Below, one piece after another: positions 1-64,000 of a stretch of 64,000 nt of DNA. Source of the stretch: Ignavibacteriales bacterium (GTDB lineage Bacteria > Bacteroidota > Ignavibacteria > Ignavibacteriales > DAOSCP01); the NCBI GenBank assembly GCA_035361425.1, contig DAOSCP010000001.1, forward strand, positions 275,412-339,411. Direction: 5' to 3'. The translations under genes were made by a program, and so were the position numbers. The notes under the pieces are model-generated. The model worked only from the letters and a program-made list of their open reading frames with translations, ran no database searches and was not told where the DNA came from. Within the stretch, counting starts at the first letter, position 1. Each line of letters starts with the position of its first letter.

Positions 1-2227
1 TGCTATATAGCATAATTATTTTATTTTGCTTTAATGCGTTTTGTTTGATAGAATTGAAATAATCGTCATATTTTTCCAGTTTATTTAAAAATTCCTCAGG
101 CGATATTTTGGTATCTCTTAATTCCTCTGGGACTAAATTTTCCACTTCAACATCATTTAAGTTTAATTTAGCGCCAGTTTCTCTTGCCAAAATTAAAATT
201 TTCCGTGCTACATCTAAACCATTTAAATCATCTCTTGGATCTGGTTCGGTATACCCCATTGCCTTAGCATCTTTTACAAGCTGGCTAAAAGACTTATCTG
301 ATGTATTAAACTCATTAAACAAATAACTCAATGTTCCCGATAAAACTCCTTCTATTCTATTGATTTTATCACCACTTACTACTAAATCTTTTATTGTATT
401 GATAATTGGTAAAGCAGCTCCTACATTTGCGCTATATCTAAACACTGTGTTTCTTTGATACGCTATTCTCCTTAATGTTTGATAAAACTCATAATCCATT
501 GAATTTGCAATTTTTGATGGAGTAACAATCGCAATTGAATTATTTAATAGTTTAGGATAAAACTCAATAATTTCTTTAATACCCGAGCAATCTAAGAAAA
601 TACTATTTTCTAAATTCATTTTGATAATTTCATTGACAAAACTCTCTATATTCGATTTTTCTCCTTTAGTAATTAAATTTTGCCAATTTTGAATATCAAT
701 ACCATTTTTATCAAAATAAAAATACTTTGAGTTTGCTATACCAACCAATCTTAAAGATACTTTTCTTTGTTCTAAAATGGTTTTATACCTTTCATTTAAA
801 ACACTTAAAAGTTCTTTTCCAACAAGACCTGGACCAAACAAAAATAAATTTACATAACTAACATCTTTAACAAATAATGCGTTATGAAGAACATTAACTG
901 CTTTTTGTTCATCTTTATTATCAATTATGATAGAAATATTTGTTTCTGATGAACCTAAAATAGCACCCTGGACATTAATTGCATTTTTGCCTAACGCTCC
1001 AAAAACTCTACCTGTTATTCCAGGAGTATCAATGATATCTTCTGCTACGACAACAATTAAAGCAAGATTATCTCCTGTATGCAATAAATCTTTATTCTCT
1101 CCAAACTCTCTTTTAAAGAACAAATTAGATATTTTTTTAGCTTTATTTAAATCTTTACTATAAATAGCAATTATAGTATTTTTTTGTGATGAAGCTTGCC
1201 CAAAAAGTAAAATTTCTATATTATTTTTTCTGAGTTCTTCTATGAGTTTAGCTTCATCATATTTATCGAAACTTTGATATCTTAAAACTGCAATATTTGG
1301 AATTGATGAGATTGATTTAAAGGTAAAATTAATTCCCTTTTCCCTTGGTAAAATAACCGTCCCAGGGAAAGCTGGATTAAATGTATTTTTAATACGAATT
1401 TTGATATTTTTTTGTAATGCAGGTAATATAGTAGGGCTATAAATAACCTTAGCACCGAAATAAGACATTTCCATAGCTTCTTCATAAGTTACGGCTTTGA
1501 GTGGCACAGCATTTTTAACTTTTCTTGGATCAGCAGTAAGAATTCCATCAACATCGGTCCATATTTGAATTTCAGTTGCATCAATCAATGATCCAATAAT
1601 AGAAGCAGTAAAATCTGATCCACCACGTCCTAAAGTGGTAGTCACACCATCCTGAGTTGCGCCAATAAAACCAGTAATAACTTTAACTTTATCATTTTTA
1701 TAAATAGTATCTTTAACTTTTGGTAAAGATAATTCATAATTAACTTTAGCTTTGCCAAAATTATCATCAGTAACCAAAATATTTCTTGCATCAATATATT
1801 CTGCTTCGATATTGTTATTGTTTAGAATTTCTGTTATAATTTGGCAAGATAATCTTTCTCCAAAACTTAAAATTAAATCTTTCGTTCTTGGCGATAATTC
1901 TTTTAATAAATAAACTCCATTGAGTAATCTATATAAATCATCAAATTGCTTTTCAATCTGTTGCAGGAAATCTTTTTTTGGCTTGGATAAAAAATTCTTT
2001 ATAAAATGCAAGTGGATATCTTTAATACTATCAAACTCTTTTTTAAAATCAATTCCTTCTACAGCCAGGCCAGAAGCTGTAATTAATTTATCTGTTACTT
2101 TGGCAAATGCAGAACAAACAAGGCAAAATTTTTCATTTTTTTCAATTAATTCCTTTACAATTTTAATAATATTGGATAAACCTTCATCTGTACCAACAGA
2201 AGTACCACCAAATTTTAATACTTTCAT
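1..2227 (-). CDS. thrA: Bifunctional aspartate kinase / homoserine dehydrogenase; the 3' end runs off the window start
   Basis: Absent from the ORF track because it is truncated by the window edge. My minus-strand translation from the ATG at 2227 gives MKVLKFGGTSVGTDEGL (aspartokinase N-terminus). It continues with KAVTYEEAMEMSYFGAKVI, then GPGLVGKELL...NVGAALPIINTIKDL...GVLSGTLSYLFN...GYTEPDPRDDLNGLDVARKILILARE (homoserine dehydrogenase). I saw no in-frame stop in the stretches I translated (about 2227-2030 and 1500-1); the rest was not checked. GGTGA lies just upstream of the ATG. Confidence 0.88.
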   Translation of the reverse strand, partial: MKVLKFGGTSVGTDEGLSNIIKIVKELIEKNEKFCLVCSAFAKVTDKLITASGLAVEGIDFKKEFDSIKDIHLHFIKNFLSKPKKDFLQQIEKQFDDLYRLLNGVYLLKELSPRTKDLILSFGERLSCQIITEILNNNNIEAEYIDARNILVTDDNFGKAKVNYELSLPKVKDTIYKNDKVKVITGFIGATQDGVTTTLGRGGSDFTASIIGSLIDATEIQIWTDVDGILTADPRKVKNAVPLKAVTYEEAMEMSYFGAKVIYSPTILPALQKNIKIRIKNTFNPAFPGTVILPREKGINFTFKSISSIPNIAVLRYQSFDKYDEAKLIEELRKNNIEILLFGQASSQKNTIIAIYSKDLNKAKKISNLFFKREFGENKDLLHTGDNLALIVVVAEDIIDTPGITGRVFGALGKNAINVQGAILGSSETNISIIIDNKDEQKAVNVLHNALFVKDVSYVNLFLFGPGLVGKELLSVLNERYKTILEQRKVSLRLVGIANSKYFYFDKNGIDIQNWQNLITKGEKSNIESFVNEIIKMNLENSIFLDCSGIKEIIEFYPKLLNNSIAIVTPSKIANSMDYEFYQTLRRIAYQRNTVFRYSANVGAALPIINTIKDLVVSGDKINRIEGVLSGTLSYLFNEFNTSDKSFSQLVKDAKAMGYTEPDPRDDLNGLDVARKILILARETGAKLNLNDVEVENLVPEELRDTKISPEEFLNKLEKYDDYFNSIKQNALKQNKIIMLYS

Positions 2228-2235
2228 ATAATCAC

Positions 2236-3366
2236 CTATAAATAATTTTTTAATATTGCATTTAATTGCTCAAATTCTATTAAAAATGCATCGTGCCCAT
2301 AAGGAGATGAAATTTCAAAAGTTTTAGAATCTGGAATTAAATTAGTAAACTTTTTTTGATGTTCTGGTAAATATAATAAATCTGTATCAATGACAATCGA
2401 AATTGTTTTAGCTTTGATACTACCTAAAACATCCTCAAAAGGAGCACGTTCGTAAGAGATATCGTGTAAATCTGTTGCTTGTAAAATAGTTAAATAACTT
2501 ATAGGATCGAACCTTGTTATAAATTTATTTGCTTGATGATTAAAATAACTCGATACATCAAATCTAGTATTTTTAGAATAATATTTTTCAGATATATATT
2601 TTCTGCCAAATTTTTGAATATAATTTTCAGGCGTGCGATAGCTCATCAAACCAACCATTCTTGCAATACCTATATTTTCGATTGTATTCCCATTATAATT
2701 ACCGTTATTCCAATTTTTATCTGCCAAAATAATATTTCTTTGAATTTCATTAAATGCAATAGCCCAATCAGAATTAATTACATCACAAGCAATAGGGAAA
2801 AGAATTTCGCAAACATCTGGATACATAATTCCAAATTCTAACACTTGAAATCCACCAAGTGAGCCACCAATACAAGCTTTAATTTTTTCAATTCTTAGAT
2901 AATTAAGCAGTTCTTTATGAACTTTTATCATATCCCTTACAGTAATAACTGGGAAATCTAAGCCCCAATTTTCATTGGAATTAGGTTTATAGGATGTTGG
3001 TCCAGTTGTGCCATAACAACTTCCAAGAATATTAGCGCAGATAATAAAATATTTTTCAGTATCAAGTGCTTTACCAGGTCCGATAATTCCATCCCACCAA
3101 CCAAGCTTATTATTATTCATAATTGAATATTTTTCCAGAAAGTCATACTTTGAATTGTTATCCTTTTCAATATTTGATAATATTCCACCAGCATGGGCAT
3201 TACCTGTTAAAGCATGAAAAACTAAAATAACATTAGTTTTTTCAGAATTTAATTTACCATATGTTTGAAAAGCCACCTGGATATTGGCAAGCTTTTCTCC
3301 TGCTTCCAACTCCAGGGGCTCATTTACAAAAAGATTAACAAAATTTGTTTTTACATTAAAAGACAT
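2236..3366 (-). CDS. metX: Homoserine O-acetyltransferase
   Basis: 376-aa ORF of the alpha/beta hydrolase type, with a GGSLGG nucleophile elbow and a C-terminal GHDAFL motif. It lies between metY and thrA. Confidence 0.9.
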   Translation of the reverse strand: MSFNVKTNFVNLFVNEPLELEAGEKLANIQVAFQTYGKLNSEKTNVILVFHALTGNAHAGGILSNIEKDNNSKYDFLEKYSIMNNNKLGWWDGIIGPGKALDTEKYFIICANILGSCYGTTGPTSYKPNSNENWGLDFPVITVRDMIKVHKELLNYLRIEKIKACIGGSLGGFQVLEFGIMYPDVCEILFPIACDVINSDWAIAFNEIQRNIILADKNWNNGNYNGNTIENIGIARMVGLMSYRTPENYIQKFGRKYISEKYYSKNTRFDVSSYFNHQANKFITRFDPISYLTILQATDLHDISYERAPFEDVLGSIKAKTISIVIDTDLLYLPEHQKKFTNLIPDSKTFEISSPYGHDAFLIEFEQLNAILKNYL

Positions 3367-3372
3367 AATAAC

Positions 3373-4659
3373 CTATATTTTTGATAGAGATTGTTCCAAA
3401 TCATCAACTATATCATTAATATTTTCGATACCAACAGAAAGCCTTACTAACTCTGGAGTAATACCACCAGCTCTTTGCTGTTCTTCACTTAACTGTGAGT
3501 GAGTAGTAGTGGCTGGATGAATTGCTAAAGACTTAGCATCTCCTACATTAGCTAAATGAGAAAAAAGAGTTAAATTTTCAATAAATTTTTTACCTTCATC
3601 AGCACCGCCTTTAACACCAAACACAACCATACCGCCAAAACCATTTTTTAAATATTTTTGTGCAATTGGATAAGAAGGATCATCTTCAAGTCCAGGATAA
3701 CTAACCCAATTAACTTTTGGATGTTGTTTTAAGAACTTAGCTACAGCTAATGCATTTTGTGAATGTCTTTCCATCCTTAATGCAAGAGTTTCAATACCTT
3801 GTAAAAACATCCAGGCATTATCAGGAGAAATACAAGCACCAAGATTTCTTAAAGGAACCAGTCTTGCTCTCATTATAAAAGCAATCGGATTAAAATCGCC
3901 CAAATCATGTGCGTATCGTAAACCGTTGTAACTTGGATCTGGCTCATTATAAAGTTTGAACTTTGGATTTTTCCAGTTAAATTTACCAGCATCAACAATA
4001 ATACCTCCAATTCCTGTGCCATGTCCGCCAATCCATTTTGTAAGTGAATGCACAACAATATCTGCACCGTGATCAATTGGTCTTAAAAGATACGGCGTTG
4101 TAAAAGTTGAATCGACAATAAGTGGAAGTTCGTATTCATGTGCAATTTTTGCAATAGCTTCAATATCTGCAACATCCAATGCAGGATTACCAATTGTTTC
4201 GATATAAATTGCTCTGGTTTTTTCGTTTATAGCATTTCGAAAATTTTCTGGATTTTTTGGATCAACAAATTTGGCTTTAATTCCAAATTGTGGCAATATA
4301 TCATTAAACATTGTATAAGTGCCACCATAAAGATTATTTGCAGAAACAAATTCTTCGCCATTGGATAAAATATTAATAATTGCATAAAAAATTGCAGATG
4401 TACCAGAAGCAATAGCTAAAGCTGCAGCTCCGTTTTCCAGAGCTGCAATCCTATTTTCCAGAATCTCTTGTGTTGGATTGTTTAATCTGGTATAAATATA
4501 ACCAAGCTCTTTTAACGCAAAAAGATTAGCAGCATGTTCAGCACTTTTAAATATATATGACGATGTTCTGTAAATTGGCACAGCACGAGAAAGAGTTGGA
4601 TCAATATTATGTCCGGCGTGTAAAGCCAGTGTTTCGAATTTTAATTGGTTGTTAGGCAT
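3373..4659 (-). CDS. metY: O-acetylhomoserine sulfhydrylase (PLP-dependent)
   Basis: 428-aa ORF of the Cys/Met-metabolism PLP family, with the [11 protein letters not shown] lysine motif. It ends with a TAG stop. Confidence 0.9.
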
Positions 4660-4724
4660 ATGTAAACCCTTTCATATTGTTAATTAAAAGATTAAGTTAG
4701 TAATGAGGCCTCATACAAATTTAA

Positions 4725-4754
4725 AAACAAAAAACCCTCGCTAAATAGCGAGGG
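4725..4754 (-). terminator. Intrinsic terminator (attenuator) inside the metY 5' leader
   Basis: On the minus strand the RNA reads CCCUCGCUA-UU-UAGCGAGGG followed by UUUUUUGUUUUU. It lies about 65 nt upstream of the metY ATG, before the coding region. Confidence 0.7.
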
Positions 4755-4845
4755 TGGTCAAAACTTACCGGCTATTTAGCAATTTATTTAACGTCGGTGC
4801 AAGTCGCCTTAAATCCCGACAACAAATTTTTAAGTATAACACACT
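4755..4845 (-). promoter_or_regulatory. Candidate riboswitch/attenuator sensing region of the metY-metX-thrA leader; class unassigned
   Basis: The leader RNA reads GUUGUCGGGAUUUAAGGCGACUUGCACCGACGUUAAAUAAAUUGCUAAAUAGCCGGUAAG. GCUAAAUAGC (plus-strand 4771-4780) is the exact complement of GCUAUUUAGC inside the terminator stem-loop, so it can act as an antiterminator. A GUCGG...CCGAC helix encloses the 5' part. Confidence 0.45.
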
Positions 4846-4848
4846 ACA

Positions 4849-4877
4849 AATATACAAATTTAAAACCTGAAAGTCAA
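4849..4877 (-). promoter_or_regulatory. Sigma70-type promoter for the met operon
   Basis: The minus strand reads TTGACT, a 17-nt spacer, then TATATT. It lies directly upstream of the leader. Confidence 0.55.
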
Positions 4878-4972
4878 TACCTGAATATTAATTTATTGTT
4901 ATAGTTATAAAAAAGTAAAAAAAATTTGTTTTTTTATATATTTATTTAGACCAATTTTTTAGGAGGTACAAA

Positions 4973-5206
4973 ATGCCAGAAAATTGTCCTAATGCTGAAG
5001 CATGTCCAGTTTTCAACAATATTTTAAAAGATAAAGTAATGACTGCAAAATTCTTTCGAATGCTTTTTTGCGAAGCAGGAGAATCTTCTTTTACAAATTG
5101 TAAAAGATTTCAAATGAAACAAAAATATGGCAAAGTGCCACCAAATTTACTACCAAACTCTATTAAACCAATTGAAAAAATAGCAAAAGAAGCTGGTTTG
5201 ATTTAA
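4973..5206 (+). CDS. Small cysteine-rich hypothetical protein (77 aa)
   Basis: A strong Shine-Dalgarno AGGAGG lies 6 nt before the ATG. The protein has four Cys (CPNAEAC...C...C) and is followed by a strong terminator. Confidence 0.6.
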   Translation: MPENCPNAEACPVFNNILKDKVMTAKFFRMLFCEAGESSFTNCKRFQMKQKYGKVPPNLLPNSIKPIEKIAKEAGLI

Positions 5207-5214
5207 AATTTATT

Positions 5215-5258
5215 GCAATCTAAACATTTTTTAATTTAAATGTTTAGATTGCTTTTTA
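5215..5258. terminator. Bidirectional intrinsic terminator between convergent genes
   Basis: A perfect 13-bp inverted repeat, GCAATCTAAACAT (5215-5227) and ATGTTTAGATTGC (5240-5252), is followed by TTTTT. Confidence 0.75.
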
Positions 5259-5840
5259 TTTATTTTCTTTTATTAGATTTTCTAACTCATTATACCAGTT
5301 TTCGCCATACTTACGAATTAAAGACTCTTTACAAAATTTGTAAGTTGGTAAGTCTAATTTGTTACCATTTTCAAGAGCCGGAGAACAACCTACAAAATTT
5401 TCAAAAACTAATATGTCTCCACCAAAATCGTGTATTCTAATAGGGAATAAGTGGCACGATATAGGTTTCTTAAAATCTATTTCGCCATTATAAAAAGCTT
5501 TCTCAATAGCACATTTTGCTATACCATTTTCATCATAATAAACAAAAACACAATCTCTTTTATTTATACCTTTAGTAAAAATTCCATTTTCATTAATCTC
5601 ATAAAAGCCATTTTGTTCGATAAATTCAATATTTCTTTGAGTAAGATACTTTTTAACTTTATTGAGAATACTTTGAATTATTGGTATTTCTTCCTGTAAC
5701 AAAGGTGCTCCATAATCTGATTCAAAAGTGCAACAGGCCCCTTTGCATTTTTCAAGATCACAACAAAATTTTTTATTTATAACTTCATTTCTTACTAAAA
5801 CACCATTAACAGATATTAATCTTAAATTATTAAAACTCAT
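5256..5840 (-). CDS. Cys-rich protein, DUF3109-like
   Basis: 194 aa. The CCDLEKCKGACCTFESDYGAPL motif resembles the DUF3109 family as I remember it. Not verified by search. Confidence 0.5.
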   Translation of the reverse strand: MSFNNLRLISVNGVLVRNEVINKKFCCDLEKCKGACCTFESDYGAPLLQEEIPIIQSILNKVKKYLTQRNIEFIEQNGFYEINENGIFTKGINKRDCVFVYYDENGIAKCAIEKAFYNGEIDFKKPISCHLFPIRIHDFGGDILVFENFVGCSPALENGNKLDLPTYKFCKESLIRKYGENWYNELENLIKENK

Positions 5841-7241
5841 TTATCTCTCAAATTGTGATAAATCAATATTCAGCTCATCGATCAATTTTTTTAATTTAGT
5901 TTGATTTAATTCCAATAAATTAGAAGCTTTTACTAAATCACCATTAGCAATTTTCAAAGATTTTTCGATATGATTTTTCATTACACCATTTAATGATAAA
6001 TTAGTATCACTTGAGTTAACTTGTGCATCTTTAGAATTACCTGGTATATATTCGTCGTATTCTTTAAGGAAAGAAAAATCTTCTAATTTTATATTATTTC
6101 CAGATGAAAGAATAATAGCTCGTTCAACTGCATTGTGTAATTCGCGTATATTACCTTTCCATCTCAATGTTTTAAGGAAATTAAGTGCTTCGCTTTCAAT
6201 AGTTTTTGTTTCGATATTACAACTTTTACATATTTCATCAAGAAACATAGTGACCAAAAGCGGAATATCTTCGTTTCTTTCTCTTAATGGGGGTAAATAG
6301 ATTTTTCCAACATTTAATCTGTAATACAAATCTTCGCGAAATCTTTTTTCTTCAACTTCTTTTTCAAGATTTCTATTAGTTGCAGCAATGATTCTAACAT
6401 TAACAGCTACTTCTTTTTCACCACCAAGACGATAAAATTTCTTTTCCTGTAAAACTCTTAAAAGCTTAACCTGTAAATCCAGAGAAAGCTCACCAATTTC
6501 GTCGAGTAATAACGTGCCATTATCAGCAAGTTCAAATTTACCTAATTTAGTTTTAGAAGCTGCACCGGTAAAAGCACCTTTTTCGTATCCAAAAAGCTCG
6601 CTTTCTGCTAACTCTTTTGGTATTGCTCCGCAATTAACAGTAATAAATGGCCCTTGCCTACGCGGACTCATAGAATGAATAAACTTAGCCATAACCTCTT
6701 TACCGGTTCCACTTTCACCTTCAATTAAAATAGTTGTATTATCCGTTTGAGCAAATTTTTCTGCAAGGTCAAGAATTTTTTGAATTTTATCACTCTTTCC
6801 AAAATACTCTCGTGTTATAACCGGACCTTCCTGTAATAATTGTTGTAGTTTAAGAACTTGTTTTCGTAATTTTACAGGTTCTAAATTCTTTTCAAGAATG
6901 AATTTTAATTGCTCCATATCAATTGGTTTAAGTAGAAAATCCTTTGCCCCAATTTTCATAGCATTAACAGCAATCTGAACATCTGCATAACCAGTAATCA
7001 TAACCACTGGTATTTGTTTGTGGCTGGCAATTATATTTTTAAGAATATCGATACCATTAACATCATCAGAAAGATATATATCAAGTAAAATTAAATCTGG
7101 GTCAAAATCTTTAATAGTTTGATTAATTTCATCTGGATTCTGGCACAAGAATGCGGAATATCCAATTTTAATTAATGCTTTTTTTAAGGATACTCCTACT
7201 AACTCATCATCATCAATAATAAGAATATGATATTCTTCCAT
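5841..7241 (-). CDS. Sigma54-dependent response regulator (NtrC family)
   Basis: It has a receiver domain (IIDDDE...DLILLD), an AAA+ module with GESGTGKE Walker A and the GAFTGA sigma54-contact loop, and a C-terminal HTH. Confidence 0.9.
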   Translation of the reverse strand: MEEYHILIIDDDELVGVSLKKALIKIGYSAFLCQNPDEINQTIKDFDPDLILLDIYLSDDVNGIDILKNIIASHKQIPVVMITGYADVQIAVNAMKIGAKDFLLKPIDMEQLKFILEKNLEPVKLRKQVLKLQQLLQEGPVITREYFGKSDKIQKILDLAEKFAQTDNTTILIEGESGTGKEVMAKFIHSMSPRRQGPFITVNCGAIPKELAESELFGYEKGAFTGAASKTKLGKFELADNGTLLLDEIGELSLDLQVKLLRVLQEKKFYRLGGEKEVAVNVRIIAATNRNLEKEVEEKRFREDLYYRLNVGKIYLPPLRERNEDIPLLVTMFLDEICKSCNIETKTIESEALNFLKTLRWKGNIRELHNAVERAIILSSGNNIKLEDFSFLKEYDEYIPGNSKDAQVNSSDTNLSLNGVMKNHIEKSLKIANGDLVKASNLLELNQTKLKKLIDELNIDLSQFER

Positions 7242-7250
7242 AATAATCCA

Positions 7251-7931
7251 CTATTTTGTTGGAAATTCTATATAAAAAACAGTAAATTTATTTAACTTAC
7301 TTTCAAAATAAAATTTAGCATCATACTCTTCCAATATTATTTTACATACACTTAAACCAATACCTGTTCCATTTTTTTTGCTAGTAAAAAAATCATCGAA
7401 TATTTTTTTCTGATGCTGTTCACTTATTCCTTTTCCGTTATCCTTGATTGAAAATTTAATAATATCTTTTTCAAATACAGTTTGAATTTCAATTTGTTTT
7501 TGTTTATTTACAATTGATAAAGCTTCAATCGAATTTGTTATTAAATTTATAAATACCTGAAGTATTTTATTTGGGTTTAATTGCAATGATGGTAAGTTAG
7601 CATCTAAATTTTTGATAACTTTGATATTATTATCTCTTAATTTTAAGTCTAAAATTTGTAATGCGTTATTAATTATATCATTGATATTTATGAGTTCAAG
7701 ATGCTCATTTGATTTTCTACTTAAATTAAGCGTATTATCTATTAAAAATTCTATTCGATTCGTTGCTTTTTTACACAATTCGATTATCTGTTTATCTTCA
7801 TCACATAAATTTTCAGAAAGCCCCAGATTATCTAAATTTAATTTTAAAACTGATAAGGGGTTTCTAATTTCGTGTGCTAGAATAGCTGATAATTTACCTA
7901 ATTCTTCTAATTTTTTTTGTTCATTTTGCAT
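7251..7931 (-). CDS. Histidine kinase core (HisKA + HATPase_c) with no obvious sensor or TM domain
   Basis: It has the H-box LAHEIRNPL, G1 KDNGKGI and G2 GTGIGLS. It is only 226 aa. Confidence 0.85.
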   Translation of the reverse strand: MQNEQKKLEELGKLSAILAHEIRNPLSVLKLNLDNLGLSENLCDEDKQIIELCKKATNRIEFLIDNTLNLSRKSNEHLELININDIINNALQILDLKLRDNNIKVIKNLDANLPSLQLNPNKILQVFINLITNSIEALSIVNKQKQIEIQTVFEKDIIKFSIKDNGKGISEQHQKKIFDDFFTSKKNGTGIGLSVCKIILEEYDAKFYFESKLNKFTVFYIEFPTK

Positions 7932-7934
7932 ATT

Positions 7935-9596
7935 CTACAATCTGTAATAAATAGATATATTAAAATTATGATTTTTCCCTAATTGATAATCGAATGTTCT
8001 GCTAAAATCATTTAATTCATCTTTAAAGTTTGTATATTCATAATGAAATTGGAAAAAAAGATTATGCCAAAATTGATAACTTAATTTAGCACCTACATAA
8101 GTTCTATTTGTTACCTTGCCCCATAAAAATTGTGGTTGTGGTACAGTATATTGTCTTAATCTCATTAAAGAATCTGAAAGTCCACCATTACCTTTTCTCA
8201 AATATTTATAGTAAGCTTCGATATCTAATCCCCTAAAAATCTTATATTTTGATGATAAATAAAAAATATCACCATTATCGCCAAGCCAGTGCCCAAGAGA
8301 ATAATTTGATGATGAATACTCAGTAGTTTTAATATAATGCTGATAAGCGAAAGGAAATATTTTAGTATATTCAACTGTAAAACCAAAATTATCAAAAAAT
8401 AACCCATAATTTGATAACCCAAAATTCATTGCAACCTGATATCTTTGCTTTTGTTTATCAAACATATCGCTTAAAGTTATCTCATCAATAAACAGAGTTG
8501 TGTAAATATGAGTATTTGGGATATGATTTTTTGAAGAAATATTAAAGAAGAACTGAGCATTATCACCTGCGTCATTATTATTATTACTATAATAATGGTC
8601 TGCTAATCTGAAAAACATTACTGGTAAAAGGTATAACGCTTTAATCTCATCCCCATAAACCATTGATTCGCCAGCACTCAAACTTAAACCTTTATATTTA
8701 ATTGTCACTGTGTGAGATGCAAAAAATTTCTTTCTATAAATCACTCTATCTACATTTTGATAAGTATATATTTTATAAGTTTCTAAAGAATCTATCATTC
8801 TTGATTCTAAAAAAGCGTGTATGTAATTAAAACTAAACCAGGGCGCTGGATTAATATCAAGCCTTATATATGGATAAGTTGGCGCCTTTCTACCAAGGAC
8901 AACATTTCCACTTTTTTCATATCCCCAGGTTAAATAATCTTTCACAAAAGAAATTGAGCCCCAATTCCAATCATAAGAAAGCCCCCCCATAGCTTCACTG
9001 TACTCAAGTCCATCATCTTTTGGAATTGCAGTAATCCCCATCTCATCAGTTAATGTTTTAGCAGGGTCTAAAATTTTGCTTTCTTCCCTATTGTCTCTAA
9101 AATTAAAATAATATCCTAATTTATCGGAAAGATAGCCATAAACAGAAGCACCGTTCCAACGATGAGTAAATTTTTTACCAAATTTATTTTGTATAGAATA
9201 TCCATAAATAATATCAGCATTGAAAGTAAATAATTCATTTTTATAATTAAATAAATTAGCACTTTGGAAATCGGGATATATAAAATTATAGCTTTCGGTT
9301 GTATCTTTTACACAGGAAAGCCTTTTAATTTCATCTTGATAATCATTTAAATAGAAATATAATTCATCTTTTTCAACTTTTGATAATTTATTTTCTTGCT
9401 TTTTGATTTCTATTAAATAGTTTGCAATATTTTTTCGAGCTAACGGTTTTATGATATCTTGATATGTTATAATACCTTTAACGCTCATTTGTTCCAAAAA
9501 TTCATACACAGGGAAATTAACCGGTTCATATACAATTTGTGCTAACAAATTATGATAAAGAATTAATAAGATAAACAATAAAATAAATTTTCTCAT
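7935..9596 (-). CDS. Outer-membrane beta-barrel protein, Wzi-like (capsule assembly family), tentative
   Basis: It has a signal peptide. The N-terminal VYEFLEQMSVKGII...KPLARKNIANYL resembles the Wzi N-terminal helical motif. The body is rich in aromatic/Gly beta strands and ends in ...ISIYYRL. Confidence 0.45.
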   Translation of the reverse strand: MRKFILLFILLILYHNLLAQIVYEPVNFPVYEFLEQMSVKGIITYQDIIKPLARKNIANYLIEIKKQENKLSKVEKDELYFYLNDYQDEIKRLSCVKDTTESYNFIYPDFQSANLFNYKNELFTFNADIIYGYSIQNKFGKKFTHRWNGASVYGYLSDKLGYYFNFRDNREESKILDPAKTLTDEMGITAIPKDDGLEYSEAMGGLSYDWNWGSISFVKDYLTWGYEKSGNVVLGRKAPTYPYIRLDINPAPWFSFNYIHAFLESRMIDSLETYKIYTYQNVDRVIYRKKFFASHTVTIKYKGLSLSAGESMVYGDEIKALYLLPVMFFRLADHYYSNNNNDAGDNAQFFFNISSKNHIPNTHIYTTLFIDEITLSDMFDKQKQRYQVAMNFGLSNYGLFFDNFGFTVEYTKIFPFAYQHYIKTTEYSSSNYSLGHWLGDNGDIFYLSSKYKIFRGLDIEAYYKYLRKGNGGLSDSLMRLRQYTVPQPQFLWGKVTNRTYVGAKLSYQFWHNLFFQFHYEYTNFKDELNDFSRTFDYQLGKNHNFNISIYYRL

Positions 9597-9713
9597 TTTT
9601 AAAGCCTAATAATTCCAAAATACAAATATAATTTATTTATAAATAAAATAAAATCAGTTTTTGCAAAATTATCTGTATGATAAGCAATTATTCTATTTTG
9701 GTATGTGTATAAA

Positions 9714-9743
9714 CAAAAAAGGCTCAAACAAAGAGCCTTTTTC
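9714..9743 (-). terminator. Intrinsic terminator after the 9747..11222 gene
   Basis: The hairpin is AAGGCTC-AAACAAA-GAGCCTT, flanked by A and T runs, immediately 3' of the gene on the minus strand. Confidence 0.65.
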
Positions 9744-9746
9744 ATA

Positions 9747-11222
9747 TTAAAATTTCCATCTGTTTCCAATAGCAAAATTGAATTTTTTGGATGAATTTGG
9801 TGCAAATAGACTATATAAATCCAGTGTAGCTATATCAAATTCCCAGAGACCCGTATCAAAACCTAATCCAAATGCCCAATTAAAACCATATTTACCACCG
9901 GCGGAAAATCCAGTTCGAATATAAGGTGCCCACTCTGATGGAATATTATAATTAAAACCAAGTGAAAATCTTGGAGTTGTTGAATTGCCTAATTCATTAT
10001 TAAAACCTTGATTATAATTAAATTCAACAAATAACCTACCCGGTATTTCTTTAATAAATTTTTGTAATTCAGTAGCTACTCCAATTCTTAATGCTGTTGG
10101 TAAACTGGTAGTAAAACTGCCCGTATATCTACCGTAATATTTCAAAGAATCGCCAAGATTTTCTGTTTGTTTTTTATCTGTAAAAGATGTAATTTTTCTA
10201 GAATTATTTGCTTCATAAACTGCTATTTTTTTATCCCATTTCACGCTACCAATATCTGTAATAGCAAAACCTAAAAGGAATAAATCATCACTTGTTGAAG
10301 CAGAAAAGCCTATATCAAACCCTAATCCAGAACCAGCAGGCTTGCTAAAAGGGGATACATTCGCAGAACCATCACTGGCTATAGAATCGAAATCATATTT
10401 TACATTCATATCTGGAGATGTAGCTATTAATATTTTAAATTTATTTGTAATGGTTGTCGTAACATTATTATTTAAATTTTCTGTCAAAATAGATAACTCG
10501 TTGGATTGAGTTTTTGCATAAGCCAAGCCATTTACAATTTTAAATGAAAGCCCTGCAGATATGTTTTTAAAACCATCAATTTTTACTTCATTAATGTATC
10601 TTGAATAGCTAAAATTATACTCAGTAAACACACCTGCTTTAATATTTAACTTATTAAAGTTTAACAATTTTAAAGAATTTGTACCTTCTGGTAAATTTAT
10701 ATTATCAATTAGAAAATGAAAAAAAGATTTAGGTAATTGAACATCTGATACAAATCTACTATTAAGAGCAAACCCAAAACTGCCATAATTTTCTGGCATA
10801 TTATAACTAAAAGCTAACAATGATGTATTAAAGGAGAGTTCCATTTTAGCATCATTTGAAAAAATATCTTTAAATTTATTTTTATCTGAATTAGTTAATT
10901 TTCTACCTACAGTTTCACCATTTGCACCTTTAACACCACCGAAGAAATAATTAATTTCTTCAAATGTCATAAAATTACGGTATGCAGAAAATTTGAGTGA
11001 TGGCAACAATGGAATATATAAATCGAAATTGTAATTATCACCAAAAATATTCGATTGGACCAAATTAGCTGGATTTTTACCAAAAGAATAAATACCACGA
11101 GAGGATACAACATAAGTATTTGCCATACCGTATGAAGTTGGATCAAAAGCACCATCAGAACCTAATCCATTTTGTGCAAATAATCCAAAAGTTATTACTA
11201 ATAAATTTATAATTTTTTTCAT
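9747..11222 (-). CDS. Outer-membrane beta-barrel protein (FadL/PorV-like N-terminal motif), hypothetical
   Basis: It has a signal peptide. The GMANTYVVSSRG...NPANL motif is as in FadL/PorV-type barrels. It shows an alternating beta-strand pattern and a C-terminal ...NRWKF beta-signal. Confidence 0.5.
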   Translation of the reverse strand: MKKIINLLVITFGLFAQNGLGSDGAFDPTSYGMANTYVVSSRGIYSFGKNPANLVQSNIFGDNYNFDLYIPLLPSLKFSAYRNFMTFEEINYFFGGVKGANGETVGRKLTNSDKNKFKDIFSNDAKMELSFNTSLLAFSYNMPENYGSFGFALNSRFVSDVQLPKSFFHFLIDNINLPEGTNSLKLLNFNKLNIKAGVFTEYNFSYSRYINEVKIDGFKNISAGLSFKIVNGLAYAKTQSNELSILTENLNNNVTTTITNKFKILIATSPDMNVKYDFDSIASDGSANVSPFSKPAGSGLGFDIGFSASTSDDLFLLGFAITDIGSVKWDKKIAVYEANNSRKITSFTDKKQTENLGDSLKYYGRYTGSFTTSLPTALRIGVATELQKFIKEIPGRLFVEFNYNQGFNNELGNSTTPRFSLGFNYNIPSEWAPYIRTGFSAGGKYGFNWAFGLGFDTGLWEFDIATLDLYSLFAPNSSKKFNFAIGNRWKF

Positions 11223-11236
11223 ATTGCATCCTTTCT

Positions 11237-13312
11237 TTATAGATTATCTGGATTAAGTTCAAAATCCATTTTAATATAAGCTTTAATTTTTATAGTCTGA
11301 TCAGTTGTAAACTCTACTAATTTAGAAGAGGCTGCGTCTTTTGTATTTATTCTAAAATCAATTATTGCTTTATCTAAATCAAATAATTTATCAATATATT
11401 TTGTAGATATCTCCTGAATAACAATTTTTTTATAAGACTGCGTTACTTTTCCATCATCATTTACATAAGCTGCAGGGATATAAATAGAATCACTTTTAAG
11501 AAGTGTATCTGTAATTGGAACATTAAACAATAAATCGCCATTTTTATCAATTATTTTTACATTTGCATAAACACTTGCAGGTATACCATTATCAATATCT
11601 AACACAATTCTTATTTTTTTTATATCATTTGCTTTTTTACGATCATCTTCCGAAGGTGGGTCAATGCTATCAGTAGTATCAGTATAAGCACCATTGTCAA
11701 TTGAAATTTTAAGAGGAATTTCAACAGTATATGATGGTGTTACAGTATTTGTATCAAAAACAGTTACCGTACTATAATTTGGGTTAAATACTGGAGATAT
11801 ATTATAATTAAGCTTACTTATCATTTTACCGTTTAGGCTATTAAGAAAATTAGCTAAATTTAAGCTAATAGTAGGATTACTTTCATCAATATAGTCATTG
11901 AGTACTATATCATTTGTTGCTTCTGCTGCACTTATTTTACCAGTAATTTTAACAGGGATATTAGTCGTCATATTAAAGTTTAATTTTATTTTAGCTAACT
12001 CGCTAAATAATAATTTATTAAAAGTTAAATTGTCAAAATTAGCATCTCCAGTTGCAAAATCTGCAGTTTCAATAATAGGATCTAACGAAGTAGGCTTTAC
12101 TTTTGCTTTAGCTTCTTTTATTATAAACTTATCTGTATTAGTATTTATTATTATTTTGTCATCTACAGATATATTCTTATAATCATTTTTATTTAATGAA
12201 CTATCAAGTTCCGAGATTACCACATAACGTATGAAATCTACAACATCATTTGGATTTTTTCCTCTTAATTGATAATTAGCAAAATTTAAAACTACTCTTG
12301 TTACTGTTTTTGGTGATATATATAAAGATGTATCAAATGGTATTGTAGAAAGTGGTGATCTATATATATCATAAAATACAATATTTGTTTTTGCTCCCAA
12401 TGATAATTGGTTATCGATATCAATACTAATTTTACCACTTCTAAAATTTGCATAATATACTTTAAGAGAATCACTATTATCTAACTTTATAGAATCATTA
12501 TCAACTATTGGAGTTTGCGATGGAACTATTACAAGACCATTTTTTATAAATATAGTTGATTTTTCAATAACAAAAAGCCCTGTTTGCTGTGGTGCAATAA
12601 AAGAACTATTAGATTGTGTACTTTGAATATTTAAAATTGCCTTAATATTATTTTTGATTAGTGAGTTTTGAATAAGTGGAATATCAGTCAGTATTGACTG
12701 ACCTGCCGGAATAACGATAGGCGTATTATAATTTGCTACATCACCACTGTTATCTGCATTTTTTATAACAATACTAGAAATTGTTAACTGAACACCGGAA
12801 TTTGCAGGGAAACTATTCGTAATTGTTAATTTTAACGAACCACTTTCTATTGTTGCATATTGAAAGTCATCAATAGGATCCAATATTACCTCTTGTGTAC
12901 CAGATACAGCAGGGAACCAAGCAACATTTTGCCCCGGGGAAATTCCATTTGTCCAATCATAACCAATATTGCTTTCAACTCTACTAACATCTACTTTAAA
13001 ATTATCTTTTCCAGATGTCAATTGCTGGATTTGTGCCTCACTGGAAATTTTGTCACCAATTGTAATAGTGGAAAGAGTTTTTGTTTGCCTAAAAATCAAT
13101 AAATTATTTGATGTTTTTGTAATATTAGTTGTATCTTTTTTAATAGCATCCCATAAAGTATAAGATTTATCTAGTATAGGTATTGTAATTCCTTCATAGG
13201 ATATTATCGGAGCCTTAAATTCATTGGGTAGATCAATACAGCCCGTAATTGTTAATAAATATACTAAACTTAATAAACTTACAATTTTTTTCATAAGAAC
13301 TCCTAATTTCAA
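11237..13312 (-). CDS. Large hypothetical lipoprotein
   Basis: It carries a lipobox, LLTITGC. The true start is probably the second Met at 13294. No recognisable catalytic motif. Confidence 0.6.
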   Translation of the reverse strand: MKLGVLMKKIVSLLSLVYLLTITGCIDLPNEFKAPIISYEGITIPILDKSYTLWDAIKKDTTNITKTSNNLLIFRQTKTLSTITIGDKISSEAQIQQLTSGKDNFKVDVSRVESNIGYDWTNGISPGQNVAWFPAVSGTQEVILDPIDDFQYATIESGSLKLTITNSFPANSGVQLTISSIVIKNADNSGDVANYNTPIVIPAGQSILTDIPLIQNSLIKNNIKAILNIQSTQSNSSFIAPQQTGLFVIEKSTIFIKNGLVIVPSQTPIVDNDSIKLDNSDSLKVYYANFRSGKISIDIDNQLSLGAKTNIVFYDIYRSPLSTIPFDTSLYISPKTVTRVVLNFANYQLRGKNPNDVVDFIRYVVISELDSSLNKNDYKNISVDDKIIINTNTDKFIIKEAKAKVKPTSLDPIIETADFATGDANFDNLTFNKLLFSELAKIKLNFNMTTNIPVKITGKISAAEATNDIVLNDYIDESNPTISLNLANFLNSLNGKMISKLNYNISPVFNPNYSTVTVFDTNTVTPSYTVEIPLKISIDNGAYTDTTDSIDPPSEDDRKKANDIKKIRIVLDIDNGIPASVYANVKIIDKNGDLLFNVPITDTLLKSDSIYIPAAYVNDDGKVTQSYKKIVIQEISTKYIDKLFDLDKAIIDFRINTKDAASSKLVEFTTDQTIKIKAYIKMDFELNPDNL

Positions 13313-13460
13313 ATTTAATATAATAATAAAAGTATTCTAATACAATAGCTTATTATTAAATAATTGTTAATTTTATTTTATACAATATTTACTTTGTTTT
13401 ACTTTGTTTTGTTGTTTTTTTTTCATAACTTTATTTTTTAAATTATTAAAGGTTATAAAA

Positions 13461-14207
13461 GTGCAAAATTTTAATAAAATTTTTATCATACTATCGTTAA
13501 CATTCGCTTTCATAAGTTGTTCGTCAACAAAAGATTTATCGAAATTATCCGCCAATGAAAAATTTGAGAAAGCAAAACTTGCTTACAATAATAAAGATTT
13601 TGATGAAGCAGTTCAAATTTTACAATCTATTTTAATTGAATATCCTGGAAGAGAAATTATTGATAGCACTCAATATTATTTAGCATTGTGCAGATACCAA
13701 AAAGAGGAATATTTAATGGCTAGTTATGAATTTAGCAAACTAATTCAAAATATGCCATTAAGCCCTTTAGTTCCAGAGGCACAATATATGTTAGCTGATT
13801 GTTATTACAGATTATCTCCACCTATGCCGCTTGATCAAAAATATACAAAAAAAGCTATCGAAGAGTTCCAAGCTTTCATTGATTTTTATCCACAACATAA
13901 ACTCGTAAAAGAAGCATCTGAAAAAATTTCCATATTAATAGAAAAATTGGCATATAAAGATTACAACGCCGCTTATATTTACGAAAGAATGGAAAACTAC
14001 AACGCAGCTATTTTCTTTTATTCTCAAATTATTGAAAATTATCACGATACTAAATATGCACCTTTAGCTTTAGTTAATAAAATTAAGCTCGAAATCTTGA
14101 AAAAAAGATATGATAATGCTAAAGAAGATATCGAAAAATTCAAAGAAAAATATTCATCCAGTGAATTGTTAAAAGATATTCTCGAAATTGAAAAGTCATT
14201 AAATTAA
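13461..14207 (+). CDS. bamD: Outer membrane protein assembly factor BamD (TPR lipoprotein)
   Basis: TPR-like repeats resemble the BamD/YfiO pattern (YFEKAKLAYNNKDFDEAV...YPGREII...QYYLALCRY). The track ORF starts at 13404, but the in-frame GTG at 13461 gives a clean lipoprotein signal, MQNFNKIFIILSLTFAFISCSS. Confidence 0.75.
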   Translation: MQNFNKIFIILSLTFAFISCSSTKDLSKLSANEKFEKAKLAYNNKDFDEAVQILQSILIEYPGREIIDSTQYYLALCRYQKEEYLMASYEFSKLIQNMPLSPLVPEAQYMLADCYYRLSPPMPLDQKYTKKAIEEFQAFIDFYPQHKLVKEASEKISILIEKLAYKDYNAAYIYERMENYNAAIFFYSQIIENYHDTKYAPLALVNKIKLEILKKRYDNAKEDIEKFKEKYSSSELLKDILEIEKSLN

Positions 14208-15721
14208 TGTACAAGATATTTTTTATAATTCTTTTTGCAACATTTTCTTTTGGCAGCAATCTTGATGTTTTATTTAATAAATTCATATCGATTTACAATA
14301 AAACAAAAACTGAAAAGCTAACTACTGAAAATATTCACAAATGTAATTTTGAAACAATTTATAATATCAAAACCAATTTTCACCTTTTTAATAAATTTCA
14401 ACAAAATTTAATCGAATATCATTTAAATAGTGTAACTATTACTGATACTTTTATTATATCTCCCAGTGGCAAATTTCGTATTAATTTCAGCAAAGCTCTT
14501 TCATCATATCCAAAGTATAATGTTGATAGCGTTGGCATAATTATTGACTCTGTTTACAAATATCAAGTTGAGTACTTAGGTTTTATCCCTCCCAAAGGGA
14601 AAGTAGATGATATTTATGACATTTATATAAATAATATTTCCGATTATGGCTATACTGAACTATTATACCAAAATCCTATCCGCAGCCAAATTGTTTTATC
14701 TACAGATTATTCTAATTATTACACAAGTGGATTAGAAGCTATAAAAGTAACATTAGCACACGAATTTCACCACGCTATTCAATTTAATTACAAATTACCA
14801 GATAGTGATATTTTCTTCTATGAGCTTACATCTACCTCAATGGAAGAATTTGTTTTTCCAGAAATTAATGATTATGTACACTATATTAAAAATTATAAAC
14901 CTTACTATAATTTTAAATTTGGTGACGGTTATTCCCAGGCAGTTTGGAATTTATTTTTAGTAGAATATTTTAATGATATTAGCATTATCAAAACTCAATG
15001 GGAGTTTTTTAGAACAAATTCTGCATTAAATTCAATTGAACTTTCATTAAAAAGTAAAGGAGAAAAATTTTTAACTGTTTTTCCTGCATTTGCAAGTAGT
15101 TTACTACCAAATAATAGATATAAATACTATAAAGACTGGGAATTTTTCCCTAAATTAAAATTTATACCTTTATTAAAATATCCAAATACAACAAATTATT
15201 TAACAGATATAGCATATGGCGGAATAAGATACTTCGGTGTTATAAAAGATAACATCGATACCAGCTATGCATTTCTAATAAACTCTAATTCAAAAGCAGC
15301 CAACGAAGCTCAAACTGATAATGAAGGTGTTGGCGTAGAGCTAATTATTTCTAAAAACCAAATTTCTAATTCTCAAATTTTATCCAATGGCTTATATATA
15401 GCAGCTAATTTTAATAAATATGACGAAGGAAATAAGTTATTTACGCAAGGCGAAATATCAAATCTTTCCAGTATCACTATTTATCCAAATCCTATTGTAA
15501 TGACAAAAAATAATTTATTAAATTTAAGGTTTAACACTCATATTACTTCTTGCGAATTAGACATTTTTGATATAAATTATAATAAGAAAATTAATAAAAT
15601 TCTTTATAATAATAACTTATTCCAAATCGTGCTGGATAATAATTTATCAACGGGTATTTATTTTGTCAATATCAAAGCAGATGGAAAAGTTTTTAAAACT
15701 AAAATTGCCGTAATAAAATAG
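14207..15721 (+). CDS. Secreted putative zinc metalloprotease with T9SS C-terminal sorting domain
   Basis: It has a signal peptide and an HExxH motif (TLAHEFHHAIQF). The C-terminal ~80 aa, ITIYPNP...GIYFVNIKADGKVFKTKIAVIK, are typical of a T9SS CTD. Confidence 0.65.
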   Translation: MYKIFFIILFATFSFGSNLDVLFNKFISIYNKTKTEKLTTENIHKCNFETIYNIKTNFHLFNKFQQNLIEYHLNSVTITDTFIISPSGKFRINFSKALSSYPKYNVDSVGIIIDSVYKYQVEYLGFIPPKGKVDDIYDIYINNISDYGYTELLYQNPIRSQIVLSTDYSNYYTSGLEAIKVTLAHEFHHAIQFNYKLPDSDIFFYELTSTSMEEFVFPEINDYVHYIKNYKPYYNFKFGDGYSQAVWNLFLVEYFNDISIIKTQWEFFRTNSALNSIELSLKSKGEKFLTVFPAFASSLLPNNRYKYYKDWEFFPKLKFIPLLKYPNTTNYLTDIAYGGIRYFGVIKDNIDTSYAFLINSNSKAANEAQTDNEGVGVELIISKNQISNSQILSNGLYIAANFNKYDEGNKLFTQGEISNLSSITIYPNPIVMTKNNLLNLRFNTHITSCELDIFDINYNKKINKILYNNNLFQIVLDNNLSTGIYFVNIKADGKVFKTKIAVIK

Positions 15722-15728
15722 TGAGGTT

Positions 15729-16682
15729 ATTATTACTGGATTAGTTACAAAAATAGAAAGTATTAATTATTATGTCAAATGCGAAGATAAAATTTATCAT
15801 TGTTTCTTAAAAGGAAATTTTAAAAAGAAATTTGAATATAAAAAGAATAAATTAATCACAACTGATATAGTTGTAGTAGGCGATTATGTTGATTTTGAAC
15901 TTAATAAAGAAGGATTTGGACTAATTCACAAAATACACAAAAGGAAAAATTATCTTTCGAGAAAAGCACCACGAATTAAAGGTGCTACAATAAAAGGCTC
16001 AAGATTAGAACAAGTTTTAGCAGCAAATATAGATAATGCTATAATTGTAATGTCTCCCAAAACGCCCCAGTTTAATAATCGCACTCTGGATAGATATATT
16101 GTAACTGCAAAAGCCTGTAATATACCAGAAACAATTGTAATTAATAAAATTGACTTAGCCGATGAAGATTTTAAATATTGGATAAATTTATACCAAAAAA
16201 CCGGCCACAATATTATCACTGTATCTGCAACCGAAAACATCAATATTGATAAATTAAAATCACTAATTGATAAAAAAGTTTCTGTTTTTTGGGGACCTTC
16301 CGGCGTCGGCAAAAGCTCTCTCATCAATACTATTTACCCGCAAGCAAATTTAAGGGTTGGTGATATATCAGATTATACAACAAAAGGAAGACATACAACA
16401 GTAACAGCACAACTTATTGAAATAGAGAAGGATACATATCTGATCGATACACCTGGTATACGAGAAATTGAACCATTCGGTGTTTCCAAGATTGATTTAG
16501 GACATTATTTTAATGATATCGCAAAATACATTCCAGATTGCAAATTTAATACTTGCACCCACGAACACGAACCAGATTGCGCCGTCAGAGAAGCATTCTA
16601 TAAAGGAAAAATTTCAGAAGAAAGATATTTGAGTTATCTTAATATGCTTGATAGTATCGAAGAAGATATTAATTATTTGTAA
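15729..16682 (+). CDS. rsgA: Ribosome small-subunit-dependent GTPase A; start codon uncertain
   Basis: It is a circularly permuted GTPase, with NKID before the GPSGVGKSS P-loop, and a zinc knuckle CKFNTCTHEHEPDC. The OB-fold N-terminus (ITGLVTKIESINYYVKC...) is encoded in-frame from 15717 but has no ATG, GTG or TTG before 16050. Confidence 0.8.
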   Translation: MITGLVTKIESINYYVKCEDKIYHCFLKGNFKKKFEYKKNKLITTDIVVVGDYVDFELNKEGFGLIHKIHKRKNYLSRKAPRIKGATIKGSRLEQVLAANIDNAIIVMSPKTPQFNNRTLDRYIVTAKACNIPETIVINKIDLADEDFKYWINLYQKTGHNIITVSATENINIDKLKSLIDKKVSVFWGPSGVGKSSLINTIYPQANLRVGDISDYTTKGRHTTVTAQLIEIEKDTYLIDTPGIREIEPFGVSKIDLGHYFNDIAKYIPDCKFNTCTHEHEPDCAVREAFYKGKISEERYLSYLNMLDSIEEDINYL

Positions 16683-16824
16683 ATTTTATTTAATTCATAT
16701 TTGCAAATAATATTATTTTTTCACCTTACCGCAATAATTAATTTGCATATATTATCAATATTTTGTAAATATTGTATAATAATTTTTTAATATTTTACAC
16801 CATTCATTTTATAGGAGTAGCAAA

Positions 16825-19800
16825 ATGCGTAAAGTGATTTTTTTCATTTTTTGTGCAATATTAGTATTTGCACAACAAAAACCACCTATTTATATTGCTT
16901 TCCATTGGCATATGCATCAACCAATTTATTGGCCTTATGAAACTGTTTGGCAAACACAACAAAGGGGAGCATACAGTTATAATGTTGTAGACATTTTTAA
17001 TCAAAGAACTGGACCATACACAAGCTGGCCAAAAGATGCTGTATATAAAGGAATTAACAACGGATTAGGAAATTTTGGGGCTCAGGTTAGTTTATCTGGC
17101 TCATTGATTGAAAATTTAAATAATCTTGAAAGTGGTGGAAATGGTAATTTTTCTGGATGGAAAAACCATTGGAAAGATATTGCAAGCAAAAAAACCGTTA
17201 AAAATAATCCTCGTATTGATTTAGTTGCATTTGGATATCACCACCCGCTAATGGGATTAATAGATTATGAAGATATCCGCAAACAAATACAAATGCATAG
17301 GGAAATTATTACTTCAAATTTTAATGTAAGTTATTCAAAAGGTATTTTCCCACCCGAAAATGCATTTACCCCAAGAATGATACCAGCATTAGTAGATGAA
17401 GGATTGCAGTGGGTAATGGTTGATAATATCCATTTTGATAGAGCTGCAGAAGGATATCCATTTAACACTGGTGGTAATTTATATGAACCTAATAAAGCCG
17501 ATATACAAAATCCTAACCCTAACGATTGGGTTCAATTAAATGGATTGTGGGCACCGACAAAAGTTTCTGCTGGTTGGGGACATAAACCTCATTATGTAAA
17601 ATATATAAATCCAAACACAGGACAAGAATATAAAATTATAGCTGTTCCTACAAGTAGATATTTAGGTAATGAAGATGGAAGAGGCGGCTTTGGAGCATTG
17701 AATTATGAACAAGTAATGAGCCAATTAGAATTTGCTAATAACGACCCTCAACATCCAATTTTAGTAGTATTACACCATGATGGCGATAACTATGGAGGCG
17801 GAAGCTCTGGATATTACGGAAGCAATTTTGATAATTTTGTAAACTGGTTAAAAGCTAATCCTACAAGATTCGTTTGCACAACTATTCAAGATTATCTCGA
17901 TATGTTTCCTCCTGATCCAAATGATGTTATTTGGGTAGAAGATGGAAGTTGGTCTGGTGCAGATAACGGCGATCCTGAATTCTTAAAATGGAACGGTGAT
18001 CCAGGTCCTGATGGTTACAGTCCAGATAGAAACAGCTGGGGAATTGTCACTGCAGCAAAAAATTATGTTATTACAGCAGATAAAATTGATCCTAACAATA
18101 ATAATACTAAATTAGCCTGGAAATATCTAACAGTAGCACAAACAAGTTGTTACTGGTATTGGGACGGTTCTGAAAATGGGGTATGGGATTCTCATCCTGC
18201 TCGTGCTTGCAACGAAGCTGTAAAATATGCACAATTGGTATTGAATAATAATGACCAGGTTGGCCCAAATATTTATGTGCCTCAAAGAGAACCTTACAAT
18301 CCCGGTGCAACTGAATGGAATATTGGAAAACCAAAAGATTTTACTGTTTGGACTTATGTATATGATGTGAGTGGCCTATCTTATGTAAAACTCAAATATA
18401 GAACAAGAAATGATGATTCTTATAAACTTACAAGTGACAATTTCACTTACTCTGGTGGTGCTAATGTAGGAAATTGGCAAGAAATCTCAATGACTTCTAA
18501 AACAATTCAATCCAGAACTAACCCTGCTCCTACTGTTAAAGCTGACGAATACTCCGCAGTAATATCTGGAATAACCAATAAATTAGTTGATTATTATGTT
18601 GAGGCAATGGACACAAAAGGTAATGTAACTAAAAGCGCTATTAAACATGTATGGGTAGGTAATGGTAGTGGTGGCAATAGTAACCCTTCAGGCAGTGTAA
18701 CATGGATACCACAAAGCCCTAGTAAAGATGATAAAATTACAATTAAAATTGTTAGTTCAAAAACTGGCAAATTACACTGGGGAGTAAATCCTGTAGGTAG
18801 CACTTGGACAACTCCTAACCAAACATACTGGCATACTGGTTCTACATTATTTAACAATAGCGGACCAGCAATTGAAAGTCCTCTTACAAAAGTTGGGGAT
18901 ACACTCAAAATTGAATTAGGCCCGTTTAACAACAGTGCTCAAATTGTTAATTCTATTGCTTTTGTAATTCATTACGATGATAATACCTGGGATAATAACG
19001 GTGGCAACGATTATAAAATTATAATTAGTGGAAATTCTGGTGGTAGCGAACCTCCTGTTACATTTAACATGGATGGTAATTTAGATGAAAACGCTAAAAC
19101 TGCTGCTGAAAATGGAAATGAAAAACTCTATTATATCTACAGTGGTGGTAAATTATACCTGGCAACAAAATCTGCTCAATCTTATGGAAAAGATGTTTTC
19201 ATCTTTGTTTCAAAAACACAACTATCAAACACAGTAAACGCTCCTTGGGCTAAAGCTGGAAACGTTGGCTCTTATGATTACTTCCTTGCCAACGAAAGTA
19301 CAAATAACTGGTCAGGTTGGTTTAATTCTTCAGGTAATGTAATTTCAACACTACAACAAAAATCTGGTAGCTACCTTGAAGGTGTTATTGATTTAGTTAA
19401 TAATTTAAATTTGACAAATCCAGAAAAAATTTATGTTGCCGTTGGAATGTATAATACTAATGATAATGGTAATTTAGAATTACAAATACCTCAAGGTAAT
19501 GGAAATGGCGATATTGAAACTACAGAATTTTTTGAGCTTAACTTAACTCAACCAACAAGTAACGAAACCAGTACTATTATTAAAAATTATTTAACAATTT
19601 CTAGTTATCCCAATCCTTTTAATCCAGCAACAAGGATAAAATACCATATCCCATTAAATGGAAATGTTAAAGTTGAAATTTATAACAACTTAGGTGAAAA
19701 AATATCCACACTTGCTGATAGATATCATACAGCTGGCGAATATACAATAAATTTTGATGCAAAAGATTTAGGTACTGGTATTTATTACGCTGTTGTAAAA

Positions 19801-19845
19801 ATGGAAAAACAAATTAAGACACATAAACTAATGTTAATCAAATAA
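16825..19845 (+). CDS. Secreted GH57-family alpha-glucan-active glycoside hydrolase with extra beta-rich domains and a T9SS CTD
   Basis: It has a signal peptide. The GH57-type motifs are FHWHMHQP, FGYHHPLMGL and IFPPENAF. The C-terminal part is long and Gly/Asn/Trp-rich (CBM-like). It ends in YPNPFNPATRIKY...GIYYAVVKMEKQIKTHKLMLIK. Confidence 0.7.
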   Translation: MRKVIFFIFCAILVFAQQKPPIYIAFHWHMHQPIYWPYETVWQTQQRGAYSYNVVDIFNQRTGPYTSWPKDAVYKGINNGLGNFGAQVSLSGSLIENLNNLESGGNGNFSGWKNHWKDIASKKTVKNNPRIDLVAFGYHHPLMGLIDYEDIRKQIQMHREIITSNFNVSYSKGIFPPENAFTPRMIPALVDEGLQWVMVDNIHFDRAAEGYPFNTGGNLYEPNKADIQNPNPNDWVQLNGLWAPTKVSAGWGHKPHYVKYINPNTGQEYKIIAVPTSRYLGNEDGRGGFGALNYEQVMSQLEFANNDPQHPILVVLHHDGDNYGGGSSGYYGSNFDNFVNWLKANPTRFVCTTIQDYLDMFPPDPNDVIWVEDGSWSGADNGDPEFLKWNGDPGPDGYSPDRNSWGIVTAAKNYVITADKIDPNNNNTKLAWKYLTVAQTSCYWYWDGSENGVWDSHPARACNEAVKYAQLVLNNNDQVGPNIYVPQREPYNPGATEWNIGKPKDFTVWTYVYDVSGLSYVKLKYRTRNDDSYKLTSDNFTYSGGANVGNWQEISMTSKTIQSRTNPAPTVKADEYSAVISGITNKLVDYYVEAMDTKGNVTKSAIKHVWVGNGSGGNSNPSGSVTWIPQSPSKDDKITIKIVSSKTGKLHWGVNPVGSTWTTPNQTYWHTGSTLFNNSGPAIESPLTKVGDTLKIELGPFNNSAQIVNSIAFVIHYDDNTWDNNGGNDYKIIISGNSGGSEPPVTFNMDGNLDENAKTAAENGNEKLYYIYSGGKLYLATKSAQSYGKDVFIFVSKTQLSNTVNAPWAKAGNVGSYDYFLANESTNNWSGWFNSSGNVISTLQQKSGSYLEGVIDLVNNLNLTNPEKIYVAVGMYNTNDNGNLELQIPQGNGNGDIETTEFFELNLTQPTSNETSTIIKNYLTISSYPNPFNPATRIKYHIPLNGNVKVEIYNNLGEKISTLADRYHTAGEYTINFDAKDLGTGIYYAVVKMEKQIKTHKLMLIK

Positions 19846-19847
19846 CT

Positions 19848-19876
19848 AAAAGGGGCAGCCATAAGCTGCCCCTTTT
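19848..19876. terminator. Bidirectional intrinsic terminator between convergent genes
   Basis: It reads AAAA-GGGGCAGC-CATAA-GCTGCCCC-TTTT. Confidence 0.8.
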
Positions 19877-19887
19877 AGTTTTATATA

Positions 19888-21366
19888 TTAGAATTTTTCT
19901 TTTTCTGCTTCAAGTTCATTTGCATCCAATCTTTTGACGTAAGTATATAATTTATCTCTTGAAATTTTCAACATATTGGCCGTTTTTAATTTATTATTGT
20001 TATTGTATTCTAGTGCTAAGTTAACTATTTCTAATATATATTTTTCAATATCCAATTCATTGCCACCTCTAATATACTCAGCAATAGGAATTTCAAGATA
20101 ATTTATATTTGTTTTTCTCTGTCTAAATTCTGGCAACACTTGTAGATGAATAGGTTTTAATTCTATATCATTAAAAAGCACAACTATTTTTTCAATGATA
20201 TTACGTAGTTCGCGAATATTACCGTCCCAAGAATGATTTAAGAAAATTGTTTGGGCTTCATTTGATATTCTTTTAAATCTCTTATTCCTTCTTTCAGAAA
20301 ATTCTAAAAGAAAAGATGTAGCAAGCGGAATAATTTCACTTTTTCTTTCTCTTAATGGCGGTATAACAATATGACCTGTAGTTAAACGATAATATAAATC
20401 TTCACGAAATTTACCTTCCTGCACTAATGCTTTTATATTTCTATTTGTCGTGCATATAATTCTTGCATTTAAATCATATTCTTTGATACCACCGACCTTA
20501 AAATATTTTCTTTCTTGTATAATGCGGAGTAATTTAGCCTGTATTTCATTAGGAATTTCAGAAATTTCATCTAATAGGATAGTGCCTCCAGCAGCAAGTT
20601 CAAATTTCCCTTTTTGTCCTTTAGCTAAAGCACCTGTAAAAGCACCACTTTCATAACCAAATAATTCACTTTCAAAAAGGTTTGGATTGATAGCCGGGCA
20701 GTTGATGGCAACAAATGGAGCGTTAGGTTCTTCATTGGCTAAATGTATATACCTTGCTAGCATTTCCTTTCCTGTACCAGTTTCACCTTCAAGCAAAATA
20801 GGTACAGTGCGGTCCTGTCCAATCATCTCCGCCATTGCATAAACAGATTTCATTGTATCTGAATATATTGCAAGATGACTTAATCCACTATTTTCCAGTA
20901 TTTTCTTTTTAAGTTCAGAAATCTGCGAAAAAAATGTTTCTTTTGTTTTTTCTAATTCTAATTGGAAATCGTGTTTAATTGAATCTAACTGAGATTTTAA
21001 CCTTTTAATATCTTCAATCTTACTGATTGCACTAACTAATTCATCTATTTCTATAGGTTTTGATATGTAATCAAACGCACCAAGTTTGAGTGCTTTAACT
21101 GCTTCTTTTATGGTAGCAAATCCTGTTACAAAAATAACTTCCGTATTTGTGATAAGATTTCTTCCATTTAATTCTTCTAAAAACTCAAGCCCGCTCATAT
21201 TTGGCATTTTTACATCAGAAATGATAATATCACATTTTTCCTTACTTAAATAATCAAGTGCAGCAATAGGATTTTCAAAAGTTATAATATCATGATTAAT
21301 TTTTTTCAAAAATCTTTCTAATGCTACTCTTGAACCTTTGTCATCTTCCAAAAGCAAAATTTTCAT
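19888..21366 (-). CDS. Sigma54-dependent response regulator (NtrC family)
   Basis: It has a receiver domain, GETGTGKE Walker A, the GAFTGA loop and a C-terminal HTH. Confidence 0.9.
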   Translation of the reverse strand: MKILLLEDDKGSRVALERFLKKINHDIITFENPIAALDYLSKEKCDIIISDVKMPNMSGLEFLEELNGRNLITNTEVIFVTGFATIKEAVKALKLGAFDYISKPIEIDELVSAISKIEDIKRLKSQLDSIKHDFQLELEKTKETFFSQISELKKKILENSGLSHLAIYSDTMKSVYAMAEMIGQDRTVPILLEGETGTGKEMLARYIHLANEEPNAPFVAINCPAINPNLFESELFGYESGAFTGALAKGQKGKFELAAGGTILLDEISEIPNEIQAKLLRIIQERKYFKVGGIKEYDLNARIICTTNRNIKALVQEGKFREDLYYRLTTGHIVIPPLRERKSEIIPLATSFLLEFSERRNKRFKRISNEAQTIFLNHSWDGNIRELRNIIEKIVVLFNDIELKPIHLQVLPEFRQRKTNINYLEIPIAEYIRGGNELDIEKYILEIVNLALEYNNNNKLKTANMLKISRDKLYTYVKRLDANELEAEKEKF

Positions 21367-22439
21367 AAATAACCTTGTAATTTCTTAAAAGAGATTTTTA
21401 TAACAGTATTATTATCGTTATATATATCCATTTTCGAACTGTATCTACCTAAAAGGTTTATTATAGCAGAAATTATTATCCCATAGTATAAATCTTTCCC
21501 TTCAATTTTTGAATTAAATATATTATTTGGATTAATTAATTTTTCTAACTTATAATTTACAATAATATTTAGTATTATATTTTCATCCTCTTCCTCAATA
21601 GAAATACCAATTTCTTTATGGGAAATATTTTGTGGTGAATAATTTAACAAATACAATATAATATTTGATATTACATATTCAATATAAAATTGTGGAAATG
21701 ACACATAAACTGTACTATCAATATTTGTCTTTAATTTAAAATTTTCCTCAGTTAAATAACTATTAATCAAATCTAATGAAGTAAATATAGAATGCGTTAA
21801 ATTTACAATTCCAACTTCATTTTGTGGCTCAGCATTTTCAAGAAATCTCAATCGATTTATAATATCTTCTATTCTATTTAACTGTGAAGAAATAAACTCA
21901 TAATCTTGCAACAAATCTTCTTTCTTTACTACTTCATTTTCAAATTTCAAATTTGTGTCAACTAAGATTTTAATAGCATTTAAAGGTTGTGAAATTTGAT
22001 GTGTTAAATTACTCATCATACCCGAAATAAGCAATAATTTTTCAAATTGACTTAGAAATATTTTATGATTTTCAAAAACTTCTTTTCTCTCTTCTAATTT
22101 TATATTTGTAATATCAATTATTCCGCCAATGATATATTTCTCACTATTATTATAAAAAAAAGATTTAATAATCATTAACTCTTTATTTAGTGTTTTACAA
22201 TAAAATTCAAATATTTTTTCTTTAAAACCATTTTCAATAAATTCATCAGTAAGCAGGAAATCTGAATAATCATTTACAAAAACATCTTTAATGTTTTTGC
22301 CAAGTATTTCTTCTTTTGATACATTTAGTAATTTCAAAAAAGCATCATTAATATACACATATTTACCGTATGCATCTCTTACAAAAATTGGTATATTAAT
22401 CGACTTGAAAATATTTTCTGTAGGTATAAAATTTAACAT
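21363..22439 (-). CDS. PAS-domain sensor histidine kinase-like protein with a degenerate ATP-binding domain
   Basis: It has an N-terminal PAS-like segment and the H-box LTHQISQPLNAIK. I could not find G1 (DxGxG) or G2 (GxGxG) boxes in the C-terminal domain. Its stop overlaps the regulator start by 4 nt. Confidence 0.7.
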   Translation of the reverse strand: MLNFIPTENIFKSINIPIFVRDAYGKYVYINDAFLKLLNVSKEEILGKNIKDVFVNDYSDFLLTDEFIENGFKEKIFEFYCKTLNKELMIIKSFFYNNSEKYIIGGIIDITNIKLEERKEVFENHKIFLSQFEKLLLISGMMSNLTHQISQPLNAIKILVDTNLKFENEVVKKEDLLQDYEFISSQLNRIEDIINRLRFLENAEPQNEVGIVNLTHSIFTSLDLINSYLTEENFKLKTNIDSTVYVSFPQFYIEYVISNIILYLLNYSPQNISHKEIGISIEEEDENIILNIIVNYKLEKLINPNNIFNSKIEGKDLYYGIIISAIINLLGRYSSKMDIYNDNNTVIKISFKKLQGYL

Positions 22440-22499
22440 TGTTAATTTTGATTATTTTTTTTATCATTAAATTTTAAAAATAAAAAAAATAGGTCAGTA

Positions 22500-23735
22500 A
22501 TGCAACCCTTTACTACAAACAAGCAAAATACTTCTTCTGAAGCACAAAATTATACATTATATTTAATAATATTAACTGCACTATTTTTTATTTGGGGATT
22601 TATTACTTGTTTAAATGATATTTTAATACCACATTTAAAGTCTGCTTTTAGCTTAAATTACACAAAAGCAATGCTAATACAATTTAGCTTTTTTACTGCA
22701 TATTTTATAGTATCTTTGCCTGCAGGAATTTTGTTAGAAAAAATTGGATACCAAAAGGGAATAGTGTTAGGCTTAACTACTGCTGCTATTGGAAGTGCTC
22801 TTTTTATACCAGCCGCCAATTTAATAAGTTATGAATTTTTTCTTGTTGCACTTTTTATTTTGGCAAGCGGAATAACTGTTTTACAAGTTGCAGCAAACCC
22901 TTATGTAGTTGTATTAGGAAAACCTGAAACTTCTTCAGCAAGGCTTAATCTTACACAAGCGTTTAATTCATTGGGAACTACAGTAGCACCTTTTATTGGT
23001 AGTTATTTAATTTTATCAGTTACTACAAATTCTAATTCTTCTACAGAATCTGTAAAACTACCTTATTTAGGTATAGCTTTAATTTTATTATTCTTAGCTA
23101 TATTTTTTTCAGTTGTCAAGCTACCTAAAATAAATCACACAACAGACGAAGAAGCTGAAATAATTAGCGAAACCAAGCATAAATCTATTTTTGAATACAA
23201 ACACTTAATATTCGGTGTTGTTGGCATTTTTTTATATGTTGGAGCAGAGGTATCAATTGGTAGTTTTCTTGTAAATTATTTTAAAGAATTAGTAAATATG
23301 GAAGAGCAAAATGCCGCAAAATTAATCGCCTTCTACTGGGGAGGTGCCATGGTAGGAAGATTTATAGGTTCATTTCTACAAAATTATATTAAACCAAATT
23401 TATTATTAGCAATAAATTCACTTTTTGCAGCGAGCCTTGTAATTCTTTCCATGATTGGCAGTGGCTATTTTTCAGTTATAACAATATTAGCAGTTGGATT
23501 TTTTAATTCCATTATGTTTCCAACCATTTTTTCATTATCATTAAATAAACTTGGAAGATTTACCGAAAAAGGTTCTGGCCTATTATGTATGGCAATTGTT
23601 GGCGGTGCAATTTTACCTGTTATACAGGGTATGTTTGCAGATAAAATAGGAATACATCATGCATTTATTATACCTGTTTTATGCTATCTATATATTTCTT
23701 TCTTTGGATTTAAGGGATATAAACCAAGCATATAG
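22500..23735 (+). CDS. Sugar MFS transporter (glucose/galactose-fucose permease family)
   Basis: 411 aa with about 12 TM segments. The N-terminal region FFIWGFITCLNDILIPHLK is typical of the FucP/GluP family. Confidence 0.75.
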   Translation: MQPFTTNKQNTSSEAQNYTLYLIILTALFFIWGFITCLNDILIPHLKSAFSLNYTKAMLIQFSFFTAYFIVSLPAGILLEKIGYQKGIVLGLTTAAIGSALFIPAANLISYEFFLVALFILASGITVLQVAANPYVVVLGKPETSSARLNLTQAFNSLGTTVAPFIGSYLILSVTTNSNSSTESVKLPYLGIALILLFLAIFFSVVKLPKINHTTDEEAEIISETKHKSIFEYKHLIFGVVGIFLYVGAEVSIGSFLVNYFKELVNMEEQNAAKLIAFYWGGAMVGRFIGSFLQNYIKPNLLLAINSLFAASLVILSMIGSGYFSVITILAVGFFNSIMFPTIFSLSLNKLGRFTEKGSGLLCMAIVGGAILPVIQGMFADKIGIHHAFIIPVLCYLYISFFGFKGYKPSI

Positions 23736-24157
23736 TAACTTATAGGTAATATTGATAAATTTTTTTTCAAATTAAATTATAGGGAAATGATAATATAACC
23801 AAAACTTATACATTCAAAATCCTTTTTCTACGAAATCATAAACGGCAAATATGTGATATTGTTTTTTATATAATATATTGTTATCAAAACTTTTTTCACA
23901 GTAGAATACTGATTTTACCGTATAGAAATTCTAATTAACTTTATTTTTTAACGATATTTCTACGGCTCAACCGTATAAAACTCACACGAAACAGTTGATA
24001 TATCTTTTTAATATTTTAATTTACAAATAATATAAATTGCTATTAATAATTTTCAAAAATAGAAATAATTGTGAGTTTAAAAAAAATTAATTTTATTTTT
24101 TTTTTGAAAAATATTTATTAATTTGAGTTCAAACATTAACCAATATTAGGTAAAATT

Positions 24158-24448
24158 ATGGCAAAAGTAAAAGGAGATATCATTATTGATATCGAAAAAT
24201 GCAAAGGTTGCAAACTATGTGCCAGTGCATGCCCGCAGGTTACTCTTGAACTTTCCAAAAAAGTTAATAGCAAGGGCTATTTGTACATTGTAAAAGTTAA
24301 CGATAAGTGCACTGGATGTACCAATTGTGCTTTAGTCTGTCCAGAAGGTATTATAACTGTTTATCGCAAAACATTAGATGGCAACAAAGAACATGTAGCA
24401 ACTATAACAAATGTATCCAAAGATATAAATATTACGGTGAAAGAATGA
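24158..24448 (+). CDS. 2x[4Fe-4S] ferredoxin-type delta subunit of 2-oxoacid:ferredoxin oxidoreductase
   Basis: It has two CxxCxxCxxxCP motifs, CKGCKLCASACP and CTGCTNCALVCP. It is the first gene of the oxidoreductase operon. Confidence 0.85.
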   Translation: MAKVKGDIIIDIEKCKGCKLCASACPQVTLELSKKVNSKGYLYIVKVNDKCTGCTNCALVCPEGIITVYRKTLDGNKEHVATITNVSKDINITVKE

Positions 24449-25512
24449 AAGAGTTAAAACTAATGAAAGGCAATGAAGCTATTGCCGAGGCTGCAATTCG
24501 TGCTGGGTGTGATGCCTATTTTGGCTATCCTATTACACCACAATCAGAAATTTTAGAATATCTGGCTGCTAATGCTCAAAAAAGAACAGGAATGGTTGTT
24601 CTACAAGCTGAAAGTGAAATTGCATCTATCAACATGGTTTATGGTGCTGCAGGTTGCGGAAAACGAGTAATGACTTCATCATCATCCCCTGGTATTAGTT
24701 TGATGCAAGAAGGAATTTCTTACATCGCATGTGCTGAGTTACCTTGCTTGCTAGTAAATGTTATGAGAGGTGGACCAGGCTTAGGAACTATTCAACCATC
24801 GCAAGGTGATTATTTCCAAACTGTAAAAGGCGGTGGTCACGGCGATTATCGACTTATTACTCTTGCTCCTTCCACTATACAAGAAGCAGTTGATTTTACC
24901 AAATTAGCTTTTGATTTAGCTTTCAAATGGCGTAATCCGGTTATGTTACTTCTTGATGGCGCAATTGGGCAGATGATGGAAAAAGTTGAATTGTTCTCTC
25001 AACAAGAAAGATTAAAAGAAGCACCAGATTGGGCTACAGTTGGTAAGCCAAAAAATCGAGAAAGAAATATTATTACATCTCTCCATATGCAACCAGAAGA
25101 TATGGAAAAAACAAATCAACATCTACAAGCAAAATATAGAAAAATCGAAGAAGAAGAAACTAGATTTGAATGCTACAAATGTGATGATGCTGACTATATT
25201 TTTACTGGTTTCGGTCTTGTGGCAAGAATTGCAAAAAAAGCAGCAGATATAGCCAGAACAAAAGGTTATAAAATTGGCGTTTTTAGACCAATAACTTTAT
25301 TCCCATTTCCTTATTCAGAAATTAATAACTTATCTAAAAAAGTAAAAGCAATTTTGGATGTTGAAATGAATACTGGTCAGATGCTTGAAGATGTAAAATT
25401 AGCTGTTAATGGTAATATTCCTGTTGAGTTCCATGGTAGAACAGGCGGTATGATACCAACTCCAGAAGAAATTGTTGCAGTTTTCGAAGAAAAAATTATT
25501 AAAAGGAAATAA
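24445..25512 (+). CDS. 2-oxoacid:ferredoxin oxidoreductase alpha subunit
   Basis: The real start is the ATG at 24445 (MKELKLMKGNEAIAEAAIRAGC), which overlaps the upstream TGA as ATGA. The track start at 24307 only adds an out-of-frame overlap with the ferredoxin gene. Confidence 0.85.
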   Translation: MKELKLMKGNEAIAEAAIRAGCDAYFGYPITPQSEILEYLAANAQKRTGMVVLQAESEIASINMVYGAAGCGKRVMTSSSSPGISLMQEGISYIACAELPCLLVNVMRGGPGLGTIQPSQGDYFQTVKGGGHGDYRLITLAPSTIQEAVDFTKLAFDLAFKWRNPVMLLLDGAIGQMMEKVELFSQQERLKEAPDWATVGKPKNRERNIITSLHMQPEDMEKTNQHLQAKYRKIEEEETRFECYKCDDADYIFTGFGLVARIAKKAADIARTKGYKIGVFRPITLFPFPYSEINNLSKKVKAILDVEMNTGQMLEDVKLAVNGNIPVEFHGRTGGMIPTPEEIVAVFEEKIIKRK

Positions 25513-25514
25513 CT

Positions 25515-26351
25515 ATGGGAAATGAACGATTACTACTCCAAGAAGATATACATCATATGTATGATCATCTTCATCCGGAAGATGAAATTTGTGTTAAAGA
25601 AAATATCGTCTACCAAAAACCATCTACATTATTAGATACTCCATTTCATTACTGCCCGGGTTGCGGACACAGTACTGTACATAAGCTAATAGCTGAAGTA
25701 ATCGATGAAATGGGCATTCAAGAACAAACTATTGGAGTTGCTCCAGTTGGCTGCGCAGTTTTTGCTTATAATTATATTAATATTGATTGGCAAGAGGCAG
25801 CTCACGGACGCGCTAGTGCTGTTGCAACGGGGATTAAACGTGTTTTACCTGATAAATTTGTATTTTCATATCAAGGAGATGGCGACTTAGCTGCTATTGG
25901 AACAGGCGAGACAATACATACTTGCAACAGAGGCGAAAATATAACTATTATTTTTATCAATAACGGAATTTACGGAATGACAGGCGGACAAATGGCGCCT
26001 ACTACTCTTGAAGGTATGAAATCTACTACTTCTCCCAACGGAAGAGATGTTCACTGGGCCGGTTATCCTTTAAAAATTTCTGAACTTCTTGCGCAACTAC
26101 CAGGAACTTATTACGTTACTAGACAAGCTGTATTTTCTCCTAATCATGTTCGTAAAGCAAAAAAAGCTATACGAAATGCTTTTGAATATCAAAAACTTAA
26201 CAAAGGTACTTGCCTTGTTGAAATTGTTTCTAATTGTCCTTCGAACTGGAAAATGACCCCAACAGAATCGAACATGTGGTTACAAGATAATATGATTAAA
26301 TATTTTCAACTTGGCGATATTAAGCTACCTAAAAAAGAGGAGGCAAAATAA
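25515..26351 (+). CDS. 2-oxoacid:ferredoxin oxidoreductase beta subunit (TPP-binding)
   Basis: It has the YQGDGDLAAIG TPP motif and an N-terminal CPGCGH. Confidence 0.85.
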   Translation: MGNERLLLQEDIHHMYDHLHPEDEICVKENIVYQKPSTLLDTPFHYCPGCGHSTVHKLIAEVIDEMGIQEQTIGVAPVGCAVFAYNYINIDWQEAAHGRASAVATGIKRVLPDKFVFSYQGDGDLAAIGTGETIHTCNRGENITIIFINNGIYGMTGGQMAPTTLEGMKSTTSPNGRDVHWAGYPLKISELLAQLPGTYYVTRQAVFSPNHVRKAKKAIRNAFEYQKLNKGTCLVEIVSNCPSNWKMTPTESNMWLQDNMIKYFQLGDIKLPKKEEAK

Positions 26352-26905
26352 TGTGTGAGGAAATTATTATTGCTGGTTTTGGAGGACAAGGAGTTCTTTC
26401 TCTTGGGCAAATATTATGCTATTCCGGCGTTGAAGAAGGAAAAGAAGTAAGCTGGATGCCATCTTATGGACCTGAGATGAGAGGCGGTACAGCAAACTGT
26501 ATTGTAATTCTTAGCGATGATGAAATCAGTTCTCCTATTGTTTCTAAATTCGATACTGTAATTGCACTTAATCAACCCAGTTTAGATAAATTTGAAAAAG
26601 CTGTAAAACCCGGTGGATTGCTTTTATACGATTCTACTAATATAGTTCAGCCACCTACAAGAGATGATATTAAAGTTGTTGGCATAGAAGCATCTCAAAC
26701 AGCTGCTGAAATGAAAAATACTAAAATTTTGAATATGATTGTTCTTGGTGCATTTATTCAGTTAAAACCAATTATAAAAGTTGAAAATATAATTAATGGT
26801 CTTAAAAAAGTTCTACCTGAAAGATATCACCATCTAATACCTTTAAACGAAGAAGCTATTAAAAAAGGTATTGAATTAGCTAAAGAGCAAACTGTTACAG
26901 CATAA
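26351..26905 (+). CDS. 2-oxoacid:ferredoxin oxidoreductase gamma subunit
   Basis: It has the IIIAGFGGQGVL motif. It is coupled to the beta subunit by a 1-nt stop/start overlap. Confidence 0.85.
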   Translation: MCEEIIIAGFGGQGVLSLGQILCYSGVEEGKEVSWMPSYGPEMRGGTANCIVILSDDEISSPIVSKFDTVIALNQPSLDKFEKAVKPGGLLLYDSTNIVQPPTRDDIKVVGIEASQTAAEMKNTKILNMIVLGAFIQLKPIIKVENIINGLKKVLPERYHHLIPLNEEAIKKGIELAKEQTVTA

Positions 26906-26913
26906 CCTATAAC

Positions 26914-26947
26914 AAAAAAGCAAGCTAAAAAAACAGCTTGCTTTTTT
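26914..26947. terminator. Bidirectional intrinsic terminator
   Basis: It reads AAAAAAGCAAGCT-aaaaaaac-AGCTTGCTTTTTT, between convergent genes. Confidence 0.75.
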
Positions 26948-26986
26948 ATTTATAGAATTTTAAAAATCATTTTACCAAAAACAAAT

Positions 26987-28864
26987 TTAATTGTTATTAT
27001 ATTTTCTTCCCTTTAATCTATCAGATACATAATCAAAATTTGGTAAATTTAAATAATACATTTTCATCAATCCTTTACCTTTAACTTCAATTTCTCCTCG
27101 TTCAATAAAATTGTATTTATTTTCGAGTTCTTTTTTTACACACTCACTTACATTTATCTTAAAAGGTTCACTTGCACGTTCTAATCTTGAAGCAATATTT
27201 ACTGTATCGCCCCATATATCGTAAGAAAGTTGAGATATTCCTATAATTCCTGCTGTTACATCACCATAATGTAAACCCACTCTTACCTCACACTGAAATT
27301 TATGTTTTCTGTTTCTTTCAATTAAGTATTCAAAAATTTCCTTTGCTATACAAACTAAATTTTCTAAATTATTATCAAAATATTCTGGTAATCCACTTGC
27401 TATTAAATACGCATCTCCTACAGTTTTAATTTTTGTCCCTTTGTATTTTTCTATAATTCTATCAAATTCGTAATAAATTTCCGAAAGCTCATTTACTATA
27501 TAATCAGGTGAATAGATACTACTATATTTAGTAAAATCTACAATATCTAAAAACATAACACTCACGTTTTTAAATAATTGTGGTTCGATTTTGTTTTTCT
27601 TTCTTAATTCATTTGCAACAGGTATTGGGAATACACTATTAAGCAATAAATCGGATTTTTCTTTTTCTTTTTGAATAATTTTATTCTTAACCTCAAGAGC
27701 ATTAGCATATTCTTCAATCTCTTCATTTTTCTTAAGAATTTCTTCTTTTTGCATAATTAATATTTCATTCTGCTTATTGATAATTCGATTCTTTCGATAA
27801 ACAAAAGCAATCAAAAATCCCAGTAAAGCAAGTATTATAGATAAAGAAATTCTAATATTTCTTTCTCTTTCAATTTCCAATTGTTCAATTTTTCTTTGCT
27901 TAGCTATCTCATATTTTTCATTAATATCAAAAACACTTGCAAGACTATATTTTGCATCAAGTGAGTCTACAGCATCATTGTAAATCTTAAAATAAAAAAG
28001 TGCACTATTAAAATCTTTATTTCTTTCGTAAATTTCACTAATTTTTTTTGCTACTTCAGCAAGGTTATCCCAATATTTTATTTTTTGTGCAATAAATAAA
28101 GCATCTTTATAATTAGCTAATGCCTCCTGATTTTTCCCATTTTTTACATAATAATCGCCATTTAATATCTTTAAAGCTGCTAAATATCCATAATTATCTG
28201 TATTGTATGCATAATCGTTTGCTAATTTTAAATAATATCTTGCAGAATCTAAAATATTTTCTTTCAAGTATATTTTAACATAATTAGAATATACTTTACT
28301 AATACCAACACTATCTTTTTCTTCAAATCTTAGCTTTAATAATAACGAGTTATATTTTTTTGCTTCATCTAATTTATATTTTTCAACAAGGGTTAAAACA
28401 ATGCTATGGTATGCAAAACCCATACCTGTTTTATGATTAATTTTATGAAATATATTCAATGCTTTCAAGCAATTGTAATATGACTCATCATATTGATATA
28501 GATAGTACAAATTAGCACCTAGATTATTATAAGCAAACCCTAATTCAATAGTGTCATTATATTTTTCTGCATATTCCTTTGCAAGCAAAAAATATTTCTG
28601 TGCTGCAGGATATTGAACAATTCCTCGATAAACAACACCTATTAAATTATATAATTTAGGTAATCGTTCAAATTGTGATTTATTATTTATTATCTCGAGT
28701 GCTTTATAACCATATTGAAGTGCTAATTTAGGATTTGTTGCTCTATACTTCCAGCAAAGATTTGATAATGCTACAATTGTATCATTTACAATATTAGCTG
28801 ATGAAATACCAGTTGCAAACAAATAATTAAATAGCAATAAATATAAATAAATTTTTTTGAACAT
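26987..28864 (-). CDS. TPR-repeat, membrane-anchored class III adenylate/guanylate cyclase
   Basis: It has a signal/TM segment, multiple TPR-like repeats, one internal TM and a coiled coil. The cyclase domain motifs are MFLDIVDFT, GDAYLIASG and WGDTVNIASRLE. Confidence 0.85.
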   Translation of the reverse strand: MFKKIYLYLLLFNYLFATGISSANIVNDTIVALSNLCWKYRATNPKLALQYGYKALEIINNKSQFERLPKLYNLIGVVYRGIVQYPAAQKYFLLAKEYAEKYNDTIELGFAYNNLGANLYYLYQYDESYYNCLKALNIFHKINHKTGMGFAYHSIVLTLVEKYKLDEAKKYNSLLLKLRFEEKDSVGISKVYSNYVKIYLKENILDSARYYLKLANDYAYNTDNYGYLAALKILNGDYYVKNGKNQEALANYKDALFIAQKIKYWDNLAEVAKKISEIYERNKDFNSALFYFKIYNDAVDSLDAKYSLASVFDINEKYEIAKQRKIEQLEIERERNIRISLSIILALLGFLIAFVYRKNRIINKQNEILIMQKEEILKKNEEIEEYANALEVKNKIIQKEKEKSDLLLNSVFPIPVANELRKKNKIEPQLFKNVSVMFLDIVDFTKYSSIYSPDYIVNELSEIYYEFDRIIEKYKGTKIKTVGDAYLIASGLPEYFDNNLENLVCIAKEIFEYLIERNRKHKFQCEVRVGLHYGDVTAGIIGISQLSYDIWGDTVNIASRLERASEPFKINVSECVKKELENKYNFIERGEIEVKGKGLMKMYYLNLPNFDYVSDRLKGRKYNNN

Positions 28865-29064
28865 ATAGAATTGTAATAGTTAAAGTCAAATATATAAAAT
28901 TTATGATTATATAAAAAATTAAATTTTTACAATATTAGATGATAAAACTCACTAACTAAAATGATATTTAATTATTGAATTGGAATTTATAGCGGTTAAA
29001 TATTTATAATATTGTCACAAACCATATATTATACTATAAAATATTTGTAGTTGTTATATAAAAA

Positions 29065-31054
<1,990 letters not shown>

Positions 31055-31183
31055 CTACCTTATATTTGTTATTTCATTATACAAATTTATGAAAACTTTA
31101 TGAAATTTACATATTTTTGTATTATCGATTTTATTACTTAATAAAGAAGTTACCCAAAAGCTTATAATAACTTAATTTAGTAT

Positions 31184-32923
31184 ATGAAAGAACTACTGCC
31201 GCTAAAAAAATATCTTCTAAGATATAAGAAAAAAATCATACTGGGTTTTATATGTATTATTTTTTCAAATTTTTTTGCTACTATAATACCACAAATCATT
31301 CAAAAAACTATTGATATTTTCAATAATTCAAATAATCTTATACATCAAAAGCCCATTTTAATTGAATATACCATTTTAATAATTTTATTTTCTGCTATAA
31401 GCGGAGTTTTTAGATATTATATTCGTCAGACCATAATCGTCGCTTCGCGACTTATCGAAAATGACCTAAGAAATGATTTATTTACACATATTATTAAGCT
31501 ACCATATTCATTTTTTTACAATAATTCAACTGGCAACCTGATGGCTTTATCTACAAACGACATAAACGCTGTTAGGAATTTTTTAGGGCCTGCTATAATG
31601 TATTCAACTGATAACATAATAAAATTTCTGTTTATTTTTATTATGATGTTAAATATAGATATCCAGTTGACAATTTATGCATTATTACCTTTACCTTTTA
31701 TCTCTATTCTGGTTGTTATTATAGGGCGAAAGGTTCAAAACTATTACTCACAAGTATTAAAACAATTTGGCGTCCTTACAACAATTGCACAAGAAAATAT
31801 TTCTTTAGTAAGAGTTGTAAAATCATATTCAATACAAGAAAATTTTATCAAAAAATTTGACAAAAACAGCAAAGAATATTATCATATTAATATCCGTATG
31901 ATGAGAATAATGTCTTTAGTCCAGCCACTTTTAATCTTTTTGGTTGGACTTTCTTTAACAATAACATTACTAATTGGCGGGTATGATGTAATAACAGGCA
32001 GATTGACAATCGGTGAAATCACTGCTCTAACAATATATCTTGGATTACTTATCTGGCCAATGTTTGCTTTTGGATGGGTTACAAATATGATACATCAAGC
32101 TAATGCTAGTATGAAAAGATTAAATGAAGTTTTCAATTTACCCATTGAAATCGATGATAATTCTCAGGTAAACTTAAAAGAAATCAACGAAATTGAATTT
32201 AAAAATGTTTCGTTTGAAGTAGATAACAAAAAAATACTCGATAATATTACATTTAAAATTCAAAAGCATCAAAAAGTTGCAATTATTGGTAAAACTGGCG
32301 CTGGTAAAACAACTATATTTAATCTCATAACTAAAATTTTATCTCCTACAAGTGGCGAAATACACATCAACGGAATTAATATAAATTCAATACCTGCAAA
32401 AGATATTCGAGCAAATCTAGCATATATTACTCAAGAAGCTTTTTTATTTTCCGATACAATTAAAAACAACATACTATTTTGTTGCCAAAACTCCGATAAA
32501 AATTTAAATGAAATAATAACCCTTTCTGCTCTGGATAAAGATATTTCATCTTTTCCTAATGGAATAGATACTATCATAGGAGAAAAGGGAATAACTTTAT
32601 CCGGCGGGCAGAAACAAAGAGTAGCAATTGCCAGAGCATTAGCATCAAACTATAATTTCTTTCTATTTGATGACTCTTTTTCTGCAATTGATACAGATAC
32701 AGAAAACAGAATTATATCTAATCTTTACAACTTTTTAGAAAACAAAACTGCATTATTTATTTCCCACAGAGTATCAACTATCAAAAATTGCGACTACATT
32801 TATGTATTAGATAAAGGTAAAATTATCGAACAAGGCACAAACGAGTATTTACTTAACAAAAATGGCTATTATGCCAAACTTTATAATCACCAAATGATTG
32901 AAATTGAACTGGATAACGCATAA
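31184..32923 (+). CDS. ABC exporter, fused permease/ATPase (heterodimer partner 1)
   Basis: It has a six-TM domain plus an NBD, with GKTGAGKTT and LSGGQKQR. Confidence 0.88.
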   Translation: MKELLPLKKYLLRYKKKIILGFICIIFSNFFATIIPQIIQKTIDIFNNSNNLIHQKPILIEYTILIILFSAISGVFRYYIRQTIIVASRLIENDLRNDLFTHIIKLPYSFFYNNSTGNLMALSTNDINAVRNFLGPAIMYSTDNIIKFLFIFIMMLNIDIQLTIYALLPLPFISILVVIIGRKVQNYYSQVLKQFGVLTTIAQENISLVRVVKSYSIQENFIKKFDKNSKEYYHINIRMMRIMSLVQPLLIFLVGLSLTITLLIGGYDVITGRLTIGEITALTIYLGLLIWPMFAFGWVTNMIHQANASMKRLNEVFNLPIEIDDNSQVNLKEINEIEFKNVSFEVDNKKILDNITFKIQKHQKVAIIGKTGAGKTTIFNLITKILSPTSGEIHINGININSIPAKDIRANLAYITQEAFLFSDTIKNNILFCCQNSDKNLNEIITLSALDKDISSFPNGIDTIIGEKGITLSGGQKQRVAIARALASNYNFFLFDDSFSAIDTDTENRIISNLYNFLENKTALFISHRVSTIKNCDYIYVLDKGKIIEQGTNEYLLNKNGYYAKLYNHQMIEIELDNA

Positions 32924-34686
32924 TGGAAATTACAAAAGATGTAGGATATTCTAAAATATCAGGCAAAAAGTTATTTTTTAGATTATTAAAATTCACAAAA
33001 CCATATAAGCATATAGTTATATTGGCTATTCTTTTTAATATATTACTTTCTGCAATAACACCATTAAGGCCCTACCTTTCCAAAATTGCTGTGGATGACT
33101 ATATTTTAAAGAATAATTTTAATGGATTACTTATTATATCTTTAATAATTTTAGTATCAATATTTATAAATGCGTTATTTCAATATCTTTTAAGTTATAT
33201 AACTCAACTATTAGGGCAAAAAATTGTTTATAATATACGAACCTTAATTTTTTCCCATCTACAAAAATTAAGAACTGTTAATTTCGATAAAACCCCCGTT
33301 GGTAGGATGGTAACCCGCGTTACAAATGATGTCGAATCCTTAAACGAACTATTTTCAGCTGGTATTATCCAAATTTTCAGCGATATCTTTTTAATATTGT
33401 GGATAATTGCTTTTATGCTCTATATAGATGTTAATCTTACACTAATTTCTCTTTCGGTTATACCTTTAATTATGATAGCATCATTTATCTTTAAAAAGAA
33501 AGCAAGAGAAGCATTCAGCAATGTTAGATTACATTTAGGGAGATTAAATACTTTTGCACAAGAACATTTCTCTGGTATTCTGGTTATAAAATCTTTCAAC
33601 AAGTATCAAGATATTAGCAATAAATTTAAGGAAATAAATAAAGACCATACCAAAGCGAATATTGACTCCATATTTTATTATGCTGTTTTTTTCCCTTTTG
33701 TTGAATTTCTGGGCGCCATTTTAATATCTTTAATATTGTGGTATTCTTACTATGAACTATTAAGTGCAAAATTAACTCTGGGAACATTATTTGCCTTTGT
33801 TCAATTAACAGAAATGTTTTTTAGACCAATTCGCGAACTTTCCGAAAAATATAACATTCTACAAACAGCAATAGCGTCATCCGAAAGAATTTTTATGTTA
33901 TTAGATAACAACGATACTGAACAAACAATAACGCAAGTTAATTCATCAAAACCTTATTTTAATACAATAGAATTTAGAAATGTTTGGTTTGCATACGAAA
34001 ACGAAAATTGGATATTAAAAAATGTTAGTTTTACAGTTAACAAAGGAGAAATAGTTGCAATTGTGGGGCATACCGGCGCCGGTAAATCTACAATAATAAA
34101 TCTACTATTACGATTTTATGATATACAAAAAGGGGATATTTTAATAGATGGCAAAAGCATATACGAATACGACTTACAAGATTTGAGAACTTACATTTCT
34201 ATTGTATTACAAGATGTTCAATTATTTACTTCAACAATTTATGACAATATTTCACTTGGTAAAGATATAAATATCGAAGATATAAAAATTCTTGCAAAAG
34301 AACTTGGCCTTTATGAAGTATTTCACAATTTCGAAAATATTCTTTTTGATAATCTTGAAGAAAAAGGTTCTACTTTAAGTTTAGGACAAAAACAACTTAT
34401 TACTTTTGTTCGTGCATTAGCCCACAAACCTAAACTTCTTTTATTAGATGAAGCAACTTCCAATATAGATTCCAATACAGAAATAATAATTCAAAAAGCA
34501 ATGGATAAACTTTTTCACAAACAAACATCAATAGTAATAGCGCACCGGCTTTCAACTATAAAAAAATCAACAAAAATTATTGTATTACACAAAGGAGAAG
34601 TAAAAGAAATAGGCACACACAAAGATTTGATACTAAAAAAAGGGTTGTATTATAAACTCTATATGCTACAATTTTCTTCCAAATAA
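32923..34686 (+). CDS. ABC exporter, fused permease/ATPase (heterodimer partner 2)
   Basis: It has a six-TM domain plus an NBD, with GHTGAGKST and a variant signature LSLGQKQL. Its start overlaps the upstream stop. Confidence 0.88.
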   Translation: MEITKDVGYSKISGKKLFFRLLKFTKPYKHIVILAILFNILLSAITPLRPYLSKIAVDDYILKNNFNGLLIISLIILVSIFINALFQYLLSYITQLLGQKIVYNIRTLIFSHLQKLRTVNFDKTPVGRMVTRVTNDVESLNELFSAGIIQIFSDIFLILWIIAFMLYIDVNLTLISLSVIPLIMIASFIFKKKAREAFSNVRLHLGRLNTFAQEHFSGILVIKSFNKYQDISNKFKEINKDHTKANIDSIFYYAVFFPFVEFLGAILISLILWYSYYELLSAKLTLGTLFAFVQLTEMFFRPIRELSEKYNILQTAIASSERIFMLLDNNDTEQTITQVNSSKPYFNTIEFRNVWFAYENENWILKNVSFTVNKGEIVAIVGHTGAGKSTIINLLLRFYDIQKGDILIDGKSIYEYDLQDLRTYISIVLQDVQLFTSTIYDNISLGKDINIEDIKILAKELGLYEVFHNFENILFDNLEEKGSTLSLGQKQLITFVRALAHKPKLLLLDEATSNIDSNTEIIIQKAMDKLFHKQTSIVIAHRLSTIKKSTKIIVLHKGEVKEIGTHKDLILKKGLYYKLYMLQFSSK

Positions 34687-34690
34687 TAAT

Positions 34691-34720
34691 AAAAAAGCCC
34701 CAAAACGATGGGGCTTTTTA
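34691..34720. terminator. Bidirectional intrinsic terminator
   Basis: It reads AAAAAAGCCCC-aaaacgat-GGGGCTTTTT. Confidence 0.8.
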
Positions 34721-34725
34721 GTTAA

Positions 34726-36792
34726 TTATCTATAAAATTTATATCTTTCGTCTTTAATTTCTGCTTTTTCTTTAATATTAGCTAGCCAATTTTGAATAAA
34801 TTCATTACTTTTTTGCATATAAAGGTTACTTGCTATCTGTCGTCTTTGCATTTTGTAAGCATTTTTATCAAATTGATCTTTTTCCCATACTTTTACAATA
34901 TAAGCACCTGTTCTACCTTTAAATGGTCCAATAACTGAACCTGTTTTTGCTTCCATAACATTATGTGTAAATTTAATATCATATCCAACATTTGGTGGGT
35001 AACTTTGATAACTAAATCTACCTGTTACACCTCTTTTAATTAAAGGATTGTTTCCATAAACAACACTTAGTGAATCATTTGCACCAATTTTTGATTTTAC
35101 ACCTTTAAGTAAATTTACGCCATATTCAAGTTTTTTATTTCTGACAACTTCACTTTTAATTACAGCTTTTAGTTCATCAAAAGGTTTAACTCCAGCTTCT
35201 TTCACATCTGTTACTATGGCAACAACATAAGCATTTGGAGTAGAAATAACAGGACTAATATCTCCCTTACCATTTTCAAATGACCAATCAACTAAGAATT
35301 TACTATATCCAACACCTGGAATAAATGCCTGGTTCTTTGTAAATAATGGTGTTTCCATTTCATATTGCTTCATGTTAAAATGCTTAACAGCTTCATCGAA
35401 AGAATTTTTATCAGCAAAATATTGGAAATCAGCTGCTTTTTCGTATAATAAATCTTTTGAAGCACCTGAAAGTTTAATTGGGCTTTCAAGTTCTTCCACA
35501 ATAAATCTTGCGTTAGATTTTTCTTTGACAAGAATTACATGATATCCATAATTAGTTTTTACAGGTTTTTGTACTTTTCCTACAGGTCCACTAAAACAAG
35601 CATTTTCAAATTCAGGAACCATTCTTCCCTTACCAAACCAACCTAAGTCACCACCATTTTGAGCACTACCTGGATCTTTAGAATATTGTTGTGCTAATTG
35701 AGCAAAATTATCGCCTTTATTAACTCTTTCATATAATTGATTAGCTGTAGCTTCATCATCAACTAATATATGGGCAGCTCTTACAAAAGTTTCTTTGCCT
35801 GTTGTTTTACCTAACAATCTATACAAAGCATAACCAGTTTGACTTTTTACTGGTCCAACAACTTGCTTTAATGAAGCAGAATTAAGCACAGTTAATGCTT
35901 CGCTGGAAAGTTTACCCATATCAAGAGTATCTTTTTTATATGTAAAAGGATTTTCAAAATTTTTAAGTGATGTTGTATCAGAAGTTATCAATTTTTTTGT
36001 TTCATCTATTAAACTGAAAGCAGAAGTTGAATCATCAGCAGTAGGTTGTTTAGGGAATACAACAACTTTTAATTTTCTTTGTTCATCGTATCTATATTTA
36101 TATTGATTTTTCTCATAATATTGCTTTAAGTCATTATCTGTAACTTTGATTAAATTATCAGCAACATCTTCAGGTCTTACAACAAGATATTCAACATTAG
36201 CAAAGATGTTTTGATTTTTATAATTTTGTAAAAGTTCACCTTCACTTAAAACTACACTTCCGCCAAGCACAGTGATTAATTTTTGTTGTTTAAGCTCTTC
36301 TTTTAATCCAATTTTTAAATTTTCAACAATTTGTTTATTTCGTGGATCTTTAAGTGCTTGCATATAAATATCTCTACGGAATCTACCAGTAGAGTCAGTA
36401 AATTGTTGTCTTAAAAATACAGGTGGATTAGGACCGAAAAGATAATCTTCAACTTCTTTATCTGTTACTTCAATTTTCATTTGTTCCATTTGTTGTTCGA
36501 GCAACTTTTGAGTAACAAGTTGATCCCAGGCTTGCTCCCTTAAAATATCTATTCTATCTTCATCAACATCTTGTCCATATTGGTTTTTAATTTGTTCTCT
36601 CATATTTTCAATGGCTTTGTTGTATTCTTCGTATGTAATCTTTTCTCCATTTACGCTACCTACAACATTCTTACTTTGTCCTAAAACTTCAAGAACTCTA
36701 GTATCAGATAATACCATAAATAAAATAAACAAACCGCCAACACCAATAATAAAAACAGGTGTTAAGCTCCTCATTTTTTGCATCATACCCAT
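34726..36792 (-). CDS. ppiD: Periplasmic chaperone / peptidyl-prolyl isomerase, PpiD-like
   Basis: It has an N-terminal TM anchor, SurA-N-like regions and a parvulin domain (AAHILV...GGDLGWFGKGRMVPEFE). Confidence 0.75.
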   Translation of the reverse strand: MGMMQKMRSLTPVFIIGVGGLFILFMVLSDTRVLEVLGQSKNVVGSVNGEKITYEEYNKAIENMREQIKNQYGQDVDEDRIDILREQAWDQLVTQKLLEQQMEQMKIEVTDKEVEDYLFGPNPPVFLRQQFTDSTGRFRRDIYMQALKDPRNKQIVENLKIGLKEELKQQKLITVLGGSVVLSEGELLQNYKNQNIFANVEYLVVRPEDVADNLIKVTDNDLKQYYEKNQYKYRYDEQRKLKVVVFPKQPTADDSTSAFSLIDETKKLITSDTTSLKNFENPFTYKKDTLDMGKLSSEALTVLNSASLKQVVGPVKSQTGYALYRLLGKTTGKETFVRAAHILVDDEATANQLYERVNKGDNFAQLAQQYSKDPGSAQNGGDLGWFGKGRMVPEFENACFSGPVGKVQKPVKTNYGYHVILVKEKSNARFIVEELESPIKLSGASKDLLYEKAADFQYFADKNSFDEAVKHFNMKQYEMETPLFTKNQAFIPGVGYSKFLVDWSFENGKGDISPVISTPNAYVVAIVTDVKEAGVKPFDELKAVIKSEVVRNKKLEYGVNLLKGVKSKIGANDSLSVVYGNNPLIKRGVTGRFSYQSYPPNVGYDIKFTHNVMEAKTGSVIGPFKGRTGAYIVKVWEKDQFDKNAYKMQRRQIASNLYMQKSNEFIQNWLANIKEKAEIKDERYKFYR

Positions 36793-36885
36793 ATTAGATA
36801 TATTCCTCCATAATTATACAATTTTAATAGATTTAAAGATTGTAATTTAATTATTTTTAAACTAAAATTCAAATAAAATAAATGA

Positions 36886-37581
36886 TTATTGAAAATTTTT
36901 TATTGCGTCTATATACCATTGAGTAATAACGCGTGGTCTTGTAATAGCTGTACCAACAACAACAGCCCAGGCACCAACTTGAATTGCTTTAGCTGCGGTA
37001 TCAGGTGTATTAAATCTTCCTTCTGCAAAAACAGGCACTGATGATAGACTACACAAATCACTTAATAACTCATAATCGGGTTGGTGAATATCTGCTTTAT
37101 GTTTAGTTTCTGGTGTATAACCACTTAATGTTGTAGAAATACAATCAGCCCCAGCTTTAATACAAGCTAGTGCATCCTCAATTGTAGAAATATCAGCCAT
37201 TATGCATACATCTGGATATTTTTCCTTTACTTTTGAAATAAATTCTGGCCCGGTTAGTTCTTCTCTTTTTCTAAAAGTTCCATCAATAGCTATAATATCG
37301 CAATTTGTTTTTAATAAATCTTCCACATCTTTAAATGAACCAGTTATTCTTACATAACCATCATCAAAATATGATTTTATCAAACCAATAACTTGAACAG
37401 ATACATTCTCTTTTATCATTTTTGTTTTTTCAAACCCTTCAGTTCTAATACCTGCTGCTCCGCCCATAACTGCTGCTTTAGCAAATAAAGTTACTCCTTC
37501 TTGTGAATTAAATGGATCATTACCCTTAGCCTAGCAGGATACTATTAATTGCTTTTTTAATCTATCTAAAATTTCTTTCAT
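36886..37581 (-). pseudogene. nanE: N-acetylmannosamine-6-phosphate 2-epimerase-like gene interrupted by one in-frame TAG
   Basis: The minus-strand ATG at 37581 forms a TAATG overlap with the upstream stop. It gives MKEILDRLKKQLIVSC*AKGNDPF...AAVMGGAAGIRTEG... in one frame. The TAG (plus-strand 37531-37533) falls exactly where NanE has the conserved LIVSCQ glutamine. The rest of the 231 codons is intact. Confidence 0.75.
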
Positions 37582-38321
37582 TACAATTCCTCAAAATATT
37601 CTGGAAAAACTATATTTTCTGTGATAATTTTGGTATTTGGTTTCTTGTAAATTTTGTGCGTATTGCCCGGCACTAATTGCGACCTTACCGGATAAATAGT
37701 TTCATCAAAATTCATCAATATTTCAACCATTCTATTGTCTAACTTAATTAAATCTTTCTCATCATTTTGGAGTGTGATAAAATACCTTTTATCTTGCAAT
37801 TGCAAATATTTTATATTTTCTATATTATTAACGATTTCAATTTCTAATGGTTTATTTGTTATCAAATGGATATATGCTTTTTCAAATGTGTAATTTGAGT
37901 TAAAATACTTATAAATATCAAATTGCTCTGATGCATCAACAAAAACATCAAAATAAAACTTTAAATTGCCTTCCTTTGCAATCAACTCAACTTCATTATC
38001 TTTAAATTGTAAAACAGTAACATAAAATAAATGTTCAATACTATTATCAACGAGAAATTTGTGAAGATAAAATTTAAATGTTTTCGGTTCTACAATAACT
38101 TTATTACCATCATCATAAAGAAATTCTGGTAATTTTTCAAATTGAAAAGATAAAATATTGTTCTTATATTGAAGCAGATTTAAAGTCTCTGTAATTGTAT
38201 CGCCACAAAATCCAATATTATTAATAAGTAATACTTTTTTCCCTTGCTCAGTAAGTTTTTTGGCTAGCTTAATACCTTCCAGACTTGCTTTGTAAATAAT
38301 TACATCATATTTATTTTGCAT
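37581..38321 (-). CDS. Hypothetical protein with a degenerate Rossmann-like N-terminus
   Basis: 246 aa. The N-terminus YDVIIYKASLEGIKLAKKLTEQGKKVLLI resembles an FAD/NAD-binding beta-alpha-beta unit but lacks GxGxxG. Confidence 0.5.
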   Translation of the reverse strand: MQNKYDVIIYKASLEGIKLAKKLTEQGKKVLLINNIGFCGDTITETLNLLQYKNNILSFQFEKLPEFLYDDGNKVIVEPKTFKFYLHKFLVDNSIEHLFYVTVLQFKDNEVELIAKEGNLKFYFDVFVDASEQFDIYKYFNSNYTFEKAYIHLITNKPLEIEIVNNIENIKYLQLQDKRYFITLQNDEKDLIKLDNRMVEILMNFDETIYPVRSQLVPGNTHKIYKKPNTKIITENIVFPEYFEEL

Positions 38322-38324
38322 AAG

Positions 38325-40478
38325 TTAACTCTTTTTTGTTGCTATAACAATAAGTTTATCTGATGGCAATAAATTACCTACTTCAATATCCACAACAGCA
38401 AATACCTGAGATTCTTGCACCAACCCGGTCATATCAATAATTTTTGCGCCGTTAATAATAAAAATATCAGGAACAAGTGCACCTGCATCGCCAAATGTTG
38501 TTAATTGTTGAATAATATTGGAAATTTCCTGTTTTATAGTTTGCACATTTGTTTCCTTTACAATAGCATCGTTAAGCTGAAGTTTTATAGTTCCTTCGTT
38601 ATCAATAACTCTAACTGGATTTTTTTCTGTTTTAATCATACCCAAAAGGTATTTTTTAACATCGTGACAACTAAATACATTAATAAAATCATTTTTAGCA
38701 ACCAAATGAATAAAATTTTTATCTTTTTTAAATGATAAAGCTACAATACTCAGAAGCTCATCAGAAGTTAAATCCATAATTCTTAAATCTTTTGTTCTTA
38801 GTTCGCTATTTCCCATTGCGGTAGCGATAACTTTTTTATTTTTAGAATCTATCTCAATTTGCACTTCAACAGTTTCTGGAACAGCGCCCATTTTAATTAC
38901 GGAGTTACAGATTCCTGTCGTAATGCAATTAAATCGGCCTCGGTTGGATTGATAATATTTTTTTCAACGCTATCGCGTATCATTCCCAGAGCTGCACCAA
39001 TAGCAGAAATCACTTCACAATTCTGAGCTATTTCGTGTGGTATATTCATATGTTCAGACGCAAATGGCACAACAGCTGAAGCACCTCCACCGCCACCTAT
39101 AAATTTAATTAAACTCTTATCCAATTTATATTCTTTAATAAGTTGATGTATTACCGGCTCAACTTTGCCTGCTGTAATTTTACCAATAGTTTTTGCGATA
39201 TGTTCAGCCGTTGTATTCCATTTTTTTGCATTTGTTATCAAACAGCTTTTAATAGCATTAATATTACCAGCTCCGTGCCCAACTTCTTTAACTTTATTTA
39301 AATAATATGCCGCTGCCGTAGGAGTTATCGTATATTTTTTTCTTTTCCTTTGACATTTATAGCTAAATAATCTTTAGGATCTGATTTTGTTGGTTGAATA
39401 GCTTCAAGTTCGATATCCGTAAAATTATCAAAATCTGCAAAAGATGTATAACTTAAATTAGCAATATGAGCACTTCTTGGCCCTACATCTATTATTTTAT
39501 TGCCGCTAAATCGTGGCACAGAACCGCCACCAATTCCGATTGTTCGGACATCAAGAGTTCTTACATATAAACGATTGCCGCCAATTTGTGCAGATTTAAC
39601 CTGTGGTTTTCCATTCTTGATAACAGTTATATCTGTTGATGTACCACCGACCTCAAGGAAAATACCATCTGTGATTTTAGCATACATTAACGCAGCAGCA
39701 ACACCGGCAGCAGGACCAGAAAGCATTGTTAAAATTGGTCTTTTTCTCATTTCATCAATATTCATAATACCGCCATCGGATCTCATTACCATTAAAGGAG
39801 CATTAATATTAGTTTCTCTGATTGCTTTTTCTGTCATATTAGCAGTTTCAAGCATTTTTGGCATCATAGATGCATTAATTATTGCCGTTCTTGTTCTTAC
39901 CCTTAAACCATACAATTTAGAAATAGATGAAGCAGATGTAGCAAGCAACCCTTTCTTTTGAGCTATATCCACAATTATTAATTCATTAGCAGGATTTTCA
40001 ACTCCAAACGCTTCAGTTGCGACAATAACTTCGGCGCCCTCTTCAACTAATTCATCAATTAATTTGTTGATAATATCATCATTTAATTCGTTTGAAGTAT
40101 CAAAAAATCTGTATCTTATAGGTAAAAATTTTTGTGGCGCAAGCTCAATATTATTTAAATTCGTCTCTTTTTTAATTCTGAATTTTTCGATACCTTTTCC
40201 TAACCCAATTACTCCAACCGTTGCAACATCTCCTTCTAACAAAGAGTTTGTCGCTTGCGTTGTAGAGTGGGCAATCAAAATAATTTCATCTTTGTTAATT
40301 TTGTAATCTTCTAATAATTTGAAAAGGGAATCAACAACCCCTTTTGCTACACCTTCTTTTGCTGTGTGTGTGGAGGTACACAGGCTTTACCAACAATTGA
40401 ATAATCTTTAATATCAATTGCAACTGCGTGTGTGAAGGTCCCCCCGACATCAATTCCAATTTTGATTTTTTTCCCCAT
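38325..40478 (-). pseudogene. Hydantoinase/oxoprolinase-family (ASKHA fold) gene split by three frameshifts
   Basis: Four collinear pieces occupy three frames. They are [24 protein letters not shown]... (from 40478), ...[12 protein letters not shown]...[15 protein letters not shown]...GPAAGV...EVGGTSTD... (to 39325), [17 protein letters not shown]...FIGGGGGASAVVP... (to 38897), and VIKMGAVPETVEV... (to 38325). The frame changes are at a (TG)5 repeat (40363-40372), a T7 run (39335-39341) and near 38892-38900. Confidence 0.75.
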
Positions 40479-40682
40479 ATTATGTATCACAAATATTTTT
40501 TGTTTTACAAAATACTAAAAATATTTTTTATTTTTTCTAAATTTTGAAAATTTAATAAAAATTTAATTTTTAATTCCTTTACAATTAAAAAGTTATAAAA
40601 TTAATTTGTCTTTCAGATAATATTATCTTATTTTTGTATATTAGATAATTTTATCTTATTTTAACTATTAAGGAGTTTTTAT

Positions 40683-41642
40683 ATGGAAAATAATTATAAA
40701 TATCAAGAAAATTATCTCGATAACCTTATTTCCGACCATAATCTAATAGAAAAAGCTTTAATTTTGTTTGAAAAGGAAATCGCTAAAAACGAAATGGCAA
40801 ACAAAGAAATTTTACAATCTTTAATTTCTTTCATAGATGAATATGGCGATACATACCATAACCAAAAAGAAGAGCAATTTTACTTTCCTTTATTGTTACA
40901 AAAAGGTTTGCCCCCTATGGGACCTGTCAATGTTATGCTAATGGAACACCAGAATGAAAGAGAGCTAATCTCCGAAATTAAAAATTTAATCAATAAATTT
41001 GAAAATGAAAATATCTTTGATGAAAATCTTAATAATTTAATAAGAGATTTTTGCGAACTTACCAAAAATCACATATGGAAAGAAAATGATATTTTATATC
41101 CAATGGGCGCAAAATTATTAGATGAAAATGATAATAAATTTCTTATTGATAATTTTGAAAAACTAAGTCAAGAAAAATACGGTCAAGATCCTTACAAAAG
41201 ATTTTCTATTATGTTAGATTCGTTTGAAAAAAAACACGGGAATAAAATAGACCTCCTTGCAGAATTAAGTACAGATGTAATAAACAATATGATTGATGCT
41301 TTACCTGTTGAACTCTCATTTGTCGATGAAAACGATATTGTAAGATATTTTTCACACCAAAACAAAAAGAAGATTTTCCATCGCTCACTCGGAGTTGTTG
41401 GAAGAAAAGTGCAAAAATGCCATCCAGAAAAAAGCGTTCATCTTGTTAACCAAATTTTAGAAGAAATGAAAGCAGGAACTAGAGATTCCGCTGAATTCTG
41501 GATTAATTTCCAATCTATGTTTGTTCATATCTCATATTATGCCGTTCGTGATGAAAATGGTAAATATCAAGGTTGCGTTGAAATGGTACACGATATTTCA
41601 AAATACAGAAAATTAGAAGGCGAAAAAAGACTTTTGGGATAA
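40683..41642 (+). CDS. Hemerythrin-like / DUF438 / PAS-type sensor protein
   Basis: The N-terminal segment is a hemerythrin-like HHE region (H..KEE..FYFPLL...MLMEH). The C-terminal segment FVDENDIVRYFS...GRKVQKCHPEKSV...FWINF...YYAVRDENGKYQG matches the DUF438/PAS pattern as I remember it. Confidence 0.6.
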   Translation: MENNYKYQENYLDNLISDHNLIEKALILFEKEIAKNEMANKEILQSLISFIDEYGDTYHNQKEEQFYFPLLLQKGLPPMGPVNVMLMEHQNERELISEIKNLINKFENENIFDENLNNLIRDFCELTKNHIWKENDILYPMGAKLLDENDNKFLIDNFEKLSQEKYGQDPYKRFSIMLDSFEKKHGNKIDLLAELSTDVINNMIDALPVELSFVDENDIVRYFSHQNKKKIFHRSLGVVGRKVQKCHPEKSVHLVNQILEEMKAGTRDSAEFWINFQSMFVHISYYAVRDENGKYQGCVEMVHDISKYRKLEGEKRLLG

Positions 41643-41655
41643 CCCAAAAGTCTTT
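41626..41655. terminator. Bidirectional hairpin spanning the stops of two convergent genes
   Basis: A 13-bp perfect inverted repeat, AAAGACTTTTGGG-ataa-CCCAAAAGTCTTT. Confidence 0.6.
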
Positions 41656-42241
41656 ATTTCATTATAATTAATATATTTGTTGTAAACATTTTTATCGATA
41701 TCGCCAACAATATCACCCCAAAAAACCTTCTTAAAATATTTAACACCGATTGTGATATTAAACGATTTATCGATGTAATATATTTTAAAACTACAAATAC
41801 AAAAAGCATATTTACTAATAATCCTATAAAAATGTTTATCACACTATATTCTGCCCGTAATGAAAGAAATGTTGTTAAACCGCCAGGTCCAGCTATTAAA
41901 GGAAACGCAACAGGGAAATAAGTTGCATCTTGTGTATTACCTTCTGTTTTTATGATTTCTATCCCTAATATCATTTCCATCGCCAAAATAAAAATTACAA
42001 TCGAACCAGCAACAGCAAATGACGGAACATCAACCTTAAACATTCCAAGTATTGCATCCCCTAAAAAGAAAAAAACAGCATAAAGAAAAAATGAAAATAA
42101 ACACGATATTAACGATTTATAAATTATTTTTCGTGATACAAAATCTAATAAGATTGGAACTGAACCCAAAATATCAATTATTGCAAACATTATAATTGTT
42201 GTACTGATTATCTGCGTAAAGTTAATATCTCCCAAATGCAT
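41654..42241 (-). CDS. MarC-family (UPF0056) integral membrane protein
   Basis: 195 aa with about 6 TM segments. The motifs FAIIDILGSVPI and FPLIAGPG are typical of the MarC family. Confidence 0.65.
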   Translation of the reverse strand: MHLGDINFTQIISTTIIMFAIIDILGSVPILLDFVSRKIIYKSLISCLFSFFLYAVFFFLGDAILGMFKVDVPSFAVAGSIVIFILAMEMILGIEIIKTEGNTQDATYFPVAFPLIAGPGGLTTFLSLRAEYSVINIFIGLLVNMLFVFVVLKYITSINRLISQSVLNILRRFFGVILLAISIKMFTTNILIIMK

Positions 42242-42261
42242 ATTATAATTCCTTTATTTTT

Positions 42262-43257
42262 TTACAAATTATTTGAATTTTGCAAATCATCAAACAAACT
42301 ATTACCTATTTCTGGTTCCTTTAAATTATCAAAATCAAAACCATTTTTTCTATAAAATTTTGAATTTTGAAAAGCTTCTTCTGGATTTTTATTTGCATAA
42401 CAATAAATGCATCCATGTGGGCAACTATTAAAATATCCAATATCTTTTGCATCATAACACAAACACCCCTCACGAGTTGGTTTTTTATCATAACACAAAA
42501 AATCATCTTTTACTATATATTTTATTAAATTAAGATCAATGCAGCTGGTAGATTTTATATCAATTTTATCGGTCAGTGTCGGTTCTGTGCATATTTCTAA
42601 AGTTAGATTGAATTCATCAGCTATTTTCTTTAATTTTTTTAATATTGAAATTTGCTTTTCAATCGATGGTTCATAAAACTGTATTTGTTTCTCTCTATAA
42701 GCTTGATAAAAATTCTGTTTTGTTTTTTCGTAAAAATCGACAAAACTTGTAATACATTTATTAACCATTGGAGATAAAATTTTTGCAAGTTCATAAAATT
42801 TATCATAGATATACAACTCAGTTGTTATTGATGAAAGAATAATTGGATCAAATCTCCATTGCACATAATGCTTACCATATCTTTTTGCAAGATACTCGAC
42901 AGTCTTAATAACAAAATCTAATTTTGGATTTCTGATTTCTAATTCTTTTGGTTGCCCATTGATTGTAATATGCATATAATGAGCTTTATTGTAATTATCA
43001 TCGATATAATTTAAATATTTCAATAGAGGATAAGGATTTCTTGTCCAGAAAACAAAAGCAGTAACAGCCTCTGGTCTCAGATTTGTATAAATAGGCTTTT
43101 TAGAAAACGGATTAGGATAGTAAACATATCCAACTTTAAGTCTATTGTAAAACCAATCAGCATAGTAAGCTGGGATATCAGTTCTTCTACTAACACTTAT
43201 AATTTTTTTCATAGTATTTTTTAATTTTTCTTTGAAATATATTGAAATTCTATACAA
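42262..43257 (-). CDS. DUF1848-family protein (Cys-cluster, possible Fe-S)
   Basis: It has SVSRRTDIPAYYADWFYNRL near the N-terminus and a C-terminal CPHGCIYCYAN. The likely true start is the Met at 43212 (MKKIISVS...). Confidence 0.6.
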   Translation of the reverse strand: MYRISIYFKEKLKNTMKKIISVSRRTDIPAYYADWFYNRLKVGYVYYPNPFSKKPIYTNLRPEAVTAFVFWTRNPYPLLKYLNYIDDNYNKAHYMHITINGQPKELEIRNPKLDFVIKTVEYLAKRYGKHYVQWRFDPIILSSITTELYIYDKFYELAKILSPMVNKCITSFVDFYEKTKQNFYQAYREKQIQFYEPSIEKQISILKKLKKIADEFNLTLEICTEPTLTDKIDIKSTSCIDLNLIKYIVKDDFLCYDKKPTREGCLCYDAKDIGYFNSCPHGCIYCYANKNPEEAFQNSKFYRKNGFDFDNLKEPEIGNSLFDDLQNSNNL

Positions 43258-43422
43258 CTCTACAACATTTTTTATATAACATTATTCATATGTTAAAATT
43301 ATTTGTAATATTTTTTCAATAATTAAAAACTTAATTTAAAAATATTATTTTTATTTATTAATTTCAAGTTTAATTTTAATTTATCTAACAATAAAATAAT
43401 CAAATTAAATTATGAGGAAATA

Positions 43423-43579
43423 ATGCCTGCAACAACTAAAAAAGACTAAAAAAGTATGTCAAAGATGTAAAAAAGAAAAACTTCTTTCAGAATTTTACCA
43501 TAATACAACCAAATCAGATAAACATAATGGCATCTGTAAACAATGCCAGGACGATGTAAAAAAAGTAATAGATAAGTAA
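43423..43579 (+). pseudogene. Small zinc-ribbon ORF (CxxC...CxxC) with a start and body in different frames
   Basis: GAGGAAATA-ATG at 43423 gives MPATTKKD then TAA. The +1 frame from about 43424 gives ...KKTKKVCQRCKKEKLLSEFYHNTTKSDKHNGICKQCQDDVKKVIDK with a stop at 43577-43579. That frame has no ATG, GTG or TTG start. Confidence 0.45.
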
Positions 43580-43602
43580 AAATCATATCCTATAAGTGTA
43601 TT

Positions 43603-43659
43603 AGAAGTTTAAATTTCATTGGCAACTAAATTATCCCACCTTTGAATATTTAAACTTCT
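43603..43659. repeat. Perfect 12-bp inverted repeat with a 33-nt spacer
   Basis: The arms are AGAAGTTTAAAT (43603-43614) and ATTTAAACTTCT (43648-43659). No U-run follows on either strand. Confidence 0.7.
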
Positions 43660-43738
43660 CACTAAAAAAAATTTATATAAGTATCAATAGATGATACCGT
43701 TAAACCTTTAAATTTGTATAAAAAAAATTATTTAGCTT

Positions 43739-44050
43739 ATGAAAAAGAATTTATTAAAAAATTTAAGAAATGGAATTATTTTTGTAGGAAACAGCATTAA
43801 TTTAATAGAAGAAAGTAACTTTCAGGTTCCATAAAAAATTATTCTATTTCATGGACTTGATGTTGTTGAAACTGATAATTATTTTCTTCAATACAATAAT
43901 GAAAATAGAGATTTAAATGGAAAAGAAATAACTATTTCCAATGATGAATCTATAAAAATAAAAAGGAAAACTAATAAAAGTTGATGAAAAAACTGTTGAA
44001 GAAAATAGGCTGGAAACAAATTCATACTATATTACTATCGATAGAAACAT
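43739..44050 (+). pseudogene. ORF remnants upstream of, and in frame with, the Hsp70-like gene
   Basis: The ATG at 43739 gives MKKNLLKNLRNGIIFVGNSINLIEESNFQVP, then TAA at 43832-43834, then KIILFHGLDVVETDNYFLQYNNENRDLNGKEITISNDESIKIK. From 43962 to 44069 a different frame is open (KGKLIKVDEKTVEENRLETNSYYITIDRNI). This is either a separate small gene or a decayed N-terminal extension. Confidence 0.35.
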
Positions 44051-45969
44051 ATGCCATCTCAAAATAAATTAGATCACAATTTCAATTTTAAATTATACAT
44101 TGATGATGAATTTAAATATATAAACTTAAAAATAGAAAAAGCTGAAGAAACAGAATCTGTATTATGTATAGATTTTGGTACAAGTAATACAACTACCGGC
44201 ACTCAATTCGCTGGAACTAAAAATAAAAAATTAAAGAAACTTTGTAAAGGTGAGTTTAATTATGTTAGATTTAAAAATAATACCAATGAAACTGAAGTAT
44301 TTATTCCAACAATTATGTTAACATATGATTTTAATGATACAGATAAAAAATTCATTATAGGCTATGAAGCACAAAAGATGATTGAAGAAGCAGATTTCAT
44401 TCCTAAAGGAACAATTATAACCAACTTAAAAAAGCTATTAAATAAAATTGATGATACACAAACCCTTTACGACCAAAATAGAACTCGCGAGAAAGTTAAG
44501 AATTCAGAACTTGTTAAATACTTTATTGATTATATAATTAAATAGGTTTATTTTTAAATTCTGACAGAATTTACACAAAATATTACTTTACATTTCCTGT
44601 AAAATTTCCAGAAGATGTAAGAAATAAGATAAAAATATCTTTCAAAAGAGGATTATTAAGAAGTATTCCATATAGTATTATTGATGAAAACTTTATAGAA
44701 AACTTTATAGTTGCATATCAAGGAACAGAACTAATAGCATATTTTATTAAAGCATTAAGAGTTTATAACTTAACGGATGATGAATTTAATTTTGCTATCT
44801 TCGATTTTGGTGGTAGTACATCCGATTTTGCTTTTGGAAAATATAGACCTTCTAACGAAAAAGAAGAAGAAAATAATATTTATTATGTTATAAGTATATC
44901 TGATATGGGAGGAGACTAATATTTAGGGGGCAAAAATATATTAAATAACTTAGCCTATCTTACTTTTAAGGAAAATATATCCTTATGTAGAGAATTAGAT
45001 ATCCCATTTGTATGACCGGACAATGTTTCTGAAGACGTGGCAAAATTTTTCTTAGATGAATCAACCGCTGCTTATGCTAATATGTCAATTATGCGAAATG
45101 TATTGAGGGAATTCTGGATAAATTTAGGAAAAGCTTCCGATTTTTACATCCCTCCAATACCAGTACAAAATTTTCTAAATAAAAAAGGTGAAAATATAAC
45201 CGATACAGAAAATAACACTATTTCTATACCTGTTGACATATTAAAAGAATGGACTTATAATAGAATATTAGATGGAATTAAAGAATTTCTTGGTGGATTT
45301 AAGCAAGCATTTAAGAATATAAAAAAAGATGAACCAGTGCATGTGTTTTTATCAGGCAATGCAAGTAAATCATTAGTTCTTCAGGCAATTATGGATGCTT
45401 TATTTAATGATGGTAATAATCTTGATAGCAGTAAATATTCAGATGACCTAATTGATTTTGCAACAAATTCAGCCAAAATTGAAAACTTCAATTACAAAAT
45501 TGAATATCACCTACCTTTAATTAATGAAGATAACGATTACAATAAACCAAATTGTAAAACTGCTACTGCTTTAGGTCTTTTAGAACTTTGTACATACGAG
45601 GAAAATTATAAAATTGACGATAAAACGCAAAACAAGAAATACTTCATATTGGGAACACGTATAAGAGATAATTTTAAAATTATAATTAAAGATGCAAAAT
45701 CTGAGTGGTATGATTTTGGTAAAGTAAGTAATACAACTAAGTGTATTAACATATTTTATACTAATAAAGATAGTATTCTTCTTGAGGATAATATAAGCTA
45801 TGACGATAATAGATTATCTAGAACAGAATTAAATTATGAAGATAAAAGAAAAGATTTAAGATGTTTTATCAAACCTATAGATAACAGTAAAATTCAATAT
45901 ACTTTTGCTTTAACTGAAGAAGATATTAATGAAAAAAACATAAAAAAATTAGAATTAAAATTTAATTAA
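44051..45969 (+). pseudogene. Hsp70/actin-fold (ASKHA) ATPase-like protein, about 640 codons, disrupted
   Basis: The phosphate-1 motif is VLCIDFGTSNTTTG, the phosphate-2 motif is FAIFDFGGSTSDFAFG, and the third motif is VHVFLSGNASKSLVLQAI. The reading needs a -1 correction at 44540-44542. It contains an in-frame TAA (44917-44919, MGGD*YLGG) and an in-frame TGA (45013-45015, IPFV*PDN). Track ORFs 44051..44545 and 45037..45969 are its two ends. Confidence 0.7.
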
Positions 45970-45979
45970 GGTGTAAATT

Positions 45980-46915
45980 ATGTTATTAGTAGATTTATTA
46001 AAATTTCTCATACCAACAGACTTATTCCAGGTATTTTTTCTTTCTTATTTTACTTGGTTTAGGTCTGTGGAATTATTTATCAATTAAAAAGCAAGCTATT
46101 CCAGAAAATTGGGAATATAATTGAGCTAGCGGCACTAAAAATAATGATAATGATTTAGATTCTGAACATGGCTCACTTATTGAATTAAGCCCAGCTATCG
46201 CAACTAAAGCAGAAAAATGGGCTGATATGATACCCGGTATTATGTTGATAACTGGCTTATTTAGAACTTTTATTGGATTAGGTATAGCTTTGAATAAAGT
46301 TTTTTAATTCTTACCAATGCTCAAAGCGGTGATTTTAATACTTTGATGAATAATCTTATGCAAATGATGGAAGGATTGGGCACAAAGTTTAAAACTTCAA
46401 CCTGGGGTATAATAGGCTTTTTAGTATATAAAACTATTATCTATCTCAACGGTTTTGAAGAAAGAAGATTGCGATGGGTTATTATCAAAATGAAAAAGGA
46501 ATTCGACTCAGTTAATTATAAAAAAACCTTTAAAAATCTGATTTTTGAAAAAAGTAGTGCTAAAATTAGTCCCAAAGTAAAAGAAATATTCATACAAACA
46601 CAACCGCGTAAAAAAGAGTTTTTACAAAAAGTTCCTATTGGTAAAATTTATATTGATGGTCACACAGATAATGAACCAGTACCATATCCAATAACAGATT
46701 TTCAAAGATACGGTGCTGTTTATGATGATAATTATACTCTTTCTCCAGCACAAGCAAGAGAAGCAAGAAACATTTTAGTAGGTAACCTGGACGAAGAGCT
46801 ATCAAGGTATATTATTGTAGCAGGCTATTACTCTTCGATTCCTTTAGATCCTAAAAATCCTGCTGCTGATATAAATAGACGAGTAGAAATAAGGTTTGTA
46901 GTTGAATATAATTGA
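45980..46915 (+). pseudogene. MotA/ExbB/TolQ-like channel fused to an OmpA/MotB-like peptidoglycan-binding domain, disrupted
   Basis: AAGGTG precedes the ATG at 45980. The reconstructed protein is MLLVDLLKFLIPTDLFQVFFFLILLGLGLWNYL...WADMIPGIMLITGLFRTFIGLGIALNKVFLILTNAQSGDFNTLMNNLMQMMEGLGTKFKTSTWGIIGFLVYKTIIYL. It then continues in the same uninterrupted ORF (46343..46915) with KIYIDGHTDNEP...YTLSPAQAREARNIL...NRRVEIRF. The lesions are T6 runs at 46034-46039 and 46300-46305 (frame changes) and a TGA at 46122-46124. Confidence 0.6.
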
Positions 46916-46927
46916 GGGTAAAATAGT

Positions 46928-47215
46928 ATGAACAAGTTTCTCAAAATAATTTTTCTTTTTTCTGCGGCTATGTTATTTTTAGGTATATTTAATCAGCCAA
47001 CTGTTTTTTATAAATACTTGAGATTTATAATAACAGTTGGAGCTTTAGTTGGAATTTATAATGAATTTGATAAAAATTCTTATTTCTGGATAATTTCCTT
47101 TTTGATAATTGCAGTTTTATTTAACCCAATTTTTCCTGTTTACTTATAAAAAAAAATTTATTGGATATTTATCGATTTAATTTCCGGAATTTTATTTGCT
47201 GTTAAAGCATTTTAG
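46928..47215 (+). pseudogene. DUF6804-like small membrane protein with an in-frame TAA
   Basis: It reads MNKFLKIIFLFSAAMLFLGIFNQPTVFYKYLRFIITVGALVGIYNEF...AVLFNPIFPVYL, then TAA at 47147-47149, then KKIYWIFIDLISGILFAVKAF and TAG. The post-stop segment continues the family pattern (NP..P..L....W..ID) as I remember it. Confidence 0.5.
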
Positions 47216-47243
47216 GTAAAATAATCTTTATTGAAAAATATAT

Positions 47244-47603
47244 TTAATCTAATGGATAAACTTCATAAACCCACATTATATCATCAAAATCAACATATAG
47301 GTGGAGCTTATCATTTTGAGAATATAATCTTACACATCTAACATCACATATTAGCCCATCTTCATTTACATATTTCCATTTAATAATAAGATCTCCATCC
47401 TCGTCATATTTTTCTGAAAATTTTGTAACTATGTCATAAACTTGTTGCTTAGCACTAAATATTTTTATTCTTTCTTTATCTGTATTTACAATAATAAGAA
47501 CATTTTTAGGCTCCCAACTACTCCAATCAGACCACTTTTTAGTACTTTCATTTCTTACTCTTATTGATAAAGCACTAGATTTTAATTTAAATACTTCTGC
47601 CAT
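47244..47603 (-). CDS. Hypothetical small protein (119 aa), intact
   Basis: An ORF with no recognisable motifs. It is convergent with the island operon. Confidence 0.5.
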   Translation of the reverse strand: MAEVFKLKSSALSIRVRNESTKKWSDWSSWEPKNVLIIVNTDKERIKIFSAKQQVYDIVTKFSEKYDEDGDLIIKWKYVNEDGLICDVRCVRLYSQNDKLHLYVDFDDIMWVYEVYPLD

Positions 47604-47722
47604 ACATGTATTAAAAGTTAAAAAGAAAGTTATAAAAATCGAAAATAAAATTTTGATTTTTGCATACTTCCCCCTTTTATCCTAATTTGATTAGTGTGTA
47701 TAAAATTGAATTTTTCCATAAA

Positions 47723-47760
47723 AAATCTAACAAAGTATTAAATTTTACTTTGTTAGATTT
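47723..47760 (-). terminator. Intrinsic terminator downstream of bcp
   Basis: A 15-bp perfect inverted repeat, AAATCTAACAAAGTA...TACTTTGTTAGATTT, is followed on the minus strand by TTTTT. Confidence 0.75.
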
Positions 47761-47800
47761 TATATAAATTGAAACTAAAAAATAGATATTTCATTATTTT

Positions 47801-48316
47801 TTACTTACTATTTTTCACTGCAGCAAGAATATCATTGACATGATTTTCTATATCAACATTTCTTATAATTTTGATAATTTTCATATCTGGAGAAATGATA
47901 AATGTAACTCGGCTGGAAAATCCCAGTGCATTTAATACACCGTAATTTTTAGAAACCTCTTTTGATTCATCGGATAAAAGAGTATAATTCAAATTATATT
48001 TTTTTGCAAATTCCTGTAAAGCATCTTTACTATCAACACTTACACCAAAAACTTGAATATTATTATCTTTTAGCGTTTGTATATTATCACGAATTCCGCA
48101 GGCTTGTTTTGTACATCCTGGAGTAGAAGCTTTGGGGTAAAAATAAATAACAACAAAATTTTTACTTTTATAATCGTAAAGAGTATAATTTTTTCCATCT
48201 TTATCTGGAAGAGTGAAATTTATTGCATCCTGCCCTTCTTGAATGGATTGAGCATTTCCCCCACAAGAAGTTAATATTAAGGATGATATCAAACTAAAAA
48301 ATTTCAAAAATTTCAT
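47801..48316 (-). CDS. bcp: Thiol peroxidase / peroxiredoxin Bcp type, lipoprotein signal
   Basis: It has the PKASTPGCTKQAC peroxidatic Cys motif and the N-terminal lipobox LILTSCG. Confidence 0.85.
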   Translation of the reverse strand: MKFLKFFSLISSLILTSCGGNAQSIQEGQDAINFTLPDKDGKNYTLYDYKSKNFVVIYFYPKASTPGCTKQACGIRDNIQTLKDNNIQVFGVSVDSKDALQEFAKKYNLNYTLLSDESKEVSKNYGVLNALGFSSRVTFIISPDMKIIKIIRNVDIENHVNDILAAVKNSK

Positions 48317-48371
48317 TATATTACCTGTATTTTGTTATATGATTAACAAAAACTCAGGCTAATAAGTTCTT

Positions 48372-51131
48372 TTATTCTAAGTATTTTTTTAAATATTTAC
48401 CTGTTATAGAATTTGGATTTTTAACAATTTCTTCTGGAGTACCTGTGGCAACAATATTACCACCATCATCACCAGCACCAGGACCTAAATCAATTATATA
48501 ATCAGCACATTTAATTAAATCAAGATTATGCTCAATTACAATGAGAGAGTTATTTCGTTTTATTAGTGTATCAAAACTTTTTAAAAGATATTTTATGTCT
48601 TCAAAATGTAAACCGGTTGTTGGTTCATCAAAAATGTATAGTATGTTATCAGAAGATGTATTTTTGCTTAATGAATAGGCTAATTTTAATCTTTGAGCTT
48701 CACCGCCGGATAATGTGTTAGAAGGTTGGCCAAGCTTAATATATCCTAATCCTACTTCTTTGAGTATTATAAGATAATTTAGTAATTTAGGAACATCATA
48801 AAAAAACTCAAAAGCTTCATCAACTGTCATATTTAAAACATCAACTATATTTTTGTTTCGGTAGTAAATTTGTTGTATTTCTGGTTTGAATCTTTTTCCG
48901 TGGCAAGATTCACATTGCATATAAACATCAGAAAGAAATTGCATCTCAATTTTTATAAATCCTTCTCCTTTGCATTCATCACATCTACCGCCATCAACAT
49001 TCATCGAAAAGAAACCGGGTTTAAAACCATTTGCTCTTGCAAGCGGAGTAGATGCAAAAATATCTCTTATTATATCATATCCACCAATATAACTAATAGG
49101 ATTTGATCTTGAAGATTTACCAATTGGCGATTGATCAACTATTTCAATTCCATCAATATTTTTTAAACCAGTTATATTTTTACATTTACCAACCACCTTT
49201 ACAGGATTTCTAAAAAATTTCGCAATATTTCCATAAACTACATCATGAATAAGTGTACTTTTGCCACTGCCACTAACACCTGTTACAACAACTAATTTAT
49301 TTAACGGAATTTTAACACTTATGTGTTTCAGATTATTTTCATAAGCATCTACTATTTCAATTTTTGGAGTGTCATATGCTCTTCTTTTCTCTGGTAAAGA
49401 AATTTTCAGTTTCCCAGATAAGTATTTACCGGTTAGGGAATTATCATTATTTTTAATTTCATCTATTGTTCCACTTGCAACCAATTCGCCACCATGAATA
49501 CCAGATTTAGGACCAATTTCATATATAACATCTGCATTTTCTATCATATCTGGATCGTGTTCAATAACAAGCACCGTATTTCCAAAATTTTTTAGTTTAT
49601 GCAATAGATTTATCAATCTGATATTATCCGCAGGATGCAAGCCAATGCTTGGTTCATCTAGTATATAAATTGATGATGTTAAAGCAGAACCTAATGAAGT
49701 TGCTAAATTTATTCTTTGTGCTTCACCACCGGATAAAGTACCACTTTGTCTATCAAGTGTAAGATATCCAAGCCCAATTTCTTCAAGAAAAGTAAGTCTT
49801 TTTATTATTTCATTTAGTATTTGTTTGGCAACCTCTTTTTCAAATTCACTCAATTCCAGAGAGTTAAAAAATTTCAAGTTATCTTTGATAGACATTATTA
49901 TCAGATCATGAATATTTTTATTATTAATTTTTACCTGCAAAGCTTCTCTTCTTAATCTAGTTCCTTTACATGCAGAACAAGTTGTATAGCCGCGATATTT
50001 GTTAAGCAAAATTCTATAACCTACTTTATAAGATTTTTTTTCTAATTCTTCAAAAAATGCATTAAGCCCAATATAATGACCAAAACCTTTAAAGATCAAA
50101 TTAATTTGTTCATTTGTTAATTCTCTAAAAGGAACATTTGTAGGAATTCCAAAATATTTTGCATATTCTATTAAATCTCTTTTAATCCAAGCGAAATTTA
50201 AAGTTGAAATAGGAACAATAGCATCTTCCCTTATTGATTTTTCCGGGTCTGGCACAACAAGATTTAAATCTATTCCTATTGTTTTGCCAAAACCTTCGCA
50301 AACAGGACAAGCACCAAAAGGACTGTTAAAAGAAAACATTTTCGGATCTGGATCATTGTATGTAACGCCGCAACATTCTAAAAATTTGCTAAATTTTTTT
50401 GTTTTATCTTGAGATTTGTTTATTATAACAATTCTTCCTTCTCCAACGGAAAAAGCGTTATCAATGCTTTCTTGTAACTCTGTAAAACTATCCTCATTAA
50501 GAATAAATCTTTGAAAAACAATTAAAATTTCGTTTATTTGCTCAAAATTAAAATCTTCATTATCGGAAAAATCATAATATTCACCATCAATTAAAAATCT
50601 ATAATATCCTTTTTTTAATAAATATCTTAATGTATTGCTAGCTCCAAATTCTTGTTCTATATTAACAGGAATAGCTAATATATATTTATCACCTAAATTT
50701 TGTTTTTTTAACCATTCAATAACTGTTTCTGTAGAATTTCTTTTAACTTCATTATTGCAAATTAAACAATATGTTTTTCCAACTTTAGCAAATAATAAAC
50801 GATAAAAATCATAAATTTCTGTTGTGGTGGCAACAATAGATCTGGAATTTTTTGTTAAGGTCTTTTGTTCAATAGCAATAGATGGTCTTAAACCATTAAT
50901 AATATCCACATCTGGTTTAGGTAACTTTTCAAGGAATTGTCTTGTATAAGAAGATAAACTTTCAACATATCGTCTGTATCCTTCTGCGTAAACTGTATCC
51001 ACAACTAAAGAAGATTTACCGCTTCCGCTTAATCCAGTAAATACACTAAGTTTATTGTGGGGGATTCTTACATTGATATTTTTTAAGTTATTTTGTCTTG
51101 CTCCTTTTATATCGATATATTTCGTTGGCAT
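48372..51131 (-). CDS. uvrA: Excinuclease ABC subunit A family protein
   Basis: It has two ABC modules (GLSGSGKSS and GVSGSGKST, with LSGGEAQR twice) and zinc modules (CPVCEG, CSACKG, CDECKGEG...CESCHG). At 919 aa it could be a UvrA paralogue. Confidence 0.85.
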   Translation of the reverse strand: MPTKYIDIKGARQNNLKNINVRIPHNKLSVFTGLSGSGKSSLVVDTVYAEGYRRYVESLSSYTRQFLEKLPKPDVDIINGLRPSIAIEQKTLTKNSRSIVATTTEIYDFYRLLFAKVGKTYCLICNNEVKRNSTETVIEWLKKQNLGDKYILAIPVNIEQEFGASNTLRYLLKKGYYRFLIDGEYYDFSDNEDFNFEQINEILIVFQRFILNEDSFTELQESIDNAFSVGEGRIVIINKSQDKTKKFSKFLECCGVTYNDPDPKMFSFNSPFGACPVCEGFGKTIGIDLNLVVPDPEKSIREDAIVPISTLNFAWIKRDLIEYAKYFGIPTNVPFRELTNEQINLIFKGFGHYIGLNAFFEELEKKSYKVGYRILLNKYRGYTTCSACKGTRLRREALQVKINNKNIHDLIIMSIKDNLKFFNSLELSEFEKEVAKQILNEIIKRLTFLEEIGLGYLTLDRQSGTLSGGEAQRINLATSLGSALTSSIYILDEPSIGLHPADNIRLINLLHKLKNFGNTVLVIEHDPDMIENADVIYEIGPKSGIHGGELVASGTIDEIKNNDNSLTGKYLSGKLKISLPEKRRAYDTPKIEIVDAYENNLKHISVKIPLNKLVVVTGVSGSGKSTLIHDVVYGNIAKFFRNPVKVVGKCKNITGLKNIDGIEIVDQSPIGKSSRSNPISYIGGYDIIRDIFASTPLARANGFKPGFFSMNVDGGRCDECKGEGFIKIEMQFLSDVYMQCESCHGKRFKPEIQQIYYRNKNIVDVLNMTVDEAFEFFYDVPKLLNYLIILKEVGLGYIKLGQPSNTLSGGEAQRLKLAYSLSKNTSSDNILYIFDEPTTGLHFEDIKYLLKSFDTLIKRNNSLIVIEHNLDLIKCADYIIDLGPGAGDDGGNIVATGTPEEIVKNPNSITGKYLKKYLE

Positions 51132-51137
51132 AAATTA

Positions 51138-51602
51138 TTAAAATTCCTCCTCCATCAACAGGTAATTTGTTTCAACCATTCCTAAAGATTTATACACATT
51201 TTGTGCTATTAAATTTTCTTTGTCCACATATAATCTTAAACCACAAACTTTTTGAGAATTGTCTTTAGCTAGATTTTTGACAAAATTATAAAGATCTTTA
51301 AAAATTCCTCGTTTGCGGTATTCTGGCATAACATAAACACTTTGTATCCACCAGAAGTCACCATTTCTCCAATCACTCCATTCATAAGTTATCAGTAAAG
51401 ATCCGACTATTTTGTTATCCATAATAGCAACAATATAAAATCCTTTATTATCTGAATTAATAACTATTTCTGTTGCTTGAAGTACACTTTGAAAATTTAG
51501 TTTCTTATTTTCTGTTTCTAAGGCCATTTTAACATTAAAATCTGCAATTAAAGGAGCGTCCTGTAAAACAGCCTTTCTAATTAGTAGATTTTGATTTTTC
51601 AC
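51138..51602 (-). CDS. GNAT-family N-acetyltransferase
   Basis: 154 aa with the acetyl-CoA loop YRKRGIF. Confidence 0.75.
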   Translation of the reverse strand: MKNQNLLIRKAVLQDAPLIADFNVKMALETENKKLNFQSVLQATEIVINSDNKGFYIVAIMDNKIVGSLLITYEWSDWRNGDFWWIQSVYVMPEYRKRGIFKDLYNFVKNLAKDNSQKVCGLRLYVDKENLIAQNVYKSLGMVETNYLLMEEEF

Positions 51603-52644
51603 TTTTTTTCTCTTTTTCTAATTTTTCTTCGAGCATTCTTAATTCTTTTATTTTTTCATCAAGCTCTTTATTTTTTCGATTTAATTCATCAATTTTTCTA
51701 TTCAGTTCAATTTCAAAAATTTCTCTATCCCAATAGCCTCTTTCTTCAAAGTATCCTTTAAATAACCAGTTATGTTTAAGTGCTTCCATATTTTCGGCAA
51801 ATTTATAAGCAGCAATTCTTGTATTTTCTGTTGTTTTAACAAGATTATTTATCACCACCTTCATAGAATCATAAGAACTTCTATCTGTTAATAAAGTACC
51901 TAAAACTCCTTTACCTTCTTGAATGTTATCAATTATTAAATTAACTTTATCAACAGCTTCGTTAGTTCCTTTAATCACATTATCAATACCTTTTGATAAA
52001 TCTACAATTGTATTTGTTAATACATCTAACTTGCCAGTTAATTGAGAAAGAGTAACATCTGCACTTTGTGTAACATTTACGGCAGAATTATAAAGAGAAT
52101 TATCGTAAAGCAGCTTACCTAAAGTTCCTCTTCCGCTATTGATTTGTTTTGTAACCAAAGCAAGCTGATAAGTAAATTCGTTTACATTTTTAATTGAAGC
52201 TCTTGTTTCATCGATTATATCATTTAAGGATGTTTTTTTGGCGCTTTTAATAACACCACCATTTTTAATTTTATCAAATTTAGATGTTCCTGGAGTAATA
52301 GTTACGATTTTATTTCCCACCAAACCTTCTGTTTCGATATAACACTTAGAATCTAATCTAATAAAATTTTCTATAGATTTGCTAAGTTTCATTACTACTT
52401 CAACAGTACCTTTTTCATCATTTGTAATGGTAATATCCTTAACACTACCAATATTAATACCGTTTAATCTTACTAATGCACCGTTTTTAAGCCCTTCTAC
52501 ATCATCAAAATAAGATTTAACAAAATATGTATCTTGAAATAATTGCTCTTTACTACCAATCAAAAAAATACTTAATACTATAAGAACTGTTCCTAAAAAT
52601 ACAAAAATACCTAATCTAGCGCCTTTTAAGCTTTCTTGCGCCAT
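51577..52644 (-). CDS. mlaD: MlaD/MCE-domain protein with a long coiled-coil tail
   Basis: It has an N-terminal TM segment, an MCE domain (YFDDVEGLKNGALVRLNGINIGSV) and a Lys/Glu-rich C-terminus. Confidence 0.75.
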   Translation of the reverse strand: MAQESLKGARLGIFVFLGTVLIVLSIFLIGSKEQLFQDTYFVKSYFDDVEGLKNGALVRLNGINIGSVKDITITNDEKGTVEVVMKLSKSIENFIRLDSKCYIETEGLVGNKIVTITPGTSKFDKIKNGGVIKSAKKTSLNDIIDETRASIKNVNEFTYQLALVTKQINSGRGTLGKLLYDNSLYNSAVNVTQSADVTLSQLTGKLDVLTNTIVDLSKGIDNVIKGTNEAVDKVNLIIDNIQEGKGVLGTLLTDRSSYDSMKVVINNLVKTTENTRIAAYKFAENMEALKHNWLFKGYFEERGYWDREIFEIELNRKIDELNRKNKELDEKIKELRMLEEKLEKEKKSEKSKSTN

Positions 52645-52654
52645 AATAAACCTC

Positions 52655-53398
52655 TTAATTAATTACATCAAAACTAAAAAAGTTTCTTAAAAATTCATCT
52701 TTGGAGTTAAATAATGAATTTAAATCACCATTGTAAATAATTTTTCCATCTTTTAAAAATATACTTCTATCAGCAATAATTTTAGCACAAATCATATCGT
52801 GAGTAATTGTAACTGATGTTATGTTTAACTCTTGTTGCAATTTTTTTATAAGTAAACTAATTTCTTTTGTTGTAATAGGATCTAACCCAGTTGTTGGTTC
52901 ATCATAAAAAATAATTTCCGGTTTTGTAATAATAGCTCTTGCAAGCCCAACTCTTTTTCTCATACCGCCAGATAAATCCGAAGGCATTTTATCAATAGCA
53001 TTTAAAAGTCCAACTGAATCTAATGCCCATTCAACTCTCTGATTAATTTCTTTTTGTTCCAGTTTAAAAACTTTTTTTAAAGCAAATTCCAGATTTTCTC
53101 GTACGCTCATGGCATCATATAAAGCAGCACTTTGAAAAAGGAAACTTATCCTTTTTCTAACATCAATAAGTTCTTTGCCTTTTAGTTTTGAAACATCTTT
53201 ATCAAAAATAGATATTGTTCCTTTATCCGGTGTTAGAAGTTTAACAATGCATTTGAGTAATACACTTTTTCCTGTTCCACTTTTTCCAAAGATAACTAAA
53301 TTTTCTTTTTCATAAACATCAAGTGAAACATTATCTAAAACTACAAAATCATCGAATGATTTTGATACATTTTTTACTTGTATTATTACATTGGCCAT
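52655..53398 (-). CDS. mlaF: ABC transporter ATP-binding protein (MlaF-like)
   Basis: It has GKSGTGKS, LSGGMRKR and FYDEPTTGLD. Confidence 0.8.
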   Translation of the reverse strand: MANVIIQVKNVSKSFDDFVVLDNVSLDVYEKENLVIFGKSGTGKSVLLKCIVKLLTPDKGTISIFDKDVSKLKGKELIDVRKRISFLFQSAALYDAMSVRENLEFALKKVFKLEQKEINQRVEWALDSVGLLNAIDKMPSDLSGGMRKRVGLARAIITKPEIIFYDEPTTGLDPITTKEISLLIKKLQQELNITSVTITHDMICAKIIADRSIFLKDGKIIYNGDLNSLFNSKDEFLRNFFSFDVIN

Positions 53399-54159
53399 AT
53401 AATTAAAGTAATTTTTACTAAAACAGCATCAAAAATTAAAATTAATAAAGAAGATAACACGACAGCACTAGTTGATGCAATACCTACTCCTTCTGTTCCT
53501 TTTGTAGCATAATATCCTTTAAATGAGCCTACTATTCCAACAATGAAACCAAAAACAAAAGTTTTAGAAACACCTGGTATAAAATCTTGAAAAGATAAAG
53601 CATCCTGAACAGCAGTAATGTAATAAATAACACTGGTTGGAGTTGATAAAATTATTGCAACATAACATCCTATCAAAGCTATAACTATAACATAAACGGC
53701 TAAAATAGGCAAAATAAGTGTAGTAGCAATAACTCTAGTTACCACAAGATATTTATAAGGATCAATTGCTGATAACTCCATAGCATCAATTTGTTCTGTA
53801 ATTCGCATAGACGCAATTTCTGCACCAATTCCTGAACTTACTCGACCTGCAAATATTATAGCTGTAAGCACTGGTCCCAATTCTCTTACAACAGATATAG
53901 AAACCATAGCAGGCAAAAAAGCTTCGGCGCCAAATCTTCTTAAAACTGGTTCACTTTGTAAAGCTAAAACAAAACCAATTATAAATCCGGTAACAGATAC
54001 AATAGGAAATGTTTTAACTCCCAAATCATACATATGTTTTTTTATAACATCTATTTCATATGGTGGAAGAAAAAAAACTTTGAAGAAATGTAAAGTAAAA
54101 TTAAATAAATTTCCTACCGTAGCAAAAAACTCAATCAAAGAGTTTCTTTTTTTAGTCAT
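53386..54159 (-). CDS. mlaE: ABC transporter permease (MlaE-like)
   Basis: 257 aa and multi-TM, of the MlaE/Ttg2B type (VRELGPVLTAIIFAGRVSSGIGAEI). Confidence 0.8.
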   Translation of the reverse strand: MTKKRNSLIEFFATVGNLFNFTLHFFKVFFLPPYEIDVIKKHMYDLGVKTFPIVSVTGFIIGFVLALQSEPVLRRFGAEAFLPAMVSISVVRELGPVLTAIIFAGRVSSGIGAEIASMRITEQIDAMELSAIDPYKYLVVTRVIATTLILPILAVYVIVIALIGCYVAIILSTPTSVIYYITAVQDALSFQDFIPGVSKTFVFGFIVGIVGSFKGYYATKGTEGVGIASTSAVVLSSLLILIFDAVLVKITLIIWPM

Positions 54160-54184
54160 AAATTTTATATTTTAGTTAAAAAAA

Positions 54185-55537
54185 TTAATTTGAATAAAAA
54201 ATATCTTTGGTAATGTCTTTTATATTTTTTATAGGAATAACATTAATAATAAACTTTTTTTCGATATTTTTAAAATTTTGTTTTGGTATATAAATTGTTT
54301 CAAAACCAAGTTTTTCTGCTTCTGAAATTCTTTTATTAATATCTGTTACAGCTCTAACTTCTCCACTTAATCCAATCTCTCCTACAACAACTATTTTACT
54401 TTTTACATTTAAATTTAAAAAACTTGAAATTATTCCGCAACAAACAGCCAGGTCGGCTGCTGGATCATCTATTTTAATACCTCCAACCATATTTATAAAA
54501 ATATTAGCGGTTGAAAGTTTTAAATTTAATCTTTTTTCCAGCACGGCAACAATTATTGAAAGTTTTCTTAAATCAAAACCTGTTGCTACTCTTTGGGGAA
54601 TACCAAAATTGTTCTTTGTAGTAAGTGCCTGTACTTCCAGTAAGATTGGTCTTGATCCTTCCATAACAGCCGTGACCACAGAACCATTTACCTCTTCCAT
54701 CTCATCTGACAAAAAGAATTCACCAGGATTTTTAACTTCTACTAATCCAGATTCTGTCATCTGGAATACACCTATTTCATTTGTGCTTCCAAATCTATTC
54801 TTCAAAGATCTTATTATTCTAAAATTTAAATTCTTATCTCCTTCAAAAAATAAAACTGTATCTACCATATGTTCTAAAACCATAGGACCAGCTATATTAC
54901 CTTCTTTTGTAACATGCCCTATAAAAATCAAACAGAAACCTTTACTTTTTGCCTCTTGTATTAAAGTTTGTGCACATTCTTTTATTTGTGTTACTGTTCC
55001 AGGTGAATTTTCTAAAGAAGAAAGATAAATTGTTTGAATTGAATCTATTATAACTAGTTCTGGTTTTAATTCTTTTATTTTTTCGATAATTATTTCAACT
55101 TCTGGAGAAGTTAAAACATAAAGATGTTCATTATTAATATTAGTTCTATTAGCCCTTTGTTTAATTTGATTGGCAGATTCTTCTGCGGAAACATATAAAA
55201 CTGTTTTATTTATTTTATCAGCAACTTGCATTAATAAAGTAGATTTTCCTATACCTGGATCTCCTCCAACAAGAGTAATGGAATTTTTCATAATTCCGCC
55301 GCCCATTACTCTATCATATTCACCTATATTTGTGATAATTCTTTCTTCTGTTTCTATTTTAATATCTGTAATTTTAACAGGTTTAATATTTAAAGAAGTT
55401 TGTTGATTATTTTTTGTTTTCGATACTTTCTCTTCACTAAAAGTATTCCAACTTCCGCAATCGGGACATTTACCTAACCATTTAGGACTTTCAAATCCAC
55501 AATTAGTACAAACATATTTGATTTTAATTTTTTGCAT
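54185..55537 (-). CDS. radA: DNA repair protein RadA
   Basis: It has an N-terminal zinc ribbon (CTNCG...CPDCG), the GDPGIGKST Walker A, the KNRFG motif and a Lon-like C-terminal domain. Confidence 0.92.
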   Translation of the reverse strand: MQKIKIKYVCTNCGFESPKWLGKCPDCGSWNTFSEEKVSKTKNNQQTSLNIKPVKITDIKIETEERIITNIGEYDRVMGGGIMKNSITLVGGDPGIGKSTLLMQVADKINKTVLYVSAEESANQIKQRANRTNINNEHLYVLTSPEVEIIIEKIKELKPELVIIDSIQTIYLSSLENSPGTVTQIKECAQTLIQEAKSKGFCLIFIGHVTKEGNIAGPMVLEHMVDTVLFFEGDKNLNFRIIRSLKNRFGSTNEIGVFQMTESGLVEVKNPGEFFLSDEMEEVNGSVVTAVMEGSRPILLEVQALTTKNNFGIPQRVATGFDLRKLSIIVAVLEKRLNLKLSTANIFINMVGGIKIDDPAADLAVCCGIISSFLNLNVKSKIVVVGEIGLSGEVRAVTDINKRISEAEKLGFETIYIPKQNFKNIEKKFIINVIPIKNIKDITKDIFYSN

Positions 55538-55549
55538 ACTCTAGCTTAT

Positions 55550-56278
55550 TCAAATTGTTCTATTTATAAATTTTTTAACAACTTTATCTTCAGAATTTAA
55601 CAAATCATCAAAAGAACCATCGAAATGTACATTACCATTATAAAGCATAACCACTCTTTTAGAAATCTTTTTTACTGATAGCATATCATGTGTTACAACA
55701 ATGGATGTTACTTTTAACTGTTCATTTAAATTTGCAATTAAGTCATCTATAGCATCAGATGTTATAGGATCTAATCCTGTTGTAGGTTCATCATAAAATA
55801 TGTATTTTGGGTTAGTTATTAGGGCTCTTGCTAATCCAACTCTTTTTTTCATACCTCCAGAAAGTTCTGAAGGTTTTAATTTTTCTATACCAGGTAATTT
55901 AACTAAATCTAATTTTTCTGAAACAAGTTTTTTTATCTCTTTTGTAGTATATTTATAATTATTTTCTATTAAAGGTAAAGCAATATTTTCCTCAACAGTG
56001 ATAGAATCAAATAGGGCTGCTCCTTGAAATAAAAAACCAAATTTTTGCCTTATTGAATAAAGTTTTTTTTGTGAAAGATTTGTTATATCAATTCCATCAA
56101 TAAATATTCTACCTTCATCTGGTTTAAGTAAACCTACAATGTTTTTTAATAAAACACTTTTACCGCAACCACTACTACCTATTATAGCTAAAGATTCACC
56201 TGTTTGAATCTCAAGATTTATATTTTCTAAAACAATTTTATCATTAAAACTTTTTTTAATTTTTTCAATTTTTATCAT
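55550..56278 (-). CDS. ABC transporter ATP-binding protein (second MlaF-like copy)
   Basis: It has GSSGCGKS, LSGGMKKR and FYDEPTTGLD. Confidence 0.8.
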   Translation of the reverse strand: MIKIEKIKKSFNDKIVLENINLEIQTGESLAIIGSSGCGKSVLLKNIVGLLKPDEGRIFIDGIDITNLSQKKLYSIRQKFGFLFQGAALFDSITVEENIALPLIENNYKYTTKEIKKLVSEKLDLVKLPGIEKLKPSELSGGMKKRVGLARALITNPKYIFYDEPTTGLDPITSDAIDDLIANLNEQLKVTSIVVTHDMLSVKKISKRVVMLYNGNVHFDGSFDDLLNSEDKVVKKFINRTI

Positions 56279-56279
56279 A

Positions 56280-56600
56280 TAAAATTACAATTTAATAATT
56301 ACAAAAATAAATAATTTTTTTTTAAGATTTTAAAAAATAAGAGTAATAGTAATTGAATTAATATTGTGGATTGTGGATAAGTTTTTTATGTAATTGAAAA
56401 ACAAAAAAATACGAAATTAAATTATCCTAAAGTTATCCACATTGTATGTGAATAAGAAATAAGTAATAAACATTCAACAGAGAGAAAAAATAAAATTTTT
56501 AACATGTTGAAAAATAATAAGTTAACAACAAATTTATCCACAAAAATAACTTAAAAATGTTGATAATTTATGTATTTATTCACAAGTTATCCACATTTAA
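56280..56600. other. Candidate chromosomal replication origin (oriC): DnaA-box cluster plus an AT-rich stretch
   Basis: Perfect TTATCCACA boxes lie at 56433-56441, 56534-56542 and 56587-56595 (plus orientation) and at 56372-56380 (TGTGGATAA, reverse orientation). Degenerate boxes lie at 56365-56373 (TGTGGATTG) and 56422-56430 (TTATCCTAA). 56280-56365 is almost pure A/T. dnaN-recF-gyrB-gyrA lie 1.5 kb to the right. Confidence 0.75.
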
Positions 56601-57880
56601 AAAGTACGTGTTTGTAGATATAAAGCGATTTTTTTGGCTAATTTTTCTTGTTCTTTCCAATTCCCGTGAATAATTTTTTTTGGAACAAGTTCATTTATAA
56701 TTTTTTGTATTTTGGTATCGATTGTTCCAGCGTTTGCTTTAGAAAAAGGAGTTTGTGGAAGTGGCATAAAAGTATGAGCGTGTATTCTTGCACCTAAATT
56801 GACTAAATCTTTCATTGTTTTTATTGTAAGAAAAATATCTTCTTCTGTTTCACCTGGTAATCCAAAAATAAAATCTACATTAGGAATAAAACCAGCTTTA
56901 ACAGAAGATTTTACAGCATTGTAAACATCCACTACTGTATGGCCTCTGTGACAAAGATCTAAAATCTTCTGACTTCCTGATTGAGCACCTATTACAATAT
57001 TATCGTTAGCAGCGTATTTTTTTAATAAAGAAATAGTTTCATCATTAATGTGTTCAGGTCTAACTTCGGACGGAAAAGAACCAATAAATATTTTTCCTTC
57101 TTGCCCCATACACTCTTTTATTGATTTTAGAAAGGTTTCTAAAGTATCCAAATTGATTGTTTTACCATCCTGAGAACCATAACTAAATGCGCTAGGAGTA
57201 ATAAATCTAAGATAAGTGAAATTATATTTACTTAAAATTTTTACATATTCGATTATTTTTTCGATGCTTCTGTGTCTTACTTTTGCTTTGAATAACTGTG
57301 GTGTTTGGCAGAAATAACAAACAGATGAACAACCACGGGTAATTTCAAGTGGTCCAATTCTATAATATTTTAAAGAAAAAGGTTTGTATTTATTTAAATC
57401 AACAAAATCTCTATGACCATTAAAAATGAAATTGTTATCATCATCCAAATAAGCAATACCTTTGATTGTTTTGTAATTATCATTAAGGTCAAATTTTTTT
57501 AATAATTCAATTAAAGTTTCTTCGCCCTCGCCACAAATAACTAAATCAAATCCCATTTTTAATGTACCTTTTGGGTCGCCTGAAGGATGAGGTCCGCCAG
57601 CTATTGTTAATATTTTACTTTTTAAGTTAGATGAGTTTATTAAAGAAATAATTTCGTAAGTTTCCCAAATTTGAGTTGTAAAAAAAGAAAATGCTAAAAT
57701 GATTTTTTTATGTTTTTCGAGTAAAGTTTCAAGATCTGATATTATTGAATTTTTATTTTTGATAAAATAAATATTCAAATCTTCAAAATATTCATCACTT
57801 TCTAATGTACCTAAGAGAGAATTAATAGTATATTTGTTAAATTTAGTTGTGTAAAAAGCTAAAGCGAAGTTGGTTTGCAT
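56597..57880 (-). CDS. B12-binding-domain / radical SAM protein
   Basis: It has the GCSSVCYFC (CxxxCxxC) cluster and an N-terminal Rossmann-like B12-binding-type domain. Confidence 0.75.
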   Translation of the reverse strand: MQTNFALAFYTTKFNKYTINSLLGTLESDEYFEDLNIYFIKNKNSIISDLETLLEKHKKIILAFSFFTTQIWETYEIISLINSSNLKSKILTIAGGPHPSGDPKGTLKMGFDLVICGEGEETLIELLKKFDLNDNYKTIKGIAYLDDDNNFIFNGHRDFVDLNKYKPFSLKYYRIGPLEITRGCSSVCYFCQTPQLFKAKVRHRSIEKIIEYVKILSKYNFTYLRFITPSAFSYGSQDGKTINLDTLETFLKSIKECMGQEGKIFIGSFPSEVRPEHINDETISLLKKYAANDNIVIGAQSGSQKILDLCHRGHTVVDVYNAVKSSVKAGFIPNVDFIFGLPGETEEDIFLTIKTMKDLVNLGARIHAHTFMPLPQTPFSKANAGTIDTKIQKIINELVPKKIIHGNWKEQEKLAKKIALYLQTRTF

Positions 57881-58102
57881 ATTTAATAATAAATATTGAA
57901 AATTAAGAAAACAAAACTAAAAAAAATATTAGAGTAATAAAAATGTATTTATGAGATGAACATATAATGTCAATAGAAAGGTTGAAAAAAACAACAATAA
58001 TAAAGTTAAAAATTTCTTCTAAACATTTAGAAACACTATTTTAATTTGTTTTTTAACAAAAAAAAACTTAAATTTAAAAGTTATAAATATAAGGATATTG
58101 AT

Positions 58103-59218
58103 ATGGAATTCGAAGTAAAATCATCCGTATTTAATGAAATTTTATCAAATGTTATTCCTGCTATCCCTACTAAAACAACACAACCAATTTTAACAAATTT
58201 TTTATTTGAAATTACGGATGGAGTGCTAAATGTATCCGCAACAAATGGTGATATGACAATAAGATCTAAGACGGATATTTTTTCAACCGAAAATATATCT
58301 TTTTGCTTACCTGCCAAACTTTTATATGAAACTATAAAAAATGTTTTATCAACAGAAAATTTAAAGTTTGTATTCAAAGAAAATCATAAACTTATAATAC
58401 ATGCTGGAAGAGGTGAATATAAATTTACATATATAGATGCTAATGAATATCCTAAAATTCCTATCGCAATAGATGAAAGTTTTACAGAAATAAATGGATT
58501 ATTGTTAAAAACATTTATCCAAAAAACATCTTTTGCTGTTGCTTCGGAAGATGATACAAGAGTTGCTATGACAGGTATTTTGTTTGATTTCGATAATAAT
58601 AAACTAAAAGTTGTAGCAACAAACGGACATCTTTTAGGAAAGTATGAAAAAGATCTCGAAAATATCGATTTTAGTTCTCAATATATTGTTCCAGCCAAAG
58701 CAACAGATGCTTTATTAAAAGTTTTAACAGATAAAACAGTAAAAATTATTTTCCAACACGGAAGTATAAAATTTTTAATGGGCAATTATGAGTTAACAAC
58801 AAGAATAATTAATGCAAAATATCCCGATTACAATACTGTTATACCAAAAGAAACAAAATACGAAATGATAATTAATTCTGGGCAGTTAAGAACAGCTATA
58901 AAAAGATTGTTAGTATATGCAACAGGAGAAACAAAGAAAATAGTATTGACATTAGGAGATAATAAAATAATCATCAAAGCCTATAATGAACTTAATGCAG
59001 CTGAAGGTGTTGAAGAAATAGATTGTCAATATAGCGATACACCGTTTGATATCTCTTTTAACGGTGGAAATTTGGAAAAAGTTCTTTCTCAATTTGATGG
59101 AGAAGATATTGTATTTAAAATGAATTCTCCTGATAGAACAGTTTTAATAAAATCCACAAATGAAGTTGAAGGAGAGGATTTTCTAATTCTTACAGTTCCT
59201 TTGAGAATAAATAAATAA
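58103..59218 (+). CDS. dnaN: DNA polymerase III beta sliding clamp
   Basis: The start at the ATG at 58103 (MEFEVKSSVFNEILSNV...) follows AAGGA. The track start at 58046 adds a Lys-rich extension. The length and three-domain pattern fit DnaN, and recF follows. Confidence 0.88.
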   Translation: MEFEVKSSVFNEILSNVIPAIPTKTTQPILTNFLFEITDGVLNVSATNGDMTIRSKTDIFSTENISFCLPAKLLYETIKNVLSTENLKFVFKENHKLIIHAGRGEYKFTYIDANEYPKIPIAIDESFTEINGLLLKTFIQKTSFAVASEDDTRVAMTGILFDFDNNKLKVVATNGHLLGKYEKDLENIDFSSQYIVPAKATDALLKVLTDKTVKIIFQHGSIKFLMGNYELTTRIINAKYPDYNTVIPKETKYEMIINSGQLRTAIKRLLVYATGETKKIVLTLGDNKIIIKAYNELNAAEGVEEIDCQYSDTPFDISFNGGNLEKVLSQFDGEDIVFKMNSPDRTVLIKSTNEVEGEDFLILTVPLRINK

Positions 59219-59219
59219 A

Positions 59220-60314
59220 ATGGTTTTAAATAATCTTATACTTAAAAATTTTAGGTTACACATAAATACAGAATTGAAACCAGCTGAAAGAGTGAATCTG
59301 ATAGTTGGAGAAAATGCTCAAGGCAAAACTTCATTACTCGAAGCAATTTATTTAATTTGTACAACAAAAAGTTATTTAACAAATTATTTAAGCGAAATTG
59401 TAAATTATAATTCGTTAAATTTTGAAGTTGAAGCTAATTTAACAACTTTAACTAATAATAAATTAAGAATATTTTTCGATAAACAAGAAAATAAAAAATA
59501 TATTTTTAGAGATGATAAAAATATCAAAAATCCTATGGAATACATAGGATTTTTTCCTGTTATATTACTAACTCCAGATGACCACGAAATAACAAAAGGA
59601 ACTCCAAAAAATAGAAGAAAATTCGTTGATGGTTTCTTATCCCAAATTAAGCCTAATTATTTAAATAATTTAATAGATTATAATAACATAATAAAAAACA
59701 GAAGTGTTTTATTAAATAAATACAAAGAAACAAGAGAAAAATATATTTTTGATGAATTAATTTTATGGACCGAACGATTAGCAAATGTTGGTGAATATAT
59801 TACACAAGAAAGAATTGAATGGATATCTAGTTTTAATAAATATCTTGAAGAAATTTATAATAGAATTATTGAAAAAAAAGAACAACCCAAAATTGAGTAT
59901 AAGCTTAGCTATAATGGAAAATCGTTAAAAGAGCATTTGTTTAATAATCTCGAAACTGAAATTAATAAAGCTCAAAACTTGTATGGACCTCATAGGGATG
60001 ATTTGCTATTTTTTATAAATAATTACGAATTGAAAGTTTACGGCTCACAAGGACAGCATAAAACATTTTTAACAAGTTTGAAATTTGCACAGTATTTTTA
60101 TTATAGAGATTTATTTAACAAGGATTCAATATTTTTAATGGATGATGTTTTTGGCGAATTAGATAGCACTCGCTCTCAAATGATAGCGGAATATTTAAAT
60201 CAAATAGGACAAGCTTTTATAACAATTACAGATTTTAGTAATTATAAATTCCTAAGAAATTTTACTAACGATGCTATATTTCAAGTTCAAAATGGGGTTG
60301 TAACTCTCAAATGA
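59220..60314 (+). CDS. recF: DNA replication/repair protein RecF
   Basis: It has the GENAQGKTS Walker A, and GSQGQHKT and LMDDVFGELD motifs. Confidence 0.9.
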   Translation: MVLNNLILKNFRLHINTELKPAERVNLIVGENAQGKTSLLEAIYLICTTKSYLTNYLSEIVNYNSLNFEVEANLTTLTNNKLRIFFDKQENKKYIFRDDKNIKNPMEYIGFFPVILLTPDDHEITKGTPKNRRKFVDGFLSQIKPNYLNNLIDYNNIIKNRSVLLNKYKETREKYIFDELILWTERLANVGEYITQERIEWISSFNKYLEEIYNRIIEKKEQPKIEYKLSYNGKSLKEHLFNNLETEINKAQNLYGPHRDDLLFFINNYELKVYGSQGQHKTFLTSLKFAQYFYYRDLFNKDSIFLMDDVFGELDSTRSQMIAEYLNQIGQAFITITDFSNYKFLRNFTNDAIFQVQNGVVTLK

Positions 60315-60586
60315 AAAGCATCGGAGAAATTATAAGAAATTCGCCAGAATTTTCAAAAATAAGATTTTATTTATTTGCTGAACAAGTAATCAATAAATTT
60401 TTTGAATATTTTCCTGAGTATAAAGAATATATTTGCTCTATAAAATTAGATGATAAGAAATTATTTATCTATGTAGAAAATGCTACAGCAAAAGCAAGTA
60501 TTAAAGAAAATCAAAAAGAGATAATAGAAAAAATAAATAAAAGTTTTAACCAGATTGTAATAGAAAAAATAACATTTGATGTATAA
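60311..60586 (+). CDS. DUF721-domain (DciA-like) small protein
   Basis: 91 aa in the conserved position between recF and gyrB, with a 4-nt overlap with recF. The pattern ...KLDDKKLFIYVENATAKASI...IIEKIN... resembles DUF721. Confidence 0.6.
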   Translation: MKSIGEIIRNSPEFSKIRFYLFAEQVINKFFEYFPEYKEYICSIKLDDKKLFIYVENATAKASIKENQKEIIEKINKSFNQIVIEKITFDV

Positions 60587-62563
<1,977 letters not shown>

Positions 62564-62584
62564 TAAAAAAGAAGAGAAGAGAAA

Positions 62585-64000
62585 ATGGCAGATTTATTTG
62601 ATAATCAGAAAATATTACCGGTATCATTAGAAGAAGAGATGAAATCTTCTTACATAGATTATGCGATGTCCGTAATTGTTTCAAGGGCTTTACCAGATGT
62701 TAGGGATGGGTTAAAACCTGTTCATCGTAGAGTTTTGTTTGGTATGTATGAACTCGGTTTAACTTACAATAAACCTTACAAAAAATCAGCAAGAGTGGTT
62801 GGTGAAGTTTTAGGTAAATACCATCCTCACGGCGATAGTGCAGTATACGAAACAATGGTTAGAATGGCTCAAGATTTTTCTTTGAGATATCCTTTAGTGG
62901 ATGGTCAGGGGAACTTTGGGTCAATTGATGGTGATTCAGCCGCTGCGATGCGTTATACTGAAGCTCGTATGGCTAAAATTACCGAAGAAATGTTGAGAGA
63001 TATAGATAAAAATACAGTTGATTTTGCTCCTAACTTTGATGATTCTTTGCAAGAACCAAAGGTTTTGCCATCTTACTTGCCTAATTTATTGGTAAATGGT
63101 TCCAGTGGTATTGCTGTTGGTATGACAACTAATATACCGCCACATAATTTATCAGAAGTAATAGATGGATTAGTTGCATTAATTGAAAATCCTCAAATTA
63201 CGATACCTGAAATTATGAAACATATTGTGGCGCCCGATTTTCCAACTGGTGCTATTATTTATGGTTATGATGGTGTTAGAGAAGCTTATGAAACAGGTAA
63301 AGGTAAAGTAGTTTTACGCGCAGTTGCAAAAATTGAAACTCTAAAAAATGATAGACAAAACGTAGTTGTTACAGAAATTCCATATCAAGTTAATAAAGCT
63401 AATCTGATTGAAAAAATAGCAGATTTGGTAAATGAAGGAAAAATAACAGATATTTCTAATATTAGAGATGAATCTGATAAAGATGGTATGCGTATAGTTA
63501 TCGAGCTTAAAAAAGATGCTGTTCCTGAAATAGTGCTTAATAATTTATATAAACATACAAATATGCAAACGACTTTTGGTATTATAATGCTTGCTCTTGT
63601 CAATGGTATACCAAAAGTACTTAATTTGAAAGATATGATGCAGCATTTTATCAATCATCGTATGGATGTATTGATTAGAAAAACACAATTTGAATTAGAT
63701 GCTGCAGAGAAAAAAGCGCATATTTTAGAAGGCTATATTATAGCTCTTGATAATATTGACGAAGTTATAAAAACAATTAAAGAATCGTCTGATACTCCTA
63801 CTGCCAAAAATAATTTGATGGTCAGATTTAATCTTTCTGAAATTCAAGCAAAAGCAATTCTCGATATGAGATTGCAAAGATTAACAGGTCTCGAAAGAAA
63901 GAAAATTGAAGAAGAATATAAAGAAACAATTAAATTAATTGAAGAATTAAGAAGTATTTTGGCTAGCGAAGAAAAAAGATATTTAATTATTAAGCAAGAT
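62585..64000 (+). CDS. gyrA: DNA gyrase subunit A; the 3' end runs off the window
   Basis: Absent from the ORF track because it is truncated. The ATG at 62585 gives [52 protein letters not shown]...[10 protein letters not shown] (active-site Tyr region). Confidence 0.95.

Follow-up and report, generated by a model that had tools for sequence, protein, structure and literature searches.

A decayed gene array in an Ignavibacteriales genome and its intact relatives combining ZorAB-like, Hsp70-like and tail-like genes

The region between a DUF1848 gene and the bcp gene of an Ignavibacteriales genome very probably consists of pseudogenes left over from a larger conflict island and is non-functional. 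It lies in a 64,000-nucleotide stretch of a metagenome-assembled genome (MAG), referred to here as the window, in which a plus-strand pseudogene array occupies 43.4–46.9 kb (Table 1). The parent system, deduced from intact relatives in other genomes, combines a stator pair, two Hsp70-like ATPases and tail-like genes, and appears to be undescribed. The original prediction had placed an operon-like plus-strand array here, and it is present as a row of broken ORFs; the same interval had been called extremely AT-rich, which is overstated (25.6% GC against 28.5% GC for the window).

Table 1. Positions of the features in and around the broken array (window coordinates).
Feature	Position	Strand	Remark
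DUF1848 gene	42262-43257	minus	left flank of broken array
Small zinc-ribbon gene	43412..43579	+	intact 47-aa homologue in relatives
Perfect 12-bp inverted repeat, AGAAGTTTAAAT / ATTTAAACTTCT	43603-43614 / 43648-43659		
Hsp70-like gene A fragment	43778..44542	+	tblastn 47% identity, E 5e-51
Hsp70-like gene B fragment	44542..45969	+	tblastn 54% identity, E 2e-152
ZorA-like (MotA/ExbB-type) N-terminal membrane part	45980..46501	+	tblastn, three pieces
ZorB-like C-terminal OmpA-type peptidoglycan-binding part	46499..46915	+	tblastn 65% identity, E 1e-60
DUF6804 membrane protein, intact, 73 aa	46928..47149	+	Pfam PF20619, E 7e-17
119-aa ORF	47244..47603	-	inside the interval of the original prediction
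Terminator-like hairpin downstream of bcp	47718-47765	-	20-nt arms, 95% complementary
bcp/AhpC-TSA gene	47801-48316	minus	right flank of broken array

Fragments and lesions in the window

The window fragments were mapped by tblastn and fall precisely onto the proteins of one intact relative, locus L001. All sequence 5' of the Hsp70-like gene A fragment is lost, amounting to the 5' half of the island, and the set of VgrG-like, PAAR-like and sheath-like genes is entirely missing from the window. The remaining part of gene A corresponds to residues ∼235–487 of the 972-aa L001 protein and retains the phosphate-1 motif CIDFGTSNT; sub-alignments show stops at 43832 and, in a shifted frame, at ∼43959, and the frame changes near 43960 and near 44050. 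The N-terminal ORF remnants that had been listed as a separate item are part of this gene. The gene B fragment covers residues 420–893 of the 893-aa protein P0001, is interrupted by in-frame stops (TAA 44917 and TGA 45013), and has substitutions at five of 48 family-invariant residues, for example G512S in the phosphate-2 loop.

The two Hsp70-like fragments meet at nucleotide 44542, where the reading frame changes, and the junction falls at structurally equivalent positions of both paralogues (hhalign). On these alignments, the junction implies a deletion of ∼4.8 kb that joined gene A to gene B. The single Hsp70 gene of ∼640 codons described earlier is, by tblastn, a chimera of these two genes.

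Between gene B and the ATG at 45980 lies a 10-nt gap containing AAGGTG, as described previously. The ZorA-like fragment comprises residues 1–175 of 520 (62%, 63% and 72% identity over its three pieces), with frameshifts at ∼46043–46067 and ∼46299–46306 and a TGA at 46122; its coiled-coil tail is deleted. The ZorB-like fragment, residues 76–211 of 211, continues in frame with it, the ZorB transmembrane helix and conserved Asp having been deleted. The joint lies at ∼46499–46501 and corresponds to an in-frame deletion of ∼1.3 kb. Fusion of channel and anchor in one chain, put forward as a feature of the system, is the joint of this deletion, ZorA and ZorB being separate proteins in the relatives. 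When repaired, the window chimera matches PADLOC ZorA at 7e-8 and ZorB at 2.5e-7, with a weak match of the ZorB part to Pfam OmpA (0.027). No ion-driven function is possible in the window copy, because it has lost both the entire ZorA tail and the ZorB helix that bears the proton-carrying Asp.

In-frame stops and frameshifts, at least five of each, are distributed over all parts of the array, zinc-ribbon gene included. All three stop codons (TAA, TAG and TGA) occur; an alternative genetic code was rejected in favour of decay, since the remainder of the window reads normally in table 11. The window copy is inactivated, as first reported; the three-protein module itself (an Hsp70-like ATPase, a fused channel–anchor and a DUF6804 protein) is an artefact of the two deletions. 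The stops and frameshifts accumulated after the 5' loss and the two deletions.

Intact relatives and their protein families

In L001–L005 at least 13 genes are clustered tightly on one strand. The first part encodes, in order, a sheath-like protein (709 aa), a 163-aa protein, a VgrG-like protein, proteins of 406 and 238 aa and a PAAR-like protein; there follow Hsp70-like A (972 aa), a 246-aa protein and a coiled-coil/GrpE-like protein (459 aa), and finally Hsp70-like B (893 aa), a ZorA-like protein with a long tail (520 aa) and a ZorB-like protein (211 aa). Gene order and spacing are conserved across L001–L005, and the co-occurrence of Hsp70-like and stator genes in other genomes, on which the original prediction depended, is seen there with the order unchanged.

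The MotA/ExbB and OmpA/MotB assignments were supported by the intact homologues, which match PADLOC ZorA (7e-13) and ZorB (8e-22); the suggested likeness to Zorya also stands, with channel and anchor fitting ZorA and ZorB better than other PADLOC families. NCBIfam gave an antiphage_ZorA_1 match and MotB-family matches for the intact pair, the ZorA score of 31.6 lying far under the curated cut-off of 190 bits. The intact ZorB N-terminus, WVSISDLMAGVL, holds the MotB-type Asp, and the ZorB-like gene yields a separate product of 210–218 aa in the four contexts examined. ZorA-like homologues range from 425 to 839 aa.

The anti-phage Zorya systems (ZorAB core of types I–III), for which cryo-EM structures are described (PMC11946911, PMC11890865), are among the closest known. 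The intact locus shares with Zorya a MotA/ExbB-type protein whose C-terminus extends into a long helical tail, an adjoining small MotB-type protein with an N-terminal transmembrane helix carrying an Asp and an OmpA-like peptidoglycan-binding domain, and a defence-island setting. However, the intact ZorA-like protein is short (520 aa), and its partners are Hsp70-like ATPases and tail-like proteins; consistent with the earlier statement that a ZorC/D-type partner is lacking, the neighbours tested had no PADLOC match to ZorC, D, E, F or G. The window itself differs further, since all that survives there of ZorA is the membrane domain and of ZorB the peptidoglycan-binding domain. The same ZorA/ZorB subfamily (40–50% identity in the membrane domain) occurs in four-gene clusters of Caballeronia, Geopseudomonas and the majority of 80 metagenome loci, found like the L001-type loci in defence-type settings, but there the pair is accompanied by an IetA-like AAA+ ATPase and a 420-aa protein, with no Hsp70-like or spike genes.

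The Hsp70-like fold, predicted at the outset, is backed by a PDB profile search and by Foldseek. With the AlphaFold2 model of Hsp70-like B (pLDDT 76), the best 50 Foldseek matches listed were all Hsp70-family chaperones or models/complexes with them, including DnaK, mortalin, BiP, Hsc70, Ssb and Ssz1, and the DnaK fold was matched over ∼650 columns with E to 3e-19. Canonical Hsp70/DnaK and Hsp70-like B have in common an actin-fold nucleotide-binding domain that contains the phosphate-1 and phosphate-2 motifs, and the beta-rich C-terminal domain of B can be aligned to the substrate-binding domain of DnaK. In contrast, identity to DnaK is only 12–16%, there is no Pfam HSP70 match, and the protein is extended at its N-terminus by a further domain of ∼260 aa, identified as Lcl_C/DUF1566 in some of the proteobacterial members. 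Homologues are mostly ∼830–1090 aa, with catalytic motifs that are invariant throughout the family. Unlike the canonical Hsp70 system, no J-domain partner was seen for Hsp70-like B; in 14 of 40 loci the gene immediately upstream of B encodes a coiled-coil protein with a GrpE-like C-terminal domain, the GrpE assignment being weak (E 0.003–0.015, Pfam and hhalign). The family of Hsp70-like B is rare (725 representatives at E <= 1e-30), occurs in defence islands and is essentially absent among 2.9 million viral contigs.

Prokaryotic defence operons of the CoCoNuT type III McrBC-related systems contain the Hsp70-like CnuD/CnuCD, and CnuD, likened here by description, is a precedent for divergent Hsp70-like nucleotide-/substrate-binding units in defence (PMC11090510). 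The CoCoNuT partners are the McrB GTPase and McrC, unlike those of Hsp70-like B, and the CnuD motifs are described as degenerate (PMC11090510) whereas those of B are invariant.

Possible workings of the intact system

By analogy, we tentatively propose that the intact system couples Zorya-like sensing to the Hsp70-like ATPases and a spike/sheath module. A ZorA5:ZorB2-type proton-driven unit, peptidoglycan-anchored as in Zorya, would report envelope damage via the long cytoplasmic ZorA tail, which may engage the Hsp70-like ATPases in place of ZorC/ZorD. The putative GrpE-like exchange factor would cycle these ATPases, and they might in turn serve to load, fire or recycle the tail-like module of spike and sheath, or its cargo. 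The defence or conflict setting that had been suggested is supported by related loci, which adjoin DISARM (at L003), type I and type III restriction-modification, HEPN and WYL genes.

A possible, if doubtful, alternative is that the intact parent is a membrane-anchored contractile or spike toxin-delivery machine, T6SS-like and directed against competitors and not phages, with the ZorAB-like pair as the envelope anchor (the TssL/TagL role) and the Hsp70-like proteins replacing ClpV or assembly chaperones. The intact relatives do resemble T6SS and contractile injection systems in their VgrG/gp5-type spike, PAAR-like protein, sheath-like fold and membrane anchor that binds peptidoglycan. The VgrG-like protein matches Phage_base_V (3.5e-7 and 1.6e-11), the PAAR-like assignment is weak (E 0.016), as is that of the sheath (best E 4.5e-4), and the sheath-like protein has no Pfam or PHROG match, the top nine Foldseek matches of its model all being contractile phage tails. 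A further match of the ZorB-like protein is to the OmpA domain of long-form TssL (1.5e-14). Moreover, in the Selenomonadaceae version of the cluster, which lacks ZorAB, genes for an AHH nuclease toxin and for Imm11 immunity are placed between those of Hsp70-like B and the sheath-like protein, and this points to toxin delivery over phage defence. Against this, the intact relatives have no recognisable TssB/C, Hcp, baseplate-wedge or ClpV genes; baseplate-wedge and tube families were not detected by sequence, and searches with Pfam and PHROGs recovered none of the families TssB/C, Hcp, TssE/F/G/K and TssM. In Proteobacteria, the relatives of Hsp70-like B occur with a HerA/FtsK-like ATPase beside restriction-modification systems and without spike genes, which, with DISARM next to L003, also argues against toxin delivery.

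Hsp70 and ZorAB are paired in a single small clade only, the link being found in only about three related lineages and the window. Of the 40 loci scored for Hsp70-like B, 35 lack ZorAB, and all 35 lie outside the L001–L005 clade; among 80 further loci of the ZorA subfamily none has the pairing. It is therefore possible that the two modules are independent neighbours. We consider it unlikely that an Hsp70/spike cluster and an orphan ZorAB-like unit were simply packed together in a defence island, although unrelated systems are routinely juxtaposed in such islands and this ZorA subfamily has other usual partners in metagenomes (the IetA-like AAA+ ATPase at 53 of 80 loci, the 420-aa protein at 62 of 80). 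The order B–ZorA–ZorB on one strand with gaps of 10–53 nt is common to the window, L001 and L003, and has been kept despite protein divergence to 44–69% identity, which speaks for a joint system. Likewise, L001 has no plus-strand terminator-like site between B and ZorA, and ZorAB has no other candidate partner in L001-type loci.

It is highly improbable that the fused ORFs of the window act as functional neo-genes, with an Hsp70 chimera of compact size and a channel–anchor in one chain forming the real system, as the original prediction had it. The ZorA::ZorB joint is in frame within a 190-codon ORF, the A/B joint lies at equivalent fold positions, and the short gaps and SD-like AAGGTG are kept, but the stops and frameshifts, the loss of the ZorB helix with its Asp and of the ZorA tail, and the five mutated invariant residues of B all weigh against function, and neither fusion occurs in any intact relative. 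Sequencing or assembly errors in genes that are really intact have a negligible probability: the source is a low-GC MAG, and homopolymer errors are common in these, but an independent ENA assembly (L050) is identical across 43258-47720, JGI contig L051 has the same fragment ORFs, the exact DUF6804 protein is on 22 contigs (21 collapsed, with neighbouring proteins mostly shared), and kilobase deletions and substitution-type stops cannot be indel errors.

Small neighbours of the array

The zinc-ribbon gene is frameshifted near 43440, reading MPATTKKD and a stop, then ...KVCQRCKKEK...CKQCQ.... In L003, L004 and L005 an intact 47-aa homologue is the next gene after the ZorB-like one (85% amino acid identity over 27 residues and 79% nucleotide identity over 129 nt); Pfam zinc-ribbon matches were weak only. 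The 12-bp inverted repeat noted downstream exists but carries no weight, a like repeat being found in 15% of shuffles.

For the DUF6804 protein, the 12-nt gap before the ATG at 46928 is as originally given and the domain is genuine by Pfam. Its membership of the system does not hold, there being no counterpart in L001–L005, and it is an unrelated neighbour. The 119-aa ORF has no Pfam or PADLOC match, and the exact protein is found in public assemblies of the same organism. The bcp terminator postulated at the right-hand end was located by repeat search as the hairpin given in Table 1.

Decay of the window array and its deletion joints

The window stems from an Ignavibacteriales MAG, and its UvrA, bcp, DUF6804 and 119-aa proteins exactly match proteins labelled 'Ignavibacteriales bacterium'. 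The DUF1848 gene (42262-43257, minus strand) and bcp (47801-48316, minus strand) bracket a series of short plus-strand ORFs that are broken by stop codons and frame changes. TAA, TAG and TGA all occur among the stops, and 49 long ORFs in the rest of the window translate normally, indicating gene decay and ruling out an alternative genetic code as their source. The lesions are real, since the region 43258-47720 is identical in an independent ENA assembly, the same fragment ORFs occur on one JGI contig and the neighbouring DUF6804 protein is found on 22 contigs. The block had been described as extremely AT-rich, but with a GC content of 25.6% against 28.5% it is just a little richer in AT than the sequence around it. 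Five of the 48 family-invariant residues are substituted in the Hsp70-like B fragment, including G512S in the phosphate-2 loop. The array is almost certainly a fixed, non-functional remnant.

With the repaired Hsp70-like sequence of the window as query, 95 homologues were obtained, nearly all of 830-1090 aa, the two best being 44-45% identical. The intact loci that encode these two, L001/L002 (L001 from ENA ERZ27269208, k141_62681) and L003-L005 (L003 from JGI Ga0373404_0000028), have in common one tightly spaced, same-strand cluster (see table). The window array was mapped by tblastn of the proteins of these loci against the window. The Hsp70-like ATPase of about 640 codons in the original prediction proved to be a chimera of two different genes, encoding Hsp70-like A and Hsp70-like B. 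Approximately 4.8 kb is missing between the two fragments: A has lost its 3' half and B its 5' half, and the two complete genes that lay between them, one of them for the coiled-coil (GrpE-like) protein, are gone. By profile comparison, A and B are distant paralogues, and the joint falls at equivalent positions of both folds.

Likewise, the predicted MotA/ExbB::OmpA fusion is an in-frame deletion joint and not a native architecture. Only the N-terminal part of the ZorA-like protein is kept; its tail of ~345 residues is gone, and so are residues 1-75 of the ZorB-like protein. With the lost ZorB stretch went the transmembrane helix and its MotB-type Asp ('SISDLM' in L001), and the remaining fragment therefore lacks this feature of Zorya ZorB. 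The upstream island genes (sheath-like, VgrG-like, PAAR-like and the rest) left no trace in the window by tblastn; the VgrG/gp5-type spike and PAAR tip of T6SS and contractile systems are absent from it. Both apparently novel architectural features of the array are deletion joints, and a fusion seen in a decaying region should be compared with intact homologues before a new architecture is claimed for it. The window object itself is ordinary genome decay without a function of its own, and its value is as a pointer to the intact clusters.

Features of the window array, the intact cluster (protein lengths in gene order) and two related cluster types
Feature	Position	Detail
Hsp70-like A residues ~235-487	window 43778-44542	47% identity (tblastn)
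Hsp70-like B residues 420-893	window 44542-45957	54% identity (tblastn)
ZorA-like residues 1-175, three pieces	window 45980-46501	62-72% identity (tblastn)
ZorB-like residues 76-211	window 46499-46906	65% identity (tblastn)
Stops of window array	43832, ~43959, 44917, 45013, 46122	
Frameshifts of window array	near 43960, 44050, 46050, 46300	
Cluster gene 1		709 aa (tentatively sheath-like)
Cluster gene 2		163 aa
Cluster gene 3		VgrG-like, 489 aa
Cluster gene 4		406 aa
Cluster gene 5		238 aa
Cluster gene 6		PAAR-like, 117 aa
Cluster gene 7		Hsp70-like A, 972 aa
Cluster gene 8		246 aa
Cluster gene 9		coiled-coil, 459 aa
Cluster gene 10		Hsp70-like B, 893 aa
Cluster gene 11		ZorA-like, 520 aa
Cluster gene 12		ZorB-like, 211 aa
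Selenomonadaceae cluster	L052:1-22175; L053:1-22268	
IetA-like/420-aa/ZorA/ZorB cluster	L048:7754-12333; L049:8019-12573; most of L056-L135	

Components of the intact cluster

The Hsp70 fold was borne out by two approaches. A profile built from 24 of the 95 homologues matched the nucleotide-binding domains of DnaK and mortalin in the PDB, and the AlphaFold2 model of the best homologue (pLDDT 76) matched DnaK, BiP and Hsc70 over ~650 columns (Foldseek, E down to 3e-19, with DnaK). The phosphate-1 (DFGTS), catalytic (EP.A) and phosphate-2 (FDFGGGT.DF) motifs are invariant in the 24 homologues, and the window fragments still carry CIDFGTSNT (from A) and FDFGGSTSDF (from B, with the G512S substitution). 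The curated HSP70 family of Pfam (PF00012) gave no match for the window chimera, Hsp70-like B (P0001) or Hsp70-like A, and the NCBIfam HscA and DnaK models scored ~12-15 bits against cut-offs above 600. The Hsp70-like ORF of the window had no Pfam match at all, and Pfam, NCBIfam and PHROGs returned almost no matches for the Hsp70-like proteins and most of their neighbours. Pfam gave one weak match to SrfB (0.048). Hsp70-like units are already known in defence, as in CnuD of CoCoNuT (PMC11090510).

The MotA/ExbB and OmpA/MotB assignments also held, the repaired channel-anchor ORF of the window matching PADLOC ZorA (7e-8) and ZorB (2.5e-7). The ZorA-like protein of L001 matched PADLOC ZorA2 at 7e-13 over residues 79-479, which include part of the tail. 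NCBIfam concurs on the stator pair, with a score for antiphage_ZorA_1 of 31.6 bits that lies far under the cut-off of 190. The intact ZorB-like protein matched PADLOC ZorB over its full length (8e-22), with the Asp of 'SISDLM' present. The soluble partners that define the Zorya types (ZorC + ZorD, ZorE, or ZorF + ZorG) are lacking in L001 and the window: PADLOC gave no match to ZorC, D, E, F or G among ten L001 proteins, eight of them neighbours of ZorA/ZorB, or the window ORFs. The original prediction is partly confirmed as an observation, its domain calls standing and its fused architectures falling, and partly supported in its interpretation.

The VgrG-like proteins of the intact relatives matched Phage_base_V (OB domain) at 3.5e-7 and 1.6e-11, with weak matches to GPD and DUF2345; the best match of the PAAR-like proteins was 0.016. 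The 709/724-aa protein is tentatively read as sheath-like because the nine best PDB matches of its model (pLDDT 78) were all contractile phage tail complexes (Foldseek, best E 4.5e-4). Neither Pfam nor PHROG matched the 709/724-, 163-, 406- or 238-aa proteins, and the ZorA-like, sheath-like and full coiled-coil alignments, used as profiles against the PDB, gave coiled-coil noise or nothing. A protein search with the alignment of the 709-aa protein reached the Selenomonadaceae branch only, and a metagenome scan with its C-terminus, seeking sequence further upstream of L001 and L003, gave no match. Promoter and terminator counts in L001 were equal to those of shuffled sequence.

The C-terminal domain of the coiled-coil protein is conserved beside Hsp70-like B across phyla, its gene lying directly upstream in 14 of 40 loci, and carries a GrpE-like motif (GD.FD...H...G.I...L.G....G...KKSLV). 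Pfam GrpE weakly matched 2 of 12 members (best E 0.015), and hhalign against residues 148-193 of E. coli GrpE gave a weak E of 0.003.

Distribution and readings of the intact system

Hsp70-like B belongs to a rare family, with 725 representatives at E <= 1e-30 among 1.84 billion proteins, from Proteobacteria, Firmicutes, Campylobacterota (including Helicobacter pylori), Bacteroidales and others. A phage origin of the family was ruled out, as 2.9 million viral contigs yielded only two weak, short matches. H. pylori strains (L028:774-2975, L032:4746-7165) have a member, and the copy of PZ5056, split in two ORFs, may be another decayed one. Some members, in Acinetobacter radioresistens (L043:10001-12976) and other proteobacterial homologues, have an N-terminal Lcl_C/DUF1566 domain. 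This lectin-like domain, usually found outside the cell or in connection with phage tail fibres, is unexpected ahead of a cytoplasmic-type ATPase.

In Proteobacteria, Hsp70-like B is the last gene of an operon of ~5-7 genes headed by a HerA/FtsK-like ATPase of ~1000 aa, which adjoins type I/III restriction-modification, HEPN and WYL genes. A Moritella operon of this kind, next to a type I restriction-modification system, has a divergent FtsZ/tubulin gene and an FtsK-gamma-domain gene directly upstream (L044:1647-3868).

In Selenomonadaceae, Hsp70-like B occurs with homologues of the sheath-like, 163-aa, VgrG-like and 238-aa proteins and without ZorAB. The order is sigma-70, DUF6734, coiled-coil and Hsp70-like B, followed by an AHH nuclease and Imm11, and then the sheath-like, 163-aa homologue and VgrG-like genes; at least three further Hsp70 genes with Pfam HSP70 matches, one fused to VWA domains, lie after the VgrG-like gene. 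The position of the AHH/Imm11 toxin/immunity pair, in the midst of the spike genes, suggests that effectors are delivered. That the intact parent of the window array is itself a T6SS-like toxin-delivery machine, with ZorAB as its anchor, is a possibility comparable to the reading that we favour.

That favoured reading is a Zorya-like logic, which we put forward tentatively. The peptidoglycan-anchored, ion-driven ZorAB unit would signal via its tail to the cytoplasmic Hsp70-like ATPases, and these would in turn control the tail-like spike module. Loci of the L001-L005 type may form a class of envelope-anchored conflict machines not described before, in which a ZorAB-type ion-driven stator would be coupled to a minimal phage-tail-like spike/sheath module. 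Operating this module would be the task of Hsp70-like ATPases devoted to it, served by a GrpE-like exchange factor of their own. Hsp70-like ATPases would here take the place of the nucleases and helicases of Zorya, and of the AAA+ unfoldases of T6SS. More broadly, and as tentatively, the Hsp70-like B + GrpE-like pair could form the core conserved throughout a rare family of defence-island systems that lacks annotation, a core which would plug into different modules: a HerA/FtsK-like ATPase, a spike with toxin/immunity genes, or ZorAB.

The ZorA subfamily has other partners elsewhere. In 80 metagenome loci it occurs with ZorB (70/80), a 420-aa protein (62/80) and an IetA-like AAA+ ATPase (53/80), and with Hsp70-like or spike genes in none. 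A four-gene cluster recurs, of an IetA-like AAA+ ATPase (PADLOC IetA, 6e-29), an unannotated protein of ~420 aa, ZorA-like and ZorB-like, with PDC-M27 as a neighbour in Caballeronia, and WYL and type I restriction-modification genes in Geopseudomonas; it looks like an unrecognised Zorya-like type. The Hsp70-ZorAB pairing is therefore restricted to one clade, made up of L001, L003 and the window, in which order and spacing are kept despite protein divergence to 44-69% identity. L003 adjoins a DISARM system (its SNF2 protein is DrmD, 1e-203). A simple juxtaposition of two systems is a third, only slightly less likely account of the parent cluster.

No account of a ZorAB-Hsp70 or spike-Hsp70 system turned up in PADLOC, Pfam, NCBIfam or the searchable literature, and the literature search found no paper linking Zorya/ZorAB or contractile injection to Hsp70. 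In the intact clusters, a Zorya-type stator shares an operon-like array with two Hsp70-like ATPases and with VgrG/PAAR/sheath-like genes, a combination likewise not found described in these sources. If these parts work together, motors of the ZorAB type would serve as all-purpose sensors or anchors of the envelope that can be connected to widely differing machinery in the cytoplasm. The array would also hold the first chaperone cycle of the Hsp70 type to be devoted to a conflict apparatus of prokaryotes, and defence by stators would gain a connection to weapons derived from phage tails. In the family to which the window points, a ZorAB-type stator has acquired new partners, and its intact loci are worth studying.

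Small genes flanking the array

The zinc-ribbon ORF (43412-43579) is itself frameshifted. An intact 47-aa counterpart lies directly after the ZorB-like gene in L003-L005 (L003:15013-15156), indicating that the gene travels with this type of island, and its nucleotide identity to the window copy is 79%; the neighbouring proteins are only 44-65% identical. The gene stands at opposite ends of the two arrays, upstream of the remnant in the window and downstream of ZorB in L003. The 12-bp inverted repeat is present as predicted but is not notable, arising in 15% of shuffles, and was rejected as a meaningful site.

The DUF6804 assignment was upheld by PF20619 (61.8 bits against a gathering cut-off of 27, E 7e-17). 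Neither this gene nor the 119-aa ORF between it and bcp (47244-47603, minus strand) has a counterpart in L001-L005; the 119-aa ORF is without a Pfam or PADLOC match and has an exact copy in 21 contigs of the same organism. A hydantoinase-family gene (39325-40490, minus strand) is apparently split. Its 47-aa ORF (40347-40490) has the typical N-terminal motif of 11 residues and the rest lies, out of frame, on a 317-aa ORF (39325-40278), suggesting a second pseudogene near the island.

Follow-up and report, generated by a model that had tools for sequence, protein, structure and literature searches.

A locus at positions 44051-45969 of the Ignavibacteriales bacterium DNA analysed here (a stretch of 64,000 nucleotides, hereafter the window) raises the question of whether its broken reading frames represent one divergent Hsp70-like gene with three lesions, as the initial annotation had proposed, or the remains of several genes. 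The frames themselves were reproduced from the sequence as that annotation had described them. A 164-aa ORF carrying VLCIDFGTSNTTTG spans 44051-44545 and ends in the TAG at 44543-44545. A -1 frame change at 44540-44542 leads into a second frame that begins one base back, at 44542 (ATA GGT TTA...), reads IGLFLNSDRIYTKYYFTFPVKFPEDV...FAIFDFGGSTSDFAFGKY...MGGD-stop-YLGG...PFV-stop-PDN... and closes at the TAA at 45967-45969, with only two breaks on the way, a TAA at 44917-44919 and a TGA at 45013-45015. The phosphate-2 motif lies in 44542-45036, a segment absent from the ORF list. When the pieces are concatenated, the translation presents phosphate-1, phosphate-2 and adenosine motifs in the correct order and spacing, and the whole query retrieves 293 database homologues far beyond chance (best E 2e-154), including ~900-aa proteins of which some cover 91-98% of it. 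Both observations speak for a single divergent ~640-aa gene, recently inactivated by three lesions (loss of one base, two nonsense mutations) and restorable by their repair. An alternative genetic code or recoding was also considered and is ruled out: the rest of the window holds long, intact ORFs under code 11, which makes the TAA and TGA true stop codons, and each half derives from a different gene. No slippery heptamer is present at the 44542 junction.

The evidence points instead, with a probability of roughly 90%, to a decaying relic without function, left by a horizontally acquired gene island and spanning 43.79-46.92 kb, in which remnants of two Hsp70-like genes, designated A and B, were joined by a deletion. 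The features of the relic are as follows.

43790..44542, + strand: Hsp70-like A remnant, residues ~240-487 of a 972-aa parent; carries the phosphate-1 motif VLCIDFGTSNTTTG and includes ORF 44051-44545
44537..44547, + strand: A-B deletion junction (ATT AAA TAG GT); A similarity stops and B similarity begins at 44542
44542..45969, + strand: Hsp70-like B remnant, residues 420-893 of an 893-aa parent; includes ORF 45037-45969
44917..44919, + strand: in-frame TAA interrupting B's GD-x-(F/L)LGG motif, at a position that is Ser (AGT) in intact homologues and variable in the family consensus
45013..45015, + strand: in-frame TGA in B; intact homologues have Cys (TGC or TGT), and one base change suffices
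45592..45966, + strand: C-terminal ~120-aa beta-sandwich of B, from an AlphaFold model of the window segment with 29 homologues
45980..46501, + strand: ZorA/MotA-like remnant, residues 1-175 of a 520-540-aa parent, with two frame changes and two stops
46499..46915, + strand: ZorB/MotB/OmpA-like remnant, residues 76-211 of a 211-aa parent (65-67% identity, E ~1e-60 by tblastn)

The 5' half belongs to A. By exhaustive phmmer, the 164-aa ORF finds its best full-length match in residues 326-486 of a 972-aa protein (E 1.5e-41) and retrieves only A-type proteins (132 matches, mostly 850-1150 aa); matching to B-type proteins is confined to the phosphate-1 region, at E>=0.008. By tblastn, residues 244-487 of the A protein in the intact cluster L001 align with 43805-44542 (46.6% identity, E 5e-51), and residues 240-490 of its counterpart in cluster L003 match 43790-44542. 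Since A homology thus runs back to ~43790 through stops and frame changes, the ATG at 44051 is not a real start: upstream of it the A-matching reading passes through several stops and changes frame twice more, with breaks at 43975-44050 and a short A match in another frame at 43980-44048. About 240 residues of the parent's N-terminus are missing from the window.

The 3' half belongs to B. Residues 420-893 of an intact B homologue, P0001, align with 44542-45957 at 53.6% identity (tblastn, E 2e-152), and the remnant retains the phosphate-2 motif FDFGGSTSDF, the interrupted GGD-stop-YLGG, the adenosine region VFLSGNASKS...KTATALGLL and the C-terminal domain. The 419 N-terminal residues of this parent are missing from the window. 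The N-lobe of B is well conserved across the family (e.g. between P0001 and the Acinetobacter protein P0013), but no match to it is seen in the 5' ORF of the window. With different closest relatives, the two halves are not one repairable gene. In the intact clusters L001 and L003, A and B are separate genes 2 kb apart.

An hhalign comparison of the family profiles identifies A and B as paralogues (probability 96.4%) and places A486/487 opposite B420/421. The complete motif set of the concatenation is explained by a junction at these equivalent positions of the two folds, with phosphate-1 supplied by A and phosphate-2 and the adenosine motif by B. What had been taken for a frameshift at an AAA run is actually the junction of an old deletion; the ~4.9 kb lost ran from A residue 488 to the end of A (972), through the two genes in between, and on to B residue 419. 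The junction DNA offers AT-rich microhomology of a few bases at most. The junction falls within 1-2 residues of homologous positions, a coincidence expected in ~0.5% of random deletions by rough estimate. Given that position, an A/B hybrid could conceivably have been functional for a time at some stage. The homologues of both families are 850-1150 aa long, and the repaired 639-aa protein lacks the ~240-330-aa N-terminal regions present in both parent families; it is unlikely ever to have been a functional protein. Set against the separate origins of the halves, the A homology 5' of the supposed start, the missing N-terminal regions and the unmatched B N-lobe, a single restorable gene is very improbable, well ordered though its motifs appear.

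That the pieces derive from Hsp70/actin-fold proteins, as first proposed, holds. A model of P0001 is of good quality (pLDDT 87.2, pTM 0.84), and its best 50 Foldseek matches in the PDB are all Hsp70s or Hsp70-containing complexes, headed by DnaK/Hsp70 at E 3e-19. PDB profile searches likewise return only Hsp70 nucleotide-binding domains (NBDs), at E 0.002 for the B family and 0.0008 for the A family. A and B are real Hsp70-fold proteins. The placement outside ordinary DnaK, HscC and YegD also stands. Pfam gave no match at E<=1 for the 639-aa chimera and no HSP70 match for intact A or B, the profile matches to DnaK NBDs are marginal, and the NCBIfam DnaK and HscA models score 13-26 bits against A and B where their cutoffs lie above 330. 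No Pfam, NCBIfam or PADLOC model captures either family, of which the scans yielded at least 398 confirmed A loci and at least 414 confirmed B loci. Matches of protein A to SrfB (E 0.048) and PDC-M61B (E 4e-4) were set aside as non-specific, being weak and local to the phosphate-2 motif.

Like the canonical Hsp70s (DnaK, HscA, HscC, YegD; PF00012), the A and B families have a two-lobed actin-like NBD with phosphate-1 (IDFGTS), phosphate-2 (DFGGGTTD) and adenosine motifs, followed by a beta-rich domain; intact B finds its best structural matches in DnaK, Hsc70 and BiP (E ~1e-17 to 3e-19), and a J-domain gene stands beside the A family. Unlike them, both families carry N-terminal extensions of 240-350 aa, some with Lcl_C/DUF1566, show no helical lid and have no GrpE gene in the examined neighbourhoods; identity to the PDB Hsp70s in the best 50 structural matches is 11-16%, and in the window only fragments remain. 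Of 31 well-flanked loci of the A-family module, 17 have the J-domain gene (DnaJ, E 9e-22); none was seen beside the B family and none in the window.

The C-terminal region of B had been described as ~200 aa of unknown fold, replacing a substrate-binding domain (SBD), a view that is now doubtful. A ~120-aa beta-sandwich follows the NBD, and the AlphaFold model of this segment (eight strands, pLDDT 86.2) has Hsp70 SBDs as six of its seven best Foldseek PDB matches (Ssb1, the DnaK C-terminus 4r5g, mortalin and DnaK), all weak (E 0.05-0.4, TM 0.35-0.47). The whole-protein matches of P0001 span ~650 columns of DnaK constructs that include SBD-beta, and neither its model nor that of the C-terminal segment shows a helical lid. 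On these models, the domain is probably a divergent SBD-beta-like domain without a lid. Whether it is conserved together with the neighbouring "MotA::OmpA" gene had been proposed as a test; the domain is kept across the B family with or without MotA/OmpA genes nearby.

That neighbour, too, is a product of deletion, made from two genes that were originally separate, one ZorA-like and one ZorB-like. The 520-aa protein of L001 matches 45980-46501 as three pieces in frames 2, 3 and 2 (tblastn, 62-72% identity), and a ~1.3-kb deletion fuses this ZorA remnant in frame to the ZorB remnant at 46499-46501. The intact ZorA-like parent matches PADLOC ZorA at E 7e-13; its NCBIfam match, antiphage_ZorA_1 (E 5e-8), stays below that model's cutoff. 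The intact ZorB-like parent matches PADLOC ZorB at E 8e-22 and Pfam OmpA. For the repaired window fusion, the PADLOC values are E 3e-7 (ZorB) and 6e-6 (ZorA). The window copy has lost conserved OmpA-domain residues that are retained in strain L174 and in intact homologues.

As the window comes from a metagenome-assembled genome (MAG) and the frame change adjoins an A-run, a mis-join of paralogues or homopolymer errors might be suspected. Three independent assemblies (ENA, JGI and NCBI) from different samples, with contigs of up to 477 kb, nevertheless agree base for base over the 12.5-kb region through the relic, by which sequencing error is ruled out. Moreover, both junctions are common to the separately assembled, ~98-99%-identical strains L012 and L174, that between A and B being unchanged in the diverged L012. 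An artefact of assembly or sequencing is thus extremely improbable.

A further alternative is that the A/B hybrid or its fragments, such as the 310-aa piece (45037-45969) or the ZorA-N::OmpA fusion, are still expressed and useful, through frameshifting or readthrough or as domesticated small proteins. The junction at homologous fold positions, the in-frame ZorA::ZorB fusion of the window and the persistence of the ORFs across many samples (63 collection blocks list the 164-aa ORF) are in its favour. The pattern of substitution between strains is not: nonsynonymous to synonymous counts (N:S) are 6:1 in the A ORF, 2:0, 9:3 in B and 12:1 in ZorB, for a total of 29:5 against a neutral site expectation of 4.25:1, which places the ratio, on small counts, at or above neutrality. 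The sister strain L174 carries in addition a new stop at 45166 (CAA to TAA), in the region of the 310-aa ORF, as well as new indels of 1 bp at 46306 and at 46547, the second an insertion that destroys the ZorA::ZorB fusion frame. The 310-aa piece is without both phosphate motifs, the A-B junction offers no slippery sequence for frameshifting, and TAA and TGA end other genes of the window. Expression of useful fragments is therefore quite unlikely. No uninterrupted full-length frame under purifying selection was found at the locus, given the frame break at 44542, the stops at 44917 and 45013, the breaks at 43975-44050 and the N:S of 29:5, and no working product is expected from it. Raw divergence is weaker evidence of decay than N:S, because it is uneven along the region: the PAS/MarC/DUF1848 genes show one substitution in 2.5 kb, and the intact DUF6804 flank is also ~1% diverged. 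Against the relic reading, neutral sequence in a region of 26% GC would not be expected to keep ORFs as long as those of 164, 310 and ~185 aa, all of which are annotated as hypothetical proteins in MAGs.

Under the relic reading, the ancestral island would have resembled the intact clusters L001 and L003, with genes in the order Hcp-like, VgrG-like, two unknowns, PAAR-like, Hsp70-like A, 246-aa, coiled-coil, Hsp70-like B, ZorA-like and ZorB-like. Loss of all sequence 5' of A residue ~240 may have come first, followed by the 4.9-kb deletion that joined A (to residue ~487) out of frame to B (from ~420), and then by the 1.3-kb deletion that fused the N-terminus of the ZorA-like protein with the C-terminus of the ZorB-like one. 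Point mutations to stop codons and indels of 1 bp would have come later, and such lesions are still accumulating. Both this order of events and the full L001-like gene set of the ancestor are our reconstruction; for the VgrG, PAAR, 246-aa, coiled-coil and 182-aa cluster genes, tblastn to E 5 found no remnant in the window.

The intact relatives of A and B occupy distinct neighbourhoods. The A-family module holds Hcp-like (a weak TssD match) and VgrG-like (Phage_base_V E 5e-13, Phage_GPD) proteins, toxins that are PAAR-like or DUF4280-AHH with Imm11-like immunity genes, two FHA proteins, two PP2C phosphatases and the J-domain protein; it is present in a Firmicute (L093, CP020559.1) as well as in other phyla. 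It resembles type VI secretion in its Hcp/VgrG/PAAR(DUF4280) components and in its threonine-phosphorylation regulators of the Fha/PppA type, and differs from it in having an Hsp70-like ATPase and a J-domain protein and in occurring in that Firmicute. Within +/-10 kb of the A modules L001, L093 and L111, and in precomputed Pfam lists, there was no Pfam or NCBIfam match to the TssB/C sheath, the TssE/F/G/K baseplate or ClpV, several module proteins being without a detectable family. Module proteins c8 and c3 gave no informative match when searched by sequence against the PDB.

The B proteins are always ~900 aa and have a small upstream partner; their neighbours are, by lineage, a HerA-like ATPase, dynamin-like GTPases or ZorAB, the last in 2 of the 84 loci holding a B homologue, and some of the examined B loci adjoin restriction-modification genes. 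In Acinetobacter or Pseudomonas, B belongs to an operon HerA-like/c7/c5/c2/B. Zorya systems combine a ZorA/ZorB motor with ZorC/D, E or F/G effectors. The genes that follow B in L001 and L003 are Zorya-like in encoding a MotA-like protein of 520-540 aa, whose tail is a long coiled coil, and a 211-aa MotB/OmpA-like protein, a pair with the PADLOC ZorA and ZorB matches given above. They differ in falling below NCBIfam cutoffs and in lacking the effectors, PADLOC finding no ZorC, D, E, F or G among the scanned L001 cluster proteins or the window pieces; in the window, the two genes are also both truncated and fused.

Divergent Hsp70-like units have been recruited into multi-gene operons elsewhere. 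CnuD and CnuCD are the Hsp70-like NBD/SBD modules of CoCoNuT type III, linked to McrBC-type GTPases (PMC11090510), and the HSP70 components of DO-GTPase systems occur with DO-GTPase/GAP1, GrpE and DnaJ in Actinobacteria and Firmicutes (PMC7159879). The A and B families share this recruitment with both, but their partners are Hcp/VgrG/PAAR, HerA-like ATPases, dynamin-like GTPases or ZorAB. From the published descriptions, A and B were judged to be distinct from both systems. Literature searches on Hsp70-like proteins with ZorAB, VgrG, DUF4280, HerA, dynamin or Lcl_C turned up no account of either family.

The locus carries a caution, in that a deletion at equivalent positions of a fold can build a complete motif set from two paralogous pseudogenes, and three "hypothetical proteins" of MAGs are here pieces of dead genes. 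The more interesting lead lies in the systems of the intact relatives, two widespread Hsp70-fold families that curated models do not recognise. Tentatively, and at somewhat less than even odds, the relic preserves traces of two systems not found described, a chaperone-powered module exporting polymorphic toxins and an anti-phage or conflict module. The neighbourhoods of the B family suggest that it and its partners may form a new module of the latter kind. The A family sits in an Hcp/VgrG/PAAR-toxin operon that is tightly conserved and has its own J-domain protein, an arrangement that could be a new chaperone-powered export route for polymorphic toxins. If this operon is a secretion apparatus, it would constitute a new mechanistic class, and it would answer how Gram-positive PAAR/VgrG toxins leave the cell.

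The stretch from 43.79 to 46.92 kb is most probably (about 90%) a decaying relic without function, composed of the remnants of two Hsp70-like genes, here called A and B, and of ZorA-like and ZorB-like genes. The initial annotation had described one repairable Hsp70-like ATPase gene of about 640 aa with three lesions, and at the level of the sequence its description was borne out when the ORF, the frame change, the TAA and the TGA were re-read:

44051-44545: 5' ORF, 164 aa, holding VLCIDFGTSNTTTG; stop TAG at 44543
44542 (one base back) to stop at 45967: 3' reading with IGLFLNSDRIYTKYYFTFPVKF..., FAIFDFGGSTSDFAFG, MGGD*YLGG, PFV*PDN, VHVFLSGNASKS and KTATALGLL
44917: TAA, in-frame stop of the 3' reading
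45013: TGA, in-frame stop of the 3' reading

The window is assigned to an Ignavibacteriales MAG population, and the lesions are biological, since across 12.5 kb around the locus the ENA, JGI and NCBI assemblies, derived from different samples, are identical through the relic. Both stops are real, because every other large gene of the window is intact under the standard bacterial code; the TGA corresponds to a Cys codon (TGC or TGT) in intact genes.

The 'repaired' 639-aa sequence had no match in Pfam or PADLOC scans and retrieved 293 homologues, nearly all of 880–1000 aa and without annotation. With the best of these as tblastn queries, 44542-45957 alone aligned, at 53.6% identity to residues 420–893 of P0001, an intact B homologue of 893 aa; the match of the 5' ORF to P0001-type proteins is confined to the surroundings of the phosphate-1 motif. 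The contigs encoding P0001 and a second B homologue, P0002 (L001 and L003, which carry intact clusters), hold another large gene, A (972/977 aa), 2 kb upstream of B. Window positions 43805-44542 align with A residues 244–487 at 46.6% identity (E 5e-51), and this match extends 5' of the supposed start codon across stops and two frame changes. In an exhaustive phmmer search the best match of the 164-aa ORF, its strain variant aside, was a 972-aa protein (residues 326–486, E 1.5e-41), followed by about 130 further proteins, mostly of 850–1150 aa. A and B are, to judge from profile-profile comparison (probability 96.4%), paralogues, and in that alignment A486/487 stands opposite B420/421, precisely where A-derived sequence gives way to B-derived sequence in the window. 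This switch and the split parentage identify the '-1 frameshift at the AAA run' as the mark left by a loss of about 4.9 kb, in which B was deprived of its first 419 codons and the remainder of A disappeared together with the two genes between. The concatenation resembles one complete ATPase because the junction lies at equivalent positions of both folds; the single repairable gene is an artefact of the deletion, its 5' ORF coming from A and its 3' part from B.

The junction DNA offers AT-rich microhomology of just a few bases. The junction (window 44537-44547) falls within 1–2 residues of structurally equivalent paralogue positions, where DNA similarity is minimal, and such a placement would reflect either homology-assisted recombination between the paralogues or a once-functional hybrid selected before decay.

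The neighbouring MotA::OmpA gene proposed earlier has a similar explanation. Downstream of B, L001 and L003 encode a MotA-like protein of 520–540 aa, whose tail is a long coiled coil, and an OmpA-like protein of 211 aa; these match the PADLOC ZorA and ZorB models (E 7e-13 and 8e-22). The window retains ZorA residues 1–175, in which two frame changes and two stops occur, fused at 46499-46501 to ZorB residues 76–211; the join marks another deletion, about 1.3 kb long, and the neighbour is an artefact uniting a ZorA-like N-terminus and a ZorB-like C-terminus that are separate genes in L001 and L003.

Both junctions are present in two diverged strains, L012 and L174 (about 98–99% identical). L174 carries an extra nonsense mutation (CAA to TAA at 45166) and two extra 1-bp indels, one at 46306 and one at 46547 that disrupts the in-frame ZorA::ZorB fusion, and the window's OmpA piece lacks residues kept in L174 and in intact homologues. 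The counts of nonsynonymous to synonymous changes between strains, 6:1 (A ORF), 2:0 and 9:3 (both B) and 12:1 (ZorB), add up to 29:5, a very large majority being nonsynonymous; the neutral site ratio is 4.25:1. The feature is an ordinary but instructive pseudogene relic.

Divergence of the window from L012 and L174 is very uneven between 40683-43257 and 43258-47337: the PAS/hemerythrin, MarC and DUF1848 genes show a single substitution in 2.5 kb, the relic about 1–3%, and the intact DUF6804 gene with the stretch past it also about 1%. A recombination tract boundary may contribute, as well as relaxed selection. Other features of the window are as follows:

38897-40278, - strand: hydantoinase/oxoprolinase A gene in two ORFs, 317 aa (N-terminal domains) and 114 aa (C-terminal part)
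43423-43575, + strand: small zinc-ribbon ORF directly 5' of the A remnant (L012:4988-5131 in strain L012)
58046-59218, dnaN; 59220-60314, recF; 60605-62563, gyrB

The split gene lies 4 kb from the relic, has ORF limits that vary among strains (L011, L012) and is likely to be another pseudogene. The zinc-ribbon ORF encodes 47 aa in L012 (MPATTKKVCQRCKKEK...CKQCQ, with weak Stc1/double-zinc-ribbon matches) and is broken in the window, where, relative to L012, 10 bp are inserted and 1 bp is deleted. A cumulative GC skew minimum at about 56–58 kb, just 5' of dnaN, suggests that 56000-62563 is the chromosomal replication origin region; dnaA is not adjacent to dnaN, and the gene upstream, on the opposite strand, encodes a B12-binding radical SAM enzyme.

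The assignment to the Hsp70 fold held. An AlphaFold model of P0001 from a 58-sequence alignment (pLDDT 87, pTM 0.84) matched DnaK, Hsc70, BiP, mortalin and Ssb in the PDB by Foldseek (E down to 3e-19) over about 650 columns, some of these constructs including SBD-beta. HMM profiles of B and A match only Hsp70 NBDs in the PDB, and marginally (E 0.002 and 0.0008, respectively); neither family reaches curated Hsp70 thresholds, and they are therefore not DnaK, HscA, HscC or YegD. The claim that a substrate-binding domain is absent is unproven and probably wrong: the C-terminal ~120 aa, when the sequence of the window itself is modelled (pLDDT 86), form a beta-sandwich without a helical lid, and the structures that match it best are Hsp70 substrate-binding domains, below significance (E 0.05–0.4, TM 0.35–0.47). 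Both parent families are novel variations on Hsp70, and the systems to which they belong are seemingly undescribed.

For A, at least 398 metagenome loci were confirmed and 80 analysed, 31 of them well flanked and used for component counts. Its module of 10–16 genes (L093:2310-13559, L111:658-21751, L001:1-8594 and about 30 more metagenome loci among L094-L173) is strikingly conserved, and is kept gene by gene between L001 and L093, a Firmicute chromosome locus. The order is a ~720-aa protein (25/31), an Hcp-like protein (29/31), a J-domain protein (17/31; DnaJ E 9e-22), two FHA proteins (23–24/31), two PP2C phosphatases (27/31), ~426-aa (27/31) and ~232-aa (26/31) proteins and A, then a ~258-aa protein (27/31), a VgrG-like protein (23/31) and a DUF4280/PAAR toxin with an Imm11-like immunity gene (14/31). 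Sheath, baseplate and ClpV had no Pfam/NCBIfam match within ±10 kb of A. A 2021 survey, which recorded Phage_GPD genes beside DUF4280 genes in Firmicutes that lack T6SS or eCIS genes, raised the possibility of an unknown translocation system (PMC8651086); no published account of Hsp70-like or J-domain components was found in the literature.

B was confirmed at no fewer than 414 genome loci, 79 of them analysed, in Gamma- and Betaproteobacteria, Magnetococcales, Selenomonadaceae and others. The commonest operon encodes a ~1050-aa HerA/DUF87-like ('serine-rich') ATPase, proteins of ~230, ~280 and ~260 aa and, at its end, B, frequently present as a tandem pair; in an alternative operon three dynamin-like GTPases occur. 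Type I or type III restriction-modification genes adjoin B in Acinetobacter and Moritella loci. The loci with these arrangements include L014:3654-15022, L020:656-12025, L055:3577-14637, L006 and L007. Among the B loci examined, ZorAB lies beside B in L001 and L003 only. B comes after an A module in at least five loci (L001, L003, L140, L147, L151).

How the intact parents work can only be inferred. A is probably a J-domain-stimulated Hsp70-type ATPase and may act in the loading, unfolding or assembly of the Hcp/VgrG/PAAR-toxin spike, a step that, by analogy with T6SS regulation, may be under FHA/PP2C phospho-threonine control. In B, the variable N-terminal domain (Lcl_C-like in some members) and the SBD-like domain probably serve to bind a ligand or partner, and the protein would couple ATP turnover to membrane-associated HerA-like, dynamin-like or ZorAB partners. 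None of these workings is active in the window, and it is the A and B parent families in which more study would be rewarding.
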